DNA of 64,000 bases, taken from NCBI GenBank assembly GCA_963675745.2, contig CAXXWX010000015.1:320001-384000 (forward strand). The letters are read 5' to 3'. This DNA is from Phycisphaerae bacterium. Lineage in GTDB: Bacteria > Planctomycetota > Phycisphaerae > UBA1845 > Fen-1342. The notes below the pieces were generated by a model, which saw only the letters and a program-made list of their open reading frames with translations, did no database searches and had not been told where the DNA came from. Shown piece by piece: positions 1 to 64,000 of this stretch (the first letter of the stretch is position 1; the number at the start of each line of letters is the position of its first letter). The position numbers and the translations under genes are program-made.

Positions 1-1
1 C

Positions 2-241
2 GGGCGCGCGGCCGTGGTAGCGGCGGCAGTCGGCTTCATGCTGCACCATATCTTCGCACTGCGCGCCTTTGTGCCCTGGGGCCTGACCGCCCTCGGCGCG
101 GGCGGCGTGCTGGTCGGCGGTGTCATCTGGAGCTGGTGCTACCTGCGCTACCGCTCTATCTGGCCCGGCTACGTCAGCCACGCGATCGTCGACGTCGCCG
201 TCCTCGCCATTGGGTGGCACCTGTTGTTCGGCGCGGCGTGA
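2..241 (+). CDS. CPBP (CAAX protease/Abi) family intramembrane metalloprotease, 3' part; 5' end lies outside the window
   Basis: Hydrophobic helices with FxLHH and SIWPGYVSHAIVD motifs typical of the CPBP C-terminus; frame is open from the window start. Confidence 0.7.
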   Translation, partial: GRAAVVAAAVGFMLHHIFALRAFVPWGLTALGAGGVLVGGVIWSWCYLRYRSIWPGYVSHAIVDVAVLAIGWHLLFGAA

Positions 242-316
242 GAATTACTGAATAGTGAACCTCGCACCGCAAGATTCGGGTGGTTGGGCCGCCGACGACG
301 GCGTACATTCGACCAC

Positions 317-1207
317 ATGAATACCAAACGAAACGAGAAACCGCGTCTTACCGACTACGACCGCATCGGGATTGCGCTGAGCCACCTCGATCACAACCGC
401 CGGCGTTCGGTCCCGCTGGCCGAGTTGGCCGCGGCGGCCGGGCTGAGCACCTTCCACTTCCAGCGCCTCTTCACGCGCTGGGCCGGCATCAGCCCCAAGC
501 GCTTCGCCCGCTACCTTCAACTGGACGACGCGCGGCTGCTGCTGCGCGATGCCCGCTCGGTCCTCGATGCGTCTCTCGACATCGGCCTGTCGAGCCCCGG
601 CCGCCTCCACGACCTGTTCGTCTCGATCGACGCCGTGACGCCGGGCGAGTTCAAGGCCCGCGGCGCAGGTCTGACGATCCGTGTCGGGACGCACGACAGC
701 CCGTTCGGGCCGTGTCTGCTCGGCGTGACTGAACGGGGCATCTGCTGGCTGTCGTTCGCCAGCGCCGAACGCGACGGCCTGGCGGAGCTCCGCGCGACGT
801 GGCCGGCCGCGACAATCCGCGACGACTCCAGGGGGACCAGCGCCTATGCCGGCAGGATTTTCTCGCTGCGCCCACAGGCGTCGCGCCGGCCGCTGCGGCT
901 CCTGGTCGGCGGCACGAATTTCCAGCTCAAGGTCTGGGAGGCGCTCATCCGTATTCCGCCCGGCCGGCTGACAACCTACGCGGACGTCGGTGAAGCGATC
1001 CAACGTCCAACAGCCGCCCGTGCCGTCGGCAACGCCGTCGCCGCCAACCCGATCTCATACCTGATCCCGTGCCACCGGGTCATCCGCCGCATGGGCATCG
1101 TCGGCGACTATCGCTGGGGCCGCCGGCGAAAGAAGACCATGATCGCCTGGGAAAACGTCCGCGCTGGCGAGACGCCCGGTGATTCCCCGCGGCGGCAAGA
1201 CGGTTAA
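317..1207 (+). CDS. ada: Bifunctional AraC-type regulator / methylated-DNA-[protein]-cysteine S-methyltransferase (Ada-like, no N-terminal Zn domain)
   Basis: AraC HTH (LSTFHFQRLFTRWAGISPKRF), GTNFQLKVW, AARAVG and active-site IPCHRV. Confidence 0.9.
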   Translation: MNTKRNEKPRLTDYDRIGIALSHLDHNRRRSVPLAELAAAAGLSTFHFQRLFTRWAGISPKRFARYLQLDDARLLLRDARSVLDASLDIGLSSPGRLHDLFVSIDAVTPGEFKARGAGLTIRVGTHDSPFGPCLLGVTERGICWLSFASAERDGLAELRATWPAATIRDDSRGTSAYAGRIFSLRPQASRRPLRLLVGGTNFQLKVWEALIRIPPGRLTTYADVGEAIQRPTAARAVGNAVAANPISYLIPCHRVIRRMGIVGDYRWGRRRKKTMIAWENVRAGETPGDSPRRQDG

Positions 1208-1307
1208 CCTCGCCTCCGCTGGCACTCTGCCGGGTTTCGACTATCCTTAGCGGCGTCTGAGCAGTTGATACAACCGCAACACACGCGCCTGGCTGGAGGA
1301 TACCGCC

Positions 1308-2363
1308 ATGATGGACAATGTACTGAAGCACCTGGGTGACAAGGCGAATGCGCTGCTCGACCACAAGTGCAACACGATCGCCAGGGAAAACCTGCACCTG
1401 CCCGGGCCGGACTTCCTTGATCGCGTCTTTATCAACTCCGACCGCACGAACCGCGTGCTCAATCGGCTGGCGTGGCTGTATCACCACGGGCGCCTGCGCG
1501 GCAGCGGCTATCTCTCGATCCTGCCGGTCGACCAGGGCATCGAGCACTCCGCCGGCGCCTCATTCGCTCCGAATCCGCAGTACTTCGACCCGGAAAACAT
1601 CGTCAAGCTCGCGATCGAAGGCGGCTGCAACGCCGTGGCCAGCACGTTCGGCGTCCTCGGCATCGTCTCACGCCGCTACGCCCACAAGATTCCCTTCATC
1701 GTCAAGATCAACCACAACGAGCTGCTGGCCTATCCGAACACGTATGACCAGCGCATGTTCGGGCTGGTCGAACAGGCCTGGGACATGGGCGCCGCCGGCG
1801 TCGGCGCGACTATCTACTTCGGCTCCGACGAGTCCGCCCGCCAGATCGAAGAAACCGCCGAGGCGTTCCAGGCCGCCCACGAACTCGGAATGTTCACCGT
1901 CTTGTGGTGCTACACACGGAACAACGCGTTCAAAAAGGACGGCGTCGACTACCACACCGCCGCCGACCTCACCACGCAGGCCAATCATCTCGGCGTCACG
2001 CTTCAGGCCGACATCATCAAGCAGAAAGCCCCAACCACCAACAAGGCGGGCTTTACCGCGCTGAACTTCGGTAAGACCAACAAGCTCGTCTATGAGAAAC
2101 TCTCCAGCGATCACCCGATTGACATGACGCGCCTGCAAATCGCCGGCTGCTACATGGGGCGCATCGGCCTGATCAACTCGGGTGGGGCCTCGGGCGACAA
2201 CGACTTCCAGGATGCCGTCGAGACCGCCGTCATCAACAAGCGGGCCGGCGGCCAGGGGCTGATCAGCGGGCGCAAGGCCTTCCAGCGTCCGATGAAGGAC
2301 GGGATCGCCCTGCTGAACGCAATCCAGGATGTCTATCTGGCCAAGGAGATTACCGTCGCGTAG
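1308..2363 (+). CDS. fbaB: Class I fructose-bisphosphate aldolase (DhnA/FbaB family)
   Basis: [17 protein letters not shown] (Schiff-base Lys) and LISGRKAFQ motifs; GGAGG RBS. Confidence 0.95.
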
Positions 2364-2388
2364 CGCGCCAGCGACGCGTGGATACAAC

Positions 2389-2420
2389 AGTGCCCCACCG
2401 GATGGTGGGGCACTTTTTTT
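2389..2420 (+). terminator. Rho-independent terminator after fbaB
   Basis: AGTGCCCCACC-GGAT-GGTGGGGCACT hairpin followed by a T run. Confidence 0.9.
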
Positions 2421-2448
2421 GTTGCGCGGTAGCCCAGGGGAGAAGCAG

Positions 2449-3183
2449 CTACGCCACACGGCGCCTCAGACAAGCGATGGCGCCGAGGCCAAGCACGCCC
2501 AGCATCGTTGCGGTCGGCGTTGGGATAGGCTTGGCGGTGGCGCGGACCTCGACGACCACGTCGTTGTAGTCGCCGATGCCGCCAAACGCGTCTTCCCAGA
2601 ACAGCGCCCAGGTGGTCCAGCCGTCGTCGAGCCCGGTGATCTGGTAGCTGACCATCCAGTCTATGCCGAGGAAGTTGTCAGCAGCGCGCGACGAGTGTGT
2701 GTGCGCGCCGCGCTGGTGCGCAAACCGCCAGGTGGAACCGCTGGCATCGACCATGCTCATCGAGCCGGTGGTGGCGAACCCATAGCCGCTGACGTCAAAG
2801 AGCTTGTTGTATGAGCCGCCGCTCGCACCGCCAAAGAACCCGAACGATTGATTCGGCAGTATGGTGTACTTGGCGCTGGCGTGTGCCTCGATGAAACCAT
2901 CGTCGAACACCTGGTCGTCAGCGGCGCCCGGCGTGCCGTTGACGATGTTCATGATCCCACCGAGGCCTTTGTCGTCGATGCGTGTGGCGGTAATCGCCCC
3001 GTTCGACCAGTCCACGCCGTTGCCATCCAACGTGAATGACCCACCATAAATACCGGAGAGGATGTCACCGTGGCCCAGCTCTCCCGGGAACGGCGCGCTC
3101 ACCGATGAGAAATCCGCGCTGACCGGCGCGACAAGCGCAAGACACAGCGCCACCGGCATAACTACTTTGCCTGCGTTTAGCAT
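2449..3183 (-). CDS. Secreted PEP-CTERM-like sorted protein with a DUF4114-like motif
   Basis: N-terminal signal peptide; WEDAFGGIGDYNDVVVEV; C-terminal IPTP, hydrophobic helix and RRR. Confidence 0.8.
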   Translation of the reverse strand: MLNAGKVVMPVALCLALVAPVSADFSSVSAPFPGELGHGDILSGIYGGSFTLDGNGVDWSNGAITATRIDDKGLGGIMNIVNGTPGAADDQVFDDGFIEAHASAKYTILPNQSFGFFGGASGGSYNKLFDVSGYGFATTGSMSMVDASGSTWRFAHQRGAHTHSSRAADNFLGIDWMVSYQITGLDDGWTTWALFWEDAFGGIGDYNDVVVEVRATAKPIPTPTATMLGVLGLGAIACLRRRVA

Positions 3184-3424
3184 GATCTGCCCCTTACCGT
3201 CTCCCCAGTTGGGGGGAGATGCCCTTACGAATCGCGATATGGACCGCACACTCCCTGTCACGCGTCTTGGTGACTTGTGCCCGGCGCCCTTTCACCGGGT
3301 GTGCGATGCCCTGTCTCCTGTGCCTCAGTGTATCCAAACGGCCGCATACAATGCAATACCAGAGATTGTCTGCCGTCACGCACGCGCGAGGAGATGACAT
3401 GCGCGGGCCAGCCGGCTACCGGAA

Positions 3425-3440
3425 TGGCACGGCGCTTGCT
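3425..3440 (+). promoter_or_regulatory. sigma54 (-24/-12) promoter upstream of the GH18 gene
   Basis: TGGCAC-GGCGC-TTGCT matches TGGCAC-N5-TTGCW exactly, about 65 nt before the start. Confidence 0.7.
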
Positions 3441-3504
3441 GTTTGCACGGGCAGATTGGTACGATGAGCCTGTAAACGGACAGTGGTGGGTGGAGATGGT
3501 TCTG

Positions 3505-4860
3505 ATGCGTTTAGCACCGATAATTGTCATTGCGATTACTGGCGTCGCCTTTGCGCAAGTGCCCGATGACCTCGTGCAATTGCCCGTGCATCAACGGGCA
3601 CTCGAGACTCACCGCGACACACCAACGTCCCCCGACCTGATCGGGCCGCGCGACGCCGTGCTCATCCCCTTGCAAACAAGGGACTTACCGTCGCACCCTT
3701 GCGCAACCGTGTTTGGCTACCTCCCCTATTGGGAAAGTGCGGCGAACCTGCGCTACGAGCATCTCACGCACATCGCCTGCTTCTCGGTCGAGGTCAACAG
3801 CAACGGGACGCTGGGCGACGATCACGGCTGGCCGTGGACCAGCCTGATCAACGATGCCCACGCCAACGGCGTCAAGGTCGTGCTCGTCGCCACGCTGTTC
3901 AGCAACAGCGGCATCAACACGCTCATCAACAACTCCACCTACAAAAACAACTTCTTCGTCAACATGAAAAACAAGATGCTCGAGGGGACCGCCGACGGCA
4001 TCAACATCGACTTCGAGCCCGGCGGCAGCGGCAGCCTGGACTGGCAATCGCAGATTCACACCTTCATGGCCGAGTTAACCGCCTACATGCACGCCGAGGT
4101 GCCCGGCAGTGAGGTGACGATCGCCGGCCCGGCGGTCAACTGGAGCAGCCGCTGGGATCTGGCGGCGGTGGCTGACGGCTGCGACGGTATCTTCATCATG
4201 GGTTACGCATTCGCCGGTAGCTGGAGCTCATCAACCTGGGCCAACGCGCCGCTGGAAGGCGGGAGCTACGACATCACCAACACCGTGCTGACGCAGTATG
4301 GTGACGTAACCCAGAACCACCCCGAGAAGCTGATTCTCGGCGTGCCGTACTACGGTAACGAGTGGAAAACCACCAGTTCGGATCCGCACGCGACCGTCAG
4401 CAGCTACGTCTCCTCCACGCGTTTTCGCGACGACGAACCCGACTCGCAAACATATGGCCTGCTCTGGGACACGGTTACACAAACCCCGTGGTATCGCCGG
4501 TGGGATGGTTCATACTGGCGTCAGGTGTGGTTCGACAACGCGACCAGCCTGGGGCTGAAGTACGACCTGGCATTGGACAACAACCTCCAGGGCGTCGGCA
4601 TGTGGGCGCTGAATTACGACGGCACGCGCGACGAGCTCTGGGACCTGCTGGCGACCAAGATCGGCGGCTGTGTCTCCTACGGCGACTTCGACGGCGACGG
4701 TGACGCCGACAGCGACGACTGGCCATTCTTCGTCTTCTGCCTGGGCGGCCCCGAAGACACGTACTCCGACGGGCACATCTGTCTGCCCGGCGACGCCGAC
4801 GAAGACCTCGACGTCGACATCACCGACTTCTCGATGTTCCAGGAAGTGTGTTTACCGTAG
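3505..4860 (+). CDS. Secreted glycoside hydrolase family 18 (chitobiase/chitinase-like) with a C-terminal dockerin-like domain
   Basis: Signal peptide; catalytic DGINIDFE; IMGY, KLILGVPYYG and GVGMWAL motifs; C-terminal GDFDGDGDAD...GDADEDLDVD repeats; GGAG RBS. Confidence 0.9.
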   Translation: MRLAPIIVIAITGVAFAQVPDDLVQLPVHQRALETHRDTPTSPDLIGPRDAVLIPLQTRDLPSHPCATVFGYLPYWESAANLRYEHLTHIACFSVEVNSNGTLGDDHGWPWTSLINDAHANGVKVVLVATLFSNSGINTLINNSTYKNNFFVNMKNKMLEGTADGINIDFEPGGSGSLDWQSQIHTFMAELTAYMHAEVPGSEVTIAGPAVNWSSRWDLAAVADGCDGIFIMGYAFAGSWSSSTWANAPLEGGSYDITNTVLTQYGDVTQNHPEKLILGVPYYGNEWKTTSSDPHATVSSYVSSTRFRDDEPDSQTYGLLWDTVTQTPWYRRWDGSYWRQVWFDNATSLGLKYDLALDNNLQGVGMWALNYDGTRDELWDLLATKIGGCVSYGDFDGDGDADSDDWPFFVFCLGGPEDTYSDGHICLPGDADEDLDVDITDFSMFQEVCLP

Positions 4861-4930
4861 GAATGCAGAAGCCACGAACGTAGCGCAGGTACTTCTGCAT
4901 TCATCATTCTGCATTCCGCATTCTGCATTC
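4861..4930. repeat. GAATGCA/TGCATTC heptamer array forming an inverted repeat between convergent genes
   Basis: GAATGCAGAAG (4861-4871) is the reverse complement of CTTCTGCATTC (4892-4902), followed by four more NNCATTC units. Confidence 0.85.
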
Positions 4931-4935
4931 GTCCC

Positions 4936-5823
4936 CTACTCCAGCGCCTTCACCATCGCCTCACCGATGTCCGCCGGGCTGTCCACCACTGTTATGCCCG
5001 CTTCGCGCAAGGCGGCGATCTTTGACTGGGCCGTGCCTTCACCGCCCGAAATGATCGCGCCGGCGTGCCCCATGCGCTTCCCCGGCGGAGCGGTCTGACC
5101 GGCGATGAAGCTGACCACCGGCTTCGAGACCTTGGCCTTGATGTGCTCGGCGGCGTGCTCCTCGTCGGTCCCGCCGATCTCGCCGATCATGACGATACCG
5201 TTGGTGTTCGCATCGGCCTCGAACATATCGAGCAGTTCGATGAAGTTGAGACCCTTGACCGGATCGCCACCGATACCGACACAGGTCGTCTGGCCGATAT
5301 CACGCGTCGTACACTGCCAGACGGCTTCGTACGTCAGCGTTCCGCTGCGTGAGATGATGCCGACGGCTCTTCTCGCATCACGCGCGGGCTTGTGGATATA
5401 GCCGGGCATGATGCCGATCTTGCACTCGCCGGGGGTTATCACACCGGGGCAGTTCGGGCCGACCAGCTTCACGCCGCGATCATCCAGATACTTGCGCGCC
5501 TTGACCATATCGAGCGTCGGAACACCCTCGGTGATCAGCACGACCAGTTTAATGCCGGCCTCGGCGGCTTCCATGGCGGCGGCACCCGCGAACGCCGCCG
5601 GCACGAAGACCATCGATGTGTCGGCACCGGTCTGCCGGACCGCCTCCGAAACGGTGTCAAACACCGGCAGCCCGTGTTCGGACTTGGTTCCGCCCTTGCC
5701 CGGCGTGCAGCCGCCGACAATCTGCGTGCCGTACTCCAGGCACTGGGCTGTATGAAAGGCGCCGGCCTTGCCGGTGATGCCCTGACAGATCACGCGCGTG
5801 TTCCTATCGACCAAAATGCTCAT
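4936..5823 (-). CDS. sucD: Succinyl-CoA synthetase alpha subunit
   Basis: [23 protein letters not shown] and phospho-His motif MGHAGA. Confidence 0.97.
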
Positions 5824-6130
5824 CGTGCTCGGTTCCTGGTACGTCTGCCTACCGGGTTGGTACGGCGGCCGCCTGCCGCCGAAGCCGGTTTATATCGCGC
5901 CGGCCGGCCGATTGAAAGCGGCACAACGCCACAGCCCCCCTGATCCGCGCCTGACTTGCGCGCCGGCGGGCCGCCGGGTCTGGCGCACTCGGGCGAACTC
6001 AAACCGGTCATTTGCGTATGCTCCCAATGAGCCGGGTGTAACGCGATGCTTGCGACACCTTGCCCTGGGGGCTATACACGGCGCTCTGCTATGTCTGCGT
6101 AGAAGCGCTGGATCCTCGGAGAACCGCCGC

Positions 6131-7444
6131 ATGGCGAAATCAAAAGTTGCCATACTGAAAACCACGCCCGCCACCGTCTTGCGGGACTATCACGAACTGA
6201 TGAATCTGGCCGGCTACCAGCATGTGATTGCCAAAGATGCCGACACGGCCCTGAAGGTGAACATCTCGTGGCATTTCTTCTATCCGGGCAGTTCAACCAC
6301 ACCCTGGCAGATGGAAGGCGTCATTCGAGCGATGAAGAATGACGGCTATGACCCCGAGCTGATCCATGCCTGTCACAATCGCACCGTGGTCATCGACGCC
6401 CGTTTCGGCGAGCAGGAAAACAAGCAGCGCCACGTCGTCGATGCCCATGGGCTGCGCAACGTGCATCTGTATCCAGAGCCCGGCAAGCAGCCCGAGGAGT
6501 GGATCGACGTCCGCGACGCGGTCGGTGATCTGGCCAAGAAGTTCACCGTGCTCAACGACGTCTATCCCAACGGTTTCGACATCCCCCGCCGTTTCATCGG
6601 CGAGAACATCATCCACCTGCCCACCGTCAAAACACACATTTTCACCACCACCACCGGCGCGATGAAAAACGCGTTTGGCGGGCTGCTGAACGAACGCCGG
6701 CACTGGACCCATCCGGTGATCCACGAAACATTGTGCGATCTGCTGATGATCCAGAAGCACATTCACCGCGGCCTGCTGGCGGTCTCGGATGGCACGTTTG
6801 CCGGCGACGGCCCCGGGCCGCGCTGCATGATTCCGCACGTGAAGAACGTCATCCTGGCCAGTGCCGACCAGGTTGCCATTGATGCCGTCGCCGCCAGGCT
6901 GATGGGCATGGACCCGCTGAGCATCAAGTACATCAGGATGGCGCACGAACTGGGCCTGGGTGTCGGTGACCCGCGCGAAATCGAGATCGTGGGTGATCGT
7001 GAAGCTGCCAGCGAAAACTGGCACTTCGTCGGTCCGTTCAAGAAGATGACATTCGCGAGCAAGATGCAGCACCTGATTTACTGGGGACCGCTCAAACGGC
7101 CCATGGAGTGGTCGCTGAAGACGGTGTTGGCGCCTTGGTCATACATTGCCAGCGTGATCTATCACGACTCGTTCTGGTACCCCACACGCGCCAAGAAGAC
7201 AATGGCCGCGGTGCTCAACAGCGAGTGGGGTCGTCTTTTCCGTAATTGGGAGCATGCGCGGCCCGACGCCGACGGGAACGGCTATCCCGAGGTGGGCGAA
7301 CATCCGGCCGAACTGACCCGCACGGGCTGGGCGGCTTTGGCCAAATCGTTCTCGATCCTCGGCACGTGCATTAAGGAAGCACCTGAGTTTACCGTTCGGC
7401 GTCGGCGTAAACGCGCGAAACTGGAAGAAGTAAGTCAGAAGTGA
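6131..7444 (+). CDS. DUF362 domain protein (putative Fe-S protein)
   Basis: LKVNI, STTP, IHLPTVKTH, TTGAMKNAFG and SADQVAIDAVAA motifs. Confidence 0.85.
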   Translation: MAKSKVAILKTTPATVLRDYHELMNLAGYQHVIAKDADTALKVNISWHFFYPGSSTTPWQMEGVIRAMKNDGYDPELIHACHNRTVVIDARFGEQENKQRHVVDAHGLRNVHLYPEPGKQPEEWIDVRDAVGDLAKKFTVLNDVYPNGFDIPRRFIGENIIHLPTVKTHIFTTTTGAMKNAFGGLLNERRHWTHPVIHETLCDLLMIQKHIHRGLLAVSDGTFAGDGPGPRCMIPHVKNVILASADQVAIDAVAARLMGMDPLSIKYIRMAHELGLGVGDPREIEIVGDREAASENWHFVGPFKKMTFASKMQHLIYWGPLKRPMEWSLKTVLAPWSYIASVIYHDSFWYPTRAKKTMAAVLNSEWGRLFRNWEHARPDADGNGYPEVGEHPAELTRTGWAALAKSFSILGTCIKEAPEFTVRRRRKRAKLEEVSQK

Positions 7445-7494
7445 GAGGTCAGAGGTTAGAGGTTAGACGTCAGACGCTAGAGGTTAGAGGTCAG
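7432..7494 (+). repeat. Nine-copy heptamer array (consensus AGGTYAG) overlapping the DUF362 stop codon
   Basis: aagtcag aagtgag aggtcag aggttag aggttag acgtcag acgctag aggttag aggtcag. Confidence 0.9.
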
Positions 7495-7536
7495 AAACGC
7501 GCGGCGTCTGGCGCGCGTTGTGGGGTTGTCTTTGCG

Positions 7537-8490
7537 TCAATCGTCGCGCTGCGGGCATGCGCTCCGGGTGCTGAGAGACGATAGTTGCGCGTCGAACTCG
7601 CCAAGAACACCGTTGAGGTTCCGTTCGCGCTGCCCGACAAGCGCCGCACGCTCGGTCGTCTGCTGTTCGCGAAACCGCAGGGCTATGAACTGTCGGCGCA
7701 ATTCCTCTTCACGGGCCGCCAGAGCCGTGAACTGCGCGACTAGCTCCGCGCTGCGCGTGTGAAAGTCAAATCGTTGCCGCCGTTCGGACCGCAGACGGGT
7801 GAGAATCCTGCGGCGGCGCGCAGCCAGCCTGGCGGCACCTTGTCTAAGTTCGCGCCCCACCTCATCCAGCTTTGCGCGGCACAGGGCCAGATCCTCGGCG
7901 CGAGCGGCGACGGCTCGCGCACGCTTGGAAAGCTGCCGCCCGTGATCGTCGAGCTCGGCGGAGCGCGCGTCCAACTCCTCGGCTCGCGCCGTAAGCTCGG
8001 CTTGCAAGGCGCCCACCGTCAACTCGCGCTTGGCAAGGTCCTCCTGCAGTGCGGCAAGCTCACTTTGTCGCGCCGCGATCGGGCAGGCGGTTTCCACTGG
8101 CGCGCGTTCGCTCCGAGCAGGTTGCGCGCTGCGTGAGTCGAGTTGACTTTCGCGTAGGGCCAGGCGCCGTTCACGCTCTTCACACGCCTGGTCGCGCGCC
8201 GCAATCGCCACCTCCAGCGCGGAGACCCGGGCTGAGCGTGCGTCGAGCTCGGAAGTACGCTGATCCAGTTGTGCTTCGCGTCGCGCCAGGTCGGCGTCGC
8301 GCGGCTCGAGTTCGTCGCGCAATTGCCGCAGACGATCTGATCTCCGTTCGAGATCCTGGCACAGCGCCCGCCACTTCTCGGCTTTGGTGGAGAGTGCCTG
8401 CGCAGCCGTGCCGCGCTGCCGCGTTATGAAGTCGCCGGCGCCGGCCGGCCTCAGGTCGGCCGCATCCGCTGTTATCGGTCGGGAACCCAT
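7537..8490 (-). CDS. Hypothetical long coiled-coil protein
   Basis: Heptad-rich E/R/L/A/Q composition; AAGGAG RBS before ATG at 8490. Confidence 0.7.
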   Translation of the reverse strand: MGSRPITADAADLRPAGAGDFITRQRGTAAQALSTKAEKWRALCQDLERRSDRLRQLRDELEPRDADLARREAQLDQRTSELDARSARVSALEVAIAARDQACEERERRLALRESQLDSRSAQPARSERAPVETACPIAARQSELAALQEDLAKRELTVGALQAELTARAEELDARSAELDDHGRQLSKRARAVAARAEDLALCRAKLDEVGRELRQGAARLAARRRRILTRLRSERRQRFDFHTRSAELVAQFTALAAREEELRRQFIALRFREQQTTERAALVGQRERNLNGVLGEFDAQLSSLSTRSACPQRDD

Positions 8491-8841
8491 CAGGCACTCC
8501 TTGGGCGGCACGCGTCAACCGCATGCACGCGCGGCGCTCGCACAGACTCCACCCTCCTGCGAGGAGTCATCGTCCCGCCCGGCCGCTGTGTTCACTTGCG
8601 CTTCCTCACCGCCCGGCGTTCCGTGCGCACGGACCGGCCCGACCGTGGCCCTGGCAGTCTCGCCGGCTCAGCACATCTCCACGCACGCCGATAATGCACG
8701 CTTCTCCCGCGGACACACCGTGCGACCTTCAGCCACGCCGCCCGCGCGTCTCCGCTCATTTGACCGCGACGCGCCTTTCTCGTTGAATATGCAGTTTCCC
8801 TGGATCGACGTGTGCCAGGAGCCGCGCGAGAGGAATAATCA

Positions 8842-10365
8842 ATGGCAAAAGCACCCAAGACGGCGATCTCACCCACGCGGGCGGAAGACTACCCCGAGTG
8901 GTATCAGCAAGTGGTCAAAGCGGCGGATCTGGCCGAGACTTCGCCGGTGCGCGGCTGCATGGTCATCAAGCCCTGGGGCTATGCGCTGTGGGAGAACATC
9001 CAGCACGCCCTGGACGCCATGTTCAAGGCGACCGGCCACAAGAACGCATACTTCCCGCTCTTCATCCCGCTCAGTTTTCTCGAGAAAGAGGCCGAGCACG
9101 TCGAGGGCTTCGCCAAGGAATGCGCCGTCGTCACCCACCATCGCCTCGAAGCCGGTCCCGACGGCAAGCTCGTGCCCGCCGGCGAGCTTGAAGAGCCGCT
9201 GGTTGTACGCCCGACGTCCGAGACGATTATCGGCGCATCCTTTGCCAAGTGGATTCAGTCATATCGCGACCTGCCGCTGCTGATCAACCAGTGGGCCAAT
9301 ATCGTGCGCTGGGAGATGCGCACGCGCTTGTTCCTGCGCACCGCCGAGTTCCTCTGGCAGGAAGGTCACACCGCTCACGCCACCGAAGCGGACGCCGTCG
9401 AGGAGACCCGCCGCATGCTCGACGTCTACGCCGAGTTCGCTGAAAACTGGATGGCCATGCCGGTGATCAAGGGCGAAAAAACCGCCGGCGAGCGCTTTCC
9501 CGGCGCGGTCAACACGTATTGCATCGAAGCGATGATGCAGGATCGCAAGGCCCTCCAATCGGGCACGTCACACTTCCTCGGTCAGAACTTCGCCAAGGCG
9601 GCCGACATCAAGTACCTCAGCGCGGAGGGACGCGAGGAGTATTGCTGGACCACTTCGTGGGGCGTCTCCACGCGTCTGATCGGCGGCCTGCTGATGACCC
9701 ATTCCGATGACGACGGCCTGGTCCTGCCGCCCATGCTCGCACCGGCCCACATCGTCATCCTGCCGATCATCCACAAGGACGAAGTCCGGGCCGAGGTCAT
9801 GCACTACTGCGAGAAGCTCGCCGTCGAGCTCGAAGAGGAGCTGTACCACGACCGGCAGGTGACCGTCGAGATCGACGCGCGCGAAGGACGCGGCGGCGAG
9901 AAGACCTGGTCCTGGATCAGAAAGGGCGTGCCGATCCGCCTGGAGATCGGACCGCGCGATGTGGCGGCTAACTCGGTGTTCGTCGGCCGCCGCGACCATG
10001 ACCACAAGGACCGCCGGAGCGTGCCGCGCGACGAGTTCATCGCCAACGTCGGCGAGATACTCGACGACATTCAGGTAACGCTGCTCGAACGCGCCAAGAG
10101 CTATCGCGCCGACCACACGCGCCGCATCGACTCCAAGCAGGAGTTCTACGAATTCTTCACGCCCCAAAACGCCGAAAACCCCGAGATTCACGGCGGCTTC
10201 GCCGAGTGCCACTGGAGCGGCGAGACCGAAGTGGAGGAGCAGGTCAAAAACGACCTGAACGTGACGATTCGCTGCATTCCGTCAGACGCCGAGGACGAAG
10301 ACGGCAAGTGCATCATCAGCGGCAAGCCCAGCAAACGGCGCGTGATCTTCGGCAAGGCGTATTGA
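8842..10365 (+). CDS. proS: Proline--tRNA ligase (archaeal/eukaryote-like type)
   Basis: RPTSET, QWANIVRWE, EFLWQEGHT, TSWGVSTR and C-terminal FGKAY. Confidence 0.97.
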   Translation: MAKAPKTAISPTRAEDYPEWYQQVVKAADLAETSPVRGCMVIKPWGYALWENIQHALDAMFKATGHKNAYFPLFIPLSFLEKEAEHVEGFAKECAVVTHHRLEAGPDGKLVPAGELEEPLVVRPTSETIIGASFAKWIQSYRDLPLLINQWANIVRWEMRTRLFLRTAEFLWQEGHTAHATEADAVEETRRMLDVYAEFAENWMAMPVIKGEKTAGERFPGAVNTYCIEAMMQDRKALQSGTSHFLGQNFAKAADIKYLSAEGREEYCWTTSWGVSTRLIGGLLMTHSDDDGLVLPPMLAPAHIVILPIIHKDEVRAEVMHYCEKLAVELEEELYHDRQVTVEIDAREGRGGEKTWSWIRKGVPIRLEIGPRDVAANSVFVGRRDHDHKDRRSVPRDEFIANVGEILDDIQVTLLERAKSYRADHTRRIDSKQEFYEFFTPQNAENPEIHGGFAECHWSGETEVEEQVKNDLNVTIRCIPSDAEDEDGKCIISGKPSKRRVIFGKAY

Positions 10366-10399
10366 CGGCGGAATTCACGAAACCCCATGGAAGGCCGAA

Positions 10400-10466
10400 G
10401 TGTGCCACGGCTCTGTGAGCCGTGCTCTTCTGAAGTAGGGGCACGGCACACAGAGCCGTGGCACAC
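10400..10466. repeat. REP-like inverted repeat pair between convergent proS and GT2 genes
   Basis: 26-bp arms GTGTGCCACGGCTCTGTGAGCCGTGC and GCACGGCACACAGAGCCGTGGCACAC (1 mismatch), 15-nt spacer. Confidence 0.85.
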
Positions 10467-10472
10467 GATGCC

Positions 10473-12095
10473 TTACGCCGTGTTCAACGACCGTCGGCGG
10501 GCCAGCGCCTCGCGGCGCATGGCGTCTTTGGCGTTGTCGTTGCGGTCGATCGTCGCCTGGTCGATCGCGTGGTCGGTGCCGCCGGCGTGGCGAATCACCT
10601 CGTAGATCGGGTCCCACACGCGTCCAATCGTGTAGCGCTCACTGATGCGCAAGACGAGATCGTAGTCTTCCCCGTAATTGCGGCAGCTCGGCGTGTCGTT
10701 CACGCCGAACCACCCCGCGTCGCGGATCGCCTTGATGTGCGCCGACCGCGGCGCCCCGGCACCGTTAATACGCAGCAGGTTGTTGCGGCCGTTGTCCGGC
10801 GTCCACTCGGCGTGCGTGACAACGGGGATCTCCTCGTTGCGCCGCAGCTCGCCGGTGTGCTCATCCAGCGTCCACACCTCGTACGAGCCGACCACCATGC
10901 CGATCGTCGGGTCGGAGTCAAACACCGCCAGCAGCTTCTCGACCGCGTCCGGCTTGAGGCGATCATCTGAATCAAGCTGGACGTAGTACTTGCCGCGCGC
11001 GGCGGCGATGCCGCTGTTCAGACACAGCCCCAGGTTATTCACATCCAGGACAATCAGCCGCACCGCCGGAGTATCTGCCTTGTAGCGGTCGCCGCCTTTC
11101 ATATATCGCCGTACGGCGTCGGCGGTCGGGTCATCCGGGCCGCCGTTGACGACCACGATCGCCTCGGTTCGCGCGACTGTCTGCGCCTGGACGCTCTCGA
11201 TGGCGCGCCCGATGAATTCCGGCCGGTTGTTCACCGGAATGACCACGCTGGCCAGACACTCCGCGAAGCTTGCCTCTTCCTCGCGAGAATACGCGATCGT
11301 CTGGACATGCGCGCCGGGCTCCAGATACGCCCCGGTCCGCTTGAGATGCTCGGTGCAGGCCCGCTCCAATTCGAGTTGCGTCTGCTTGTCAGCCAGCAGA
11401 TAGGCGAACACGTTGTGCGCCTCGGCCGGCTGGGCCACCGTGTAAAGCGAGCCGGCGTAGCGGTTGGCGATGTGCAGCGCGCGATAGCCCTCGGTCAGAC
11501 GCAGCCGCAAGTCATACCAGTCAGCGGCCGCGTAACGCGCGTCAAACCCGTCGAGATCGCGCAGCACCGTCGCCGGCATCAGAATCGCGTTACCGAAATC
11601 GACCGTCTCACGCAGCCGACCGCGGTGGTGATCCAGCAGATGCACGTCAACGCGCGATCCGTCGGCGGTGATCCGTTCGTAGTCGCCATACACCATCCCG
11701 ATCGGCCGATCCGCTTCCGCCGGCGTCGGTTCGCCGCGAACGGCGGCCATCAGCAGTGTCCGCAGGGCTGACCGCTTCAGCACCACCTGGGCCTGGTCGT
11801 TGAAAAGCAGCAGGATGTACGCCCCGCTGGCAACGTTCAGAGCCGCGTTGTACATTGATGCCCGGTTGGCATACGTGCCGGCGACATGACGAACGCCGTT
11901 CGCAGCGCCGTCGGGCGGCAGGAAGTCCGGCTTCGCGCCGGGGCCGCGCCCGTCGACTACGATAACCTCCGCCGGCGGATAGTCTTGCTCCAAAGCCGCT
12001 TGCAGCCCGGCGTGGAAGGCCTTCTGGTCATAGGGTAAATCGTCATTGAAGAGCATGACGATTGACGCGGTCGCATTTGGGAAGTTCGTGGACAT
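10473..12095 (-). CDS. Glycosyltransferase family 2 with two GT-A domains
   Basis: C-terminal domain has SVVIPV, QLDSDD and YGEDY; N-terminal domain is a degenerate GT2 (EVIVVD, MVYGDY). Confidence 0.9.
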   Translation of the reverse strand: MSTNFPNATASIVMLFNDDLPYDQKAFHAGLQAALEQDYPPAEVIVVDGRGPGAKPDFLPPDGAANGVRHVAGTYANRASMYNAALNVASGAYILLLFNDQAQVVLKRSALRTLLMAAVRGEPTPAEADRPIGMVYGDYERITADGSRVDVHLLDHHRGRLRETVDFGNAILMPATVLRDLDGFDARYAAADWYDLRLRLTEGYRALHIANRYAGSLYTVAQPAEAHNVFAYLLADKQTQLELERACTEHLKRTGAYLEPGAHVQTIAYSREEEASFAECLASVVIPVNNRPEFIGRAIESVQAQTVARTEAIVVVNGGPDDPTADAVRRYMKGGDRYKADTPAVRLIVLDVNNLGLCLNSGIAAARGKYYVQLDSDDRLKPDAVEKLLAVFDSDPTIGMVVGSYEVWTLDEHTGELRRNEEIPVVTHAEWTPDNGRNNLLRINGAGAPRSAHIKAIRDAGWFGVNDTPSCRNYGEDYDLVLRISERYTIGRVWDPIYEVIRHAGGTDHAIDQATIDRNDNAKDAMRREALARRRSLNTA

Positions 12096-12155
12096 CGCGA
12101 CATTCTAGCGGCTGAACGCGAAAAAAGGGACCAGCGCCGGCTGTCGGCTGCACAC

Positions 12156-12186
12156 GTAGGGTAGGTCGAGCCCCACGAGACCTGCC
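12156..12186 (+). repeat. GTAG-type REP-like hairpin
   Basis: GTAG followed by GGTAGGTC...GACCTGCC stem. Confidence 0.45.
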
Positions 12187-12235
12187 GTTGTACCCAACAG
12201 TGAAACGCGACCAAACCTGTCATGGAAGGTTACTG

Positions 12236-13177
12236 ATGCCATCAAAACCTACGCCGCCACCGATCAACCGGGCCGACGAAAGCGACTTGCCCGCACTCTA
12301 CGCGCTGGCGAAAGATGCCCTGCCGCTCGAAACCTTCAGCCGTGACCTGCTGGCCGAGAAACTCTTCAGCCGCCCGCGCCCGGGCGAGTTTGCCTGGGAC
12401 GTGCTGATCGCCGGCGATCGCCAACATCCGGCCGGCATGATGCAGACGGTGGTGCGGCCGGCGGCCGGCAAGGCCTGGCTGGGGCTGTTCGCCGTCGCTC
12501 CGCAACAGCGCCGGCAGGGGATTGCCCGGGCGATGTTCGCGCGCGCGTGCGAAACGTGGCCAGCCGGCGTTAGCGAAGTCGAAGCGCTGGCCATTCCCGG
12601 CAACTATTTCAACCCCGGCCTCGACCCGCGTTACACGGAGGCCCTCTGCCTGCTGGAGCGCCTCGGCTTTGAGCGCTTCAAGGACTGCGTCAATCTGACC
12701 GCCGACCTTTCGCGACGATTCGACACCGCCGCCGAAGAGCGCCGTCTCGTCGCCGCCGGCATCGAGGTGCGCCGCGCCGGCCCGGCGGATCAGCCGCTGC
12801 TGGACGCGTTTTTCGCGGGACACTTCGGCGAAGACTGGCGTTTCGAGGTCAGCCTGAGCATGGTCAACGATCCGCCGGGGCTGCATCTGGCCCTGATGGA
12901 CGGGCGGCTCATCGCCTTCAGCGCCCATTCGACACAGAATCGCGAATGGGGCTTCTTCGGCCCGATGGGCACCGCCCCCGAGGCCCGCGGCAAAGGGCTC
13001 GGGCGCGTGCTGCTATGGCATTGCCTGAACGACATGCACGACGCCGGCCACCGCACGGCGGTCATCCCCTGGGTCGGCCCGATCGCGTTCTATCACCAGT
13101 GGGCCGGCTGTCGCGTAGAGCGCGTATTCTGGCGCTATCGGCTGAATCTGCCGGGAGCGGAGCCGTCGGGGGCGTGA
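12236..13177 (+). CDS. Tandem GNAT acetyltransferase
   Basis: Two acetyl-CoA binding motifs: VAPQQRRQGIA and TAPEARGKGLG. Confidence 0.9.
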   Translation: MPSKPTPPPINRADESDLPALYALAKDALPLETFSRDLLAEKLFSRPRPGEFAWDVLIAGDRQHPAGMMQTVVRPAAGKAWLGLFAVAPQQRRQGIARAMFARACETWPAGVSEVEALAIPGNYFNPGLDPRYTEALCLLERLGFERFKDCVNLTADLSRRFDTAAEERRLVAAGIEVRRAGPADQPLLDAFFAGHFGEDWRFEVSLSMVNDPPGLHLALMDGRLIAFSAHSTQNREWGFFGPMGTAPEARGKGLGRVLLWHCLNDMHDAGHRTAVIPWVGPIAFYHQWAGCRVERVFWRYRLNLPGAEPSGA

Positions 13178-13179
13178 GC

Positions 13180-13950
13180 ATGCGAAACGCTATTCACTGC
13201 TCGACGTGTGGTTACATCCTCGCGTCGCGAGCCGCAGCTAAATGCCCGGAATGCGGCGCTGAGTACACTGATGATCAGATTGGCAGACTAAGAAAGGCAA
13301 TGCAACGACCCTGGTTCCCGGACTTGCGAGCCTACTCAGAGTCGAACCTGCGCGCGGTGCTTCGCACGTGGATTGTCGTGCTATTCACTCCACACAGAAT
13401 CGTCGATACCGCCTGGTCACGGTGCAATATCGCACAGCCAGAGGCGTTCGCCGGGTGGTGTCGCGTTACCTGCGGAGCGGCGTTCATAGCTGGGAGCGTG
13501 GTTGCTGACATTGATGTCGCGTTGAAAGCCCTGTTCGTATTCGTGGCGTGCGTGGGAGCTGCCGCGTCTCTTCTGTGCGAGGTGTTGGTGACGGCATCGA
13601 TTGTGGCGTTGTCCGATGCCGTCAGAAGGCGGGATTATACTGCCATCCGCGACGTGACGCGGTACGGGGCAGCTTGGCTTAGTGTGAACGCCGTGTTTGG
13701 CATCCTGCTCGTGCAGGGACGATTCATAAGTACTCCGCCTTCCCGATGGCCGGTGCCGGCACTGGCACTGGTCGGCGCTGGTGGAGCGCTGATTTCACTG
13801 TGGGCTGTGTGGTTGTGGATTCTCACGGGTCGTCAGTTGCTCACGATTGTGCCCGTGGCGATGCTGCTCGGCGCGATCGTGACTATCGCGGGAACGGTGT
13901 TCACGATCGTCAGCGCGTGGACAGCGTACCGGGCCATGGGTGGGGTGTAG
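13180..13950 (+). CDS. Hypothetical membrane protein with N-terminal zinc ribbon
   Basis: CSTCGY...KCPECG followed by about five hydrophobic helices; codon usage looks less GC3-biased than neighbours. Confidence 0.65.
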   Translation: MRNAIHCSTCGYILASRAAAKCPECGAEYTDDQIGRLRKAMQRPWFPDLRAYSESNLRAVLRTWIVVLFTPHRIVDTAWSRCNIAQPEAFAGWCRVTCGAAFIAGSVVADIDVALKALFVFVACVGAAASLLCEVLVTASIVALSDAVRRRDYTAIRDVTRYGAAWLSVNAVFGILLVQGRFISTPPSRWPVPALALVGAGGALISLWAVWLWILTGRQLLTIVPVAMLLGAIVTIAGTVFTIVSAWTAYRAMGGV

Positions 13951-13952
13951 CT

Positions 13953-14185
13953 GGGTGCCATGCCGACGGCTGTTCGCGTCGGCATGCAGCATGCGTACAC
14001 GGTGACGATTCGACGTTCAGATAGAAGCCCACCTAAGAGCCGGATGGGGCCGCCGACGACTCTCCCACCACTTTGGCGAGGCCGGCACGCCGCGTAGTGG
14101 ATTGGGGATCATCGAGCGCCGAAGCGCACGAGACCGACGGCGGTCAAGAAACATGCCGACGCGAACAGCCGTCGGCATGGCACCC
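13953..14185. mobile_element. MITE/REPIN-like element bounded by perfect 34-bp inverted repeats
   Basis: GGGTGCCATGCCGACGGCTGTTCGCGTCGGCATG (13953-13986) and its exact reverse complement (14152-14185) enclose 165 non-coding nt. Confidence 0.6.
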
Positions 14186-14210
14186 GACAATTAAGCCACG
14201 CTGCGCGGTA

Positions 14211-14843
14211 CTAACCCGCTGCCAGATTCTGTTCGAGCCTCTCCGCAAATAGCGCATAACCCTCGTCGTTCAGGTGCAGGCCGTCGGTCGTCAGCTCCGC
14301 GCGCAATCGGCCGGCCTGGTCAACCACGACCGAGTGAAAGTCCAGGTGCGCGCAGGCGTGTCGGGCGGCGTTTGTCGCCACGTGCGGGTTGAATTGCACC
14401 GCCAGGGGATTGATGCCGTCGAAGCGGCCACGCGTGGGCAGTTCGTTTATCACCAAGAGCGGAACGTCCGGCAGCCGCCGGCGGATTCGCATGATGACCT
14501 GCTCATGCGCCGCGACGATTTCATCGAACGGCGGCTCGCCGGTGCGCCATAATTCGCCCAGGTCGTTCACGCCGTTGTTGAATATGACCTGGCTCGGAGC
14601 AAGATCGAAGACCGAGACGTCCAGGCGGTGCAGAATCCCGCGATCGCCGATGCCGAGGCGATCGGAAGCGATGCCGCGATTGACGAAGCGGTGCCGCGGC
14701 AGAAAACGCCCGGTTTCGAACCACTCGAAGTGCGACGATCCGAGCAGCACTATCCCGCCCGGCTCGACCGACTCGCTCTCAAACTCGCGCAGGCGATCCT
14801 GATAGTGCTTTTCGGCGTCTATAACAACGTGCTCGTGGGCCAT
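14211..14843 (-). CDS. SGNH/GDSL-family esterase
   Basis: Block I LGSS, block II NRGI, block III GVND and block V DGLH. Confidence 0.9.
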   Translation of the reverse strand: MAHEHVVIDAEKHYQDRLREFESESVEPGGIVLLGSSHFEWFETGRFLPRHRFVNRGIASDRLGIGDRGILHRLDVSVFDLAPSQVIFNNGVNDLGELWRTGEPPFDEIVAAHEQVIMRIRRRLPDVPLLVINELPTRGRFDGINPLAVQFNPHVATNAARHACAHLDFHSVVVDQAGRLRAELTTDGLHLNDEGYALFAERLEQNLAAG

Positions 14844-14850
14844 GGGCTTC

Positions 14851-16257
14851 CTATCGGTAAACGTGAGCCAGGTCGGCGTTGGGATAATAGTGCCGGCAGA
14901 TTTGTTGATAGTCCGCGCCGCCGAGGGCCATACCCAGCGCGCCAATCTGGCACAACCCGACGCCGTGCCCCCAGCCGGCGCCGCGCAGCGTGATAGTCGT
15001 CAGGTTTCCGTCGGCGTCGCGCTGCGTGTCAATAGTGAACGCGCTGCTGTACAAAAACCGGGCGTGCAAAACCTCGCGAATGCGATACTCGCTGTCCAGA
15101 CGCGTACATTCGGGCCGACCGTCGCCGGCCTGCCACAGCACGTCGAGCACACACGCGCGCCCGCTGACGCCGCGCTCGATCACGCACAGGTCGCGCAGCA
15201 GCGCCAACTCGCCGGCCTGCGGCAGCTTCTCGCGCAACAGGTCTTCAAGTTCGCCGCGCGTATAGCGCACCGTCCAGCGAAAATAGTCATCAACCTCATC
15301 AACGCGTCCCAGAAACTTCGCGATGTCATCGGTCGATACCACCTGCGGGCTGCAATACACGCGCGTGCGCGCCAGCCACTCGCCGGCGAGATAATCCGCG
15401 ATATTCTCTTCTGTGACGCGGCCAAAGTCCCGTCCCGGGTCATCAGCCGGCCCGTCAAAGACCGACGACACGCCCGGCTTGGGAGCGCCCCAGACAAAGA
15501 CCGGCTCCTCCGAGACGCCGCCGCAGCTCTTGGCGTAATTTGCGTCGACCACGCCGCGCGGGCACTGGTCGGGCGCTTGTGGCGTGACGAGCGCCTCGCC
15601 GCGCGTGGCGCGGACGGCCTCGAGTGCCGCGGACGTCAGGTCACCGGTGCCCTGGTAACGCTGACAGCAATCGTCATTGCAGCGATCGAAAGGCGTGTTT
15701 TCGTGCTTGGGCTCGGCCAGGGCCAGCAGCCAACTGCGCGCGACAACGCACTGGGCCTTGAGAAACTCCGCCGGGCACGCCCCGCTCATCTCGGCGGTGA
15801 TCACGCCCGCCAGGTAATCCTCTAGCGGCAGTTCGTTGACCAGCACCACGCCGGCGGTGCCCGGCAGCAGATCGAACGCGCCAGTCAGCGTCTGTTCGGT
15901 GTGCTTCTGCCAGTGAAAGCCGCGACCGGCGACGACTTCCCGCACGCACGCCCCCGCCCCGGTCGTCAACGGCACCGGCGTCACCGCTTCGAGACGCAGA
16001 CCCGGAATGACCATCGGCGGCTCATCGCCGGCACGCACGCTGAGCGCGGGGCCCGCCAGTGACACGGTCAGCTCCGTATCCGGTGCGAGCGTGATTTCGC
16101 CTGCATGGCCGCCGCGGCCGCGATATCGCCCGCCCGCAAGTCGGATGCGCACGGTCGCCAGGGCGTCCTGGTCGAGGATAACCCCCACACGCAGCGACGG
16201 CTCCGCACCGGCCGCGCGCGTCCATTCGCCAATACCGATCGACTGGTCATTTGTCAT
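14851..16257 (-). CDS. SpoIID/LytB domain protein (lytic transglycosylase-like)
   Basis: VNELPLEDYLAGVITAEM, LKAQCVVARS, CCQRYQG, GAGWGHGVGLCQIGA and HYYP. Confidence 0.92.
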   Translation of the reverse strand: MTNDQSIGIGEWTRAAGAEPSLRVGVILDQDALATVRIRLAGGRYRGRGGHAGEITLAPDTELTVSLAGPALSVRAGDEPPMVIPGLRLEAVTPVPLTTGAGACVREVVAGRGFHWQKHTEQTLTGAFDLLPGTAGVVLVNELPLEDYLAGVITAEMSGACPAEFLKAQCVVARSWLLALAEPKHENTPFDRCNDDCCQRYQGTGDLTSAALEAVRATRGEALVTPQAPDQCPRGVVDANYAKSCGGVSEEPVFVWGAPKPGVSSVFDGPADDPGRDFGRVTEENIADYLAGEWLARTRVYCSPQVVSTDDIAKFLGRVDEVDDYFRWTVRYTRGELEDLLREKLPQAGELALLRDLCVIERGVSGRACVLDVLWQAGDGRPECTRLDSEYRIREVLHARFLYSSAFTIDTQRDADGNLTTITLRGAGWGHGVGLCQIGALGMALGGADYQQICRHYYPNADLAHVYR

Positions 16258-16279
16258 TGCCTGGGCACCTCACACGGCG

Positions 16280-16308
16280 ATTGTCCATTCCCGCGACTCC
16301 CGCGTCAA
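16280..16308 (-). promoter_or_regulatory. Putative sigma70 promoter of the SpoIID-SGNH operon
   Basis: TTGACG-N17-GACAAT on the minus strand. Confidence 0.5.
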
Positions 16309-16374
16309 AGCGGCGGGGAGATGAGCCTTCCCCACAAGCCGTCGGCACTTAACCGCCTTTTGTCCTCCGCCGCG

Positions 16375-16403
16375 TTGCCAACCGGCGTATGATCACCTAG
16401 ACT
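16375..16403 (+). promoter_or_regulatory. Putative sigma70 promoter of the nuo operon
   Basis: TTGCCA-N17-TAGACT, about 40 nt before nuoA. Confidence 0.55.
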
Positions 16404-16445
16404 TTTTCATTCGACTTCGCTGCCTCGCCGACAGGACGGGCACTC

Positions 16446-16910
16446 ATGCTGGCAAGCACCGACTACGCGCTAATCGCCATAATGATCCTGATCGCCGCCG
16501 GCGTCGGCTGTGCGATCCTGCTGCTAACCCACGTCGCGACGCCGCTGATTCTCAGGCACGGCCGCTATGGCGAGGTTAAACACGCCACCTACGAATCGGG
16601 CGTAGACCCGATCGGCGACTCCCGCAAACGATTCAACGTGCGCTTCTATCTCGTCGCCGTGCTGTTTCTGGTGTTCGACGTTGAGATCATCTTCCTCTAT
16701 CCCTGGGCCGTATTGTTCAGAAAGGTGCGAGAGGCGGCACCGGCGGTCGAAGCCGGCATGGTCGACCCGGCCAATCTGACGCTTGGCGAGCAAATCGTGG
16801 CCAGCGGCCATTCACCGGCGTATCTGCTGGCCACGATCGGTTTCTTCTTCGCCCTGCTGCTTGTCGGCTTCGTATACGAATGGCGCAAGGGGGTCTTCAA
16901 ATGGGCCTGA
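16446..16910 (+). CDS. nuoA: NADH-quinone oxidoreductase subunit A
   Basis: [18 protein letters not shown] and YEWRKG. Confidence 0.95.
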
Positions 16911-17503
16911 CCCGCGCGGAAGTCACAACGCCTGTCGGCGGCGATGACGTGAAGGTCACGCGCCTCGATTACATGCTCGACATGGTCAAGCGGCACGGCA
17001 TCAACTGGGCCCGCCGCAACAGCCTCTGGCCCATGCCGTTTGCGACGGCCTGCTGCGGCATCGAGCTGATGGCGACCGGCGCCAGCCGCTACGATATCGC
17101 CCGTTTCGGCGCCGAGGCGATGCGCTTCACGCCGCGGCAATGCGACCTGCTGATCTGCGCGGGACGCGTCGTGGTGCGGATGCTGCCGGTGATTCAGCGG
17201 ATTTATATCCAGATGACCGAGCCCAAGTGGGTCATCGCCATGGGGGCTTGTGCCTCCACCGGCGGTGTGTTCGATACATACGCGGTTGTGCAGGGAATCG
17301 ATCAGTTTCTGCCCGTCGACGTGTACGTGCCGGGCTGCCCCCCGCGTCCCGAAACGCTGCTGGAAGGGCTGATGGCGATTCAGCGCATCGTGACCGAAGA
17401 GGGCGTGAAGTCCAGCCAGGAGCGCGGCGGGCTCGGCATGGTCGTTCAGCCGCCGCGACAGGCCAGCCTCGGCCCCGGATTCGGCGCGCCTGATCGAGGC
17501 TGA
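16901..17503 (+). CDS. nuoB: NADH-quinone oxidoreductase subunit B
   Basis: TACCGIE, MGACA and VPGCPPRPE (cluster N2 ligands). Confidence 0.97.
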
Positions 17504-17548
17504 TACCCGCACGCCGACATGCGCGTGCCCGTGGTTGTGAGATTGCAT

Positions 17549-18082
17549 ATGGCAACACAAGATGCGATTGCGGCGCTTGGGGAGAGATTCCCCGACATCC
17601 CCTTCGACCCGCAGCCGCTGATGCGCTATCTCGACGGTCGCGAGTCAGGCCAGACATGGATTCGCGTGACCGGTGATCGGCTGCTGGAAGTCATGCGGTT
17701 CCTGTATGACGATCCGCGCTGCAAATTCGAGCAGCTCTGTGACGTAACTTGTGTCGATTACCTGAATTACCCCGACGCCAGCGACCGCTTCGCCGTGGTT
17801 TATTCACTGCTGAGCCTGACGCACAACCACCGGCTCTGGATAAAAGTATTCGTCAACGACCCCGACCCCGAGCTGCCAACCGTTACCGGCATCTGGGCCG
17901 GGGCCAACTGGCGCGAACGCGAGCAGTTCGATATGTTCGGCATCAGATTCCGGGGACACCCGGACCTGCGGCGGATCCTCTGTGAAGAGGGATTCGAGGA
18001 TCACCCGCTCCGAAAGGACTACCCCTTGCACGGCAAGGGCGAACGTGAGAAGTTCCAGCGCGTAACACGCGAGACCGCGTAA
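17549..18082 (+). CDS. nuoC: NADH-quinone oxidoreductase subunit C
   Basis: [14 protein letters not shown] and HPLRKDYP. Confidence 0.95.
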
Positions 18083-18121
18083 CCGCGCGCTGCAACGTTG
18101 TCTGGCAAGAGACGAGCACCA

Positions 18122-19378
18122 ATGGCTATCGCTCCCGATTCAGAAGCTATTTCACTCACCAGAGACGATAGCGGTGAGGATCGCTGGACGCTCAATTTCG
18201 GCCCGCAGCATCCGGCCACTCACACTACACTGCACCTCGTGCTGGAGCTCGACGGTGAGCGCGTCATCAGCGCCACCCCCCACATCGGTTACCTGCACAG
18301 CGGGTTCGAAAAACTCGGCGAACATCTGAATTACAACCAGTACGTCGTCGTAACCGACCGCATGAACTACGTCTCGCCGATCGCCAACAACATCGCCTGG
18401 CACCATGCCTGCGAGAAGCTCTTCGGAATCGAGATTACGCCGCGCTGCAAGGCCATCCGCACGATCTGCGGCGAGCTGGCCCGCATACAGGACCACCTCG
18501 TATGTCTGGGCTGCACGGGGCTGGATCTTGGCGGATTCACGGCGTTTCTGTTCGCTTTCAACGACCGCGAGCCGATCAACGACCTGTTTGAAGAGCTCTG
18601 CGGGGCACGCTTCACCGTCAGCTATACGCGCGTCGGTGGGCTGGCCTGCGATCTGCCGCCCGGCTGGACCGACAGGGTACTGCACTACATGCGCGACGTG
18701 CTGCCCAAGGCGCTCCACGACATGGACACCCTGCTCACGCGCAACCGCATCTTCGTCGAACGCACCAAGGGCGTCGGTGTCGTCACCCACGACGAGGCCA
18801 TCAACTGGTCGCTGACCGGGCCGGTCGCACGCGGCAGCGGAGTGCGGCGTGATGTTCGCAAGGATGAGCCGTACCTGTGCTTCGCCGACAATTGGGATGG
18901 CCGGGGCGCGCCGGCCGTTGACTTCAAAGTCGCGGTCGCGCACGGGGGCGATGTCTTCAGCCGCTACCTCGTGCGTCTCGAGGAAGTGCGCCAGTCGTGC
19001 CGCATAATCGAGCAGGTCATCAAGATGCTGCCCGACGGGCCGATCAATGTGTTCGATAGCGAGAAACTGACCCTGCCGGACAAACGCGAGATTCACTTCT
19101 CGATCGAGGGGCTGATTCACCACTTCGAGAAAGTGATGACCAATCGCGGGCTGGCACCCCCCGTCGGTGAGGCGTACGGTTCGGTCGAAGCGCCCAACGG
19201 TGAGTTGGGCTTCTTCCTGGTTAGTGATGGAGGCAACGCAGCCTACCGCGCGAGCTGCCGGCCGCCGAGCTTCATTCACTTTCAGGTGTTTCCCAAGATG
19301 ATCGTCGGGCACCAGATCAGCGATGTGGTCGCGGTGCTTAACAGCTTGAATATCATCGCGGCGGAGTTGGATCGGTAG
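18122..19378 (+). CDS. nuoD: NADH-quinone oxidoreductase subunit D
   Basis: NFGPQHPATH, IGYLHSGFEK, EAPNGE and ELDR. Confidence 0.97.
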   Translation: MAIAPDSEAISLTRDDSGEDRWTLNFGPQHPATHTTLHLVLELDGERVISATPHIGYLHSGFEKLGEHLNYNQYVVVTDRMNYVSPIANNIAWHHACEKLFGIEITPRCKAIRTICGELARIQDHLVCLGCTGLDLGGFTAFLFAFNDREPINDLFEELCGARFTVSYTRVGGLACDLPPGWTDRVLHYMRDVLPKALHDMDTLLTRNRIFVERTKGVGVVTHDEAINWSLTGPVARGSGVRRDVRKDEPYLCFADNWDGRGAPAVDFKVAVAHGGDVFSRYLVRLEEVRQSCRIIEQVIKMLPDGPINVFDSEKLTLPDKREIHFSIEGLIHHFEKVMTNRGLAPPVGEAYGSVEAPNGELGFFLVSDGGNAAYRASCRPPSFIHFQVFPKMIVGHQISDVVAVLNSLNIIAAELDR

Positions 19379-19403
19379 CGCCGGGCCACTGTGCCCGACG
19401 AAT

Positions 19404-19484
19404 GACCGGCTGGAAGCCGGTCCCACATTGGGAGTTGGGCTCACATTGGGAATCGGGCTCACACTGGGAGTTGGTTGCACATTG
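19404..19484 (+). repeat. REP-like hairpin followed by an 18-bp tandem repeat (about 3.4 copies) between nuoD and nuoE
   Basis: GACCGGC-TGGAA-GCCGGTC, then units CACATTGGGAGTTGGGCT, CACATTGGGAATCGGGCT, CACACTGGGAGTTGGTTG, CACATTG at 19424, 19442, 19460 and 19478. Confidence 0.85.
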
Positions 19485-19511
19485 TAAGTCGAGCAACGCG
19501 GAGCAGACGCG

Positions 19512-20078
19512 GTGGCGTGGCAAACGATCGATCGCAAGACGGTATCCGATGAACGGCTTGGACCGGGGCTGAGCGCGGCGGTCAAGGACAAGATCCGCTC
19601 GTTCTTCCCGCGCTATCCGGACAAAAAGGCGGCCATGCTGCCGGCGCTGCACATCGCCCAGGAGGCCAACGGGTACATCTCGCTGCGCGCAATCCGCGAG
19701 ATCGCCGAGGTGCTGGAAGTTCCGCCGGCGGCCGTCATGGACGTCGTCTCGTTTTACACGCACTTCTGGACACATCCGCGCGGCCGCAAGGTCATCTGCG
19801 TCTGCCGCTCGCTGACCTGCGAACTGATGGGCGGCAAGACGCTGCTGGAGCTGCTCAAGGAAAAGCTCGGCATCGGCGAACATGAAACCACGCCGGACGG
19901 CGAATACTCTCTGATGACCGAGGAATGCCTGGCGGCCTGTGATCACGGCCCGTGCATGCTGATCAACGAAAAGCTGCACAAGTGCGTGCGGCCCGAGGAT
20001 CTGGACCGCATCCTCGCCGACCCGGACAACGACAAACTCGACGTGCCGCGCAGCGACCTGTTTGACGCGCCCGAATGA
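19512..20078 (+). CDS. nuoE: NADH-quinone oxidoreductase subunit E
   Basis: CRSLTC and ECLAAC 2Fe-2S ligands. Confidence 0.95.
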   Translation: MAWQTIDRKTVSDERLGPGLSAAVKDKIRSFFPRYPDKKAAMLPALHIAQEANGYISLRAIREIAEVLEVPPAAVMDVVSFYTHFWTHPRGRKVICVCRSLTCELMGGKTLLELLKEKLGIGEHETTPDGEYSLMTEECLAACDHGPCMLINEKLHKCVRPEDLDRILADPDNDKLDVPRSDLFDAPE

Positions 20079-20097
20079 GGCACCACGGATTTTGCAC

Positions 20098-21504
20098 ATG
20101 AGCTTTGAACCCGTATTGATGCGAAACGTCGGCGTGGCCAACAGCCCCTCGATCGACGTGTACAAGTCCGCCGGCGGGTATGCGGGCGCCGCCAAAGCGC
20201 TGGCAATGACCGCCGACGAGCTGGTCAGTCTGGTCAAGCAGGCCAACCTGCGCGGACGCGGCGGTGCCGGATTCCCGGCGGGCGTGAAGTGGACCTTCCT
20301 GCCGCCCGATCGCGAGGTCACCTATCTCTGCGTCAATTGCGATGAATCCGAGCCGCCCACCTTCTGCAACCGGATCACCGTCGAGCAAGACCCGCACATG
20401 TTGCTCGAAGGCATCCTGATCGCCGGCTACGCCACCAGGACCACCACCGCGTATATCTACATGCGCGGCGAGTTCATGGAGCAGTTCCACATCCTGCAAA
20501 AGGCCATCGACGAGGCGTACGCCGCCGGCTATTTCGGCAAAGACATCCTCGGCAGCGGATACGACCTTGACTGCTACATTCATCGCGGGGCGGGCGCCTA
20601 CGTTTGCGGCGAGGAAACCGGCCTGATCGAGAGCCTGGAGGGCAAGCGCGGCTGGCCGCGGATCAAACCGCCGTTTCCCGCCGTGGAGGGTGCCTTTGGC
20701 AAGCCGACGGTGGTCAACAACGTCGAGACGCTGGCCTGCCTGCCCCATATTCTCACGCGCGGACTCGACTGGTGGAACGCGCTCGGCACCGAGAACTCCA
20801 AGGGCCCCAAGATGTACTGCATCAGCGGCCCGGTTATGCGGCCGGGCTGCTACGAAGCGCCACTGGGCCTGCCGCTGCGCGAGTTGATTTACGGCGAGCA
20901 GTACGGCGGCGGCATGCGCGACAGCAAAAAGGTAAAGGCCGTCTTTCCCGGCGGGCTGTCGATGGGCGTGTTGCGCGGCGATCTCTTTCCGAAAAACCCC
21001 GGCGAGAAGATAGACACCGCGCAGGATTACGACGAGCTCGACTGCCTGCTTGATTTCGACGATGTGCGCCGCTACGGCATTCTGGGGCTGGGCACCGCCG
21101 CCGCGGTTGTCGTGCCCGAAGACACCGATATCCGCGACGTGCTGGCCAACGTCGCGCGCTTTTACGCGCTCGAATCGTGCGGCCAATGCACGCAGTGCCG
21201 CGAGGGCACCAACTGGATGTACGGCATCGCGCGCCGCATACAATCCGGCGCCGGCCGCATCTACGACCTCGACCTCTTGACCGAGGTCACCAGAAACATG
21301 GGCATGATGCCCGGCCTGAGCATCTGCGGGCTCTCGGACGGAGCCGCCTGGCCGATCCGCATGTTGGTGGAGAGATTCCGCAAGGAGTTTGAGCAGCGCA
21401 TCGGCGAGCAGCCGGCCGGTGCGGCGGAAGATACGATCAGAAAGACCAACCCGGCCGCGTACGCTCTGCCCATTGCCGGCCGCGTACCGGTCGAGTCGTT
21501 GTAG
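20098..21504 (+). CDS. nuoF: NADH-quinone oxidoreductase subunit F
   Basis: LRGRGGAGFPAG, GAGAYVCGEET and ESCGQCTQCREG. Confidence 0.97.
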   Translation: MSFEPVLMRNVGVANSPSIDVYKSAGGYAGAAKALAMTADELVSLVKQANLRGRGGAGFPAGVKWTFLPPDREVTYLCVNCDESEPPTFCNRITVEQDPHMLLEGILIAGYATRTTTAYIYMRGEFMEQFHILQKAIDEAYAAGYFGKDILGSGYDLDCYIHRGAGAYVCGEETGLIESLEGKRGWPRIKPPFPAVEGAFGKPTVVNNVETLACLPHILTRGLDWWNALGTENSKGPKMYCISGPVMRPGCYEAPLGLPLRELIYGEQYGGGMRDSKKVKAVFPGGLSMGVLRGDLFPKNPGEKIDTAQDYDELDCLLDFDDVRRYGILGLGTAAAVVVPEDTDIRDVLANVARFYALESCGQCTQCREGTNWMYGIARRIQSGAGRIYDLDLLTEVTRNMGMMPGLSICGLSDGAAWPIRMLVERFRKEFEQRIGEQPAGAAEDTIRKTNPAAYALPIAGRVPVESL

Positions 21505-21579
21505 CAAACAGGACCGTGGAACGAATTCGCAACCCGTGGACCGGGGCCGGCCCGGTCAACCACTGGTGACGAGGCACTG

Positions 21580-23181
21580 ATGCCCAAGATCATCATCGAC
21601 GGTAAGGAAGTCGAGTGCCGCGGCGGTATCCCCGTCTTGCAGGCCGCGCTCGAAGCCGGCTTCCGCGTCCCCTATTACTGCTATCATCCCGGCTTGTCCG
21701 TATCGGCGAGCTGTCGCCTGTGCCTGATGGAAATGAAGATGCCCCACCCGCAGACCCGCGAGCTGGGGTGGGCGCCCAAGCTGTTTCCGGCTTGCCAGAC
21801 ACCGGTCAAAGACGGCATGGAGGTGCGTTTTAATTCGGACGCGGTCAAGGGCAACCAGGAGCGCGTGCTCGAATACTACCTGCTGAATCACCCCCTGGAT
21901 TGTCCCGTGTGTGACAAGGCCGGCGAGTGCTACCTGCAGGACTACTCCGAGGAATTCGGCCAGGCCGCCTCCCGGATGGTCGAAGACAAGCACAAAAACC
22001 CGAAGAAGGACATCGGCTCCAAAACCCTGCTGTACTCCGACCGTTGCGTGGTCTGCACACGCTGCGTGCGCTTCACCGAGGAGATCACCGGCTCCGGCGA
22101 ACTCACCGTGGTCAACCGCGGCAGCCGTAGCGAAATCGACGTCTTCCCCGGCGTTGGATTGGAAAACCCGCTCCAGGGCAACGTGGTTGACCTGTGCCCG
22201 GTGGGGGCGTTGCTCAGCAAGGACTTCCTGTTCAAGCAGCGCGTCTGGATGCTCAAGTCCACAAAATCGGTCTCGCCGGCCGACTCCTCCGGCAGCACCA
22301 TCCACATCGATCACAACGACGGCACGATTTACCGCATCCGTCCGAGGTTTAACGAGAAGACCAACGAGTGGTGGATCAGTGATGAGGCCCGCTTTGAGTG
22401 GGCTTACGTTCACAACGAGCAACGGCTCAGACAACCGACACACCGGGTCGATGACGGGCAACCCCCGGTCGCCTGGGAGGCGCTGCCGCGGCTGCTGCGC
22501 GAGCGCTTTGAGCGGGCGGCACACGGCAACGGCGGAACGTCGGTAGGCGCCGTGCTCAGCCCGATGATGAGCTGTGAAGAAGCCTATTTGCTGGCCGGGT
22601 TCATCCGCGAAGTCGCACCGCAAGCCACGCTCGCCTGTGGATTTGTGCCCTGCGAGGGCGAAGACCGCGTATTCCCCAAGGGCTTCACCATCAAAGCCGA
22701 GAAGTGCCCCAACCGCCGCGGCATCGAGACCATCATCGAGCATTTCGGCGGCAACACCGCCACCTGGCCCGCATTTCTCGAGCAGCTCGCCGGCGGAAAA
22801 TACGCCGCGGTCTACGTCTATGGCGGCTATCCCAAGGCCTGGATCACGACCAAGGCGGTCGAAGCTCTCGCAAAGGCCGGCTTCGTCGCACTGCACGACC
22901 TGTTCCCCTCGCAGCTCAGCGAGCGCGCCGCACTTGTCGTGCCCGCCGCGGCCTGGGCCGAGCGCGAAGGTTCATTCATGAACCATGCCGGATTACTCCA
23001 GCCGTTTGAGCGCGCCATCGCGCCGCCCGACGGCGTGAAATTCGACGGCCAGTTCTATTGGGAGCTCGCCGGCGGCACCGGGCTGTACCGGGCCGCAAAC
23101 GTACGTGAACAGATGGCCGCCAAAATGCCGGCCTTTGCGGACGTGTTTACGCCGCGACCCGAACCCGAATACGCACATTGA
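21580..23181 (+). CDS. nuoG: NADH-quinone oxidoreductase subunit G (short form)
   Basis: YCYHP...CRLC, HPLDCPVCDKAGEC, CVVCTRC...LCPVG. Confidence 0.93.
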   Translation: MPKIIIDGKEVECRGGIPVLQAALEAGFRVPYYCYHPGLSVSASCRLCLMEMKMPHPQTRELGWAPKLFPACQTPVKDGMEVRFNSDAVKGNQERVLEYYLLNHPLDCPVCDKAGECYLQDYSEEFGQAASRMVEDKHKNPKKDIGSKTLLYSDRCVVCTRCVRFTEEITGSGELTVVNRGSRSEIDVFPGVGLENPLQGNVVDLCPVGALLSKDFLFKQRVWMLKSTKSVSPADSSGSTIHIDHNDGTIYRIRPRFNEKTNEWWISDEARFEWAYVHNEQRLRQPTHRVDDGQPPVAWEALPRLLRERFERAAHGNGGTSVGAVLSPMMSCEEAYLLAGFIREVAPQATLACGFVPCEGEDRVFPKGFTIKAEKCPNRRGIETIIEHFGGNTATWPAFLEQLAGGKYAAVYVYGGYPKAWITTKAVEALAKAGFVALHDLFPSQLSERAALVVPAAAWAEREGSFMNHAGLLQPFERAIAPPDGVKFDGQFYWELAGGTGLYRAANVREQMAAKMPAFADVFTPRPEPEYAH

Positions 23182-23214
23182 CAGTACTTGCAACCGCTGA
23201 AACCGGGACACAAG

Positions 23215-24549
23215 ATGGCAGTTGAGGCAACCAAAGGCACGATCGATCCGATCCTGCGAAAACCAGCCGTCACGTTTGGGATCATAATCGTCGGCGGCAT
23301 AGCGGCCGGCGTGGGCGGGTGGCTTATCACCTTGATCCCGTGGGCGCGCGACCTGCTGACCTGGCTGCTGGCCGATCCGTTCCTCTTTGCGCTGGTGCTG
23401 ATGGTCTCGGTGTTTGCGCTGATCATGACCGGAACCGCCGTCTGCATTCTCGCCGAGCGCAAGCTGGCGGCGTATATGCAGGACCGTCACGGCCCCAATC
23501 GCGTGGGCTATATCGGCATCTTTCAACCGGCCGCGGACGGGCTGAAGTTCATGTTGAAAGAGGACATTGTCCCCAAGAACGTCGACAAACCGCTCTTTCT
23601 TTTGGCGCCCGCGCTGGCGTTGACCGTGGCGCTGTCGACATTCCTGGTGATCCCGTGGATGGGGCAGTTCCGCTGGCCCTGGATGGCGGCCGACGCCGCC
23701 GTCGTCAGCGGCCAGGTGGTCAGCATCAATATCGGCTTCTTCTATATTCTGGCGGTCTCATCCATGGGCGTGTATGGCGTGGTGATGGCCGGCTATGCGA
23801 GCAACAACAAGTACTCGTTTTTGGGCGGCATGCGCGGCGCCGCCCAGATGCTCAGCTACGAGGTGCCGCTCGGCCTGGGCCTGCTGGTGATCCTGATGGC
23901 CACCGGTACGCTGCGCCTGGAAGAGATCGTCCAGCAACAGATCGCCGGGACCTGGAACGTCTTCCTCTACCCGATCCCGTTCCTGCTGGTGCTGACGGCG
24001 GTATTCGCCGAGACGAATCGCCTGCCGTTTGACCTGGCCGAAGGCGAACAGGAGCTGGTCGGCGGATTTCACACCGAATACAGCTCGATGAAATTCGCCA
24101 TGTTCTTCCTCGGCGAATATGCCCACCTGATGGTCGGCAGCGCGCTGCTGATCGCGCTGTTCTTCGGCGGATACGCACCCGTGCCGTTTTTGTCGCTGGG
24201 AACCAGCGCCGAGCCGGTGGGCTGGATGACCGCGCTCGTGCAATTCGGCATCTACTGGGCCAAGATATACCTCTTCGTCGGGTTCTTTATGCTGGTGCGC
24301 TGGACGATTCCGCGGTTTCGCTATGACCAACTGATGCGCATGGCCTGGCAAGGACTGATCCCAATCGGCGTGGTGATGGTCATCATCACCGGCGCGTTGA
24401 TGGCCATGGGGCTCGAACGAAACCTGTTCGCGTGCCTCGGGTCGAATATCGTCGCGGCGATCGCGCTGCTTATCGCCGCCGGCTGCAAACGAGACCCCGT
24501 GACCGGACGTCAGGCAAACATGCCCCAACTGGATGTGCGATTGGGGTAG
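23215..24549 (+). CDS. nuoH: NADH-quinone oxidoreductase subunit H (N-terminal extension)
   Basis: ERKLAAYMQDRHGPNRVG, ETNRLPFDLAEGEQEL and PRFRYDQLM. Confidence 0.96.
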   Translation: MAVEATKGTIDPILRKPAVTFGIIIVGGIAAGVGGWLITLIPWARDLLTWLLADPFLFALVLMVSVFALIMTGTAVCILAERKLAAYMQDRHGPNRVGYIGIFQPAADGLKFMLKEDIVPKNVDKPLFLLAPALALTVALSTFLVIPWMGQFRWPWMAADAAVVSGQVVSINIGFFYILAVSSMGVYGVVMAGYASNNKYSFLGGMRGAAQMLSYEVPLGLGLLVILMATGTLRLEEIVQQQIAGTWNVFLYPIPFLLVLTAVFAETNRLPFDLAEGEQELVGGFHTEYSSMKFAMFFLGEYAHLMVGSALLIALFFGGYAPVPFLSLGTSAEPVGWMTALVQFGIYWAKIYLFVGFFMLVRWTIPRFRYDQLMRMAWQGLIPIGVVMVIITGALMAMGLERNLFACLGSNIVAAIALLIAAGCKRDPVTGRQANMPQLDVRLG

Positions 24550-24553
24550 GAGA

Positions 24554-24589
24554 GAGGCCACGAGGCCACTGGGCCACTAGGCCACGAGG
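24554..24589 (+). repeat. Octamer array (GAGGCCAC) between nuoH and nuoI
   Basis: gaggccac gaggccac tgggccac taggccac gagg. Confidence 0.8.
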
Positions 24590-24629
24590 TTGGAAGAGAA
24601 ACAGAGAGTTACGCTGAGGTTTTGGCGCG

Positions 24630-25220
24630 ATGCGCGATGAAGATGTTGTAGTTGTTGATATCCCCGAGCTCTCCGCCGCTGAGCGGTTTTACCTCCCCCA
24701 GATTTTCGGGGGGTTCATCGTCACCCTGCGGCATCTGTTTTCACGCAAGTTGCGCGACGATCGTGTCGTCAAGTACCCCGACGCGCGACGCAAACTGCGC
24801 GTCGAGAATTACCGCGGCGTACACCGGTTGAACAAGGACCCGGACGGCCGCGTCGCTTGTGTGGCCTGCTTCATGTGTTCGACAGCCTGCCCGGCACACT
24901 GCATCCACATCGAGGCCGGCGAATCTCCCTGGCCCGATCGTGAGAAGTACCCGGTCAAGTTCGACATAGACGAGTTGCGTTGCATCTACTGCGGCATGTG
25001 CGAAGAGGCCTGCCCGGTGGACGCGATTGAGCTCACGCCTTTTCATGACCTCGTCAGCCAGACTCGTGAGGAAATGATCTACGACAAGGCGAAGCTCTTG
25101 CAGGTGTTTGACGAAACCGTGGAGATCAAGCCGCGGAAGAACCCCGCGGTGACCGACTATGGTTTGACGGGCGGCCAGAGCAAGGCCGTGGCCGAGCCGA
25201 CCGCGCGGTCCAAGATCTAG
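24630..25220 (+). CDS. nuoI: NADH-quinone oxidoreductase subunit I
   Basis: Two CxxCxxCxxxCP ferredoxin motifs. Confidence 0.96.
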   Translation: MRDEDVVVVDIPELSAAERFYLPQIFGGFIVTLRHLFSRKLRDDRVVKYPDARRKLRVENYRGVHRLNKDPDGRVACVACFMCSTACPAHCIHIEAGESPWPDREKYPVKFDIDELRCIYCGMCEEACPVDAIELTPFHDLVSQTREEMIYDKAKLLQVFDETVEIKPRKNPAVTDYGLTGGQSKAVAEPTARSKI

Positions 25221-25354
25221 CGACCACGGAGAAGTGGCGGTATAGTCCCGGTTCACTTTCGCCGCGGTTAAAATCGCCGTGGCCGTCATCCGTGGCCGTG
25301 CGTGCCGGGACGCCCGTCGCGGGTAGTTGTGAAAAACACGAACGAGCGAGGCGT

Positions 25355-26044
25355 ATGGGCTACCTGCTCCTGTTTCTGGCAGTCCTTGGTGGTTTTGGGC
25401 TCCTCCTGGCCATGCCGGGTGGGCTTCAAAACCTCAGGCTTTTGGGCTATGTGCTGCTGCTCGCGGCCGCCGTAACGGTTGTGCTGGTTCTGACGCAGCA
25501 GATGACCGCGGGCGGGCACGCGACGTGGTTTGTGGCCCTGGCTCTGATCGGCCTGTGGGGCGCGGTCCGCGTAATAACGCACACCAAGCCGGTCTACAGC
25601 GCGATGTACTTCCTGCTCGTCGTGATTGCGGCTGCCGGCTTGCTCCTGCTCGCTCAGGCGGAGTTCCTGGCGGCGGCACTGCTGATCATCTACGCCGGCG
25701 CCATTCTGGTCACATACGTGTTCGTCATCATGCTCGCACAGCACTCCGGCGGGCCGGCGCCATACGATCGCAAGGCACGCGAACCGTTCCTCGGTTGCCT
25801 GACCGGATTCGTATTGCTCGGCGTGATCGGGGCCCGGATGATCCTGGCCCAGCCGGCAGTCGAGACGGCCCCGGCCGGCATGTCGCCCGACGCCGTTGGA
25901 ACGGTCCAGCGCGTGGGCACACACCTGCTGACCACCTACATGATCGGAATCCAGATCACCGGTGTATTGCTGCTGGCCGCGATGGTAGGCGCCATCGCCA
26001 TCGCCCGTCGCCGCCCGTTGCCGGAAGAGGAGGTGGAGGTCTGA
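25355..26044 (+). CDS. nuoJ: NADH-quinone oxidoreductase subunit J
   Basis: PVYSAMYF and AEFLAAALLIIYAGAILV. Confidence 0.93.
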   Translation: MGYLLLFLAVLGGFGLLLAMPGGLQNLRLLGYVLLLAAAVTVVLVLTQQMTAGGHATWFVALALIGLWGAVRVITHTKPVYSAMYFLLVVIAAAGLLLLAQAEFLAAALLIIYAGAILVTYVFVIMLAQHSGGPAPYDRKAREPFLGCLTGFVLLGVIGARMILAQPAVETAPAGMSPDAVGTVQRVGTHLLTTYMIGIQITGVLLLAAMVGAIAIARRRPLPEEEVEV

Positions 26045-26358
26045 TGCTCTTGCCTTACCTGCTCGTGGGGGCGGCGTTCTTCGCGCTCGGCCTGATCGGC
26101 TTTCTAACCCGCCGCAATCTGATCATCATGTTCCTCTGCACCGAATTGATGGTGCAGGGCATCGTGGTGAACCTGATCGGCTTTGCACGCTTTCCGCTGG
26201 ACGGCGGCCCGCCCCAGTTCATCGGGCACGCCTTCGCACTGTTTCTGCTGGCGATAGCCGCGGCCGAAGCCGCGTTGGCGCTGGCGCTGGTGGTGTTGCT
26301 CTATCGTTACCAGGGTCTGCTCGACGCAGGCGTCTGGACGAATCTGAAGGATGACTGA
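26044..26358 (+). CDS. nuoK: NADH-quinone oxidoreductase subunit K
   Basis: RRNLIIMFLCTELM and IAAAEAA; TGATG overlap with nuoJ. Confidence 0.93.
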   Translation: MLLPYLLVGAAFFALGLIGFLTRRNLIIMFLCTELMVQGIVVNLIGFARFPLDGGPPQFIGHAFALFLLAIAAAEAALALALVVLLYRYQGLLDAGVWTNLKDD

Positions 26359-26360
26359 CG

Positions 26361-28511
26361 TTGCCCGCTGAGATTCCCGCCTGGCTGGAGACGCTCGTCG
26401 CCACAATTCCGGCGTGGCCGCTGTTGGCCACTCTCGGGATCGGGTTGATTCTCGCGCTCGGCAAGGGAATCAACCATGCCCATAAGCTGACCGTGGTCGG
26501 CGTCGGCATCACCGCCGCCATCGCGATCGCGCTTTTCTGCCAGATGGGGACGACGCTGCCGGCGGCTACTGAAAGCGCCGGCCATGACACGCACGCGGCG
26601 TCCGCATCGATCACGCCCGAGGCGCACGATTCCCACGAGGACGCGCTTCACGCCGAGCCGACGGGCGAACCGCACGCCGAATCCCCCCTGCACATGATCA
26701 CGATCATGCGCTGGATCAGTCTCGGACAAGCCCATGCGGACGCGGGCCAGTGGATCGAGATCAACTTCGCCATCGACGGCCTCACGTCGGTGATGCTTGT
26801 TTTCGTCTGCTTCGTGTCGCTGATGGTGATCATCTACGCCGTCGGCTACATGAAAGATCATCACGGGAATCCGGAAGCGGGCTATCAGCGGTTTTTCGCG
26901 TTCCTCGGCCTTTTCGTATTCTCGATGTGCATGCTGGTGATGGCGGGGAATTTCGTGCTGCTGTACCTGGGCTGGGAAGCGGTCGGCCTGTGCAGCTACC
27001 TGCTGATCGGCTTCTACTTCCGCCGTCCGTCAGCCGCCGCCGCCGCCAAGAAGGCCTTCATCGTCAACCGCATCGGTGACTTCGGCTTCGCGCTGGGGAT
27101 CTTCTCGATTTACTACGTGCTGAAGGACCACGTCCAGCCGGGCGAGAATCCGCTCGACTACGCCGTCGTGTTCAAGTACATCGGCCACATTGCGCACGCG
27201 ACCATCTTCGGCTACAACGCGGCCACGGTGATCTCGCTGTTGCTGTTCTGCGGCGCGATCGGCAAGAGCGCCCAGTTCCCGCTGTACGTCTGGTTGCCCG
27301 ACGCCATGGAAGGCCCGACGCCGGTCTCCGCTCTGATCCACGCGGCGACGATGGTGACGGCGGGCGTGTACATGGTTGCCCGCTGTGGCCCGCTGTTCGC
27401 CGCCGCCGACCCGATCGTGCTCGACGTTGTGCTGATCGTCGGCGTCATCGGCGCCGTGCTGGCCGCGACGATGGCCATGGCCCAGTACGACATGAAGCGC
27501 ATCCTGGCGTATTCGACCATCAGCCAGCTCGCCTACATGTTTGTCGCCCTGGGCTGCCACGCGCCGGCCTCCGGCGTGTTCCACGTGTTTACCCACGCGT
27601 TCTTCAAGGCCCTGCTGTTCCTCACGGCCGGCAGCGTCATGCACGCGATGGGCGGCGTAATCGACCTGCGGCACTTCAGCGGCCTGAAACGCACGCTGCC
27701 GACGACGTACAAGCAGATGTTGATCGGCTGCCTGGCGCTGGCGGGCTTCCCGCTGTTGGCCGGCTTCTGGAGCAAGGACGAGATCGTCCACGCCGCCATG
27801 CTGCGCAACCCGGTCGTCGGCTGGATCATGATCGCCACCGCCGGCCTGACCGCGTATTACACGTTCCGCATGTTCTTCCTGTGCTTCAACGGATCACGGC
27901 GTCTGCCGCCCGAGGCGGGTGAGCATCCGCACGAGATGCCCGCCATCATGACCGGCCCGCTGTGGATCCTCGCGTTTGGAGCCGTCTTTATTGGTTACCT
28001 CGGCGTCACGCCCGCTGCCGGCACATCGTCGTTCCTCGGATTCCTGCAGCCCGGCGGCGTGTTCCATCGGTTCCTGGAGCCAGTCAACAGCACGGTGATC
28101 AGCGGCGCGCACCACGGCGGCGGCATCTGGGTCGCCTATGTTTCGGCCGCCGTCGCACTGCTCGGCATCGGTCTGGCCTATGTCCGTTACGGCACGGCCC
28201 CGCGGGAAGATCCCGACGCCAAGGCGCTGGGGCCGGTGTTCAACGTCTTCTATCACAAGTACTGGGTCGACGAGTTGTATGACGCCGTCTTTGTCAGCCC
28301 GCTGCGCCGCCTCGGCCGGCTCTGCTTCGGCTGCGATAACAACCTCGTCGATGGCCTGGTCTGGTTTGTATCCGCCGTTCCGCGCGGGCTGGGCTTTCTT
28401 ATCAGTTTGCTGCAGCGCGGAGCCCTGCAAACGTACGCGATGGGCATGGCTGTCGGCATGGTCGTGCTATTGGTCCTGTGGCGCTGGATGCAGTCGCCAA
28501 TCGGTGGTTAG
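26361..28511 (+). CDS. nuoL: NADH-quinone oxidoreductase subunit L
   Basis: WEAVGLCSYLLIGF, KAFIVNRIGD and WLPDAMEGPTPVSALIHAATMV. Confidence 0.97.
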   Translation: MPAEIPAWLETLVATIPAWPLLATLGIGLILALGKGINHAHKLTVVGVGITAAIAIALFCQMGTTLPAATESAGHDTHAASASITPEAHDSHEDALHAEPTGEPHAESPLHMITIMRWISLGQAHADAGQWIEINFAIDGLTSVMLVFVCFVSLMVIIYAVGYMKDHHGNPEAGYQRFFAFLGLFVFSMCMLVMAGNFVLLYLGWEAVGLCSYLLIGFYFRRPSAAAAAKKAFIVNRIGDFGFALGIFSIYYVLKDHVQPGENPLDYAVVFKYIGHIAHATIFGYNAATVISLLLFCGAIGKSAQFPLYVWLPDAMEGPTPVSALIHAATMVTAGVYMVARCGPLFAAADPIVLDVVLIVGVIGAVLAATMAMAQYDMKRILAYSTISQLAYMFVALGCHAPASGVFHVFTHAFFKALLFLTAGSVMHAMGGVIDLRHFSGLKRTLPTTYKQMLIGCLALAGFPLLAGFWSKDEIVHAAMLRNPVVGWIMIATAGLTAYYTFRMFFLCFNGSRRLPPEAGEHPHEMPAIMTGPLWILAFGAVFIGYLGVTPAAGTSSFLGFLQPGGVFHRFLEPVNSTVISGAHHGGGIWVAYVSAAVALLGIGLAYVRYGTAPREDPDAKALGPVFNVFYHKYWVDELYDAVFVSPLRRLGRLCFGCDNNLVDGLVWFVSAVPRGLGFLISLLQRGALQTYAMGMAVGMVVLLVLWRWMQSPIGG

Positions 28512-28529
28512 GGTGAAACGACAGGCACT

Positions 28530-30221
28530 ATGGGCGAACTGGCTCTGAATCTGCTGATCTTCCTGCCGCTGGTGGCAGCGGTGGTCATCTGGGTGTTGCC
28601 CGAGCACCGCAGCGCGCTGGCCCCCCGGATTGCCCTGCTGACCGGCATTGTCGTCCTGGCCCTGTCGCTCGGGCTGTGGCTGAACGTGGACGGCACGCAC
28701 CTGACGGCCGAGTGCAAGTACGACTGGATCAACGTGGGCGATTGGGTGATCGACCGCGACGCCGGCGACCAGCCAACCATGATCAGCGGGCTGATCATCC
28801 GGTATCACATCGCCCTCGACGCCATCAGCGCGCCGCTGGTGCTGCTGACCGGGCTGCTGGTCCCGATCTCGGTCGCGTGCGGCTTTACCGCGATCAAGAA
28901 ACGCCAGCGCGAGTATTACGCCTGGCTGATGGGCCTGACCTTCGCGATGTTCGGCGTGTTTGCCGCGCGCGACGTGGTCCTGTTCTACATCTTCTTCGAG
29001 CTGACCCTGGTGCCGCTGTACTTCCTGATCGGCATCTGGGGCGGCCCAGACCGGCGTTACGCGGCCAACAAGTTCTTCATCTACACCTTCGTCGGCAGCG
29101 TGATTACTTTCGCCGGCATTCTCTACCTGGGCGTGCGCGCCGCGCAGTTGTCCGGCGCCACGGCGGTCACCTTTGATCTCGCGTCACTGTCCGCGTTGCA
29201 CGGGCTCAGCTTCGATGAGCAGAAGTGGTTGTTTGTCGCATTCTTCTGCGGCTTCGCGATCAAAGTGCCCTTCTTCCCGCTTCACACGTGGCTGCCGCTG
29301 GCCCACACCGAGGCCCCCACCGCCGGCAGCGTGCTATTGGCCGGCGTGCTGCTCAAGCTGGGCACCTACGGCTTCCTGCGGTTCGCCCTGCCGATGGTCC
29401 CCGAAGGCGCGTTGTTCTGGACCGGGATCATGGGCGCGCTGGCGCTGGCCGGCATCATCTACGGCGCTCTGTGTTGCTGGGTGCAGACCGACGTCAAGAA
29501 ACTGGTGGCGTACTCATCCGTGTCACACCTGGGCTTCTGCATGCTCGGCATGTTCAGCCTGCTGCCCGTCGGCGTGAGCGGTTCGGTGCTGTACATGGTC
29601 AACCACGGGTTGAGCACCGGGGCGCTGTTCCTTGTGGTCGGCATGGTCTATGAACGCTACCACACGCGCGACATGAACAAGATCGGCGGGCTGGCCTGGC
29701 AGATGCCGGCGATGGCCTTCTTCCTGGTGCTCTTCACGCTATCGAGCATCGGCCTGCCCGGCCTGAACGGTTTTGTCAGCGAGTTCACCGTCTTGCTCGC
29801 CGCGTATAACTCCGAGCATCTCGGCCCGGCCTTTGGAATCATCGGCGCGACCGGCATCCTGCTGGGTGCCGTCTACATGCTGTACATGTGCGGCAAGGTG
29901 CTCTTCGGCCCGGTCAACGAGCCCCGTAATACACCCGATCTCTCAGCCGGCCTGAGCCGCGACCTGAACCGCCGTGAGGTCATCATCCTGCTGCCCCTGG
30001 CGATTCTGGTGGTCGTGCTCGGCGTCGCGCCGTGGCTCGTCACCGACACGCTGGACCCCATCATCCAGGACCAGATTCTGATTCGCTTTGAAGGCTCAAC
30101 GCTGGCCGACGGGCATCACGCTCCCGAAGCGGTTGCCGATGCCGGTGGGCTGGCGCTCGTCGCGCCCGATCCTTGGTCGATGGCGGCCGACGTGCCACGC
30201 GACCACGTGGGAGGCTACTAG
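28530..30221 (+). CDS. nuoM: NADH-quinone oxidoreductase subunit M
   Basis: FYIFFE, HTWLPLAHTEAPTAGS and LPGLNGFVSE. Confidence 0.97.
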   Translation: MGELALNLLIFLPLVAAVVIWVLPEHRSALAPRIALLTGIVVLALSLGLWLNVDGTHLTAECKYDWINVGDWVIDRDAGDQPTMISGLIIRYHIALDAISAPLVLLTGLLVPISVACGFTAIKKRQREYYAWLMGLTFAMFGVFAARDVVLFYIFFELTLVPLYFLIGIWGGPDRRYAANKFFIYTFVGSVITFAGILYLGVRAAQLSGATAVTFDLASLSALHGLSFDEQKWLFVAFFCGFAIKVPFFPLHTWLPLAHTEAPTAGSVLLAGVLLKLGTYGFLRFALPMVPEGALFWTGIMGALALAGIIYGALCCWVQTDVKKLVAYSSVSHLGFCMLGMFSLLPVGVSGSVLYMVNHGLSTGALFLVVGMVYERYHTRDMNKIGGLAWQMPAMAFFLVLFTLSSIGLPGLNGFVSEFTVLLAAYNSEHLGPAFGIIGATGILLGAVYMLYMCGKVLFGPVNEPRNTPDLSAGLSRDLNRREVIILLPLAILVVVLGVAPWLVTDTLDPIIQDQILIRFEGSTLADGHHAPEAVADAGGLALVAPDPWSMAADVPRDHVGGY

Positions 30222-30223
30222 TC

Positions 30224-31828
30224 GTGGAGCCCCTGTACAACTCAATCAGGCTGAGCACGCTGTTGCCGGAGATCATCCTGGTGGTCGCCGGCTGCGCCGT
30301 GCTGCTCGTCTCTCAGGCCCAGCGCGACGCGTTGCGGCGTGCGGCGAACTGGGTCGCGCTCTTGGCGATTCTCGTCGCGGCGCTGCTGATCTGGGCCGCG
30401 CCATCGGTGGTCGGCAGCACCGGTATCACCACCGGCAGCGGCCTGGTCTATGACCCGTTGGCCGGCTATGTCCGCATCAGCACCCTGATCCTCGGTTTCC
30501 TCATCGCGCTGGTCAACTGGTCCCAGGCACGCGATTCGGAACGCGGCGAATTCCTCTCGATGATGCTGTTCTCGCTGGCCGGGCTCTTGCTGGTCGGAGC
30601 CGCCGACGATCTGGTTACGCTCTTCCTCGCGCTGGAGCTGGTGAGTATCCCCACCTACATCATGGTCGCCCTCAGCCGCACCAGACGCGTCGCGCTCGAG
30701 GCTGCGACCAAGTACTTCTATCTCGGCGCGCTCTCGGCCGCGATCATGGCGTACGGATTCACCTTTCTGTACGGCGTCTCGGGTACAACCGAGATTTCCG
30801 GCTCGATCGCGGCGGTGTCCGACGCCCTCACGATGCCCGGCACTTTGCCCCACGCGCTGGCGTCCCTGGGTCTGCTACTCGCGTTCGGCGGCCTGCTCTT
30901 CAAGATTGCCGCGGTGCCAATGCACTTTTACATCGCCGACGTTTACCAGGGCGCCGCAAGTTCGGTGGCGGGGCTGCTCGGATTTGTGCCCAAGCTCGCC
31001 GGGATCGTGGCGATTTTCCGATTGATGACCCTCGCCGAGTGGCAGACGCTCCACGGAGGACTGTTCTGGCTGCTGTGGATCGTGGCCGCCGTCACCATGA
31101 CCGTCGGCAACATGCTCGCGCTTCAGCAGACGAACATCAAACGCATGCTGGCGTATTCCGGCATCGCCCATTCGGGTTACATGCTCGTCGGGATTCTCGC
31201 CGGTCCGGTTGGTGCGCGTGGCGCGCTGCTGGGCGACGGTGCCGCCGCCGTGCTCTATTACGTGGTGATCTACGGCATTGCCAACCTGGGCGCATTCGCG
31301 GTGCTGGCCCTGTTGCGTGTTCGCGGCGGAGCCTGCGAGACACTTCGCGACGTTGCCGGGCTGTTGCGCCGCAACCCGGCGCTGGCTCTGCTGCTGGCCC
31401 TGGCGATGTTCACCTTGATGGGCCTGCCGCCCACGCCCGGCTTCTGGGGCAAGTTGAGCATCTTCGGCAGCGCTCTGGCCGCCGCCAAGACGGCCGGCGG
31501 CGCGTACGAAAGCTGGCTCATCGCCCTGGTTGTGATTGGCGTGCTGAACTCCGCGATGGCCGCCGCGTACTATCTGCGGGTCATCGCCGCTGTTCTGCTC
31601 TACGAAAACGAGGAGCCCGCCAGCGCCGTCTCGCGCGATGCGGTACAGATGGGCGCGCTGCTCTGCGGTTTGATGCTGTTGATTTTCACGTTCAGGCCGG
31701 CGGATCTGTTGAACCGCGGGCGTGATGCCACCTTCGCGCTGCGCAACAGCGTCGCCCCATCACAGAGCCGCGTTGACCACTCGGCCCCCGCAGTGGCAAT
31801 CATCGAGCCCGCCGACCCCTCGGAATAA
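30224..31828 (+). CDS. nuoN: NADH-quinone oxidoreductase subunit N
   Basis: LALELVSIP, EAATKYF, FKIAAVPMH and KRMLAYSGIAH. Confidence 0.96.
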   Translation: MEPLYNSIRLSTLLPEIILVVAGCAVLLVSQAQRDALRRAANWVALLAILVAALLIWAAPSVVGSTGITTGSGLVYDPLAGYVRISTLILGFLIALVNWSQARDSERGEFLSMMLFSLAGLLLVGAADDLVTLFLALELVSIPTYIMVALSRTRRVALEAATKYFYLGALSAAIMAYGFTFLYGVSGTTEISGSIAAVSDALTMPGTLPHALASLGLLLAFGGLLFKIAAVPMHFYIADVYQGAASSVAGLLGFVPKLAGIVAIFRLMTLAEWQTLHGGLFWLLWIVAAVTMTVGNMLALQQTNIKRMLAYSGIAHSGYMLVGILAGPVGARGALLGDGAAAVLYYVVIYGIANLGAFAVLALLRVRGGACETLRDVAGLLRRNPALALLLALAMFTLMGLPPTPGFWGKLSIFGSALAAAKTAGGAYESWLIALVVIGVLNSAMAAAYYLRVIAAVLLYENEEPASAVSRDAVQMGALLCGLMLLIFTFRPADLLNRGRDATFALRNSVAPSQSRVDHSAPAVAIIEPADPSE

Positions 31829-31846
31829 GACAACGCAAAGAACGCC

Positions 31847-33053
<1,207 letters not shown>

Positions 33054-33067
<14 letters not shown>

Positions 33068-33740
33068 GGCCGAACTCCTCTTGCGCGGCGGCGAAGACCG
33101 TGTCGGCATCGCGCGCCGCGTCGATCACCACCACCGGTGACGGATATGCGTTCGGTAATTCCAGAAAACCCTGCCGCACACGGCGATGAAACTCCAGCGG
33201 CCGCCGTTCCATCGCGTCCGGCGCGCTACCTTCAAACAGTGGGATTTGACCGGGTGAGTGCTTGCGTTTTCGACGCCGGTTTTGCGCCGGGCCGCGTCCG
33301 GTCCGCTCCAACCCGACTTCGGGCGGCACGTCGAACACCAGCGTCAGATCTGGCCAGGTGCCCGCAACCGCCAGGCGACCGAGCTCGATCACTTCTTCGT
33401 ACGGAAAGCCCGCCGCCCCTTGATATGCATACGTCGCCGAGATGAACCGGTCGCACAGCACGACCTGGCCGGCGTCCAGCGCGGGCCGGATCTTCTCAGC
33501 GACCAACTGCGCGCGCGACGCCATAAACAGCAGCGTCTCACATCGCGCGCTCATCTTGGCCAGATCGAAGTCCAGCAAGACATGCCGAATTCGATCGCCT
33601 ATTTCAGTCCCGCCCGGGTCGCGCACACGCCGCAATGGTGTGCCGGACTTCTTGATCCACGCCGCCAAACGCTCGAGCTGCGTGCCTTTGCCCGATCCGT
33701 CAGGGCCGTCCACCACGATGAATTTCCCGGCTAGATTCAT
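33054..33740 (-). CDS. tmk: Thymidylate (dTMP) kinase
   Basis: P-loop DGPDGSGKGTQ, RDPGGT, CDRF...YQG and PDLT. Confidence 0.95.
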
Positions 33741-33914
33741 GTCCCGGACATTAGTGCATTGGGTCCGCCGCGGCAACCGAGCTTGACCGGCGCGTGAGCG
33801 GTGCCTACCGTTGCAGCTCGGCGACCGGGGAGCGGACTTCAGCGTCCAGACGTCGTACCCGCCCCCCGGCGATGGGCCTCAATCACGCTCACGGCAAACT
33901 CCGCGGAGCGACCT

Positions 33915-34475
33915 GTGGACTGGCTGGTATACATCTTTATCGAATCTACGCTGACGCTCGGAGTCCTGCTGGCCCTGGTGTGCTTCTGTCTACTGGTGTA
34001 TTGGCGCAGGGAGGGACGGCCTCGACCGCTGCTGATCGGACTGGCGGTCTCCGCCCTGCTGCTGATCGTCCAAACCGCCGTGACCACCCAGCGCGAACAT
34101 GCCTGGCGGATTCTGGCCCGGATCGAGCGCGACGTGCTCGCCGGCGAAACCGATCGTCTGGCGGCTTCGCTGAGCGACGATTTCAGCGCCGCCCGCTACG
34201 ACAAGCCCCGCTTCATCGAGCTTGTCGACGGACGTTACGACGTGGTCAGTGTCATCTGGCTGCGGCGCTTGTCCTGCACGATCGTCGAGTCCACTGCTGA
34301 CAGCTTCACCGCCGAGGTTGGCTATCTCGGCGAGGTGCGCGCCTCTGAGTACATGACCGCGATCGACAGCAAGTGGCGGATCAAGTTCATCCGCCGCGAG
34401 CGCGATTGGAAAATCCAGACCGTCAAACCGCTGTCCCCGTTCACATCCTGGGACCAGGTTGCCGGCTACCGCTAG
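33915..34475 (+). CDS. Hypothetical membrane protein with two N-terminal TM helices and a possible NTF2-like domain
   Basis: Two hydrophobic helices, then an LSDDF...WKI pattern. Confidence 0.6.
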   Translation: MDWLVYIFIESTLTLGVLLALVCFCLLVYWRREGRPRPLLIGLAVSALLLIVQTAVTTQREHAWRILARIERDVLAGETDRLAASLSDDFSAARYDKPRFIELVDGRYDVVSVIWLRRLSCTIVESTADSFTAEVGYLGEVRASEYMTAIDSKWRIKFIRRERDWKIQTVKPLSPFTSWDQVAGYR

Positions 34476-34553
34476 CATGGCAACCACGCCCCGGCCGGCC
34501 GGTGCGGCACCACCCGTGGGCACGCGGCCGGAGAGTGAGTAAACTGTGCCGTC

Positions 34554-37500
34554 ATGACGCAACGCCAGCGACGTGCGAACCGTGCTGCCATCCTGGTGGG
34601 ACTGGCGGCAACGGTGCTTGTGCTCACCGCATACGTGCTCGGTGTGCTTGATTGGCTCGAGCTGCGCACCCTCGACTATCGCTTTCGCTGGGCCAATTCG
34701 ATCAAACAGTCCGGCGATATCGTCTGCATTGACATCGACGACGGGTCACTCGAGCTCGCCGGCCGCTGGCCCTGGCCGCGACATGAACAGGCCGCGCTAA
34801 TCGCGGTCCCGATCGAGCTGGGCGCCAAGGCAATCCTTGTCGATCTGACCTGGATCGAACCCCAGGCCGCGGCGCTTGACCTGCCGCGCTACACCGACCT
34901 GGACACTGACGTCCTCAACTATGCCCCAATCGAAGACGATGTCAGATTGCCCGACCTCGAGCTCCAAGCGGCCATCGCCAAGGGCGGCAACGTCTACCTG
35001 GGCTTCCTCTTCAAAGAGCACGACATTGTCCACAGCCCCCGTTTTGGCGGGTCCGGCGGCGCCGTGGCCGCCCTTGCCGATAAGCGGCCGGACGATGCCC
35101 GATCCCTGGCCGAGGCGCTCGATACGGCCCAAAGGACCGACCTGCTGAAGCGCGGCGTGCGCCCCGAGGACATCGCCGAGTCGCTGCCAGCCTTTGACTT
35201 GGCGCGCATGGTGATTGAGATCGAGGGCGAGTTGGAGATATCGCCGGCGGCTCTGGCGGCGCGCCTCAAACTCTCGTCAGACGATGTGGAGCGGCATTTC
35301 GAAGACTGCCGGCAATTGGTGCTGCGCCAGCAGATCGGCAAGCGCCTCGCCGATGAGCCGGAGTTGGCGACATTGTCCGTCGATGCCTTGTTCGGGCGGA
35401 TTTACGCCGGCTATTCCGACCGCCCGCTCGTAGATGACACGCCGCTCAAGGCCGCCGTTGCCGCCGCCCTCCAGGAAACGCTGGGGTACCTGGCAACGAC
35501 GCGCTCGCGATTGGCCGGCGCTGATGTGCTGCAACACGCCCCCGTTGATGTCGATCGCATTCTACCCGTGTACTTCTTGCACGCCCGCGCCGCCAAACGC
35601 TGTGGCACCACCGTGTTCGAGCCGGACGATGACGGCGTAACACGCCATCTGCCGCTGATGATTCGTCATGGCGACAACGTGTTGCCGCAACTCGCCTTCG
35701 GGTTGGCCTGCGATCTCGTCGGTCAGCGGCCCGTCGAGGTAATCCCCTCGCGCGGTGCGCGCCGCGCCAGCCACGTCGCCCTGGGCGCTGTGCGCATTCA
35801 GATCGACGAGCGCGGACGCGCGCTGGTGCCCTGGGTACCCCAGCCCGATTGGCAAAAGCAGTACACCGCCTCGGGCCCGGATGGATCGCGGGCTGACGAG
35901 ATGGGACGCGTGCCCGCCGATGCGTTGTGGGAGATTCACAACCTGCGCGCCCACATGACGCGAAACGCGCGCAACGCACGCCTGATGCGCGCTCAACTCT
36001 ACACGAGCAACCTGTTTGCGAAGGAAGCGCGTGCGACCTACGAAAAGGCCTACGTCGCCATCGAGCAACTCCGGCGCCGCAGCGAGCAAGCCCGCCTGAG
36101 CGCTCGTTTTGATAACGCCCGGATACTCCGCGAACAGATTGCCCGCGAATCCACAGCGCTCGCCGCGCTGGAGCGCAGTATGGCTGCGGCGGACACCGAC
36201 GACTGGGTGCGGGAGCAGATCACCGCCGTCGACAAGCAGACCGCCGCGATCAGCGTGATCAATGACGACCTGCAAAAGCGCGTCGATCAGTCACTCACAC
36301 GCCTGCGGCCGGCTTTCAAGGACCGCATCTGCGTCATCGGCTACACCGCATCCGCCCTGGCCGACATGACACCCATTCCCACGCACAAACGCGCCCCCGG
36401 CGTGCTGGCACACGCCAACCTGCTCAACGGCCTGCTCACCGGCCAGACGGTTTCGTGGGCTCCGCGCTGGGCGAATCTGATGCTGGCCGGGCTGCTGGGT
36501 TTGCTGGCCACATTGCTCAGCTATTCACGCCCGCCGCGCGACACGCTTCTGCTCATCGCGCTGGTGGCCTTCCTGTTCCTGGCGCTGGCGGGCTGGTGGG
36601 CGTTCTACCTGTGGCACTATTGGATCGCTCTCGTGCCGGCCATGACCGCCCTGGCGCTGAGCTACTTCGCGATCGCGACTTACCGCTACATCTTCGTCGA
36701 CATCGAACGACGCAAGCTATCCACGGCCCTCGGGCAGTACACCTCGCGCGAGATCGCCCAACAGGTGGCCGACGACACCGAGCTGTGCCGGCGAGCGGAG
36801 ATGCGCGAAGTCACCACAATGTTCACCGACCTCAAGGGCTTTACCACCATCTCCGAGCGAATCGGCGCCGAACGCACACAGCACGTGCTCAATCTCTGCC
36901 TGGGCAGATTCACCCAGGTAATGTTGCACCATGAGGGGATGGTCAACAAATTCCTCGGCGACGGCATTTTCGCCTTCTGGAACCCCGTGATCTATCCGCA
37001 AGCCGACCACGCTTTGCGGGCATCGCTGACCGCCGTTGATCTGCTCGCAGCGCTCGATGATCTCAAACGCGAGCAACGCGCCGCCGGCGGCGATGACGTC
37101 TTCGAAGAGCTGCTGATGCGCGTCGGCGTCGCCACCGGCAACGCCGTCGTCGGCCCCTGCGGTTCCGAGCAGAAGTTCGACTACACCTGCATCGGCGACT
37201 CGGTTAACGTCGCCGCCCGGCTCGAATCGGCCAACAAGTTCTACGGCACACAGATTCTCATCAACGACGCCACGCGCAACGTGCTCGAAGATGCGTTTGT
37301 CTGTCGCGACCTGGGCGCCGTGCAGGTAAAGGGCAAGCGTCAGGGTGTGCGCATCTATGAGCTCATCGGCGCCGTCGACGATGTGCCGCAGGCCGTGGTC
37401 GCCCACGCCGTCGAATTCGCCAAGGCCGTCGCCCACTTCCAGAATCGCCGGTGGGAGGCCGCCGCCGCCATCTTCGGCGTCTGCATCCAGCAGCGCCCGG

Positions 37501-37601
37501 ACGACCTGGCCGCCATGCGCTACGCCGAGCTATGCGCCAAATACCTCAACAATCCCCCCGACGAAGACTGGAACGGATCGATCGAGCTGATGGAGAAATA
37601 G
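34554..37601 (+). CDS. CHASE2-domain class III adenylate cyclase
   Basis: CIDIDD...GRWPWPR, DDDGVTR and PGVLAHA (CHASE2); three TM helices; FTDLKGFT, KFLGDG and YTCIGDSVNVAARLE. Confidence 0.93.
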   Translation: MTQRQRRANRAAILVGLAATVLVLTAYVLGVLDWLELRTLDYRFRWANSIKQSGDIVCIDIDDGSLELAGRWPWPRHEQAALIAVPIELGAKAILVDLTWIEPQAAALDLPRYTDLDTDVLNYAPIEDDVRLPDLELQAAIAKGGNVYLGFLFKEHDIVHSPRFGGSGGAVAALADKRPDDARSLAEALDTAQRTDLLKRGVRPEDIAESLPAFDLARMVIEIEGELEISPAALAARLKLSSDDVERHFEDCRQLVLRQQIGKRLADEPELATLSVDALFGRIYAGYSDRPLVDDTPLKAAVAAALQETLGYLATTRSRLAGADVLQHAPVDVDRILPVYFLHARAAKRCGTTVFEPDDDGVTRHLPLMIRHGDNVLPQLAFGLACDLVGQRPVEVIPSRGARRASHVALGAVRIQIDERGRALVPWVPQPDWQKQYTASGPDGSRADEMGRVPADALWEIHNLRAHMTRNARNARLMRAQLYTSNLFAKEARATYEKAYVAIEQLRRRSEQARLSARFDNARILREQIARESTALAALERSMAAADTDDWVREQITAVDKQTAAISVINDDLQKRVDQSLTRLRPAFKDRICVIGYTASALADMTPIPTHKRAPGVLAHANLLNGLLTGQTVSWAPRWANLMLAGLLGLLATLLSYSRPPRDTLLLIALVAFLFLALAGWWAFYLWHYWIALVPAMTALALSYFAIATYRYIFVDIERRKLSTALGQYTSREIAQQVADDTELCRRAEMREVTTMFTDLKGFTTISERIGAERTQHVLNLCLGRFTQVMLHHEGMVNKFLGDGIFAFWNPVIYPQADHALRASLTAVDLLAALDDLKREQRAAGGDDVFEELLMRVGVATGNAVVGPCGSEQKFDYTCIGDSVNVAARLESANKFYGTQILINDATRNVLEDAFVCRDLGAVQVKGKRQGVRIYELIGAVDDVPQAVVAHAVEFAKAVAHFQNRRWEAAAAIFGVCIQQRPDDLAAMRYAELCAKYLNNPPDEDWNGSIELMEK

Positions 37602-37737
37602 TCGGCTGTGCCAACTCCGTGCCGGCTGCTCACGGCATCGTCGTGTGCGGATGTTGCGTGGGCATCCGCTCCCGCCTGTGGTATCCTCCCAATCTTGATT
37701 CTCTCGGGACCGCAACGTGATCAGGGAGGAGCCGCAC

Positions 37738-39150
37738 ATGCCGGACCCCATGATTCAGCTCGAATACCACAACGTCCTCGACCGCACCATCGGCAAGGCC
37801 CACGGCCTCACGCTCGGAGAGATCAAACGGGCTGAGGCCGACGTCAAGACCGTCGTCGCACGCGTCGAACGTGAACGCAAAGACGGCCTCCACCGCTACC
37901 GTGAACTGCCGCGCGACGCCGAGATGCTCAAAACCATCAAGGCCGCCGTGCGGAAATTCAGGCCCGGCGTGGAAAACCTCGTCGTGCTGGGCATCGGCGG
38001 GTCGGCACTGGGCAACGTCGCGCTCCAGACCGCTCTGAACGACCCGTATTACCAGCTACACGCCAACAAGGACCGCCGCGGGCCGCGTTTGTTCGTCATG
38101 GACAACGTAGACCCGGTGCAGATCGCCGGCCTCATCGAGCTGCTCGGCCCGGCCCTGCGAAAAACGCTGTTTAACGTGATCAGCAAGTCCGGCGAAACCG
38201 CCGAGACCGCCGCACAGTATCTGCTGTTTCGCGACATGGTCGCCAAAAAGCTCGGACGCAAATCGCTGGCCCGGAATATCATCGTCACCACCGACCCCGA
38301 GCAGGGCACGCTGCGCTCGATGGTCGAACAGGATGGCTATTACGCGCTACCCGTGCCACCGGGCGTTGGTGGCCGCTTCTCCGTACTGTCGTCAGTCGGG
38401 CTGTTCTCGGCTGCCATGTGTGGGATCAAGATCGACAAGCTGCTGGCCGGGGCGGCGGACATGGGTGAGCGCGTCGCTCTCCGATCGGTGCGCAAGAACC
38501 CGGCCGCGATGCTCGCGCTGATCCTGCACGCCTACTACGTCCGCGGCAAACGCCTGCACGTTATGATGCCCTACAGCTTCCAGCTCAAGGACCTCGCCGA
38601 CTGGTATCGGCAACTGTGGGCCGAGAGCCTCGGCAAGCAACATGACGCCGAGGGACGGCCGCAAATCATCGGCCCCACGCCGATCAAGGCACTCGGCGCC
38701 ACCGACCAGCACTCCCAGGTGCAGCTCTATCGCGAAGGCCCCAACGACAAGGTCTTCATCTTTCTCGAGGTCGACAAATTCGCCAAGACGGTGAAAGTCC
38801 CCCGCCAGGCCGGCATCCCCGCGCCGTTGCAGTATCTACCCGGCGCGTCGTTCGGCACACTGCTCAACTCGGAGAAGCTGGCCACCGAGCACGCCCTGGC
38901 CGCCAGCCAGCGCCCGTGCCTGACCATCCGCTTCCCGCGCGTCAGCGAGGCCACCATCGGCCAGTTCATCATGCTCTGGGAGGCGGCGACGACAATCACC
39001 GGCCAACTCCTCAACCTGAACCCCTACGACCAGCCCGCGGTGCAAATGGGCAAGGATTTCACATATGCTCTGATGGGCAAGGCGGGATACAAACGGCAAG
39101 CGCGCGAACTGGCCAAGGCCGCCACCAACCGCGGAAAGTATGTCGTGTGA
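37738..39150 (+). CDS. pgi: Glucose-6-phosphate isomerase
   Basis: LGIGGSALG, SKSG, VGGRFSVLS, QLWAESLGK, DQHS and YDQPAV. Confidence 0.95.
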   Translation: MPDPMIQLEYHNVLDRTIGKAHGLTLGEIKRAEADVKTVVARVERERKDGLHRYRELPRDAEMLKTIKAAVRKFRPGVENLVVLGIGGSALGNVALQTALNDPYYQLHANKDRRGPRLFVMDNVDPVQIAGLIELLGPALRKTLFNVISKSGETAETAAQYLLFRDMVAKKLGRKSLARNIIVTTDPEQGTLRSMVEQDGYYALPVPPGVGGRFSVLSSVGLFSAAMCGIKIDKLLAGAADMGERVALRSVRKNPAAMLALILHAYYVRGKRLHVMMPYSFQLKDLADWYRQLWAESLGKQHDAEGRPQIIGPTPIKALGATDQHSQVQLYREGPNDKVFIFLEVDKFAKTVKVPRQAGIPAPLQYLPGASFGTLLNSEKLATEHALAASQRPCLTIRFPRVSEATIGQFIMLWEAATTITGQLLNLNPYDQPAVQMGKDFTYALMGKAGYKRQARELAKAATNRGKYVV

Positions 39151-39250
39151 GAATGCAGAATGAAGAATGATGAATGCAGAAAAACATAGTCGCGGCGGCG
39201 TCAACGCGGTGATACCGCCTTCTGCATTCTTCATTCCGCATTCTTCATTC
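39151..39250. repeat. Inverted pair of GAATGNN heptamer arrays between pgi and manC
   Basis: gaatgca gaatgaa gaatgat gaatgca gaa ... ttc tgcattc ttcattc cgcattc ttcattc. Confidence 0.9.
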
Positions 39251-39261
39251 AGGAGTAGCTC

Positions 39262-40320
39262 ATGCATCATGCTGTCATCATGGCCGGCGGGTCCGGCACG
39301 CGGCTCTGGCCGCTCAGCCGCCAGGATCGTCCGAAGCAACTGCTACGCCTCTTCGACGGGCAGTCACTGCTGCAAATCGCGCGCCGACGGCTCACCGGCC
39401 TGTTCGAGCCCCGGAATATCTGGGTAATCACCTCGGCCCGATACATCGACCTCGTCGCGAGCGAATTGCCCGACATCCCACGCGAGAACCTCATCGGCGA
39501 ACCCGTCGGCCGCGATACGGCGAACGCCATCGGCCTGGCGGCGGCCCTGCTGGCGCGGCGCGATCCCGACGCGACCATGGCCGTATTCACCGCCGACCAC
39601 ATCATCACGCCACAGCAGCGCTTCGCTGCCTCGATCAGCGCCGGGCTGGCCGCGGCCGATGACAACACTGATTCACTGGTAACTTTTGGCATCAAACCCA
39701 TGTCCCCGCACACCGGATACGGATACGTGCGCCGCGGCGAGACGCTTGGCGATGGCGTGTTCCGCGTGCGCGAGTTCAAAGAGAAGCCGGACCAGAAACT
39801 GGCCGAGCAGTACCTGGCCTCGGGCGAGTATTACTGGAACAGCGGCATGTTCGTGTGGCGGGTGTCAGCGATCCAGGCCGAACTCGAGCGCAACCTTCCA
39901 GACAACGCCGCCGCTCTCGCGCGGATCGCCGCCGACTGGGGGACCGACAATGCGGGCGCCGCGTTCGCGGAGCTACACAAGACGTCAATCGATTTCGGCG
40001 TGATGGAACACGCCCGCAGTGTGTTGATTGTCGAGATGCCCTGCGACTGGCTCGATCTGGGCTCGTGGAGCGCCATCGCCAACACACGCACACCGGACAA
40101 GGCCGGCAACACCTGCGTGGCCGCCAATGCAGCTGTCGTCAACGGACGCAACAACATCCTCGTCACCGAAGGCGATCATCTCATCGTGGCACTCGGCGTG
40201 GAAGACTTGGTCGTCGTGCATTGTGACGATGCAACGCTCGTGTGTCACCGCGATCACGAACAGGCCATCCGCGATCTGGCCACGCAGAGGCAGGAGCGCT
40301 TCGGCCGGCGCTACGAGTGA
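39262..40320 (+). CDS. manC: Mannose-1-phosphate guanylyltransferase (no cupin domain)
   Basis: MAGGSGTRLWPLSR, EPVGRDTA, FKEKP, WNSGMF and WLDLGSW. Confidence 0.94.
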   Translation: MHHAVIMAGGSGTRLWPLSRQDRPKQLLRLFDGQSLLQIARRRLTGLFEPRNIWVITSARYIDLVASELPDIPRENLIGEPVGRDTANAIGLAAALLARRDPDATMAVFTADHIITPQQRFAASISAGLAAADDNTDSLVTFGIKPMSPHTGYGYVRRGETLGDGVFRVREFKEKPDQKLAEQYLASGEYYWNSGMFVWRVSAIQAELERNLPDNAAALARIAADWGTDNAGAAFAELHKTSIDFGVMEHARSVLIVEMPCDWLDLGSWSAIANTRTPDKAGNTCVAANAAVVNGRNNILVTEGDHLIVALGVEDLVVVHCDDATLVCHRDHEQAIRDLATQRQERFGRRYE

Positions 40321-40325
40321 CTATC

Positions 40326-41378
40326 TCATTCAAACTCGGGGAGGTGGTGCAGCGGCCTGGCCTGCGCGGGTTGAGTTGCTTCCGATTCCGCCACGAACAC
40401 CGACCAGTCATATCGCAGCATGCACAAGCGGTCCTGCCACCCGTCAAAGGCGATCGTCGGAGTCTGCCCGCGCAGCTCCTGGATCAGCCAGCCGGGAATG
40501 TCCGCGCCGGCGGCAATCGCCAGCGGCATCCCGCCACCAACGCGCGGATTGATCTCGATAAAGCGAATCCGGCGGTCGGCGGTAACGATGCATTGGAGCG
40601 TCACCACGCCACGCTGTGACGGGCCCAACACGTCGACGACGCGCTTGCCCACCTGCATGATCTCGTCATCCTTGACCGTCATGCCCTTGGATACCTCGCC
40701 GCCACGAACCTGCAACCGGCGCCGCGGCACCACACAGCGCGCCTCTCCGGTCAGCCCCACATACACATCCAGCGTGTGCTCGACGCCGTCCACGAACTCC
40801 TGGACGATCGGATCGGGCACGTGTGCCAGGTGATATTCGAGCTCGCCGGCGTCGGCGATCTTGTGCACATGGTGGCTCGCGCTTCCGGTACGGGGTTTCA
40901 CGAGCAGCGGGTATTCCAGCGTGCGTTTGCGCTTGACCTGAGCGGGCGTGTATGTCACCGGCGTATCGATGCCCTGCCCGGCCAGGAAATCATGAGTCAG
41001 CGTTTTGTCACGACACGTCCGAATGACATCCGGCTTGGCGATCAACGCGGTGCAGCCGGCCGCCTCGAAGTCGTCGCGCGCAGCGCTGAGTTTCGGCAGA
41101 TCGGTGTCCGTCGTCGGAATGAGCGCATCGACCGCATGTTGCTTGATGAGTTCCAGCAGTTGCGGGATGTAGTCCGCATGATCGACCGCCGGCACCAGGA
41201 TCGGCGAGTCCGCCACGTATAACGCCGGCGCGGTCTGCTCGCTGTCGACGGCGATAATGCGCAGCTTCACGCCCAGCCGCCGCGCCGCCGCACTGAACGC
41301 GCGCAGGAGCTCGACCCGGCGTCCCGCACAGGTAACCAGCAGCGTGAGCGCGTCAGATTGGCTCTTTCCAGTCGCCAT
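40326..41378 (-). CDS. ATP-grasp domain protein (carbamoyl-phosphate-synthase-like family)
   Basis: TCAGRRVEL, CRDK, VKPRTGSAS, VQEFVDG and IEINPRVGGG. Confidence 0.88.
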   Translation of the reverse strand: MATGKSQSDALTLLVTCAGRRVELLRAFSAAARRLGVKLRIIAVDSEQTAPALYVADSPILVPAVDHADYIPQLLELIKQHAVDALIPTTDTDLPKLSAARDDFEAAGCTALIAKPDVIRTCRDKTLTHDFLAGQGIDTPVTYTPAQVKRKRTLEYPLLVKPRTGSASHHVHKIADAGELEYHLAHVPDPIVQEFVDGVEHTLDVYVGLTGEARCVVPRRRLQVRGGEVSKGMTVKDDEIMQVGKRVVDVLGPSQRGVVTLQCIVTADRRIRFIEINPRVGGGMPLAIAAGADIPGWLIQELRGQTPTIAFDGWQDRLCMLRYDWSVFVAESEATQPAQARPLHHLPEFE

Positions 41379-41560
41379 GAAACTACACTGTCCCGCACGA
41401 AGCCATCGGCGCCAAGAGCTTGGCGCGACTCGATCGCGTATATCCGGCCGATAAATCTACCGGTGGCGCCCCGTCAACCGCGTGACGCCGACGTCAGACC
41501 TACAACCTGTGCTGATCATCGGCGCGAATCAGCACCCGGGCGACAGAAATGGCCGGCAAT

Positions 41561-42080
41561 TTACAGGTATATCGGCCCGGAGTAATAAACCACCGCGCCG
41601 CGTGCGGCTCCCCAATACACGGTCGACGACGAGCCATCGATCAGCCGGGCCGACGCGACGCCGTTGCTATCGGTTCGCCACAACGTAATGGCTGTTCGAA
41701 TCCACGGTTTCGACCACCGTCCCCCACGTCCCAGATGATCGTGTCTACCGCGCCCGACGGAGCGACCGCCGTAGTTATCCGCGATCCACACGCGCAAAAG
41801 CGATCTGCTCGGGACGTTCGTGCGAAACGTGGTGGCCTTGGCGCCGACGGCGTCGGATGTGGAGATCTTCAGCGACGTGGCGACGTCGGGCGCCAGGGCT
41901 TCGGCCAGCGTGCGGATGAACTCGGCGTGCGCGATGATCTCGTCATCGTCGCGTTTCAGCGGGACGCGGAGTTGAGCGAGGGCCGTCGCGATTTGCACTA
42001 CGCTCGTTTCGAGGCGCGACGAGGGAAAACGGCCCACGAGCCAGATCGGGGCCAAAAAACTCGGTGTGGCGTTCGTTCAT
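41561..42080 (-). pseudogene. Hypothetical protein gene of about 170 aa, broken by about four single-base insertions (assembly error or decay)
   Basis: AAGGAG RBS and ATG at 42080; coherent GC3-rich reading requires +1 shifts near 42035-42055, 41766, 41722 and 41675. Confidence 0.55.
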
Positions 42081-42277
42081 GCGAAGCTCCTTGCGCAGTC
42101 GGGGCCGGGTGCGTCTGTTCCTGGGAATACTAGCACTGGCGCGCGCCCGGCCGGGGCGCAAAGCACCGCTCTGGCGCAAAATGGTGGGTTTTGGCGTGGT
42201 TCCGGCAGAGAGCAATGCCGGATGCAGATGCTAAGCCGGCTTAAATCACAGATTTAAAACCTGCGGCCCTGGACTGG

Positions 42278-43632
42278 CTACAGCTCGCGGAAGCGCGCCG
42301 TGAAATGCCGCAGCGTCGGCGGAGCCTCGATAATCTCCAGCCCGCGCAGCTTGTCACGCCCTTTGTACAGCTCCAGCAACCCTTCGATGACGTAGTCAAT
42401 GTGACTTTGCGTGTACACACGCCGCGGAATCGCCAGGCGCACCAGCTCCATGGGCGGCGGCGTGCCGCTCCCGCCGAACATCACACTGCCGATCTCAACC
42501 GCGCGAATGCCCGCCTCACGGTAGAGCCCCACAACCAGCGCCTGCCCCGGAAACTGCGCCGGCGCGATGTGCGGGCAGAATGCCTGGGCATCGATGTAGA
42601 TTGCGTGCCCACCGGCGGCTCGACTATCTGAATGCCGGCGGCGCTGAGCTTCTCACCGAGATACAGCGTGCTGCGAATGCGATATTGCAGGTAATCCTCG
42701 TGTACGACTTCCTCGAAGCCCTGCGCCATGGCCTCTAGGTCGCGTCCGGCCATCCCGCCATAGGTCAGATAGCCTTCCGTCAATATCAGGAGCTCGTCGG
42801 CACGCCGAATCAGCGTGGGATCGCGCAGCAATAGCAGGCCGCCGATGTTGACGATGCCGTCCTTTTTCGCGCTGATCGTGGCCCCGTCAGCCAGGTCGAA
42901 CATCTCACGCACGATGTCGCGCACGGCGCGCTTCTCCTGCCCGGGCTCGCGCTGCTTGATGAAATAGGCATTCTCGGCAAAGCGGCAGGCGTCGAGAAAC
43001 AGCGGCAGATTATGGCGATCGCAAACGGCCCGCACCGCCCTCAGATTCTCCAGGCTTACCGGCTGCCCGCCGCCGCTGTTGTTCGTCACTGTCACCATGA
43101 CCACCGGAATCCGCTCGGGGCCTTCGGCTTCCACCAGAGCCTCCAGAGCGGCGATATCCATATTGCCCTTGAACGGATGCCGCGTCTGGGGCTGTCTGCC
43201 CTCCGGGATAACCAGATCAACGGCCCGCGCGCCGGAGTGCTCGACGTTGGCCCGCGTTGTGTCGAAGTGGCTGTTGTTCGGCACGACTTTGCCGGGCCCG
43301 CCAACCAGCTCAAACAGGATACGTTCGCTGGCCCGCCCCTGGTGCGTCGGCAGGATGTGCTCAAAACCCATCAGTTCGCGCACCTTGTCGCGCAACACAA
43401 ACCAACTGCGCGCACCGGCGTATGACTCGTCACCGCGCATAATCCCCGCCCACTGCCGGCTGCTCATCGCCCCCGTACCGCTGTCGGTCAGCAGGTCGAT
43501 CAGCACATCGTCAGCCTTGATCAGAAACGCGTTGTAGGCCGCCTCGCGGAGAATCTGTTCGCGCTCCGCACGAGTCGTCATGCGGATCGGCTCGACAACT
43601 TTGATGCGAAACGGCTCAATGATCGTCTTCAT
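42278..43632 (-). pseudogene. tnaA: Tryptophanase with one frameshift at about 42612
   Basis: IDLLTDSGT, THQGR, HFDTT, PLP-Lys SAKKD and LRHFTARF (His/Asp diagnostic of TnaA over TPL); EPP-GT-GGG-CAC lacks one G of EPPGGH. Confidence 0.88.
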
Positions 43633-43687
43633 GGCGTGAACCTCTCGTTCGTGTGCCCCGCCACCGCGTTGCCGGCGGGGCGCGGAA

Positions 43688-45136
43688 TCAATCAATGTCC
43701 CAGATGCGCAAGGCCGCGAGCCACCGCTCGGCCTCGGGGCCGGCGACAGCCGCCACTTCATCGTCCATCGCCGCACGCCGCGCCGTCTCCCAATCGGCCC
43801 GCGCGTCGTCGGCCATCCTGGCTGCACCGCCCCAGGACATGCCGATCAGCAGCCACAGAACTGTCGTCGCCGCGCCGGCGCGAGCCAGCCACCCGCGGCG
43901 TCCCAGGGGCGCGCGGTGGGCCAGGCCGACGATTAGCGCCCACCCCGCGCCGACGCACGCGCCCAGCAGGACCGTGCGATACCAGGTCGTGGGCATGCCC
44001 CATTCAAAAACGCGGCGCAGGTCCGACTGGAAGTGGCTGTCACCCGTTGACCACCCGAGAAACACGAGCAGCACAACGGCCACGACAGCCAGCACGCTTT
44101 TGCCCACAGGCGGCCAGCGTGTCTCCCGATCGACAATCCAGCACCACGCCACCAGCAATGTTAATAGTCCGACCCCCAACGACACGCCGGTAAGCCAGGT
44201 GCACAGCTTAAGCCAGATCAAGACGCGCGCGTACTCATCTGGGCATAACACGGGTTGCGCTTCCCAACCGAGGTAGTCGTCGGCGCGCCCTTGCGCCGCC
44301 TCTCGATACGCCGCCCGCCACGCGCGCAGGTCGCCGGCAAGCCGAGCCGACTCGGACGCCGCATCCACCGCACCGTCCCGCTCGAGCGTGTCGGCCAACA
44401 GATCGGCCGCCAGCAGGCGTAGTCCCGGCGGGGCCGGTTCCAGCACCCATTGACGCAGCAGTCGTAGCCGCGTGCGCCGGCAGGAGCGTGCCGCGCCCGT
44501 GTCGCCGCTGTTCCGGCACGCATCTTCAACGCGCTCAAGCCGCGCGGCCGTGTATTGCAGCAGCGCGTTGTGGGGAAAACCGACGAATCGATAACGGCCC
44601 GCCTCGCGCGCCGTTGCCGGCGAAACTCCCAGTGACGCGTACAGCCCCTCCCAGTAGTCGATGTAAGCCCGGCTGTGATGGGCCAGCGACGCGCCCTCAA
44701 TCCCGGTTATGTACGGCGACAGCCTTGACCACCATTCGTCGGGCGCCACACCGCCGCGCTCCAATTCGAGCATCAGCATGGCCGCCCGGTAAATGCGCGG
44801 CAGGAATGTGCTCCGCACGCTCGCCAGCTCAGCCAGTTCGCGCTCGGTTGGGATTGGTGCGCGCGCCGGGTCGACCAGCGATTCCTCAAACCTCCTGGCG
44901 CAGCTCGCCAGAACGGCGGCATCACGCACGATCGGCGGCGCCTTCCCGCGCATCATTTCGAGTCTGGCGGTCACCTGGCTTTCGGTCACGCGCGTTATCT
45001 GGGCACGGGGCAAGCGACGCCACACATCCATGGCCCAAACCGCGCCACCAATGTTGACCGTCACCGTCACCATGAAGATAGCAGTCGGCACCAGAACGTC
45101 GCTGATCGTCATCGGCCGATTCGGAGACTTCCGCAT
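43688..45136 (-). CDS. Hypothetical membrane protein
   Basis: 482-aa ORF with an N-terminal TM helix and about four C-terminal TM helices. Confidence 0.65.
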   Translation of the reverse strand: MRKSPNRPMTISDVLVPTAIFMVTVTVNIGGAVWAMDVWRRLPRAQITRVTESQVTARLEMMRGKAPPIVRDAAVLASCARRFEESLVDPARAPIPTERELAELASVRSTFLPRIYRAAMLMLELERGGVAPDEWWSRLSPYITGIEGASLAHHSRAYIDYWEGLYASLGVSPATAREAGRYRFVGFPHNALLQYTAARLERVEDACRNSGDTGAARSCRRTRLRLLRQWVLEPAPPGLRLLAADLLADTLERDGAVDAASESARLAGDLRAWRAAYREAAQGRADDYLGWEAQPVLCPDEYARVLIWLKLCTWLTGVSLGVGLLTLLVAWCWIVDRETRWPPVGKSVLAVVAVVLLVFLGWSTGDSHFQSDLRRVFEWGMPTTWYRTVLLGACVGAGWALIVGLAHRAPLGRRGWLARAGAATTVLWLLIGMSWGGAARMADDARADWETARRAAMDDEVAAVAGPEAERWLAALRIWDID

Positions 45137-45190
45137 GGCGTCAAGCTAAACGGAGTGGGAATAGAGCACAACCGGGGAAAGGGGGGTGGA

Positions 45191-45232
45191 GCAGGGAGCA
45201 GGGAACAGGGAACAGGGAACGGGGAACGGGGC
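45191..45232 (+). repeat. Six-copy heptamer array (RCAGGGA)
   Basis: gcaggga gcaggga acaggga acaggga acgggga acggggc. Confidence 0.85.
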
Positions 45233-45301
45233 TGGCCGGCCTTGTGCGGCCGCTCTTGGGCAGTGCGGAGTCCCGCGGGCTATCGTTACTGTCGGCGTGT
45301 G

Positions 45302-46171
45302 CTAGCGCGTGACCAGGCCGATCAGGCGATAGACCAGCTTGGCCGCTAGGAATTCGGTCACCGTGCTTGGCGACTGGGGGCTCACTTCGACCACGTCAGC
45401 GGCAACGATCTCCCGCGCGCCGGCTACGGCCGCCAGCAGGCCGGTCACCTGGTGCCAATCCAGCCCGCCGGGCTCGGGCGTGCCGGTGCCGGGCGCACAG
45501 GCCGGGTCGAAGCCGTCAATATCTATCGTCACATACACCTGGTCGGTCAGGTGCGTCAGCACCTCCTCGATCCAGCGATCAGACGAGCGGCAATCACTCG
45601 CGTGTACGATTGGTATACGCTGGCGCTTTATGAACCGCGCTTCTTCGCTCGAATAGCTGCGCACGCCCACACCCACAATCGGAACGTGCAGATCCCAGAT
45701 CCGCCGCATCACGCACGCGTGACTGTGGCGCGAGCCCTGATAGCTATCGCGCAGGTCGGCGTGGGCATCGATCTGAAGAACCGAGAGCCGCTTGTGCCGC
45801 GAGCGCACGGCGCGAACCAGCGCGGCGCTGATGCTATGCTCGCCGCCGATGCCGATGAGAAACTTCCCGTCGCGCACAACCTTGGCGGCGGTTTTGTACA
45901 CGCGTGCCAGCGTCGGCTCGGGACCGCGCGCGTCGGGTTCAAGCGGGTCCAGAGTGGCCACCCCGCCGCGCCACGACTCGCGCCCCAGAGACGCGTCAAA
46001 CAGCTCCACCTGTTGCGAAGCGGTGATGATCGCGCGCGGGCCATGTCGCGTCCCCCCACCATAGCTGGTCGTCGCTTCGTACGGAATCGGCAAGACCGCA
46101 AACCGCGCCCCGGCGTAGGCACCGGCCGCGGAGCCTAACCCCAGGAAATTGTCGGGAATCGAAGCTGCCAT
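45302..46171 (-). CDS. speB: Agmatinase
   Basis: GGEHS, DAHAD, SHAC, DIDGFDP and GTPEPGG ureohydrolase motifs; adjacent to arginine decarboxylase. Confidence 0.92.
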   Translation of the reverse strand: MAASIPDNFLGLGSAAGAYAGARFAVLPIPYEATTSYGGGTRHGPRAIITASQQVELFDASLGRESWRGGVATLDPLEPDARGPEPTLARVYKTAAKVVRDGKFLIGIGGEHSISAALVRAVRSRHKRLSVLQIDAHADLRDSYQGSRHSHACVMRRIWDLHVPIVGVGVRSYSSEEARFIKRQRIPIVHASDCRSSDRWIEEVLTHLTDQVYVTIDIDGFDPACAPGTGTPEPGGLDWHQVTGLLAAVAGAREIVAADVVEVSPQSPSTVTEFLAAKLVYRLIGLVTR

Positions 46172-46270
46172 GCGCCTGACCTTGTGCCACTGCTCTTGAG
46201 CAGTGCGGCTCTGGCGAAGCGGGCGTCAGAACCACTCGTCAATTGACGTGCGACGGAACGCTAGCCCCGG

Positions 46271-46885
46271 TTATTTCGCGATGCCGCTTGCTGCGGCCAT
46301 CTCGGCGGCCAGGCGCTTCACGTTCGAGGCATGATCAAAAATCATCACCGCCGCGGCCACCACGCTCGTCCACAACCCCTTCTTGTGGCCCTCGGCCGTC
46401 TGAACCACCGCGCGGGTCTTCACAATCTTGCCGCTCATGCGGTATATCTCGCGGCGGGCATCGTAGTCTGCATCCAGGTCAAACTCGACACCCTGCGTCG
46501 AGGCTAGCATGCTCGCCGCCATGTCTTCCACAAAGTCGGCGGTCCTGCGTTCAGTCATGCCATAGCCATGGTGCTCGGAGATGTACCCGAAGTGATCGCC
46601 GTCAGCCGGCACAGCGAGCCCGATGCCCGCGGACACCAGCCGACTCGGTTCGTTGGTTCGGGCTTCGGCGAGCACGACATACGTGATCTGGCCGGGACTC
46701 AACTTCGCCAGGCCCACGCGCCGCGAGACAATCTTGCACATCGGCGGGAAAATGCTGGAGACCTTGACGAGGTTCAAGTGCGCAATACCGGCATTGCGCA
46801 ATGCTGCTTCGAATGACTCGAGATTGTGCCGGTGCCGGCCAACACCCCGCGTGAAGAACATCTCGGTTGCTACGGGAAAGATCAT
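46271..46885 (-). CDS. Pyruvoyl-dependent arginine decarboxylase
   Basis: SFEAALRNAGI, self-cleavage site NLVKVSSIFPP and GYISEHH; AGGAGG RBS. Confidence 0.92.
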   Translation of the reverse strand: MIFPVATEMFFTRGVGRHRHNLESFEAALRNAGIAHLNLVKVSSIFPPMCKIVSRRVGLAKLSPGQITYVVLAEARTNEPSRLVSAGIGLAVPADGDHFGYISEHHGYGMTERRTADFVEDMAASMLASTQGVEFDLDADYDARREIYRMSGKIVKTRAVVQTAEGHKKGLWTSVVAAAVMIFDHASNVKRLAAEMAAASGIAK

Positions 46886-46963
46886 CGCGAGCGTCCTCCT
46901 GCCCCCGGGACCCGCCACAGCCCTTTGGGGTGCTTCCACCCCGGATTCTGTCAAACGCGGCGA

Positions 46964-46991
46964 ATTATAGCACCTGCCCGCCTACGCTCAA
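46964..46991 (-). promoter_or_regulatory. sigma70 promoter of the arginine decarboxylase-agmatinase operon
   Basis: TTGAGC-N16-TATAAT on the minus strand. Confidence 0.6.
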
Positions 46992-47047
46992 TCGGGCTGA
47001 GGCACATTGCGCCGGTTTTGAACGAGCGATTTGTGAGCGGCCCGAAT

Positions 47048-47198
47048 GTTTCCCATGATTCCTGTGGATGGAGCCACGAGCACGGGCAATTGCCCGGACT
47101 TCAGAGGGAGCCACACTGAGGTGCATTCTGGATTGGGGAGAAGCACATCGTGTGTTACCGGGTCGGCGCCGATCAAACGGCGCCGACCCTTTTTATTT
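47048..47198 (+). ncRNA. Candidate structured small RNA or attenuator leader (GGA-rich)
   Basis: Several hairpins, two GGAGCCAC repeats and six GGA, ending in a strong terminator with no upstream same-strand CDS. Confidence 0.45.
47160..47198 (+). terminator. Rho-independent terminator
   Basis: GGGTCGGCGCCG-ATCAAA-CGGCGCCGACCC-TTTTTATTT. Confidence 0.9.
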
Positions 47199-47299
47199 GC
47201 GCCACCCGCCGCTAAGCTCGGCGGGCGGCGTGTCCGTACGCACAGCGCAGACCGCCCGCGGCGCCTGGCTGGCTGGAGCCGCACAGATGAGGAACGGGC

Positions 47300-48139
47300 A
47301 TGTTCTCAGCCGTCAATGCGCGATCGTTTGGGGTGGCTTCACCACTCGCTGCGCAGGTGGCGCGCGCCGCCAACGCCGGATTCGATGGGGTGGAACTCGC
47401 TCTGGAGCCACCCGCAGCCGGCCTGCCACACGCCACCGCCGCGGAGTGCCGCACCGTGGTCGCCGGCGCGCGTGACCTCGGAATTCAGATTTGTGGGCTG
47501 GCCACCAACGCCTTCTGGACCGTGAATTTCGCCTCGCCACGCATCGAAGACCGGCAGGCCGCCATCGATCTGACGCTGGCCATGCTCGACCGGGCGGCGG
47601 CCCTCAATGCCGGCGTTGTGCTGGTCGTCCCCGCCGTAATCGGCACGCCGGACAGCCCACGCCCCGGCGTGACCTATGCCGACGCCCTCCATTACACGCT
47701 GGAGGCGCTCAGCCGGCTGCGATTCGCGGCCGAGGATCGCGGCGTGGTGATCGCGCTTGAGACCGCCTGGAATCGCTTTCTTCTGTCACCAATCGAGCTG
47801 GCGGACCTCATCGACCGCGTCGGTTCACCCTCGGTCGGGGCTTGCCTCGATATTGGCCGGGTGTCCGCGTATGGCTGTGCCGAGGACTGGATTGCAACGC
47901 TCGGACATCGACTCAGGCGCCTCCACGCCAACGACTACTCGCCAACTTCCGCTGCTGGCGGCGAACTGCGGCCGATCGGCGAAGGTCACGTGGACTGGCC
48001 GGCGGTTATGGCCGCCGCGCGGGATGTCGGCTACGACGGACCGCTGACCTGCGATGTCATCGGAGACGCTTCGGATGCGCGTCGGCGAGTCACGCGTCTG
48101 ATCGCCGACTCGGCGCCGGTTCGAGGAAGACCGTCATGA
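47300..48139 (+). CDS. Sugar phosphate isomerase/epimerase family protein (xylose-isomerase-like TIM barrel), divergent
   Basis: AGFDGVEL, ALETAWNRFLLSP, GEGHVDW and GYDGPL. Confidence 0.85.
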   Translation: MFSAVNARSFGVASPLAAQVARAANAGFDGVELALEPPAAGLPHATAAECRTVVAGARDLGIQICGLATNAFWTVNFASPRIEDRQAAIDLTLAMLDRAAALNAGVVLVVPAVIGTPDSPRPGVTYADALHYTLEALSRLRFAAEDRGVVIALETAWNRFLLSPIELADLIDRVGSPSVGACLDIGRVSAYGCAEDWIATLGHRLRRLHANDYSPTSAAGGELRPIGEGHVDWPAVMAAARDVGYDGPLTCDVIGDASDARRRVTRLIADSAPVRGRPS

Positions 48140-49023
48140 GACTGGATGTCGAAACTCTACGCGGAACACTCTCGGTTGCTGATGGAGCGTGGTCCACGCA
48201 ACTGCGCATGCGGGGCCTGCCACCGGCCGCCCCGGCCGAAAACGCCAACCTGACGCACCCGCAACTGGTCACGAACCTGAGCCGTATGTACGTGGCGGCC
48301 GGCGCGCGGTTCATAACGACCAACACCTTTGCGGCCGGCAGCTACGCGCTCGAGCGTTTCCAACTGACCGATAAAGTGCATGAAATCAACCTTCGTGGGG
48401 CTCAACTCGCGCGCGATGCCGTCGGCGAGGTGGCCGTCGTGGCCGGCTCGATTGGCCCCAGCGGCAAAATCCTGGCAGTCCAGGAGATCAGCGAGGATGA
48501 GCTCGTGGCCTCTGTGAAGGCCCGGACGACCGCCCTCGTCGAGGGGGGTGTGGACGCCATCTTGCTGGAGACCTTCTCCGAGGTGGCCGAGACGCTCATC
48601 GCCCTCAAAACGGTCAAGGACGAAACCGACCTGCCGGTCATTTGCAGCATGTCGTTCGACTCCGGCCCGCAACGCACGCGGACCATGATGGGCGCCCAGG
48701 CGAGCGAATGTGCCGCCGCACTGGAAGACGGTGGCGCGGACGTCATCGGGTGCAATTGTGGCGCGGCGACAGAGCAGGCCCTGCCGGCGGTCGTTGCCCT
48801 GCGCGCCGCAACCGATCTGCCACTCTGGGTCAAGCCCAGCGCCGGTCTTCCCGAATTGCAGGACGGTCTGCCGGTGTGGACACAGACCCCCGAGGAGTTT
48901 GTGGCACACGTGCCCGCGCTCATCGAAGCTGGCGCCAACATCCTTGGCGGCTGTTGCGGCAGCGGGCCCGACCACATTCGCCGGCTGGCAGCGATTGTCG
49001 CAAGGTCGCGGCCACCCGCGTGA
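48136..49023 (+). CDS. Homocysteine S-methyltransferase family protein (stand-alone MetH N-terminal-like domain)
   Basis: ADGA, TTNTF, GSIGP, LLETF, GCNC and GGCCG Zn ligands; ATGA overlap with the upstream gene. Confidence 0.92.
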   Translation: MRLDVETLRGTLSVADGAWSTQLRMRGLPPAAPAENANLTHPQLVTNLSRMYVAAGARFITTNTFAAGSYALERFQLTDKVHEINLRGAQLARDAVGEVAVVAGSIGPSGKILAVQEISEDELVASVKARTTALVEGGVDAILLETFSEVAETLIALKTVKDETDLPVICSMSFDSGPQRTRTMMGAQASECAAALEDGGADVIGCNCGAATEQALPAVVALRAATDLPLWVKPSAGLPELQDGLPVWTQTPEEFVAHVPALIEAGANILGGCCGSGPDHIRRLAAIVARSRPPA

Positions 49024-49206
49024 CGAACCGGGGCAACCGGGGAGGTGCAGTTTCTGCGTGTCGGGGCCTGATGAAGGTCGTTCGCAATCTGTACGGCTCG
49101 CGCGCCGCGCGGTGAAGGCGCGATAACGCTGCATGCCCCAAGGCTGGCCAATCTCTGTAATACCTTGTGATATAAATAGTTAAAACACCTGTAGCGCGAT
49201 CAACGG

Positions 49207-49236
49207 TTGACGGGCCGGTTGGTTTCGGTTTATCCT
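49207..49236 (+). promoter_or_regulatory. Putative sigma70 promoter of the KamA-family gene
   Basis: TTGACG-N18-TATCCT preceded by an AT-rich tract (49157-49185). Confidence 0.5.
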
Positions 49237-49449
49237 GCGCGTACTCAGGGACAGCGGCCCCCCATCACCAGCGCCCGTGCAACCACTCGGGCGACCTCTC
49301 ATCTGGGCCGCCGCCACGGGGGGCGAATGCCGCGCCGATGGGCACGGTGCGGTTCAAGACGGCGTCAGGTGGTCTAACTACCTCCGCTCGCTCCAGTGCT
49401 TAATAGCCACCTGCCTGACGCGCGCAATCTAATAGCCAGGAGGACCCTA

Positions 49450-50643
49450 ATGCACAGAGCCAATCCGCATGAGCGCGCATTGCCGGTCGCGACCCCACGG
49501 CGTGTGAAGTACGTTCGCGAACTCAGCCAGATCCCCGGCATTACCACCGGGCAGCGCGCGCGTCTGGAACCGATAGCCGGCAAATACGCCTTCCGGGCAA
49601 ACGACTACTACCTGAATCTGATCGACTGGAGCGACCCCAAAGATCCGATAAAACAGCTCATAATCCCACGAGAAGATGAGCTCAACGACTGGGGTGAGCT
49701 CGACGCCTGCAACGAGGCTGCCGTTACCGTCGCCCCGGGTCTCCAGCACAAGTACTCCGACACCGCCCTCCTGCTCTGCACCGAGGTCTGCGGCGCTTTC
49801 TGCCGCTATTGCTTCCGCAAACGCCTGTTCATGAACGAGAACGGCGAAGTCAGCAACGACGTCTCCGAGGGGATTCGCTACATCAGCCAGCATCCTGAGA
49901 TCAGCAACGTGCTGCTCACCGGCGGCGACCCCCTCCTGATGAGCACCCGCCGCATCCGCGACGTGATCGTGGCGTTGCGCCGAATCCCACACGTGCGTAT
50001 CATCCGGATCGGCTCGAAAATGCCCGCGTTCAATCCCTTCCGCATACTCAACGACCCTGAGCTTCAGGACGTGCTCCGGGAATACTCGACCGCTCGAAAC
50101 CGCATCTACCTGATGTGCCACTTTGACCACCCGCGCGAACTGACCAGGGAGGCAACCGCAGGCATCAGTTGCCTGGTCGGGGCGGGCGTTGTTTGCGCCA
50201 ATCAGTGCCCGATTATCCGGGGCGTCAACGACAACCCCGATACGCTGGCCGAGCTGTTCAACGAGCTCTCGTACGTGGGCTGCCCACCCTACTACCTCTT
50301 TCAGGGGCGCCCGACTGCGGGAAATCAGCCCTACGAGGTGCCCCTGGCCCGCGGATTTGAGGTCTTCAGCGAGGCACAACGCCGGGCCAAATCCGGGCTG
50401 GCCAGACGGGCGCGATTCGCGATGTCGCACGAGCTGGGCAAGATTGGCGTCGCCGGTATCGACGACGAACGGATCTACTTCCAATTCCAGCGCGCCAAAC
50501 ACCCGGCCCACGAAGGGCGCTTCCTGGTCTGCAAGCGCGACGACGACGCCTTCTGGCTCGATCAACTCGAACTTGCCGACGGCGGCTCGCCGCGCGATTA
50601 CCTCGAGTCTCTGGTCGACCAGCCCAGCCCGGCAAGCGCCTGA
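49450..50643 (+). CDS. KamA family radical SAM protein (lysine 2,3-aminomutase-like)
   Basis: HKYSD, CGAFCRYCFRKR, LLTGGDPL, HFDHPRE, GVND and PYYLFQ; AGGAGG RBS. Confidence 0.92.
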   Translation: MHRANPHERALPVATPRRVKYVRELSQIPGITTGQRARLEPIAGKYAFRANDYYLNLIDWSDPKDPIKQLIIPREDELNDWGELDACNEAAVTVAPGLQHKYSDTALLLCTEVCGAFCRYCFRKRLFMNENGEVSNDVSEGIRYISQHPEISNVLLTGGDPLLMSTRRIRDVIVALRRIPHVRIIRIGSKMPAFNPFRILNDPELQDVLREYSTARNRIYLMCHFDHPRELTREATAGISCLVGAGVVCANQCPIIRGVNDNPDTLAELFNELSYVGCPPYYLFQGRPTAGNQPYEVPLARGFEVFSEAQRRAKSGLARRARFAMSHELGKIGVAGIDDERIYFQFQRAKHPAHEGRFLVCKRDDDAFWLDQLELADGGSPRDYLESLVDQPSPASA

Positions 50644-50766
50644 ACGCCGCCCCATCCGGCCGCGGCTTGCATGTCGCTATGGAGCACAGCACACCGCGGG
50701 CGCCGGGTACCACAACCCGACACCCGCGGTGCTCTTCGGCATTACCGGTGGTGCTGTCCAACTTGC

Positions 50767-52299
50767 CTACGCGCCGCCGGTCAGTAGCGCGACGAACGGA
50801 TCGATATCGCCGTTATTGACCCACGTGTCGCCGTTACAGTCGGCGAGCATGTGGTCACAATCGGGATAGGTAACGTAGTACAGTGCCGTGTTCTCGATCG
50901 CCAGAATGAACGCGTCGATATCGCCGTTGTTGACGACCCCGTCACAGTTCAGGTCACCGGTTGTTGGGCTGGCTGACCGAACGACAATGCGCGTGAACCG
51001 GGCCAAACCATCACCAAACAGGTGGTCACCCGTCCCGACGAGATACAGCCGGTTCAGCGCGGCATCTGGCGCGTGCGTGGTCCACTCGCGCTCACCGACC
51101 ACGGTCCAGCTATCGCCAATCATCTTGCTGAACCTGGCGTAGAGATCGGTTCCCGAGCGGCCGAAGACAACCTCGTACTCGTTGCCACCTTGAGGTTCGC
51201 CGTAGACGACGTCGGTTTCAGAGAAACCCGTTGCGTCTTGCGAGCCAGCGTTGAGCGTGACATCGTGACCAATGTGGAAGCGCGTGCGAATCCACTGGCT
51301 TCCCGCCGCATACGGATCAAGGTAGTCGAACGTCTCGTCAGCGAGACAAATGTTGATATCGTAGCCCTCTTGGTCCAGGGAGAACCGAGCCTCAACCTCG
51401 ACATCGTCACTACAGGCACCCACAGTTCTGCTCGCGGCGACAACTTCACTCACTCCGTTGCCGGGATACCCGACAAAGAAGCCCTCGCCAGGAACGTAGT
51501 AAGCGTTGTCGGTCTCACCTTCGAGCAGGAAGTTGGGATCAGTCGATGAATCCCAATCCCAGCCGCACTCTGTGATGGAATGCGCAAGCTGCTGTATTTC
51601 CGTCTCGGACAAGGCGCGGCCATACATGTACACGTCGTCGAGCAGTCCATTGAACTTGTGCGAGCCACCTTCCGCCCCTCCGACTATGAGACCCTGCGCG
51701 TTGTCGGAAATGTCGGCGATATACACGCCGGCCTCAACCGGGGCACCGTCGATGTAATAGACGTACTCATCGGTAAAGTCGATGTACGTCATGGCCAGAT
51801 GATGCCAGACATCGCGCGTCGTGGCGGTGGTGCTGATCAACTCGGTGTGCCAGGGAGTAGCGATGAAGTAGGGAAGCACATCTCCGGCAACCACCTCGAC
51901 GGTTCCCCACATCCAGCTTCCATCAGAGTTGCCGCCGTATCCATGTTTGCCGAGGATGATGTTGTACCCACTCCCGTCGTAGGTGTTGATCCAGGCCGCG
52001 AATGTGAAGTCGCCGGTTGGATCGAGCTGAACGGCGTCGGGGACCGTCACATAGCCCACGTCGTTGAACTGCCCCGAGTACGCCGACTCCGCGAACGGCG
52101 TATTTGGTGAGAACCCGAAGCCGCCCTGCCCCGTTCCATCGTGTCCGTTGCCGCTGGCGTCGCCAACGTTGACGCCGCTGCCCTCCTCGAAATCCCAGAA
52201 TGCGATCAGCCCGTCGCCAAGATCGGCGCGGACGGCACCGGAGACAACCAAACTGGCCACCGCGAGCGCGCCGATCATCTGCCATCGTGTCGATTTCAT
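50767..52299 (-). CDS. Secreted LamG/concanavalin-A-like protein with a C-terminal dockerin-like domain
   Basis: Signal peptide; WDFEEGSG...DASGNGHDG, WHHLAMTY and FNGLLDDV...RALS; GDLNCDG...ADCNGD tail. Confidence 0.88.
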   Translation of the reverse strand: MKSTRWQMIGALAVASLVVSGAVRADLGDGLIAFWDFEEGSGVNVGDASGNGHDGTGQGGFGFSPNTPFAESAYSGQFNDVGYVTVPDAVQLDPTGDFTFAAWINTYDGSGYNIILGKHGYGGNSDGSWMWGTVEVVAGDVLPYFIATPWHTELISTTATTRDVWHHLAMTYIDFTDEYVYYIDGAPVEAGVYIADISDNAQGLIVGGAEGGSHKFNGLLDDVYMYGRALSETEIQQLAHSITECGWDWDSSTDPNFLLEGETDNAYYVPGEGFFVGYPGNGVSEVVAASRTVGACSDDVEVEARFSLDQEGYDINICLADETFDYLDPYAAGSQWIRTRFHIGHDVTLNAGSQDATGFSETDVVYGEPQGGNEYEVVFGRSGTDLYARFSKMIGDSWTVVGEREWTTHAPDAALNRLYLVGTGDHLFGDGLARFTRIVVRSASPTTGDLNCDGVVNNGDIDAFILAIENTALYYVTYPDCDHMLADCNGDTWVNNGDIDPFVALLTGGA

Positions 52300-52566
52300 C
52301 CAATAACCCCTTTCCAAACATGGAAGCCCAAGTGCCCGCCCCACTGCGGGGCGCTATCCGCCATTGACTCGCGGGAGTGCCGTTCGATCTTTCGGCGATC
52401 TCGTTTTTTCGCGCCGCCAGCAAGAATCGCGGTTTGCGAGAAAGATCCCGGAGGCAGCCTGCGAGTGTGCAGGTGGGGAGCCGGGCACCGCATGCCGGTT
52501 CGCGGGGGGGCGGACCGGTAGCGGCCCTGCTCGCGGCGTGGTCCGGATGTCAAGGGATGGCGTACA

Positions 52567-53172
52567 ATGGCACTGATGATCCAGACAACCAGCAGCCAAC
52601 TCCTGAAGACAATGCGCGGCGGGTGCGATGAGCGCGCCTGGCGCCGGTTCTTCGCGACCTACGCCCCGATGCTGCTGGCGTTCGCTAAGCGCCTGGGCCT
52701 TTCAGATGCAGACGCGCACGACGCATTGCAGGAAACCGTGCTGGCCGTCTTTGCGGCATTTGCCAAGATGCAAGACCCGTTTGATCGCTCCAAGGGTCGT
52801 TTCAAGGCCTGGTTGCGGGGGATCGCGAAGCACAAGATCGCGGACGTGCAACGACGTCGCGTTCGCCAGGAGTTCGTCAAGGCCAGCCAAATGCAAGAGG
52901 CAACCGACCCCGCTTGTATGACCAGCGAAATGGACGAGCACTTCGAAACGGAATGGCGCCGCAACCTTCTGACGCGTGCCCTCGATCAGGTCGCGGCAAC
53001 AGTAGACCCGACGGTTTACCAGGCGTTTGAGCTGTACGTGTTGCAGGGGCACCGCCCGGACCAGGTGGCGCGTCTGCTCGGCGTCACACGGAATGCCGTC
53101 TACATCAGCAAGACGCGCGTGATGCGGCGTTTGCGCGGGATCTTCAGCGGGTTGCTGGAAGAGGAGAGTTGA
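52567..53172 (+). CDS. ECF RNA polymerase sigma factor (planctomycete kinase-associated type)
   Basis: TTSSQLL...AWRRF, DAHDALQE, GRFKAWL and sigma4 VARLLGVTRNAVY. Confidence 0.92.
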   Translation: MALMIQTTSSQLLKTMRGGCDERAWRRFFATYAPMLLAFAKRLGLSDADAHDALQETVLAVFAAFAKMQDPFDRSKGRFKAWLRGIAKHKIADVQRRRVRQEFVKASQMQEATDPACMTSEMDEHFETEWRRNLLTRALDQVAATVDPTVYQAFELYVLQGHRPDQVARLLGVTRNAVYISKTRVMRRLRGIFSGLLEEES

Positions 53173-53175
53173 GCC

Positions 53176-53448
53176 GTGAGCTGTCCGGATCCGGAGATCT
53201 TGATCGCATACTCCAGCGGCAAGCTCAGCGCTGAAGCGGCCACCGAGGTTGAACGCCACGCCGAGGGTTGTCATCGCTGCGCCGCGCGACTCGCCGACAT
53301 GCCGATTGACGAACCGTTGCTGGCCGAACTGCGTGATATGCTCAAAGCGCGCGATGAGTTGCAATCGACGCTCAACGAGCTTGCGGACTCGGAGGAACGT
53401 ATCACGAGCACGCTTTTTCCGCGCAAGGATCCACGGTTGCCCGCGTGA
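53176..53448 (+). CDS. Small zf-HC2 (ZAS-like) protein, putative anti-sigma factor
   Basis: MSCP...HAEGCHRC (HxxxCxxC); starts 3 nt after the sigma stop. Confidence 0.8.
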   Translation: MSCPDPEILIAYSSGKLSAEAATEVERHAEGCHRCAARLADMPIDEPLLAELRDMLKARDELQSTLNELADSEERITSTLFPRKDPRLPA

Positions 53449-53584
53449 GCCACCATCCGTGGGGCGCGGCCGAGATGAACAGCGCCTATTGCCAACACGA
53501 TGGCGACGCACTCGTCGGCCGGTTTGCGAACAGGCGTTCGAGAAGGTATCAGTCTATCTGAGTTGACCGCTCAGGAGGGTTGGG

Positions 53585-56029
53585 ATGGATACAACAGCCA
53601 CGCACGCGAATTCCCAACCCGCGGGCCAGTCACCGCTGACACCCCGTTCACCCGGCGAAATCCCCAATTATCGAATGCTGTACCACATTGGCGCTGGCGG
53701 GTTCGGCGACGTCTGGCTTGCACGCGAACGAGTAACCGATGTCCCGCGCGCGGTTAAGACGATCTTCAAAGACCATAGCGGCCGTGACGAGAAAGAGATC
53801 GCCGGCGTCCGTCGTTACCAGAACTGCGCCCACAACCACCCGCATCTGCTTCAGATTCTGAGCGTCGGCGAAAATGCGCGCTGCTACTACTGCGTTATGG
53901 AGACGGCAGATGACGCCGAGAGCTCAACGACACCTGAGCGTGCGTATCGCCCCATGACATTGCGCACGCTGGCAACGCGACGCGGGCGCCTACCGGCCCG
54001 CGAGACGCTGGACATCATCGCCAAGCTGGCCTCGGCTCTCGGTCGGCTTCACGATCAAGGACTTGCGCACTTCGATATCAAGCCTGAGAACATCCTGATC
54101 GTGGGCGGAGAACCCAAGATCGCCGACGTGGGCCTCGTGTCGCCATTAAGCGACGCATCCACACATGCGGGTACGCGCGCCTACATGCCGCCGGATGGGC
54201 GCCCGGATGATCTATACGCCCTCGGAAAGATCCTCTATGAGCTACTCACGGGCCGCCAAGCCACCGACTTCCCGAGCCTGCCGGCCGATTTCCTGCGCAG
54301 CGGTGACCGCCTGCTGCGGTCAGCGGTCGCCTTGGCCAACCGCGCTTGCCATCCAGATTCAACACGGCGCTACGCATCGGTAACGCAGCTCCGCAACGAT
54401 CTCAGGCGGCTTCTGCGCGCACGGCACGGCCCCATCGGGTGGTGGCGCCGGCGCTCGCGACGGACCCGAGCTATGCTCGTCAGCGGCTGTGCTTTGGTGA
54501 CGACCGTGATCGGTATCACGGCGTTCGCGGTGTATCGGCGAACGGTGCCGTTGGAATTGCGCGCGCAGCGCATCGACACACCGTTCAGTGCGGAGGGTAT
54601 CATCTTCGTCCCGGACGCCGATCAGGAAATGCAGGCCATGCTGACCGATGCGCGCGGCGAGTTGTCGACGCGCATCGACCCGGGCGCGTATGCGCTCCCG
54701 CTGGCCAAACATACGCAGTACTTCAGTCTTGAAGCCCGCCTGCGTTTCCACAGGCCGTGGGGGTTCGTGCAACTGGGCCTAGCCGGCGATGCGGCGGGAG
54801 CTAATGCTATCGCGGTCAGCCTGGAGGGCCAGCCGGGGGGCGAGGGGTTGCGCACGCGTCTGATTGCAGCCGGCGCGGTCGGCTCCGAAGTCGCAGAATC
54901 CGCGTGGATAATTGGCCACCCATTGCCTGGCGTGGAATATGTGCTGCGCCTGGCACGCTGCCGCAATGAGTATGAGCTGGCCTTGTGGCCTCTGGCTTGC
55001 GATGACCCGACGCCCCTGAAGTGCCGCACTGCGGTATTACCGACACACGGCGCGGCTACGCACCTCCGCATTACGGCGCGCTCGCCCGATCCGCTGGCCG
55101 GCGTCGAATTACTGAAGATACGTCTGGCGAGTTACACCGCGCCCTTACCCAATGCTAGCGATCCGTTGCCCGAGGCGGTGCTTGATGGGCCGGTGTGGCC
55201 GACCGTGCCCCCCGTTCAGGCTGACTTCGTGTGGCCCGTGTGCAACCTCATCCGTACTCCGCTCCACCCGGTAGGCTCCGATGCCTGGTCGGCCATCGGA
55301 AACTGGGGCTGGTGGGACGCTGGTGTGCATCGCCGGGGCGATCCCGGCGAGCTTCACTGCCGTCCCTGGAGCGATGAACGACGAAACGATATCGTCAGGG
55401 AGGGTCTCGGGCCGCTGGCGGACTGCTATCAGGGCATTCAGCTCCTGCGTTTTGACCGCGCGGAGATCGGAGACTGCGCAGTTCGTGTAAACATACGTAT
55501 GCGCGGGGAAGATCAGCCGGGCAACGACCAGGCATTCGCAACAAAATCTCACGGCGGCGCGGTTGGCGTCGTGTTGAGGCTTCAGGATCACCCCCCTGAC
55601 GATTGCGCCTGGGGAGCAGCGTATGTCGCCGCGCTCCAGGTAGAACCGGCAGAACATGTAGCCGCGGTGGCGACGCGCAACGCCGGGTATCAACTCAGAC
55701 GGACTCCGTTTGGGCACTCCGGAGACTCAAACGGGCTGCTTTTGGTCCGAGGCGTTGAGGCGCCACAGGACCCGGATCGGCCGCGATGCGTAACGCCACA
55801 CATGAGCGACGCGCAAGCCGCGCGCGTGCGCGCAGCGCTCTTTTCACCGGAGGGCGTCGATCTGGATGTAACGCTGGTCGGCGGAGACCTCACGTTGCGT
55901 TTGATGGGCGACGAAAACCCGCTTGTGGAAATGCGCGACCCGGACCCGCTCGGCCGCGGCCGCATCGCCCTTTTCTGTGCGCGGCTGCTCACAGAATTCA
56001 CCGAGGTAGAGGTCACGCCGCGCGACTAG
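53585..56029 (+). CDS. Membrane-anchored Ser/Thr protein kinase with a large extracytoplasmic domain
   Basis: GAGGFGDVW, AVK, HFDIKPEN, IADVG and DLYALG; one TM helix after the kinase domain; AGGAGG RBS. Confidence 0.9.
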   Translation: MDTTATHANSQPAGQSPLTPRSPGEIPNYRMLYHIGAGGFGDVWLARERVTDVPRAVKTIFKDHSGRDEKEIAGVRRYQNCAHNHPHLLQILSVGENARCYYCVMETADDAESSTTPERAYRPMTLRTLATRRGRLPARETLDIIAKLASALGRLHDQGLAHFDIKPENILIVGGEPKIADVGLVSPLSDASTHAGTRAYMPPDGRPDDLYALGKILYELLTGRQATDFPSLPADFLRSGDRLLRSAVALANRACHPDSTRRYASVTQLRNDLRRLLRARHGPIGWWRRRSRRTRAMLVSGCALVTTVIGITAFAVYRRTVPLELRAQRIDTPFSAEGIIFVPDADQEMQAMLTDARGELSTRIDPGAYALPLAKHTQYFSLEARLRFHRPWGFVQLGLAGDAAGANAIAVSLEGQPGGEGLRTRLIAAGAVGSEVAESAWIIGHPLPGVEYVLRLARCRNEYELALWPLACDDPTPLKCRTAVLPTHGAATHLRITARSPDPLAGVELLKIRLASYTAPLPNASDPLPEAVLDGPVWPTVPPVQADFVWPVCNLIRTPLHPVGSDAWSAIGNWGWWDAGVHRRGDPGELHCRPWSDERRNDIVREGLGPLADCYQGIQLLRFDRAEIGDCAVRVNIRMRGEDQPGNDQAFATKSHGGAVGVVLRLQDHPPDDCAWGAAYVAALQVEPAEHVAAVATRNAGYQLRRTPFGHSGDSNGLLLVRGVEAPQDPDRPRCVTPHMSDAQAARVRAALFSPEGVDLDVTLVGGDLTLRLMGDENPLVEMRDPDPLGRGRIALFCARLLTEFTEVEVTPRD

Positions 56030-56107
56030 CGCGACATGCGTGGATTACCCAGGTGGTGCATCACGGTGCAGGCACTGCAGCGCGAATGTGTTTCTGTAGC
56101 AGTCGGG

Positions 56108-57658
56108 CTACGCCAGATTCATCGTCATCAGGAACACCGCGTTCTTCTCGACCTTTTGCAGCCGGCCGCGCAGCAGTTCCACGCTTTCCACCGGGTTCAT
56201 GTCGCTCAGTACGCGGCGGAGCATGTAGATCTTCTCGAGCTCCTGCGGGTCGAGCAGCAACTCCTCTTTCCGCGTCCCCGAGGCCGCGATGTTGATCGCC
56301 GGCCAGATGCGCTTGTCGACCAGGCGGCGGTCGAGCGCCAACTCGGAATTGCCGGTACCCTTGAACTCCTCGAAGATGACCTCGTCCATCTTTGAGCCGG
56401 TATCGACCAGGGCCGTACCGATGATCGTCAGGCTGCCGCCCTCTTCGATATTTCGCGCGGCACCAAAGAACCGCTTGGGCTTTTGAAGCGCGTTGGCGTC
56501 AACACCGCCGGAGAGAATCTTGCCTGAGTGCGGAACCTCGGTGTTGTGAGCCCGGGCCAGACGCGTGATCGAATCCAACAGGATGACCACATCGCGGCCA
56601 TACTCCACCAGCCGACGCGCCTTCTCAATCACCATATCCGCAACCTGCACGTGGCGACTGGCCGGCTCGTCAAACGTCGAGCTAATCACCTCGGCCTTGG
56701 TCGCCCGCTGCATCTCGGTCACTTCCTCGGGCCGCTCATCAATCAGCAGAATGATGACCTTGGCCTCCGGGTGATTGGTCGTGATCGCGTTCGCCATCTT
56801 CTGTAGCAGAACCGTCTTACCGGTGCGCGGCGGCGCGACGATCAGCATGCGCTGCCCGAAGCCGATCGGCGTCACCATGTCCACGATCCGCATGTTGATT
56901 TCTTTGGGATCGGTTTCGAGCACGACGCGGCGATCCGGGTGCAACGGCGTGAGATCCTCGAAATTCGTCTTCTCCGTAACCGTCTCAGGCGCCTCGAAAT
57001 TGATCGCCTCCACACGCAGCAGCGCGAAGTAGCGCTCGGATTCCTTCGGCGGTCTGATCTGACCGGCAACGATGTGACCGTTGCGCAACCCAAACCGGCG
57101 GATCTGCGACGGGCTCACATAGATGTCGTCGGGACACGGCAGATAGTTGTATTCCGGACTCCGCAGAAAGCCGAAACCGTCCGGCAGAATCTCCAGCACA
57201 CCCTCGCCGTACAGCAGGCCGTTCTGGTTTATGCGGCGTTTGAGAATGTTGAAGATCAGATCCTGCTTGGTCAGGCCGACGTAATCTTCAATCTTCTCTT
57301 CCTTGGCGACCTCGTGAAGTTCGGTGACGGTCATCTTCTGAAGGTCGGTAATGTGCAGCTCGGAACGCTTGATGCGCTCGTACTTCTCATGCGTCTCGCG
57401 GTCGATGGCCGCCTCGGCGTTGTCTTCGGCGGGCGCTTCACGCTTCTTCTTGCCGCGCGAGCCCTTCTTGCCTGACCTGCCGGAGGACTTGGCCGGCGCG
57501 GCTGTCGCCTCTTCGCCGGCGCTCTCCTCTTCGACGAATTTTGTGTCGTCGTCGGTGTCCTCGGGCGCGGTCACCGCGTCTTCGGCGTCTTCGGGAATGC
57601 TCTCGATGACATCCTGCAAGTTCTTCTTGCTGCGCGAGCGCGTAGTCGACTTGGCCAT
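56108..57658 (-). CDS. rho: Transcription termination factor Rho (acidic N-terminal extension)
   Basis: [33 protein letters not shown] and EFKGTGN. Confidence 0.98.
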
Positions 57659-57760
57659 GCGTTGTTACTCCGCGTACAACAATAGCGACGAGCCCCAGCC
57701 AGCCGTCCTCGGGTAGGAAACGGCGGGTATTGCGTTAAGACTGGCCGCAGGGGGGAGATG

Positions 57761-58381
57761 CTACGCGAGTATCCTATCGAGGATATTCACAACCTGCCCG
57801 CGTAACTGTTCGATTGATCCCTCGTTTTCCACAACAAATCCAGACCGCTTTCGTTTTTCGTCCAACGAAAGCTGCCATCCTTCCCGTTGGGCTAGCTGAT
57901 CGGCATCCCAGCTTCGTTCCCGCCGCAACCGCGCCAACCTCTGCTGTTTGCTAGTATCGACGAAAACAAGGTGATCGCACAGGCGATCGAGGCTGCTTTC
58001 AAACAGAAGCGGGGAATCGAGAATGATGGCCTTGACCACTTGGTCCGTGTTACTGCGAGAAATAATAGCATTGCGCTCCCGCGCGATCAAGGGGTGTACG
58101 AGTGATTCCAGGCGCTGTTTCTCCCGTCCGTCCGCAAAGATAATCCGGGCTATCCGGCTCCGATCCGGCTTGCCCTCTGGAGTCATAACCTCAGGCCCCC
58201 ACCAACCTTGCAACTCGCTGAGCACCTCGGGCCGCGCTAGTATCTCGTGATTCAGACGATCCGAGTCGATTATGACGCAGCCCTCCCTGGCGAACGCGTT
58301 GGCCACGGTCGATTTCCCCGCGCCGACCCCCCCGCTCAATCCAATGATCGGTTTGTGATATCCCACGCCCTCACCCACCAC
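57761..58381 (-). CDS. coaE: Dephospho-CoA kinase
   Basis: IGLSGGVGAGKST, LESLVHP and DSPLLFE; directly upstream of rho. Confidence 0.93.
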   Translation of the reverse strand: MVGEGVGYHKPIIGLSGGVGAGKSTVANAFAREGCVIIDSDRLNHEILARPEVLSELQGWWGPEVMTPEGKPDRSRIARIIFADGREKQRLESLVHPLIARERNAIISRSNTDQVVKAIILDSPLLFESSLDRLCDHLVFVDTSKQQRLARLRRERSWDADQLAQREGWQLSLDEKRKRSGFVVENEGSIEQLRGQVVNILDRILA

Positions 58382-58384
58382 CGA

Positions 58385-58584
58385 GCCGCCTCGTTGCCTA
58401 GCTGCCTAGTGCAGTTTCTCACGCTGTTTGCATCCTATGAAGGGTGGTGCGGGCGTCTCGCCCGCTTCGGAATCGGCTCCTGGCGGGCGAGACGCCCGCC
58501 CCACCCATGTTGCTGGATTGGCGAGAAGGTACACTAGTTGCCTTGTTGCCTTGTTGCCCTGTTGCCTCGTTGCCTGGCCGCCTC
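58385..58584. repeat. Composite repeat: GTTGCCTN octamer arrays flanking a REP-like inverted pair
   Basis: Three octamers at 58385-58408, six at 58537-58584; 24-bp arms at 58442-58465 and 58483-58506 (1 mismatch). Confidence 0.85.
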
Positions 58585-58702
58585 TCCGCTTCCCCCCAAA
58601 TGTCCCCCCCCACCATGGGGTTGTCAATCACGTCAAGACGCTAAAATGTCGCCTTCCGTCGGCCGGCGGGTCGGCGGCCCAACCCAACCACACGGAGCTA
58701 TC

Positions 58703-59812
58703 ATGACTCGGCCCATTCGCGTTCTCATCTCCAAGATCGGCCTCGACGGGCACGACCGCGGCGCCAAACTGATCGTCCGCAACCTGCGCGACGCCGGCAT
58801 GGAGGTCATCTATACCGGCCTGTGGCAGACACCCGCCTCAACCGTCTACGCCGCCTTGCAGGAGGATGTTGACGTGCTCGGCGTCAGTCTGCTGTCGGCC
58901 GCGCATATGACGATCATGCCGGAGTTGCAGCGCCTTTGTGGCGAAGTGGGTATCGGCGACACACCCATCGTCGTGGGCGGGATCATCCCCCAGGAAGATG
59001 GCGCCGCTTTGCGCGAGATGGGAATCGCGGGGGTCTACAACCCCGGCACGCCAACTGCGGAGATCATCGAGGATCTCCGCAACCTGGCCAAGCGCCACAG
59101 ATCGCGCCGTGAGCTCGACGAGGCGATTCCGGATGTGACGACGCCGGCCGGCTTGCCCCGCGCATTGACGCAAATCGCCGCCGGCGATGTCCGCGTGCTG
59201 GATCAGCTTCCCAAGTCCAACGCGTCCGCCGCCCTGGTTGGTATCACCGGGGCGCCGGGTGTCGGCAAGAGCACGTTCATCGGCAAGCTGACAACGCGGC
59301 TGCGCGCGCGCGGCCACCGCGTGGCCGTCGTCGCGGTCGATCCCAGCAGCCCGATTACCGGAGGTGCCGTGCTAGGCGACCGTCTGCGCATGATGTCAAA
59401 AGAGCCGGACGACGGCCGCTTCGTCCGCAGCCTGGCGTCCTTGGGAGTGGCCGGCGGACTGGCGCCCCATTGCGCCGATATCGCCCGTGTGCTGGTTGCC
59501 GCCGGCTTTGAAATCGTCCTGATCGAAACAGTCGGCGCGGGACAGAACGACGTACAGGTGCGCGACCTGACACCCGACGTGCTGCTGCTGCTCATGCCCG
59601 GTGCCGGCGATGCAATCCAGTTCGCCAAGGCCGGAGTAATCGAGATTGCCACCGGCATCGTACTGAACAAAGCTGACCTCGAGGGAGCCGATACCACCTT
59701 GCGCCAGTTACGCGACATGCTCGATGATGGTCGCCCGATCTGGGAGGTCAGCTCACTGCGAACCGAAGGGCTCGAACCGGTATGTGATTGGCTGGAGTCC
59801 CGAATCGCCTGA
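58703..59812 (+). CDS. Cobalamin-binding domain (acyl-CoA mutase small subunit) fused to a MeaB/ArgK GTPase
   Basis: GLDGHDRG B12 motif; GITGAPGVGKST, VDPSSP...LGDRLRM, ETVGAGQ and NKAD. Confidence 0.92.
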   Translation: MTRPIRVLISKIGLDGHDRGAKLIVRNLRDAGMEVIYTGLWQTPASTVYAALQEDVDVLGVSLLSAAHMTIMPELQRLCGEVGIGDTPIVVGGIIPQEDGAALREMGIAGVYNPGTPTAEIIEDLRNLAKRHRSRRELDEAIPDVTTPAGLPRALTQIAAGDVRVLDQLPKSNASAALVGITGAPGVGKSTFIGKLTTRLRARGHRVAVVAVDPSSPITGGAVLGDRLRMMSKEPDDGRFVRSLASLGVAGGLAPHCADIARVLVAAGFEIVLIETVGAGQNDVQVRDLTPDVLLLLMPGAGDAIQFAKAGVIEIATGIVLNKADLEGADTTLRQLRDMLDDGRPIWEVSSLRTEGLEPVCDWLESRIA

Positions 59813-59913
59813 GCCGGACGCTGGTCACTTCATCAATCGACAGTCCGCTGATCGAATCACGTGCCGTGCCCGCCGCTTCATCCGCATTGCGCGCGGGATC
59901 ATCGCGCGTCCGA

Positions 59914-60762
59914 TCATTCGCCGCGCGCGTCATACCAGGCCCGCCAGCGCTGCCGCGCCCGTTCGCGCGCGCTCTCCGATAACTCGCTCTCCGGCGGCGA
60001 CTTGATACCGGTGATGTGCGCGAGGGCGTTAACGGCTGCGCGCGACACGGTAATCGCGCGAGCAGTCATGGATGTCGGCACGGTCGTGGCGCCTTCACCG
60101 AGAAATTCGTCGAGCGGCGCCGCGTCGGCCGGAATCGAACGCTGATCGTCGAGCAGGCCCAGTAATGTCGGGACTGCGTCCGGATCACGCAATCCCGACA
60201 GGCTGTCAATAACCGCCGCGAGCTGTCCCGGCCGTGCGGATTCGCCGGCCAGGTCGATCAGAACCAGCGTTGCCTGTGATGTCCGCATGGTGGCCAGTGC
60301 GTTGCACGCGGCGCGCGCTGAAGCGTCATCTCCCGTCAGGAACAGGGTTTGCAGTGCGGGTAGCGCGCGAGGATCACGGCGCGCCGCCAATCCGACAGCG
60401 GCGAGCTCACGTATGCGACCATCCTCATCGTCGAGCAACGCGCCGAGTTGTGCGTCCGCCCAGCTTGTCCGCATCTGCTGAAGGACAACCACGCCGAGTT
60501 GGCGCAACTCCGCATCAGAGCTACGCATAAGTGCTGATGCGCCCCACGCCGCATCGTCGCCCAGGTTAGCCAGCGCCGCGACATACGCCACGCGTCGAAC
60601 CGGATCAGGCGTTCTGGCCAGTTGATACGCCCAGTATCGACCATACAGCTGATCTCGCAGAAACAGCGCAAGCGCGCACGCGACAATGGTCGCCAACACC
60701 ATGATCAACGGCAAACGCGACCTGCGCCGGCGTGTTTGCAACTCACCTTCCGCGGCGTTCAT
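59914..60762 (-). CDS. Membrane-anchored HEAT/PBS-lyase repeat protein
   Basis: N-terminal TM helix; repeated LLDDED..IRELAAVGL-type units. Confidence 0.8.
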   Translation of the reverse strand: MNAAEGELQTRRRRSRLPLIMVLATIVACALALFLRDQLYGRYWAYQLARTPDPVRRVAYVAALANLGDDAAWGASALMRSSDAELRQLGVVVLQQMRTSWADAQLGALLDDEDGRIRELAAVGLAARRDPRALPALQTLFLTGDDASARAACNALATMRTSQATLVLIDLAGESARPGQLAAVIDSLSGLRDPDAVPTLLGLLDDQRSIPADAAPLDEFLGEGATTVPTSMTARAITVSRAAVNALAHITGIKSPPESELSESARERARQRWRAWYDARGE

Positions 60763-60897
60763 AGCGCGGATTATACGTGTTCAGCCGCTGCCAGTCTGAT
60801 AAGCGCCGCGCGAGTTTTTTGTGATAGGTGTTTGGCTTTACTTGTGTATGATTAAGGACGTCTTGGGTAGCGCACACACCGTCGACGCGGACAGGAA

Positions 60898-61725
60898 ATG
60901 GGCACGCACAAACATCCATTCGACCAACTGATGGAACTCGATACCGCCGACATCCACTTGGATTGTGCGGCGTTGCAATTGGCGCGCGACGTATATCCTT
61001 ACATCGATCTGCGCGCATACCTGCACCGGCTCGACGCGCTGGCCGATGAGGTTGCGGCGCTGCGTCCCGGCATTGCCGCGCCGCGCCGCTACGAAGCGCT
61101 GCGCGAGGTGCTCGTCGATCGGCACGGGTTCAGCGGTCCCGAAGAAGATTACTACGACGCGCAGAACTCGTATCTGAATCGCGTGCTGGATCGCGGCGTG
61201 GGCATCCCGATCAGCCTGTCACTGGTATGGCTGGAGGTTGCGCGCCGCTTGAACTGGACGGTGTGTGGTATTGGTTTTCCAGGTCGTTTGCTGGTGCGCT
61301 TCGACGATCACGAGCGCTATGTCGTGGCCGACCCGTTTGACGAAGGCAGTTCGTTGTCGCTCGAGGACTGCCGGGCGCTGCTGTGCGCGCAGGCTGGGGC
61401 GGAGGCCGTGCTCAAGGCGGAGCACATGGCGCCGATCGACACGCGCGCCGTATTGGCGCGAGCGCTTAATCATCTGCGGACGGTTTACCTGATCAACAAC
61501 GATTGGCCGCGGCTGGCGAATGTGCTGCGCCGCCTGGCCGCCGTCGAGCCGGCCAACGGCGAGCCTCTCTGCGAGCTGGCCGCGCTGCACTGCCGTCTCG
61601 GCAACATGCGGCACGCCTACGCACACCTGGCCGTGTACCTGGAGCGCATCCCCGACGGCTCGAACACGGCGCTGGTGCGCTCGAGCCTGCGACGTATCGA
61701 AGCTGCAATCTCCGCGCTGAACTGA
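60898..61725 (+). CDS. SirB1/transglutaminase-like protein with C-terminal TPR
   Basis: YYDAQNSYLNRVLDRGVGIPISL, GFPG and DPF. Confidence 0.88.
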   Translation: MGTHKHPFDQLMELDTADIHLDCAALQLARDVYPYIDLRAYLHRLDALADEVAALRPGIAAPRRYEALREVLVDRHGFSGPEEDYYDAQNSYLNRVLDRGVGIPISLSLVWLEVARRLNWTVCGIGFPGRLLVRFDDHERYVVADPFDEGSSLSLEDCRALLCAQAGAEAVLKAEHMAPIDTRAVLARALNHLRTVYLINNDWPRLANVLRRLAAVEPANGEPLCELAALHCRLGNMRHAYAHLAVYLERIPDGSNTALVRSSLRRIEAAISALN

Positions 61726-61958
61726 ATCACCGCCGCGCCAGATATGGCGTATGTCCACTGCGCGCGCTCACATCCGGGGGAATCGTACACTCGCGTCACT
61801 TGACGGCCGACCATAGAATTGCGGCGTAACGTCGCGTATGCGTTCGGTGAATAGCAGCCGCCACGGGGGCAGTTGCTGCGCGACGGCGAAAGGCGCTCCA
61901 ACCAGCCGCGCGCGCCATCTCGCCTGGCCCTGGCCAATCTGCGAGGCTCGGACAAGCG

Positions 61959-62255
61959 ATGCCTGTGGCAAACATCAATCCGGTCTTCTCCCTGGCGGTC
62001 GCGCTCCTGGCGGTGATCGCCGCCTCGATCGCCGGCTGGATTGTCGTGCGGCGTGTGCGCGCCTGGGCGAACGAGGAGATTCTGACGGAGCCGTTCACGC
62101 TCCAGGATTTGCGCATGATGCGCGACAATGGCGAGATCACGCCCGATGAGTACGAGACCATGCGCGACGCGTTGCTGAATCGCGTGAAGGCGTCGCTGGA
62201 CAACGAGTCGGATGCCGGCCAGCGGCCACCGGATTCCCCCCCAGACGCCGGATGA
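61959..62255 (+). CDS. Small membrane protein with a SHOCT-like domain
   Basis: TM helix plus LRMMRDNGEITPDEYE. Confidence 0.7.
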   Translation: MPVANINPVFSLAVALLAVIAASIAGWIVVRRVRAWANEEILTEPFTLQDLRMMRDNGEITPDEYETMRDALLNRVKASLDNESDAGQRPPDSPPDAG

Positions 62256-62331
62256 TGACGACGCCGGCTGATCCCAAAATGTGCGGAGCCGAGCGCCAAG
62301 CCGGAACGCAGGTGCGTAACCAGTGGATATA

Positions 62332-62354
62332 ACCGGTCGAAAACCGGTGCCCCA
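62332..62354 (+). repeat. REP-like hairpin related to the one at 19404
   Basis: ACCGGT-CGAAA-ACCGGT-GCCCCA. Confidence 0.5.
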
Positions 62355-62495
62355 AAGACAATCACTCGCAGCGCTCCCCAATGTGTGCCCGGGCTGCTAG
62401 AATCGATTTAGGATCGCCGGTGAGATCGGTCGAAAACGAAGGTGAACGAGGCCGGGCATAACAACGGTAACCGGGCTCGCGAATGAGGATTTTGG

Positions 62496-63779
<1,284 letters not shown>

Positions 63780-64000
63780 GCGAACAACCGCGCCCCAGCG
63801 ATCATGCGCGGACCATTATAGGACGTACCAGAACTCACTCTAAAACCGCCCCTTGCTGCACAATACACCTGCCAACAGCGCGGCGTTCAAGCCGCAGTCA
63901 GCGTCACCCCGAAAGAATAGTCGCAATGTGTCCCGTACTGGAAGGGTTCCCGGGAGACGGTATACGCACTCCGGGCGCTCAACGCTGGGTGGTGGCAAAT

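Follow-up and report, generated by a model that had tools for sequence, protein, structure and literature searches.

The window analysed here (the whole stretch of DNA, 64,000 nucleotides) encodes a thymidylate kinase (dTMP kinase, Tmk) that, judged from its sequence and those of its relatives, is probably a clamp-tethered enzyme, predicted to be held on the sliding clamp DnaN by a pentapeptide in its LID. The tmk gene (33054..33740, minus strand; 228 amino acids) matches TIGR00041 with a score of 135 bits (curated cut-off 83.25), and the catalytic core of its product is intact, with the P-loop GPDGSGKGT, the DRF motif and the LID residue Arg146. K18, R98 and R146 are invariant or nearly so among related sequences, so that the P-loop, DR motif and LID arginine of NMP kinases are all present. 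The predicted fold also matches solved Tmks, the best Foldseek match being Pseudomonas aeruginosa Tmk (4edh; target-normalised TM-score ~0.88). The gene product is an ordinary thymidylate kinase, predicted to be catalytically intact, and its closest named records come from Phycisphaerae and Planctomycetota MAGs. A scan for promoters and terminators returned nothing exceeding shuffled sequence; a CHASE2-adenylate/guanylate cyclase gene (34554-37601) lies upstream of tmk on the opposite strand.

The feature that sets this Tmk apart is an insertion of ~20 amino acids in the LID, located past the LID helix and ahead of the conserved D-x-x-E. It spans residues ~150–173 (33222..33293, minus strand; residues 150–173 read GPAQNRRRKRKHSPGQIPLFEGSA from 33293 to 33222), and alignment to P. 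aeruginosa Tmk places 24 family-profile positions (149–172) opposite only 4 residues (151–154) of the solved enzyme. Within it, the basic tract RRRKRKHSPG (33249..33278, minus strand), Phycisphaerae-specific in composition and charge, lies 5' of QIPLF (residues 165–169; 33234..33248, minus strand), a predicted β-clamp-binding motif of the consensus Q-φ-x-L-F that is followed directly by an acidic residue. Both the length of the insertion and the position of QIPLF had been given in the first-pass annotation, and the coordinates and the alignment bear them out exactly.

A tmk match was found in 41 of 41 genomes searched, and Qxx[LMIF][FL] is present in 28 of the 30 best related loci; the exceptions are L023, from which the segment has been lost, and L030, which reads EQLLLIP. 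Together with 27 new loci, 40 hand-picked across families and 80 others, these formed a pool of 177 loci with 158 distinct LIDs (119 long, 14 medium and 25 short). The motif occurs in 92 of the 119 long LIDs, 2 of the 14 medium and none of the 25 short ones, proportions that are inflated and do not serve as census figures, most of the pooled loci having been picked by similarity to an insert-containing query. When each of the 119 long loops was shuffled (2000 shuffles), the mean was 1.7 and the maximum 7 occurrences, compared with the 92 observed; the genome-wide background of Qxx[LM]F is 0.0032 per 25 amino acids (185 matches in 3757 proteins of a rough gene set). Narrower definitions retain 82 of the 119 long Phycisphaerae LIDs (Qxx[LM]F) or 31 (the strict Q-φ-x-[L/M]-[F/L]), position 2 often being G, T, Q or P, and the commonest form, QLSMF, accounts for 7 of 92.

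Alignment columns lead to the same picture. Over 118 rows unselected for the motif, Q is found in 97, L or M in 106 and F in 101, while the commonest residue at either position 2 or position 3 reaches at most 19, and the motif is kept across Tmks 39–69% identical to that of the window amid near-random neighbouring positions. The alignment of orthologs that the first-pass annotation had proposed as a check thus came out in its favour, with Q, L/M and F kept while positions 2–3 and the flanks vary. To judge from these columns, the LID motif is under selection. Its losses nonetheless recur, even inside a genus (L023), and many lineages manage with a LID of 26 residues. Second tmk copies in two genomes (L064 in G022:C14 and L059 in G024:C78) group with other families and reflect contamination or transfer. 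A different LID insert with PLF, VLF, SLF or SMF and no Q is found in family f16 (L079–L081) and the look-alikes P0029, P0072 and P0090; it has an acidic tail and resembles the Q-less delta motif.

The clamp-binding motif has been defined as a pentamer, Q-φ-x-[L/M]-[F/L], with an additional hexamer form; positions 2 and 3 are tolerant, the Q is helpful yet dispensable and the flanks are mostly acidic, according to the available text of a review (PMC11139829), and positions 1, 4 and 5 are described as the most important in a preprint (10.64898/2026.05.27.728225). QIPLF fits this definition exactly, and the Tmk columns reproduce the published pattern, with positions 1, 4 and 5 conserved, 2 and 3 free and an acidic C-terminal side (mean −1.0). 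A match of this kind is no guarantee of binding: QALRF of RecB conforms to the motif yet failed to bind the clamp, as stated in the available portion of 10.1101/2025.08.20.671105. Clamp motifs listed in the review include QADMF in DnaE, QLGLF in Pol II, QLNLF in Pol V, QLVLGL in Pol IV and QLSLF in PolC (PMC11139829, in part). Proteins of the known client types carry such motifs here too (DnaE GQLSMF, DinB QLPLF, MutS QLRLF, ImuB QGDLF), and the commonest Tmk form, QLSMF, is identical to the clamp motif of DnaE in the host genome. The genome scan comprised 20 candidates picked by eye among the 110 listed of 374 matches, which were ranked with a disorder scale. The main dnaE (G000:C23:225254-228336) matches TIGR00594 in four pieces in different frames with one TGA, possibly through assembly indels.

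The cognate clamp itself was assessed by mapping its peptide pocket via P. aeruginosa chain 6ams. The host dnaN (G000:C6:65335-66456) adjoins a gene recognized by eye as dnaA. Its product has 11 identical residues among the 17 pocket positions mapped, 3 conservatively replaced and 3 changed (H175R, R246D and R365S), V344 being unmapped; the pocket is largely intact. Across DnaN of the order (L179–L208), R246 is replaced by D or E in 24 of 29 rows and R365 by S in 27 of 29, so that the rim of the pocket is less basic. Three genomes (G003, G006 and G010) harbor extra, distant dnaN-like copies. A complex prediction for DnaN with Tmk residues 141–180 gave ipSAE values of 0.18 and 0.14 (mark 0.32, no controls) and counts neither way.

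The motif also occurs in the Tmk LID loop outside the class. A phylum-wide sample gave matches in 93 of 121 genomes. Its 29 best new loci include 22 that lie outside the class, and in 4 of those, from other Planctomycetota classes, the LID insert is shorter and contains QISLF, QVGLF, QAGLF or QGFLF. A LID profile search against 1.84 billion representatives returned further, unrelated motif-bearing Tmks among the 150 of 2735 matches listed. In the Anaerolineae-like set around P0046, the motif is present in 66 of 73 long LIDs versus none of 47 shorter ones (64 of the motifs being strict, with forms such as QLPLF, QLALF and QLSLF), and the Dehalococcoidia-like set around P0084 comprises 14 pentamers and 8 hexamers among 27 long LIDs and a motif in 1 of 93 shorter ones; these counts are alignment-based, their rows are 90%-identity clusters that are non-independent, and five hexamer rows are near-identical. 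The hexamers, QLSLGL, QLRLPL and QLQLPL, can be compared with QLVLGL of Pol IV. Cluster records supplied a taxon for 1 of 20 proteins, and the labels Chloroflexota and Pseudomonadota were taken from named neighbours and from Atlas clusters: the named neighbours of P0046 are Anaerolineae and its nearest Atlas cluster is Chloroflexota, and those of P0084 are Dehalococcoidia/Chloroflexota. Three sequences with QIAFDF, QLAFSF and QMTFSF (P0081, P0114 and P0076) may represent a proteobacterial case, weakly labelled. Tandem motifs are seen in the LIDs of P0037 and P0038, in which the hexamer QLDLPL is followed by QLNLF or QLLLF.

Trees of the Tmk core minus the LID, which come from a quick search, are unrooted and have several weak branches, place motif-bearing groups interspersed among short-LID groups. 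A single motif clade was rejected by the AU test (p 0.010 with 43 rows; p 3.7e-6 with 45 rows), the groups having been drawn with the tree in view and with likely losses included, and a count on an unrooted tree leaves gains and losses indistinguishable. Because flanks, spacers and motif types differ between lineages, these data favour several gains of the LID motif.

Recurrence bears differently on the basic tract, which the first-pass annotation had read as a tether to DNA. The region 5' of the motif is indeed basic in Phycisphaerae, with a mean net charge of +2.1, but none of the 66 Anaerolineae-like loops reaches +2 or more, and their mean is −1.8. A universal DNA tether is rejected on these figures; the tract is lineage-specific, and DNA tethering is therefore no general part of the system. 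Its tolerance in Phycisphaerae Tmks could be explained by the loss of R246 and R365 from DnaN.

The neighbouring gene, holB (DNA polymerase III delta'; 31847..33067, minus strand, start inferred from alignment), overlaps the 3' end of tmk, and a HolB match is present in 29 of the 30 best tmk loci; the tmk–holB gene order is common. holB converges with the nuo operon, whose end is at 31828. The first-pass annotation had noted a clamp-type motif in HolB as well; the gene overlap is real, as is QGSLF, in the loop of the zinc module (32870..32884, minus strand). It is, however, a genus-level feature: a clamp-type motif is found in just 4 of 89 distinct loops of the HolB zinc module, of which 3 belong to genus g1. 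All three g1 loci examined have it (the loci noted are the window, L014, L023 and L164), and L023 retains it in HolB having lost that of Tmk. On this count, the idea that HolB generally shares the motif with its partner was rejected. Related HolB loops end in GGLF, EALF or PSLF.

Among other proteins of nucleotide metabolism, NrdR, the repressor of RNR genes, has a conserved C-terminal tail of the form GQxx[LM]F (L239, G000:C6:107693-108142, minus strand; relatives L259–L288). The tail is present in 28 of 28 parsed loci of this order (40 of 41 genomes matched, 30 loci fetched, 28 parsed), and constitutes a predicted clamp motif on an RNR-gene repressor. No clamp motif was found in RNR, NDK, ThyX, dUTPase or Gmk of the host genome. 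With these five nucleotide enzymes lacking it, an entire motif-tethered dNTP pathway is not in view. A link between the Tmk motif and ThyX was likewise rejected (ThyX in 11 of 24 motif-bearing versus 24 of 51 other genomes); ThyA is found in 6 of 24 and 12 of 51, respectively, by a hand tally in which several genomes have neither ThyX nor ThyA. Clamp-type sequences further occur at the C termini of RuvB (QPGLFD; L240, G000:C1:266383-267414) and XseA (QLDLFE; L241, G000:C15:92714-94279), in two DDE_Tnp_1_4 transposases (QLGLF and QLALF in L245 and L249, the L249 type being present in 4 copies), and in a serine recombinase (QPGLF) and a tyrosine recombinase (QMPLF) (L247 and L258).

Taken together, conservation, recurrence, the use of both motif forms and the DnaN pocket uphold the clamp-motif part of the earlier interpretation, and the parts that concern the basic tract, HolB and the delivery of dTTP precursors come out weaker. 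QIPLF probably docks in the peptide pocket of DnaN as polymerase motifs do; the Q would occupy subsite II and the LF subsite I, with weak, micromolar affinity. Tmk is a dimer, which would add avidity to such single-site docking. The enzyme would thereby be placed on clamps at the fork, on lagging-strand clamps behind it, or where DNA is under repair. Should Tmk bind, the chances are about even, by analogy with human TMPK at sites of damage, that the benefit would be a local conversion of dTMP to dTDP that favours dTTP over dUTP at sites of DNA synthesis; delivery of dTTP precursors as such was inferred, the product of Tmk being dTDP and the five enzymes named above being devoid of the motif. 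Given where the motif is placed, in the LID, docking on the clamp may influence catalysis as well. On a broader and decidedly tentative reading, Tmk has been wired to the clamp via its catalytic LID several times independently, in lineages from two or more phyla, and dTDP would be made, and perhaps its synthesis switched on, at clamp-loaded DNA; NrdR of the order would dock there too, and DnaN would act as a hub for precursor supply and sensing.

Docking has to be weighed against a structural or autoregulatory role: the L/M–F pair would pack against the core of Tmk or its dimer interface and thereby give order to the long LID, and its resemblance to a clamp motif would be incidental. In the AlphaFold models the core is confident and the motif forms a coil within the weakest block, but the pLDDT of residues 161–170 rises from 42 with a 30-row alignment to 67 with 118 rows; moreover, 83 of 92 loops have a spacer of 5 residues separating the motif F from the Asp of the core, and the positions after the F are conserved. 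The rise in pLDDT and the fixed spacer are compatible with packing on Tmk itself, as is the retention of the hydrophobic pair in 20 of the 27 long LIDs (of 119) that lack the Q-motif. Packing does not predict the alternation with a hexapeptide form, however, and Qxx[LM]F is found with different flanks and spacers on cores that form no single clade. In addition, 97 of 118 rows retain Q165, and strong covariation of Q165, L168 and F169 with the core was not detected (z at most 3.5, with low power). We consider this role improbable.

Still less probable is a nearly neutral gain, whereby lineages rich in clamp motifs pick up tolerated weak ones in loops and tails, as HolB apparently has. The rarity of the HolB motif, the recurrent losses in Tmk and the terminal motifs on many host proteins (RuvB, XseA, NrdR, transposases) are in keeping with such drift, which nevertheless sits poorly with retention of the motif at 39–69% Tmk identity amid near-random neighbours, and with long inserts that are nearly always motif-bearing in an unrelated clade (the 66 of 73 Anaerolineae-like loops). 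The remaining alternative accepts docking and differs in purpose rather than in binding: the DnaN-bound motif would be exposed or hidden according to the nucleotide state of the LID, and Tmk would compete for clamps or be switched by them; with NrdR also clamp-bound, dNTP status would be coupled to replication. The LID of NMP kinases moves with substrate, and the motif sits in this mobile element. The presence of the NrdR tail in every parsed locus, set beside its absence from RNR, NDK, ThyX, dUTPase and Gmk, points in the same direction, and localisation need not imply a metabolic role, as the accessible part of PMC11381932 indicates. With the NrdR evidence covering one order and nucleotide-dependent exposure being conjecture, we regard a signalling purpose as unlikely, though less so than a structural one. 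Clamp tethering of a thymidylate kinase accordingly remains our preferred account of the window Tmk.

In its core fold, P-loop, DRF motif and position upstream of holB, this Tmk is like other bacterial dTMP kinases (TIGR00041, PF02223; P. aeruginosa 4edh, E. coli 4tmk), and it differs from the P. aeruginosa enzyme in its LID, which is ~20 amino acids longer and carries the motif. It resembles known clamp clients in using pentamer and hexamer forms, in the location of the motif in a loop, in the acidic C-terminal flank and in the tolerance of positions 2 and 3. Those clients, as far as the sources consulted in part describe them (polymerases, loader, MutL, Hda, ligase and RecB), act on DNA, whereas Tmk is an enzyme of nucleotide biosynthesis whose motif is known from sequence. 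If the tether is real, clamp clients would extend from DNA-processing proteins to metabolism. No description of a clamp-motif-bearing Tmk was found in the literature searched; the original motif survey (Dalrymple 2001), outside that literature, could list Tmk. The word 'thymidylate' is absent from the main text of the clamp review (PMC11139829). The motif is thus of a known kind, and its host, a precursor enzyme that has gained it repeatedly in one loop, appears to be new; the Tmk LID illustrates how a short motif can arise repeatedly at one site.

The closest conceptual parallel is the hypothesis of a replication hyperstructure with dNTP channelling (E. coli NrdB foci, the T4 dNTP synthetase complex), which also places precursor enzymes at the replisome. 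Synthesis of dNTPs at the bacterial fork has been debated for decades, with conflicting reports on RNR localisation: an RNR–DnaN interaction has been reported, as has an evenly spread NrdB (both cited in PMC2826317, in the text available). That hypothesis, as set out there, names no defined tether, whereas here a discrete tether of five residues is predicted, on Tmk, an essential precursor enzyme, and with RNR lacking it; were DnaN to act as a hub, this would be a motif-level form of the long-debated hyperstructure. As the tether could be removed by two substitutions off the active site, and as short-LID relatives provide natural controls, the question of channelling becomes directly testable. 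A parallel for the enzyme itself is human TMPK, which is recruited with TIP60–RNR to sites of DNA damage and locally increases the dTTP/dUTP ratio (PMC11381932, in part). Recruitment of this eukaryotic enzyme goes via TIP60 and ATM instead of a sliding-clamp motif.
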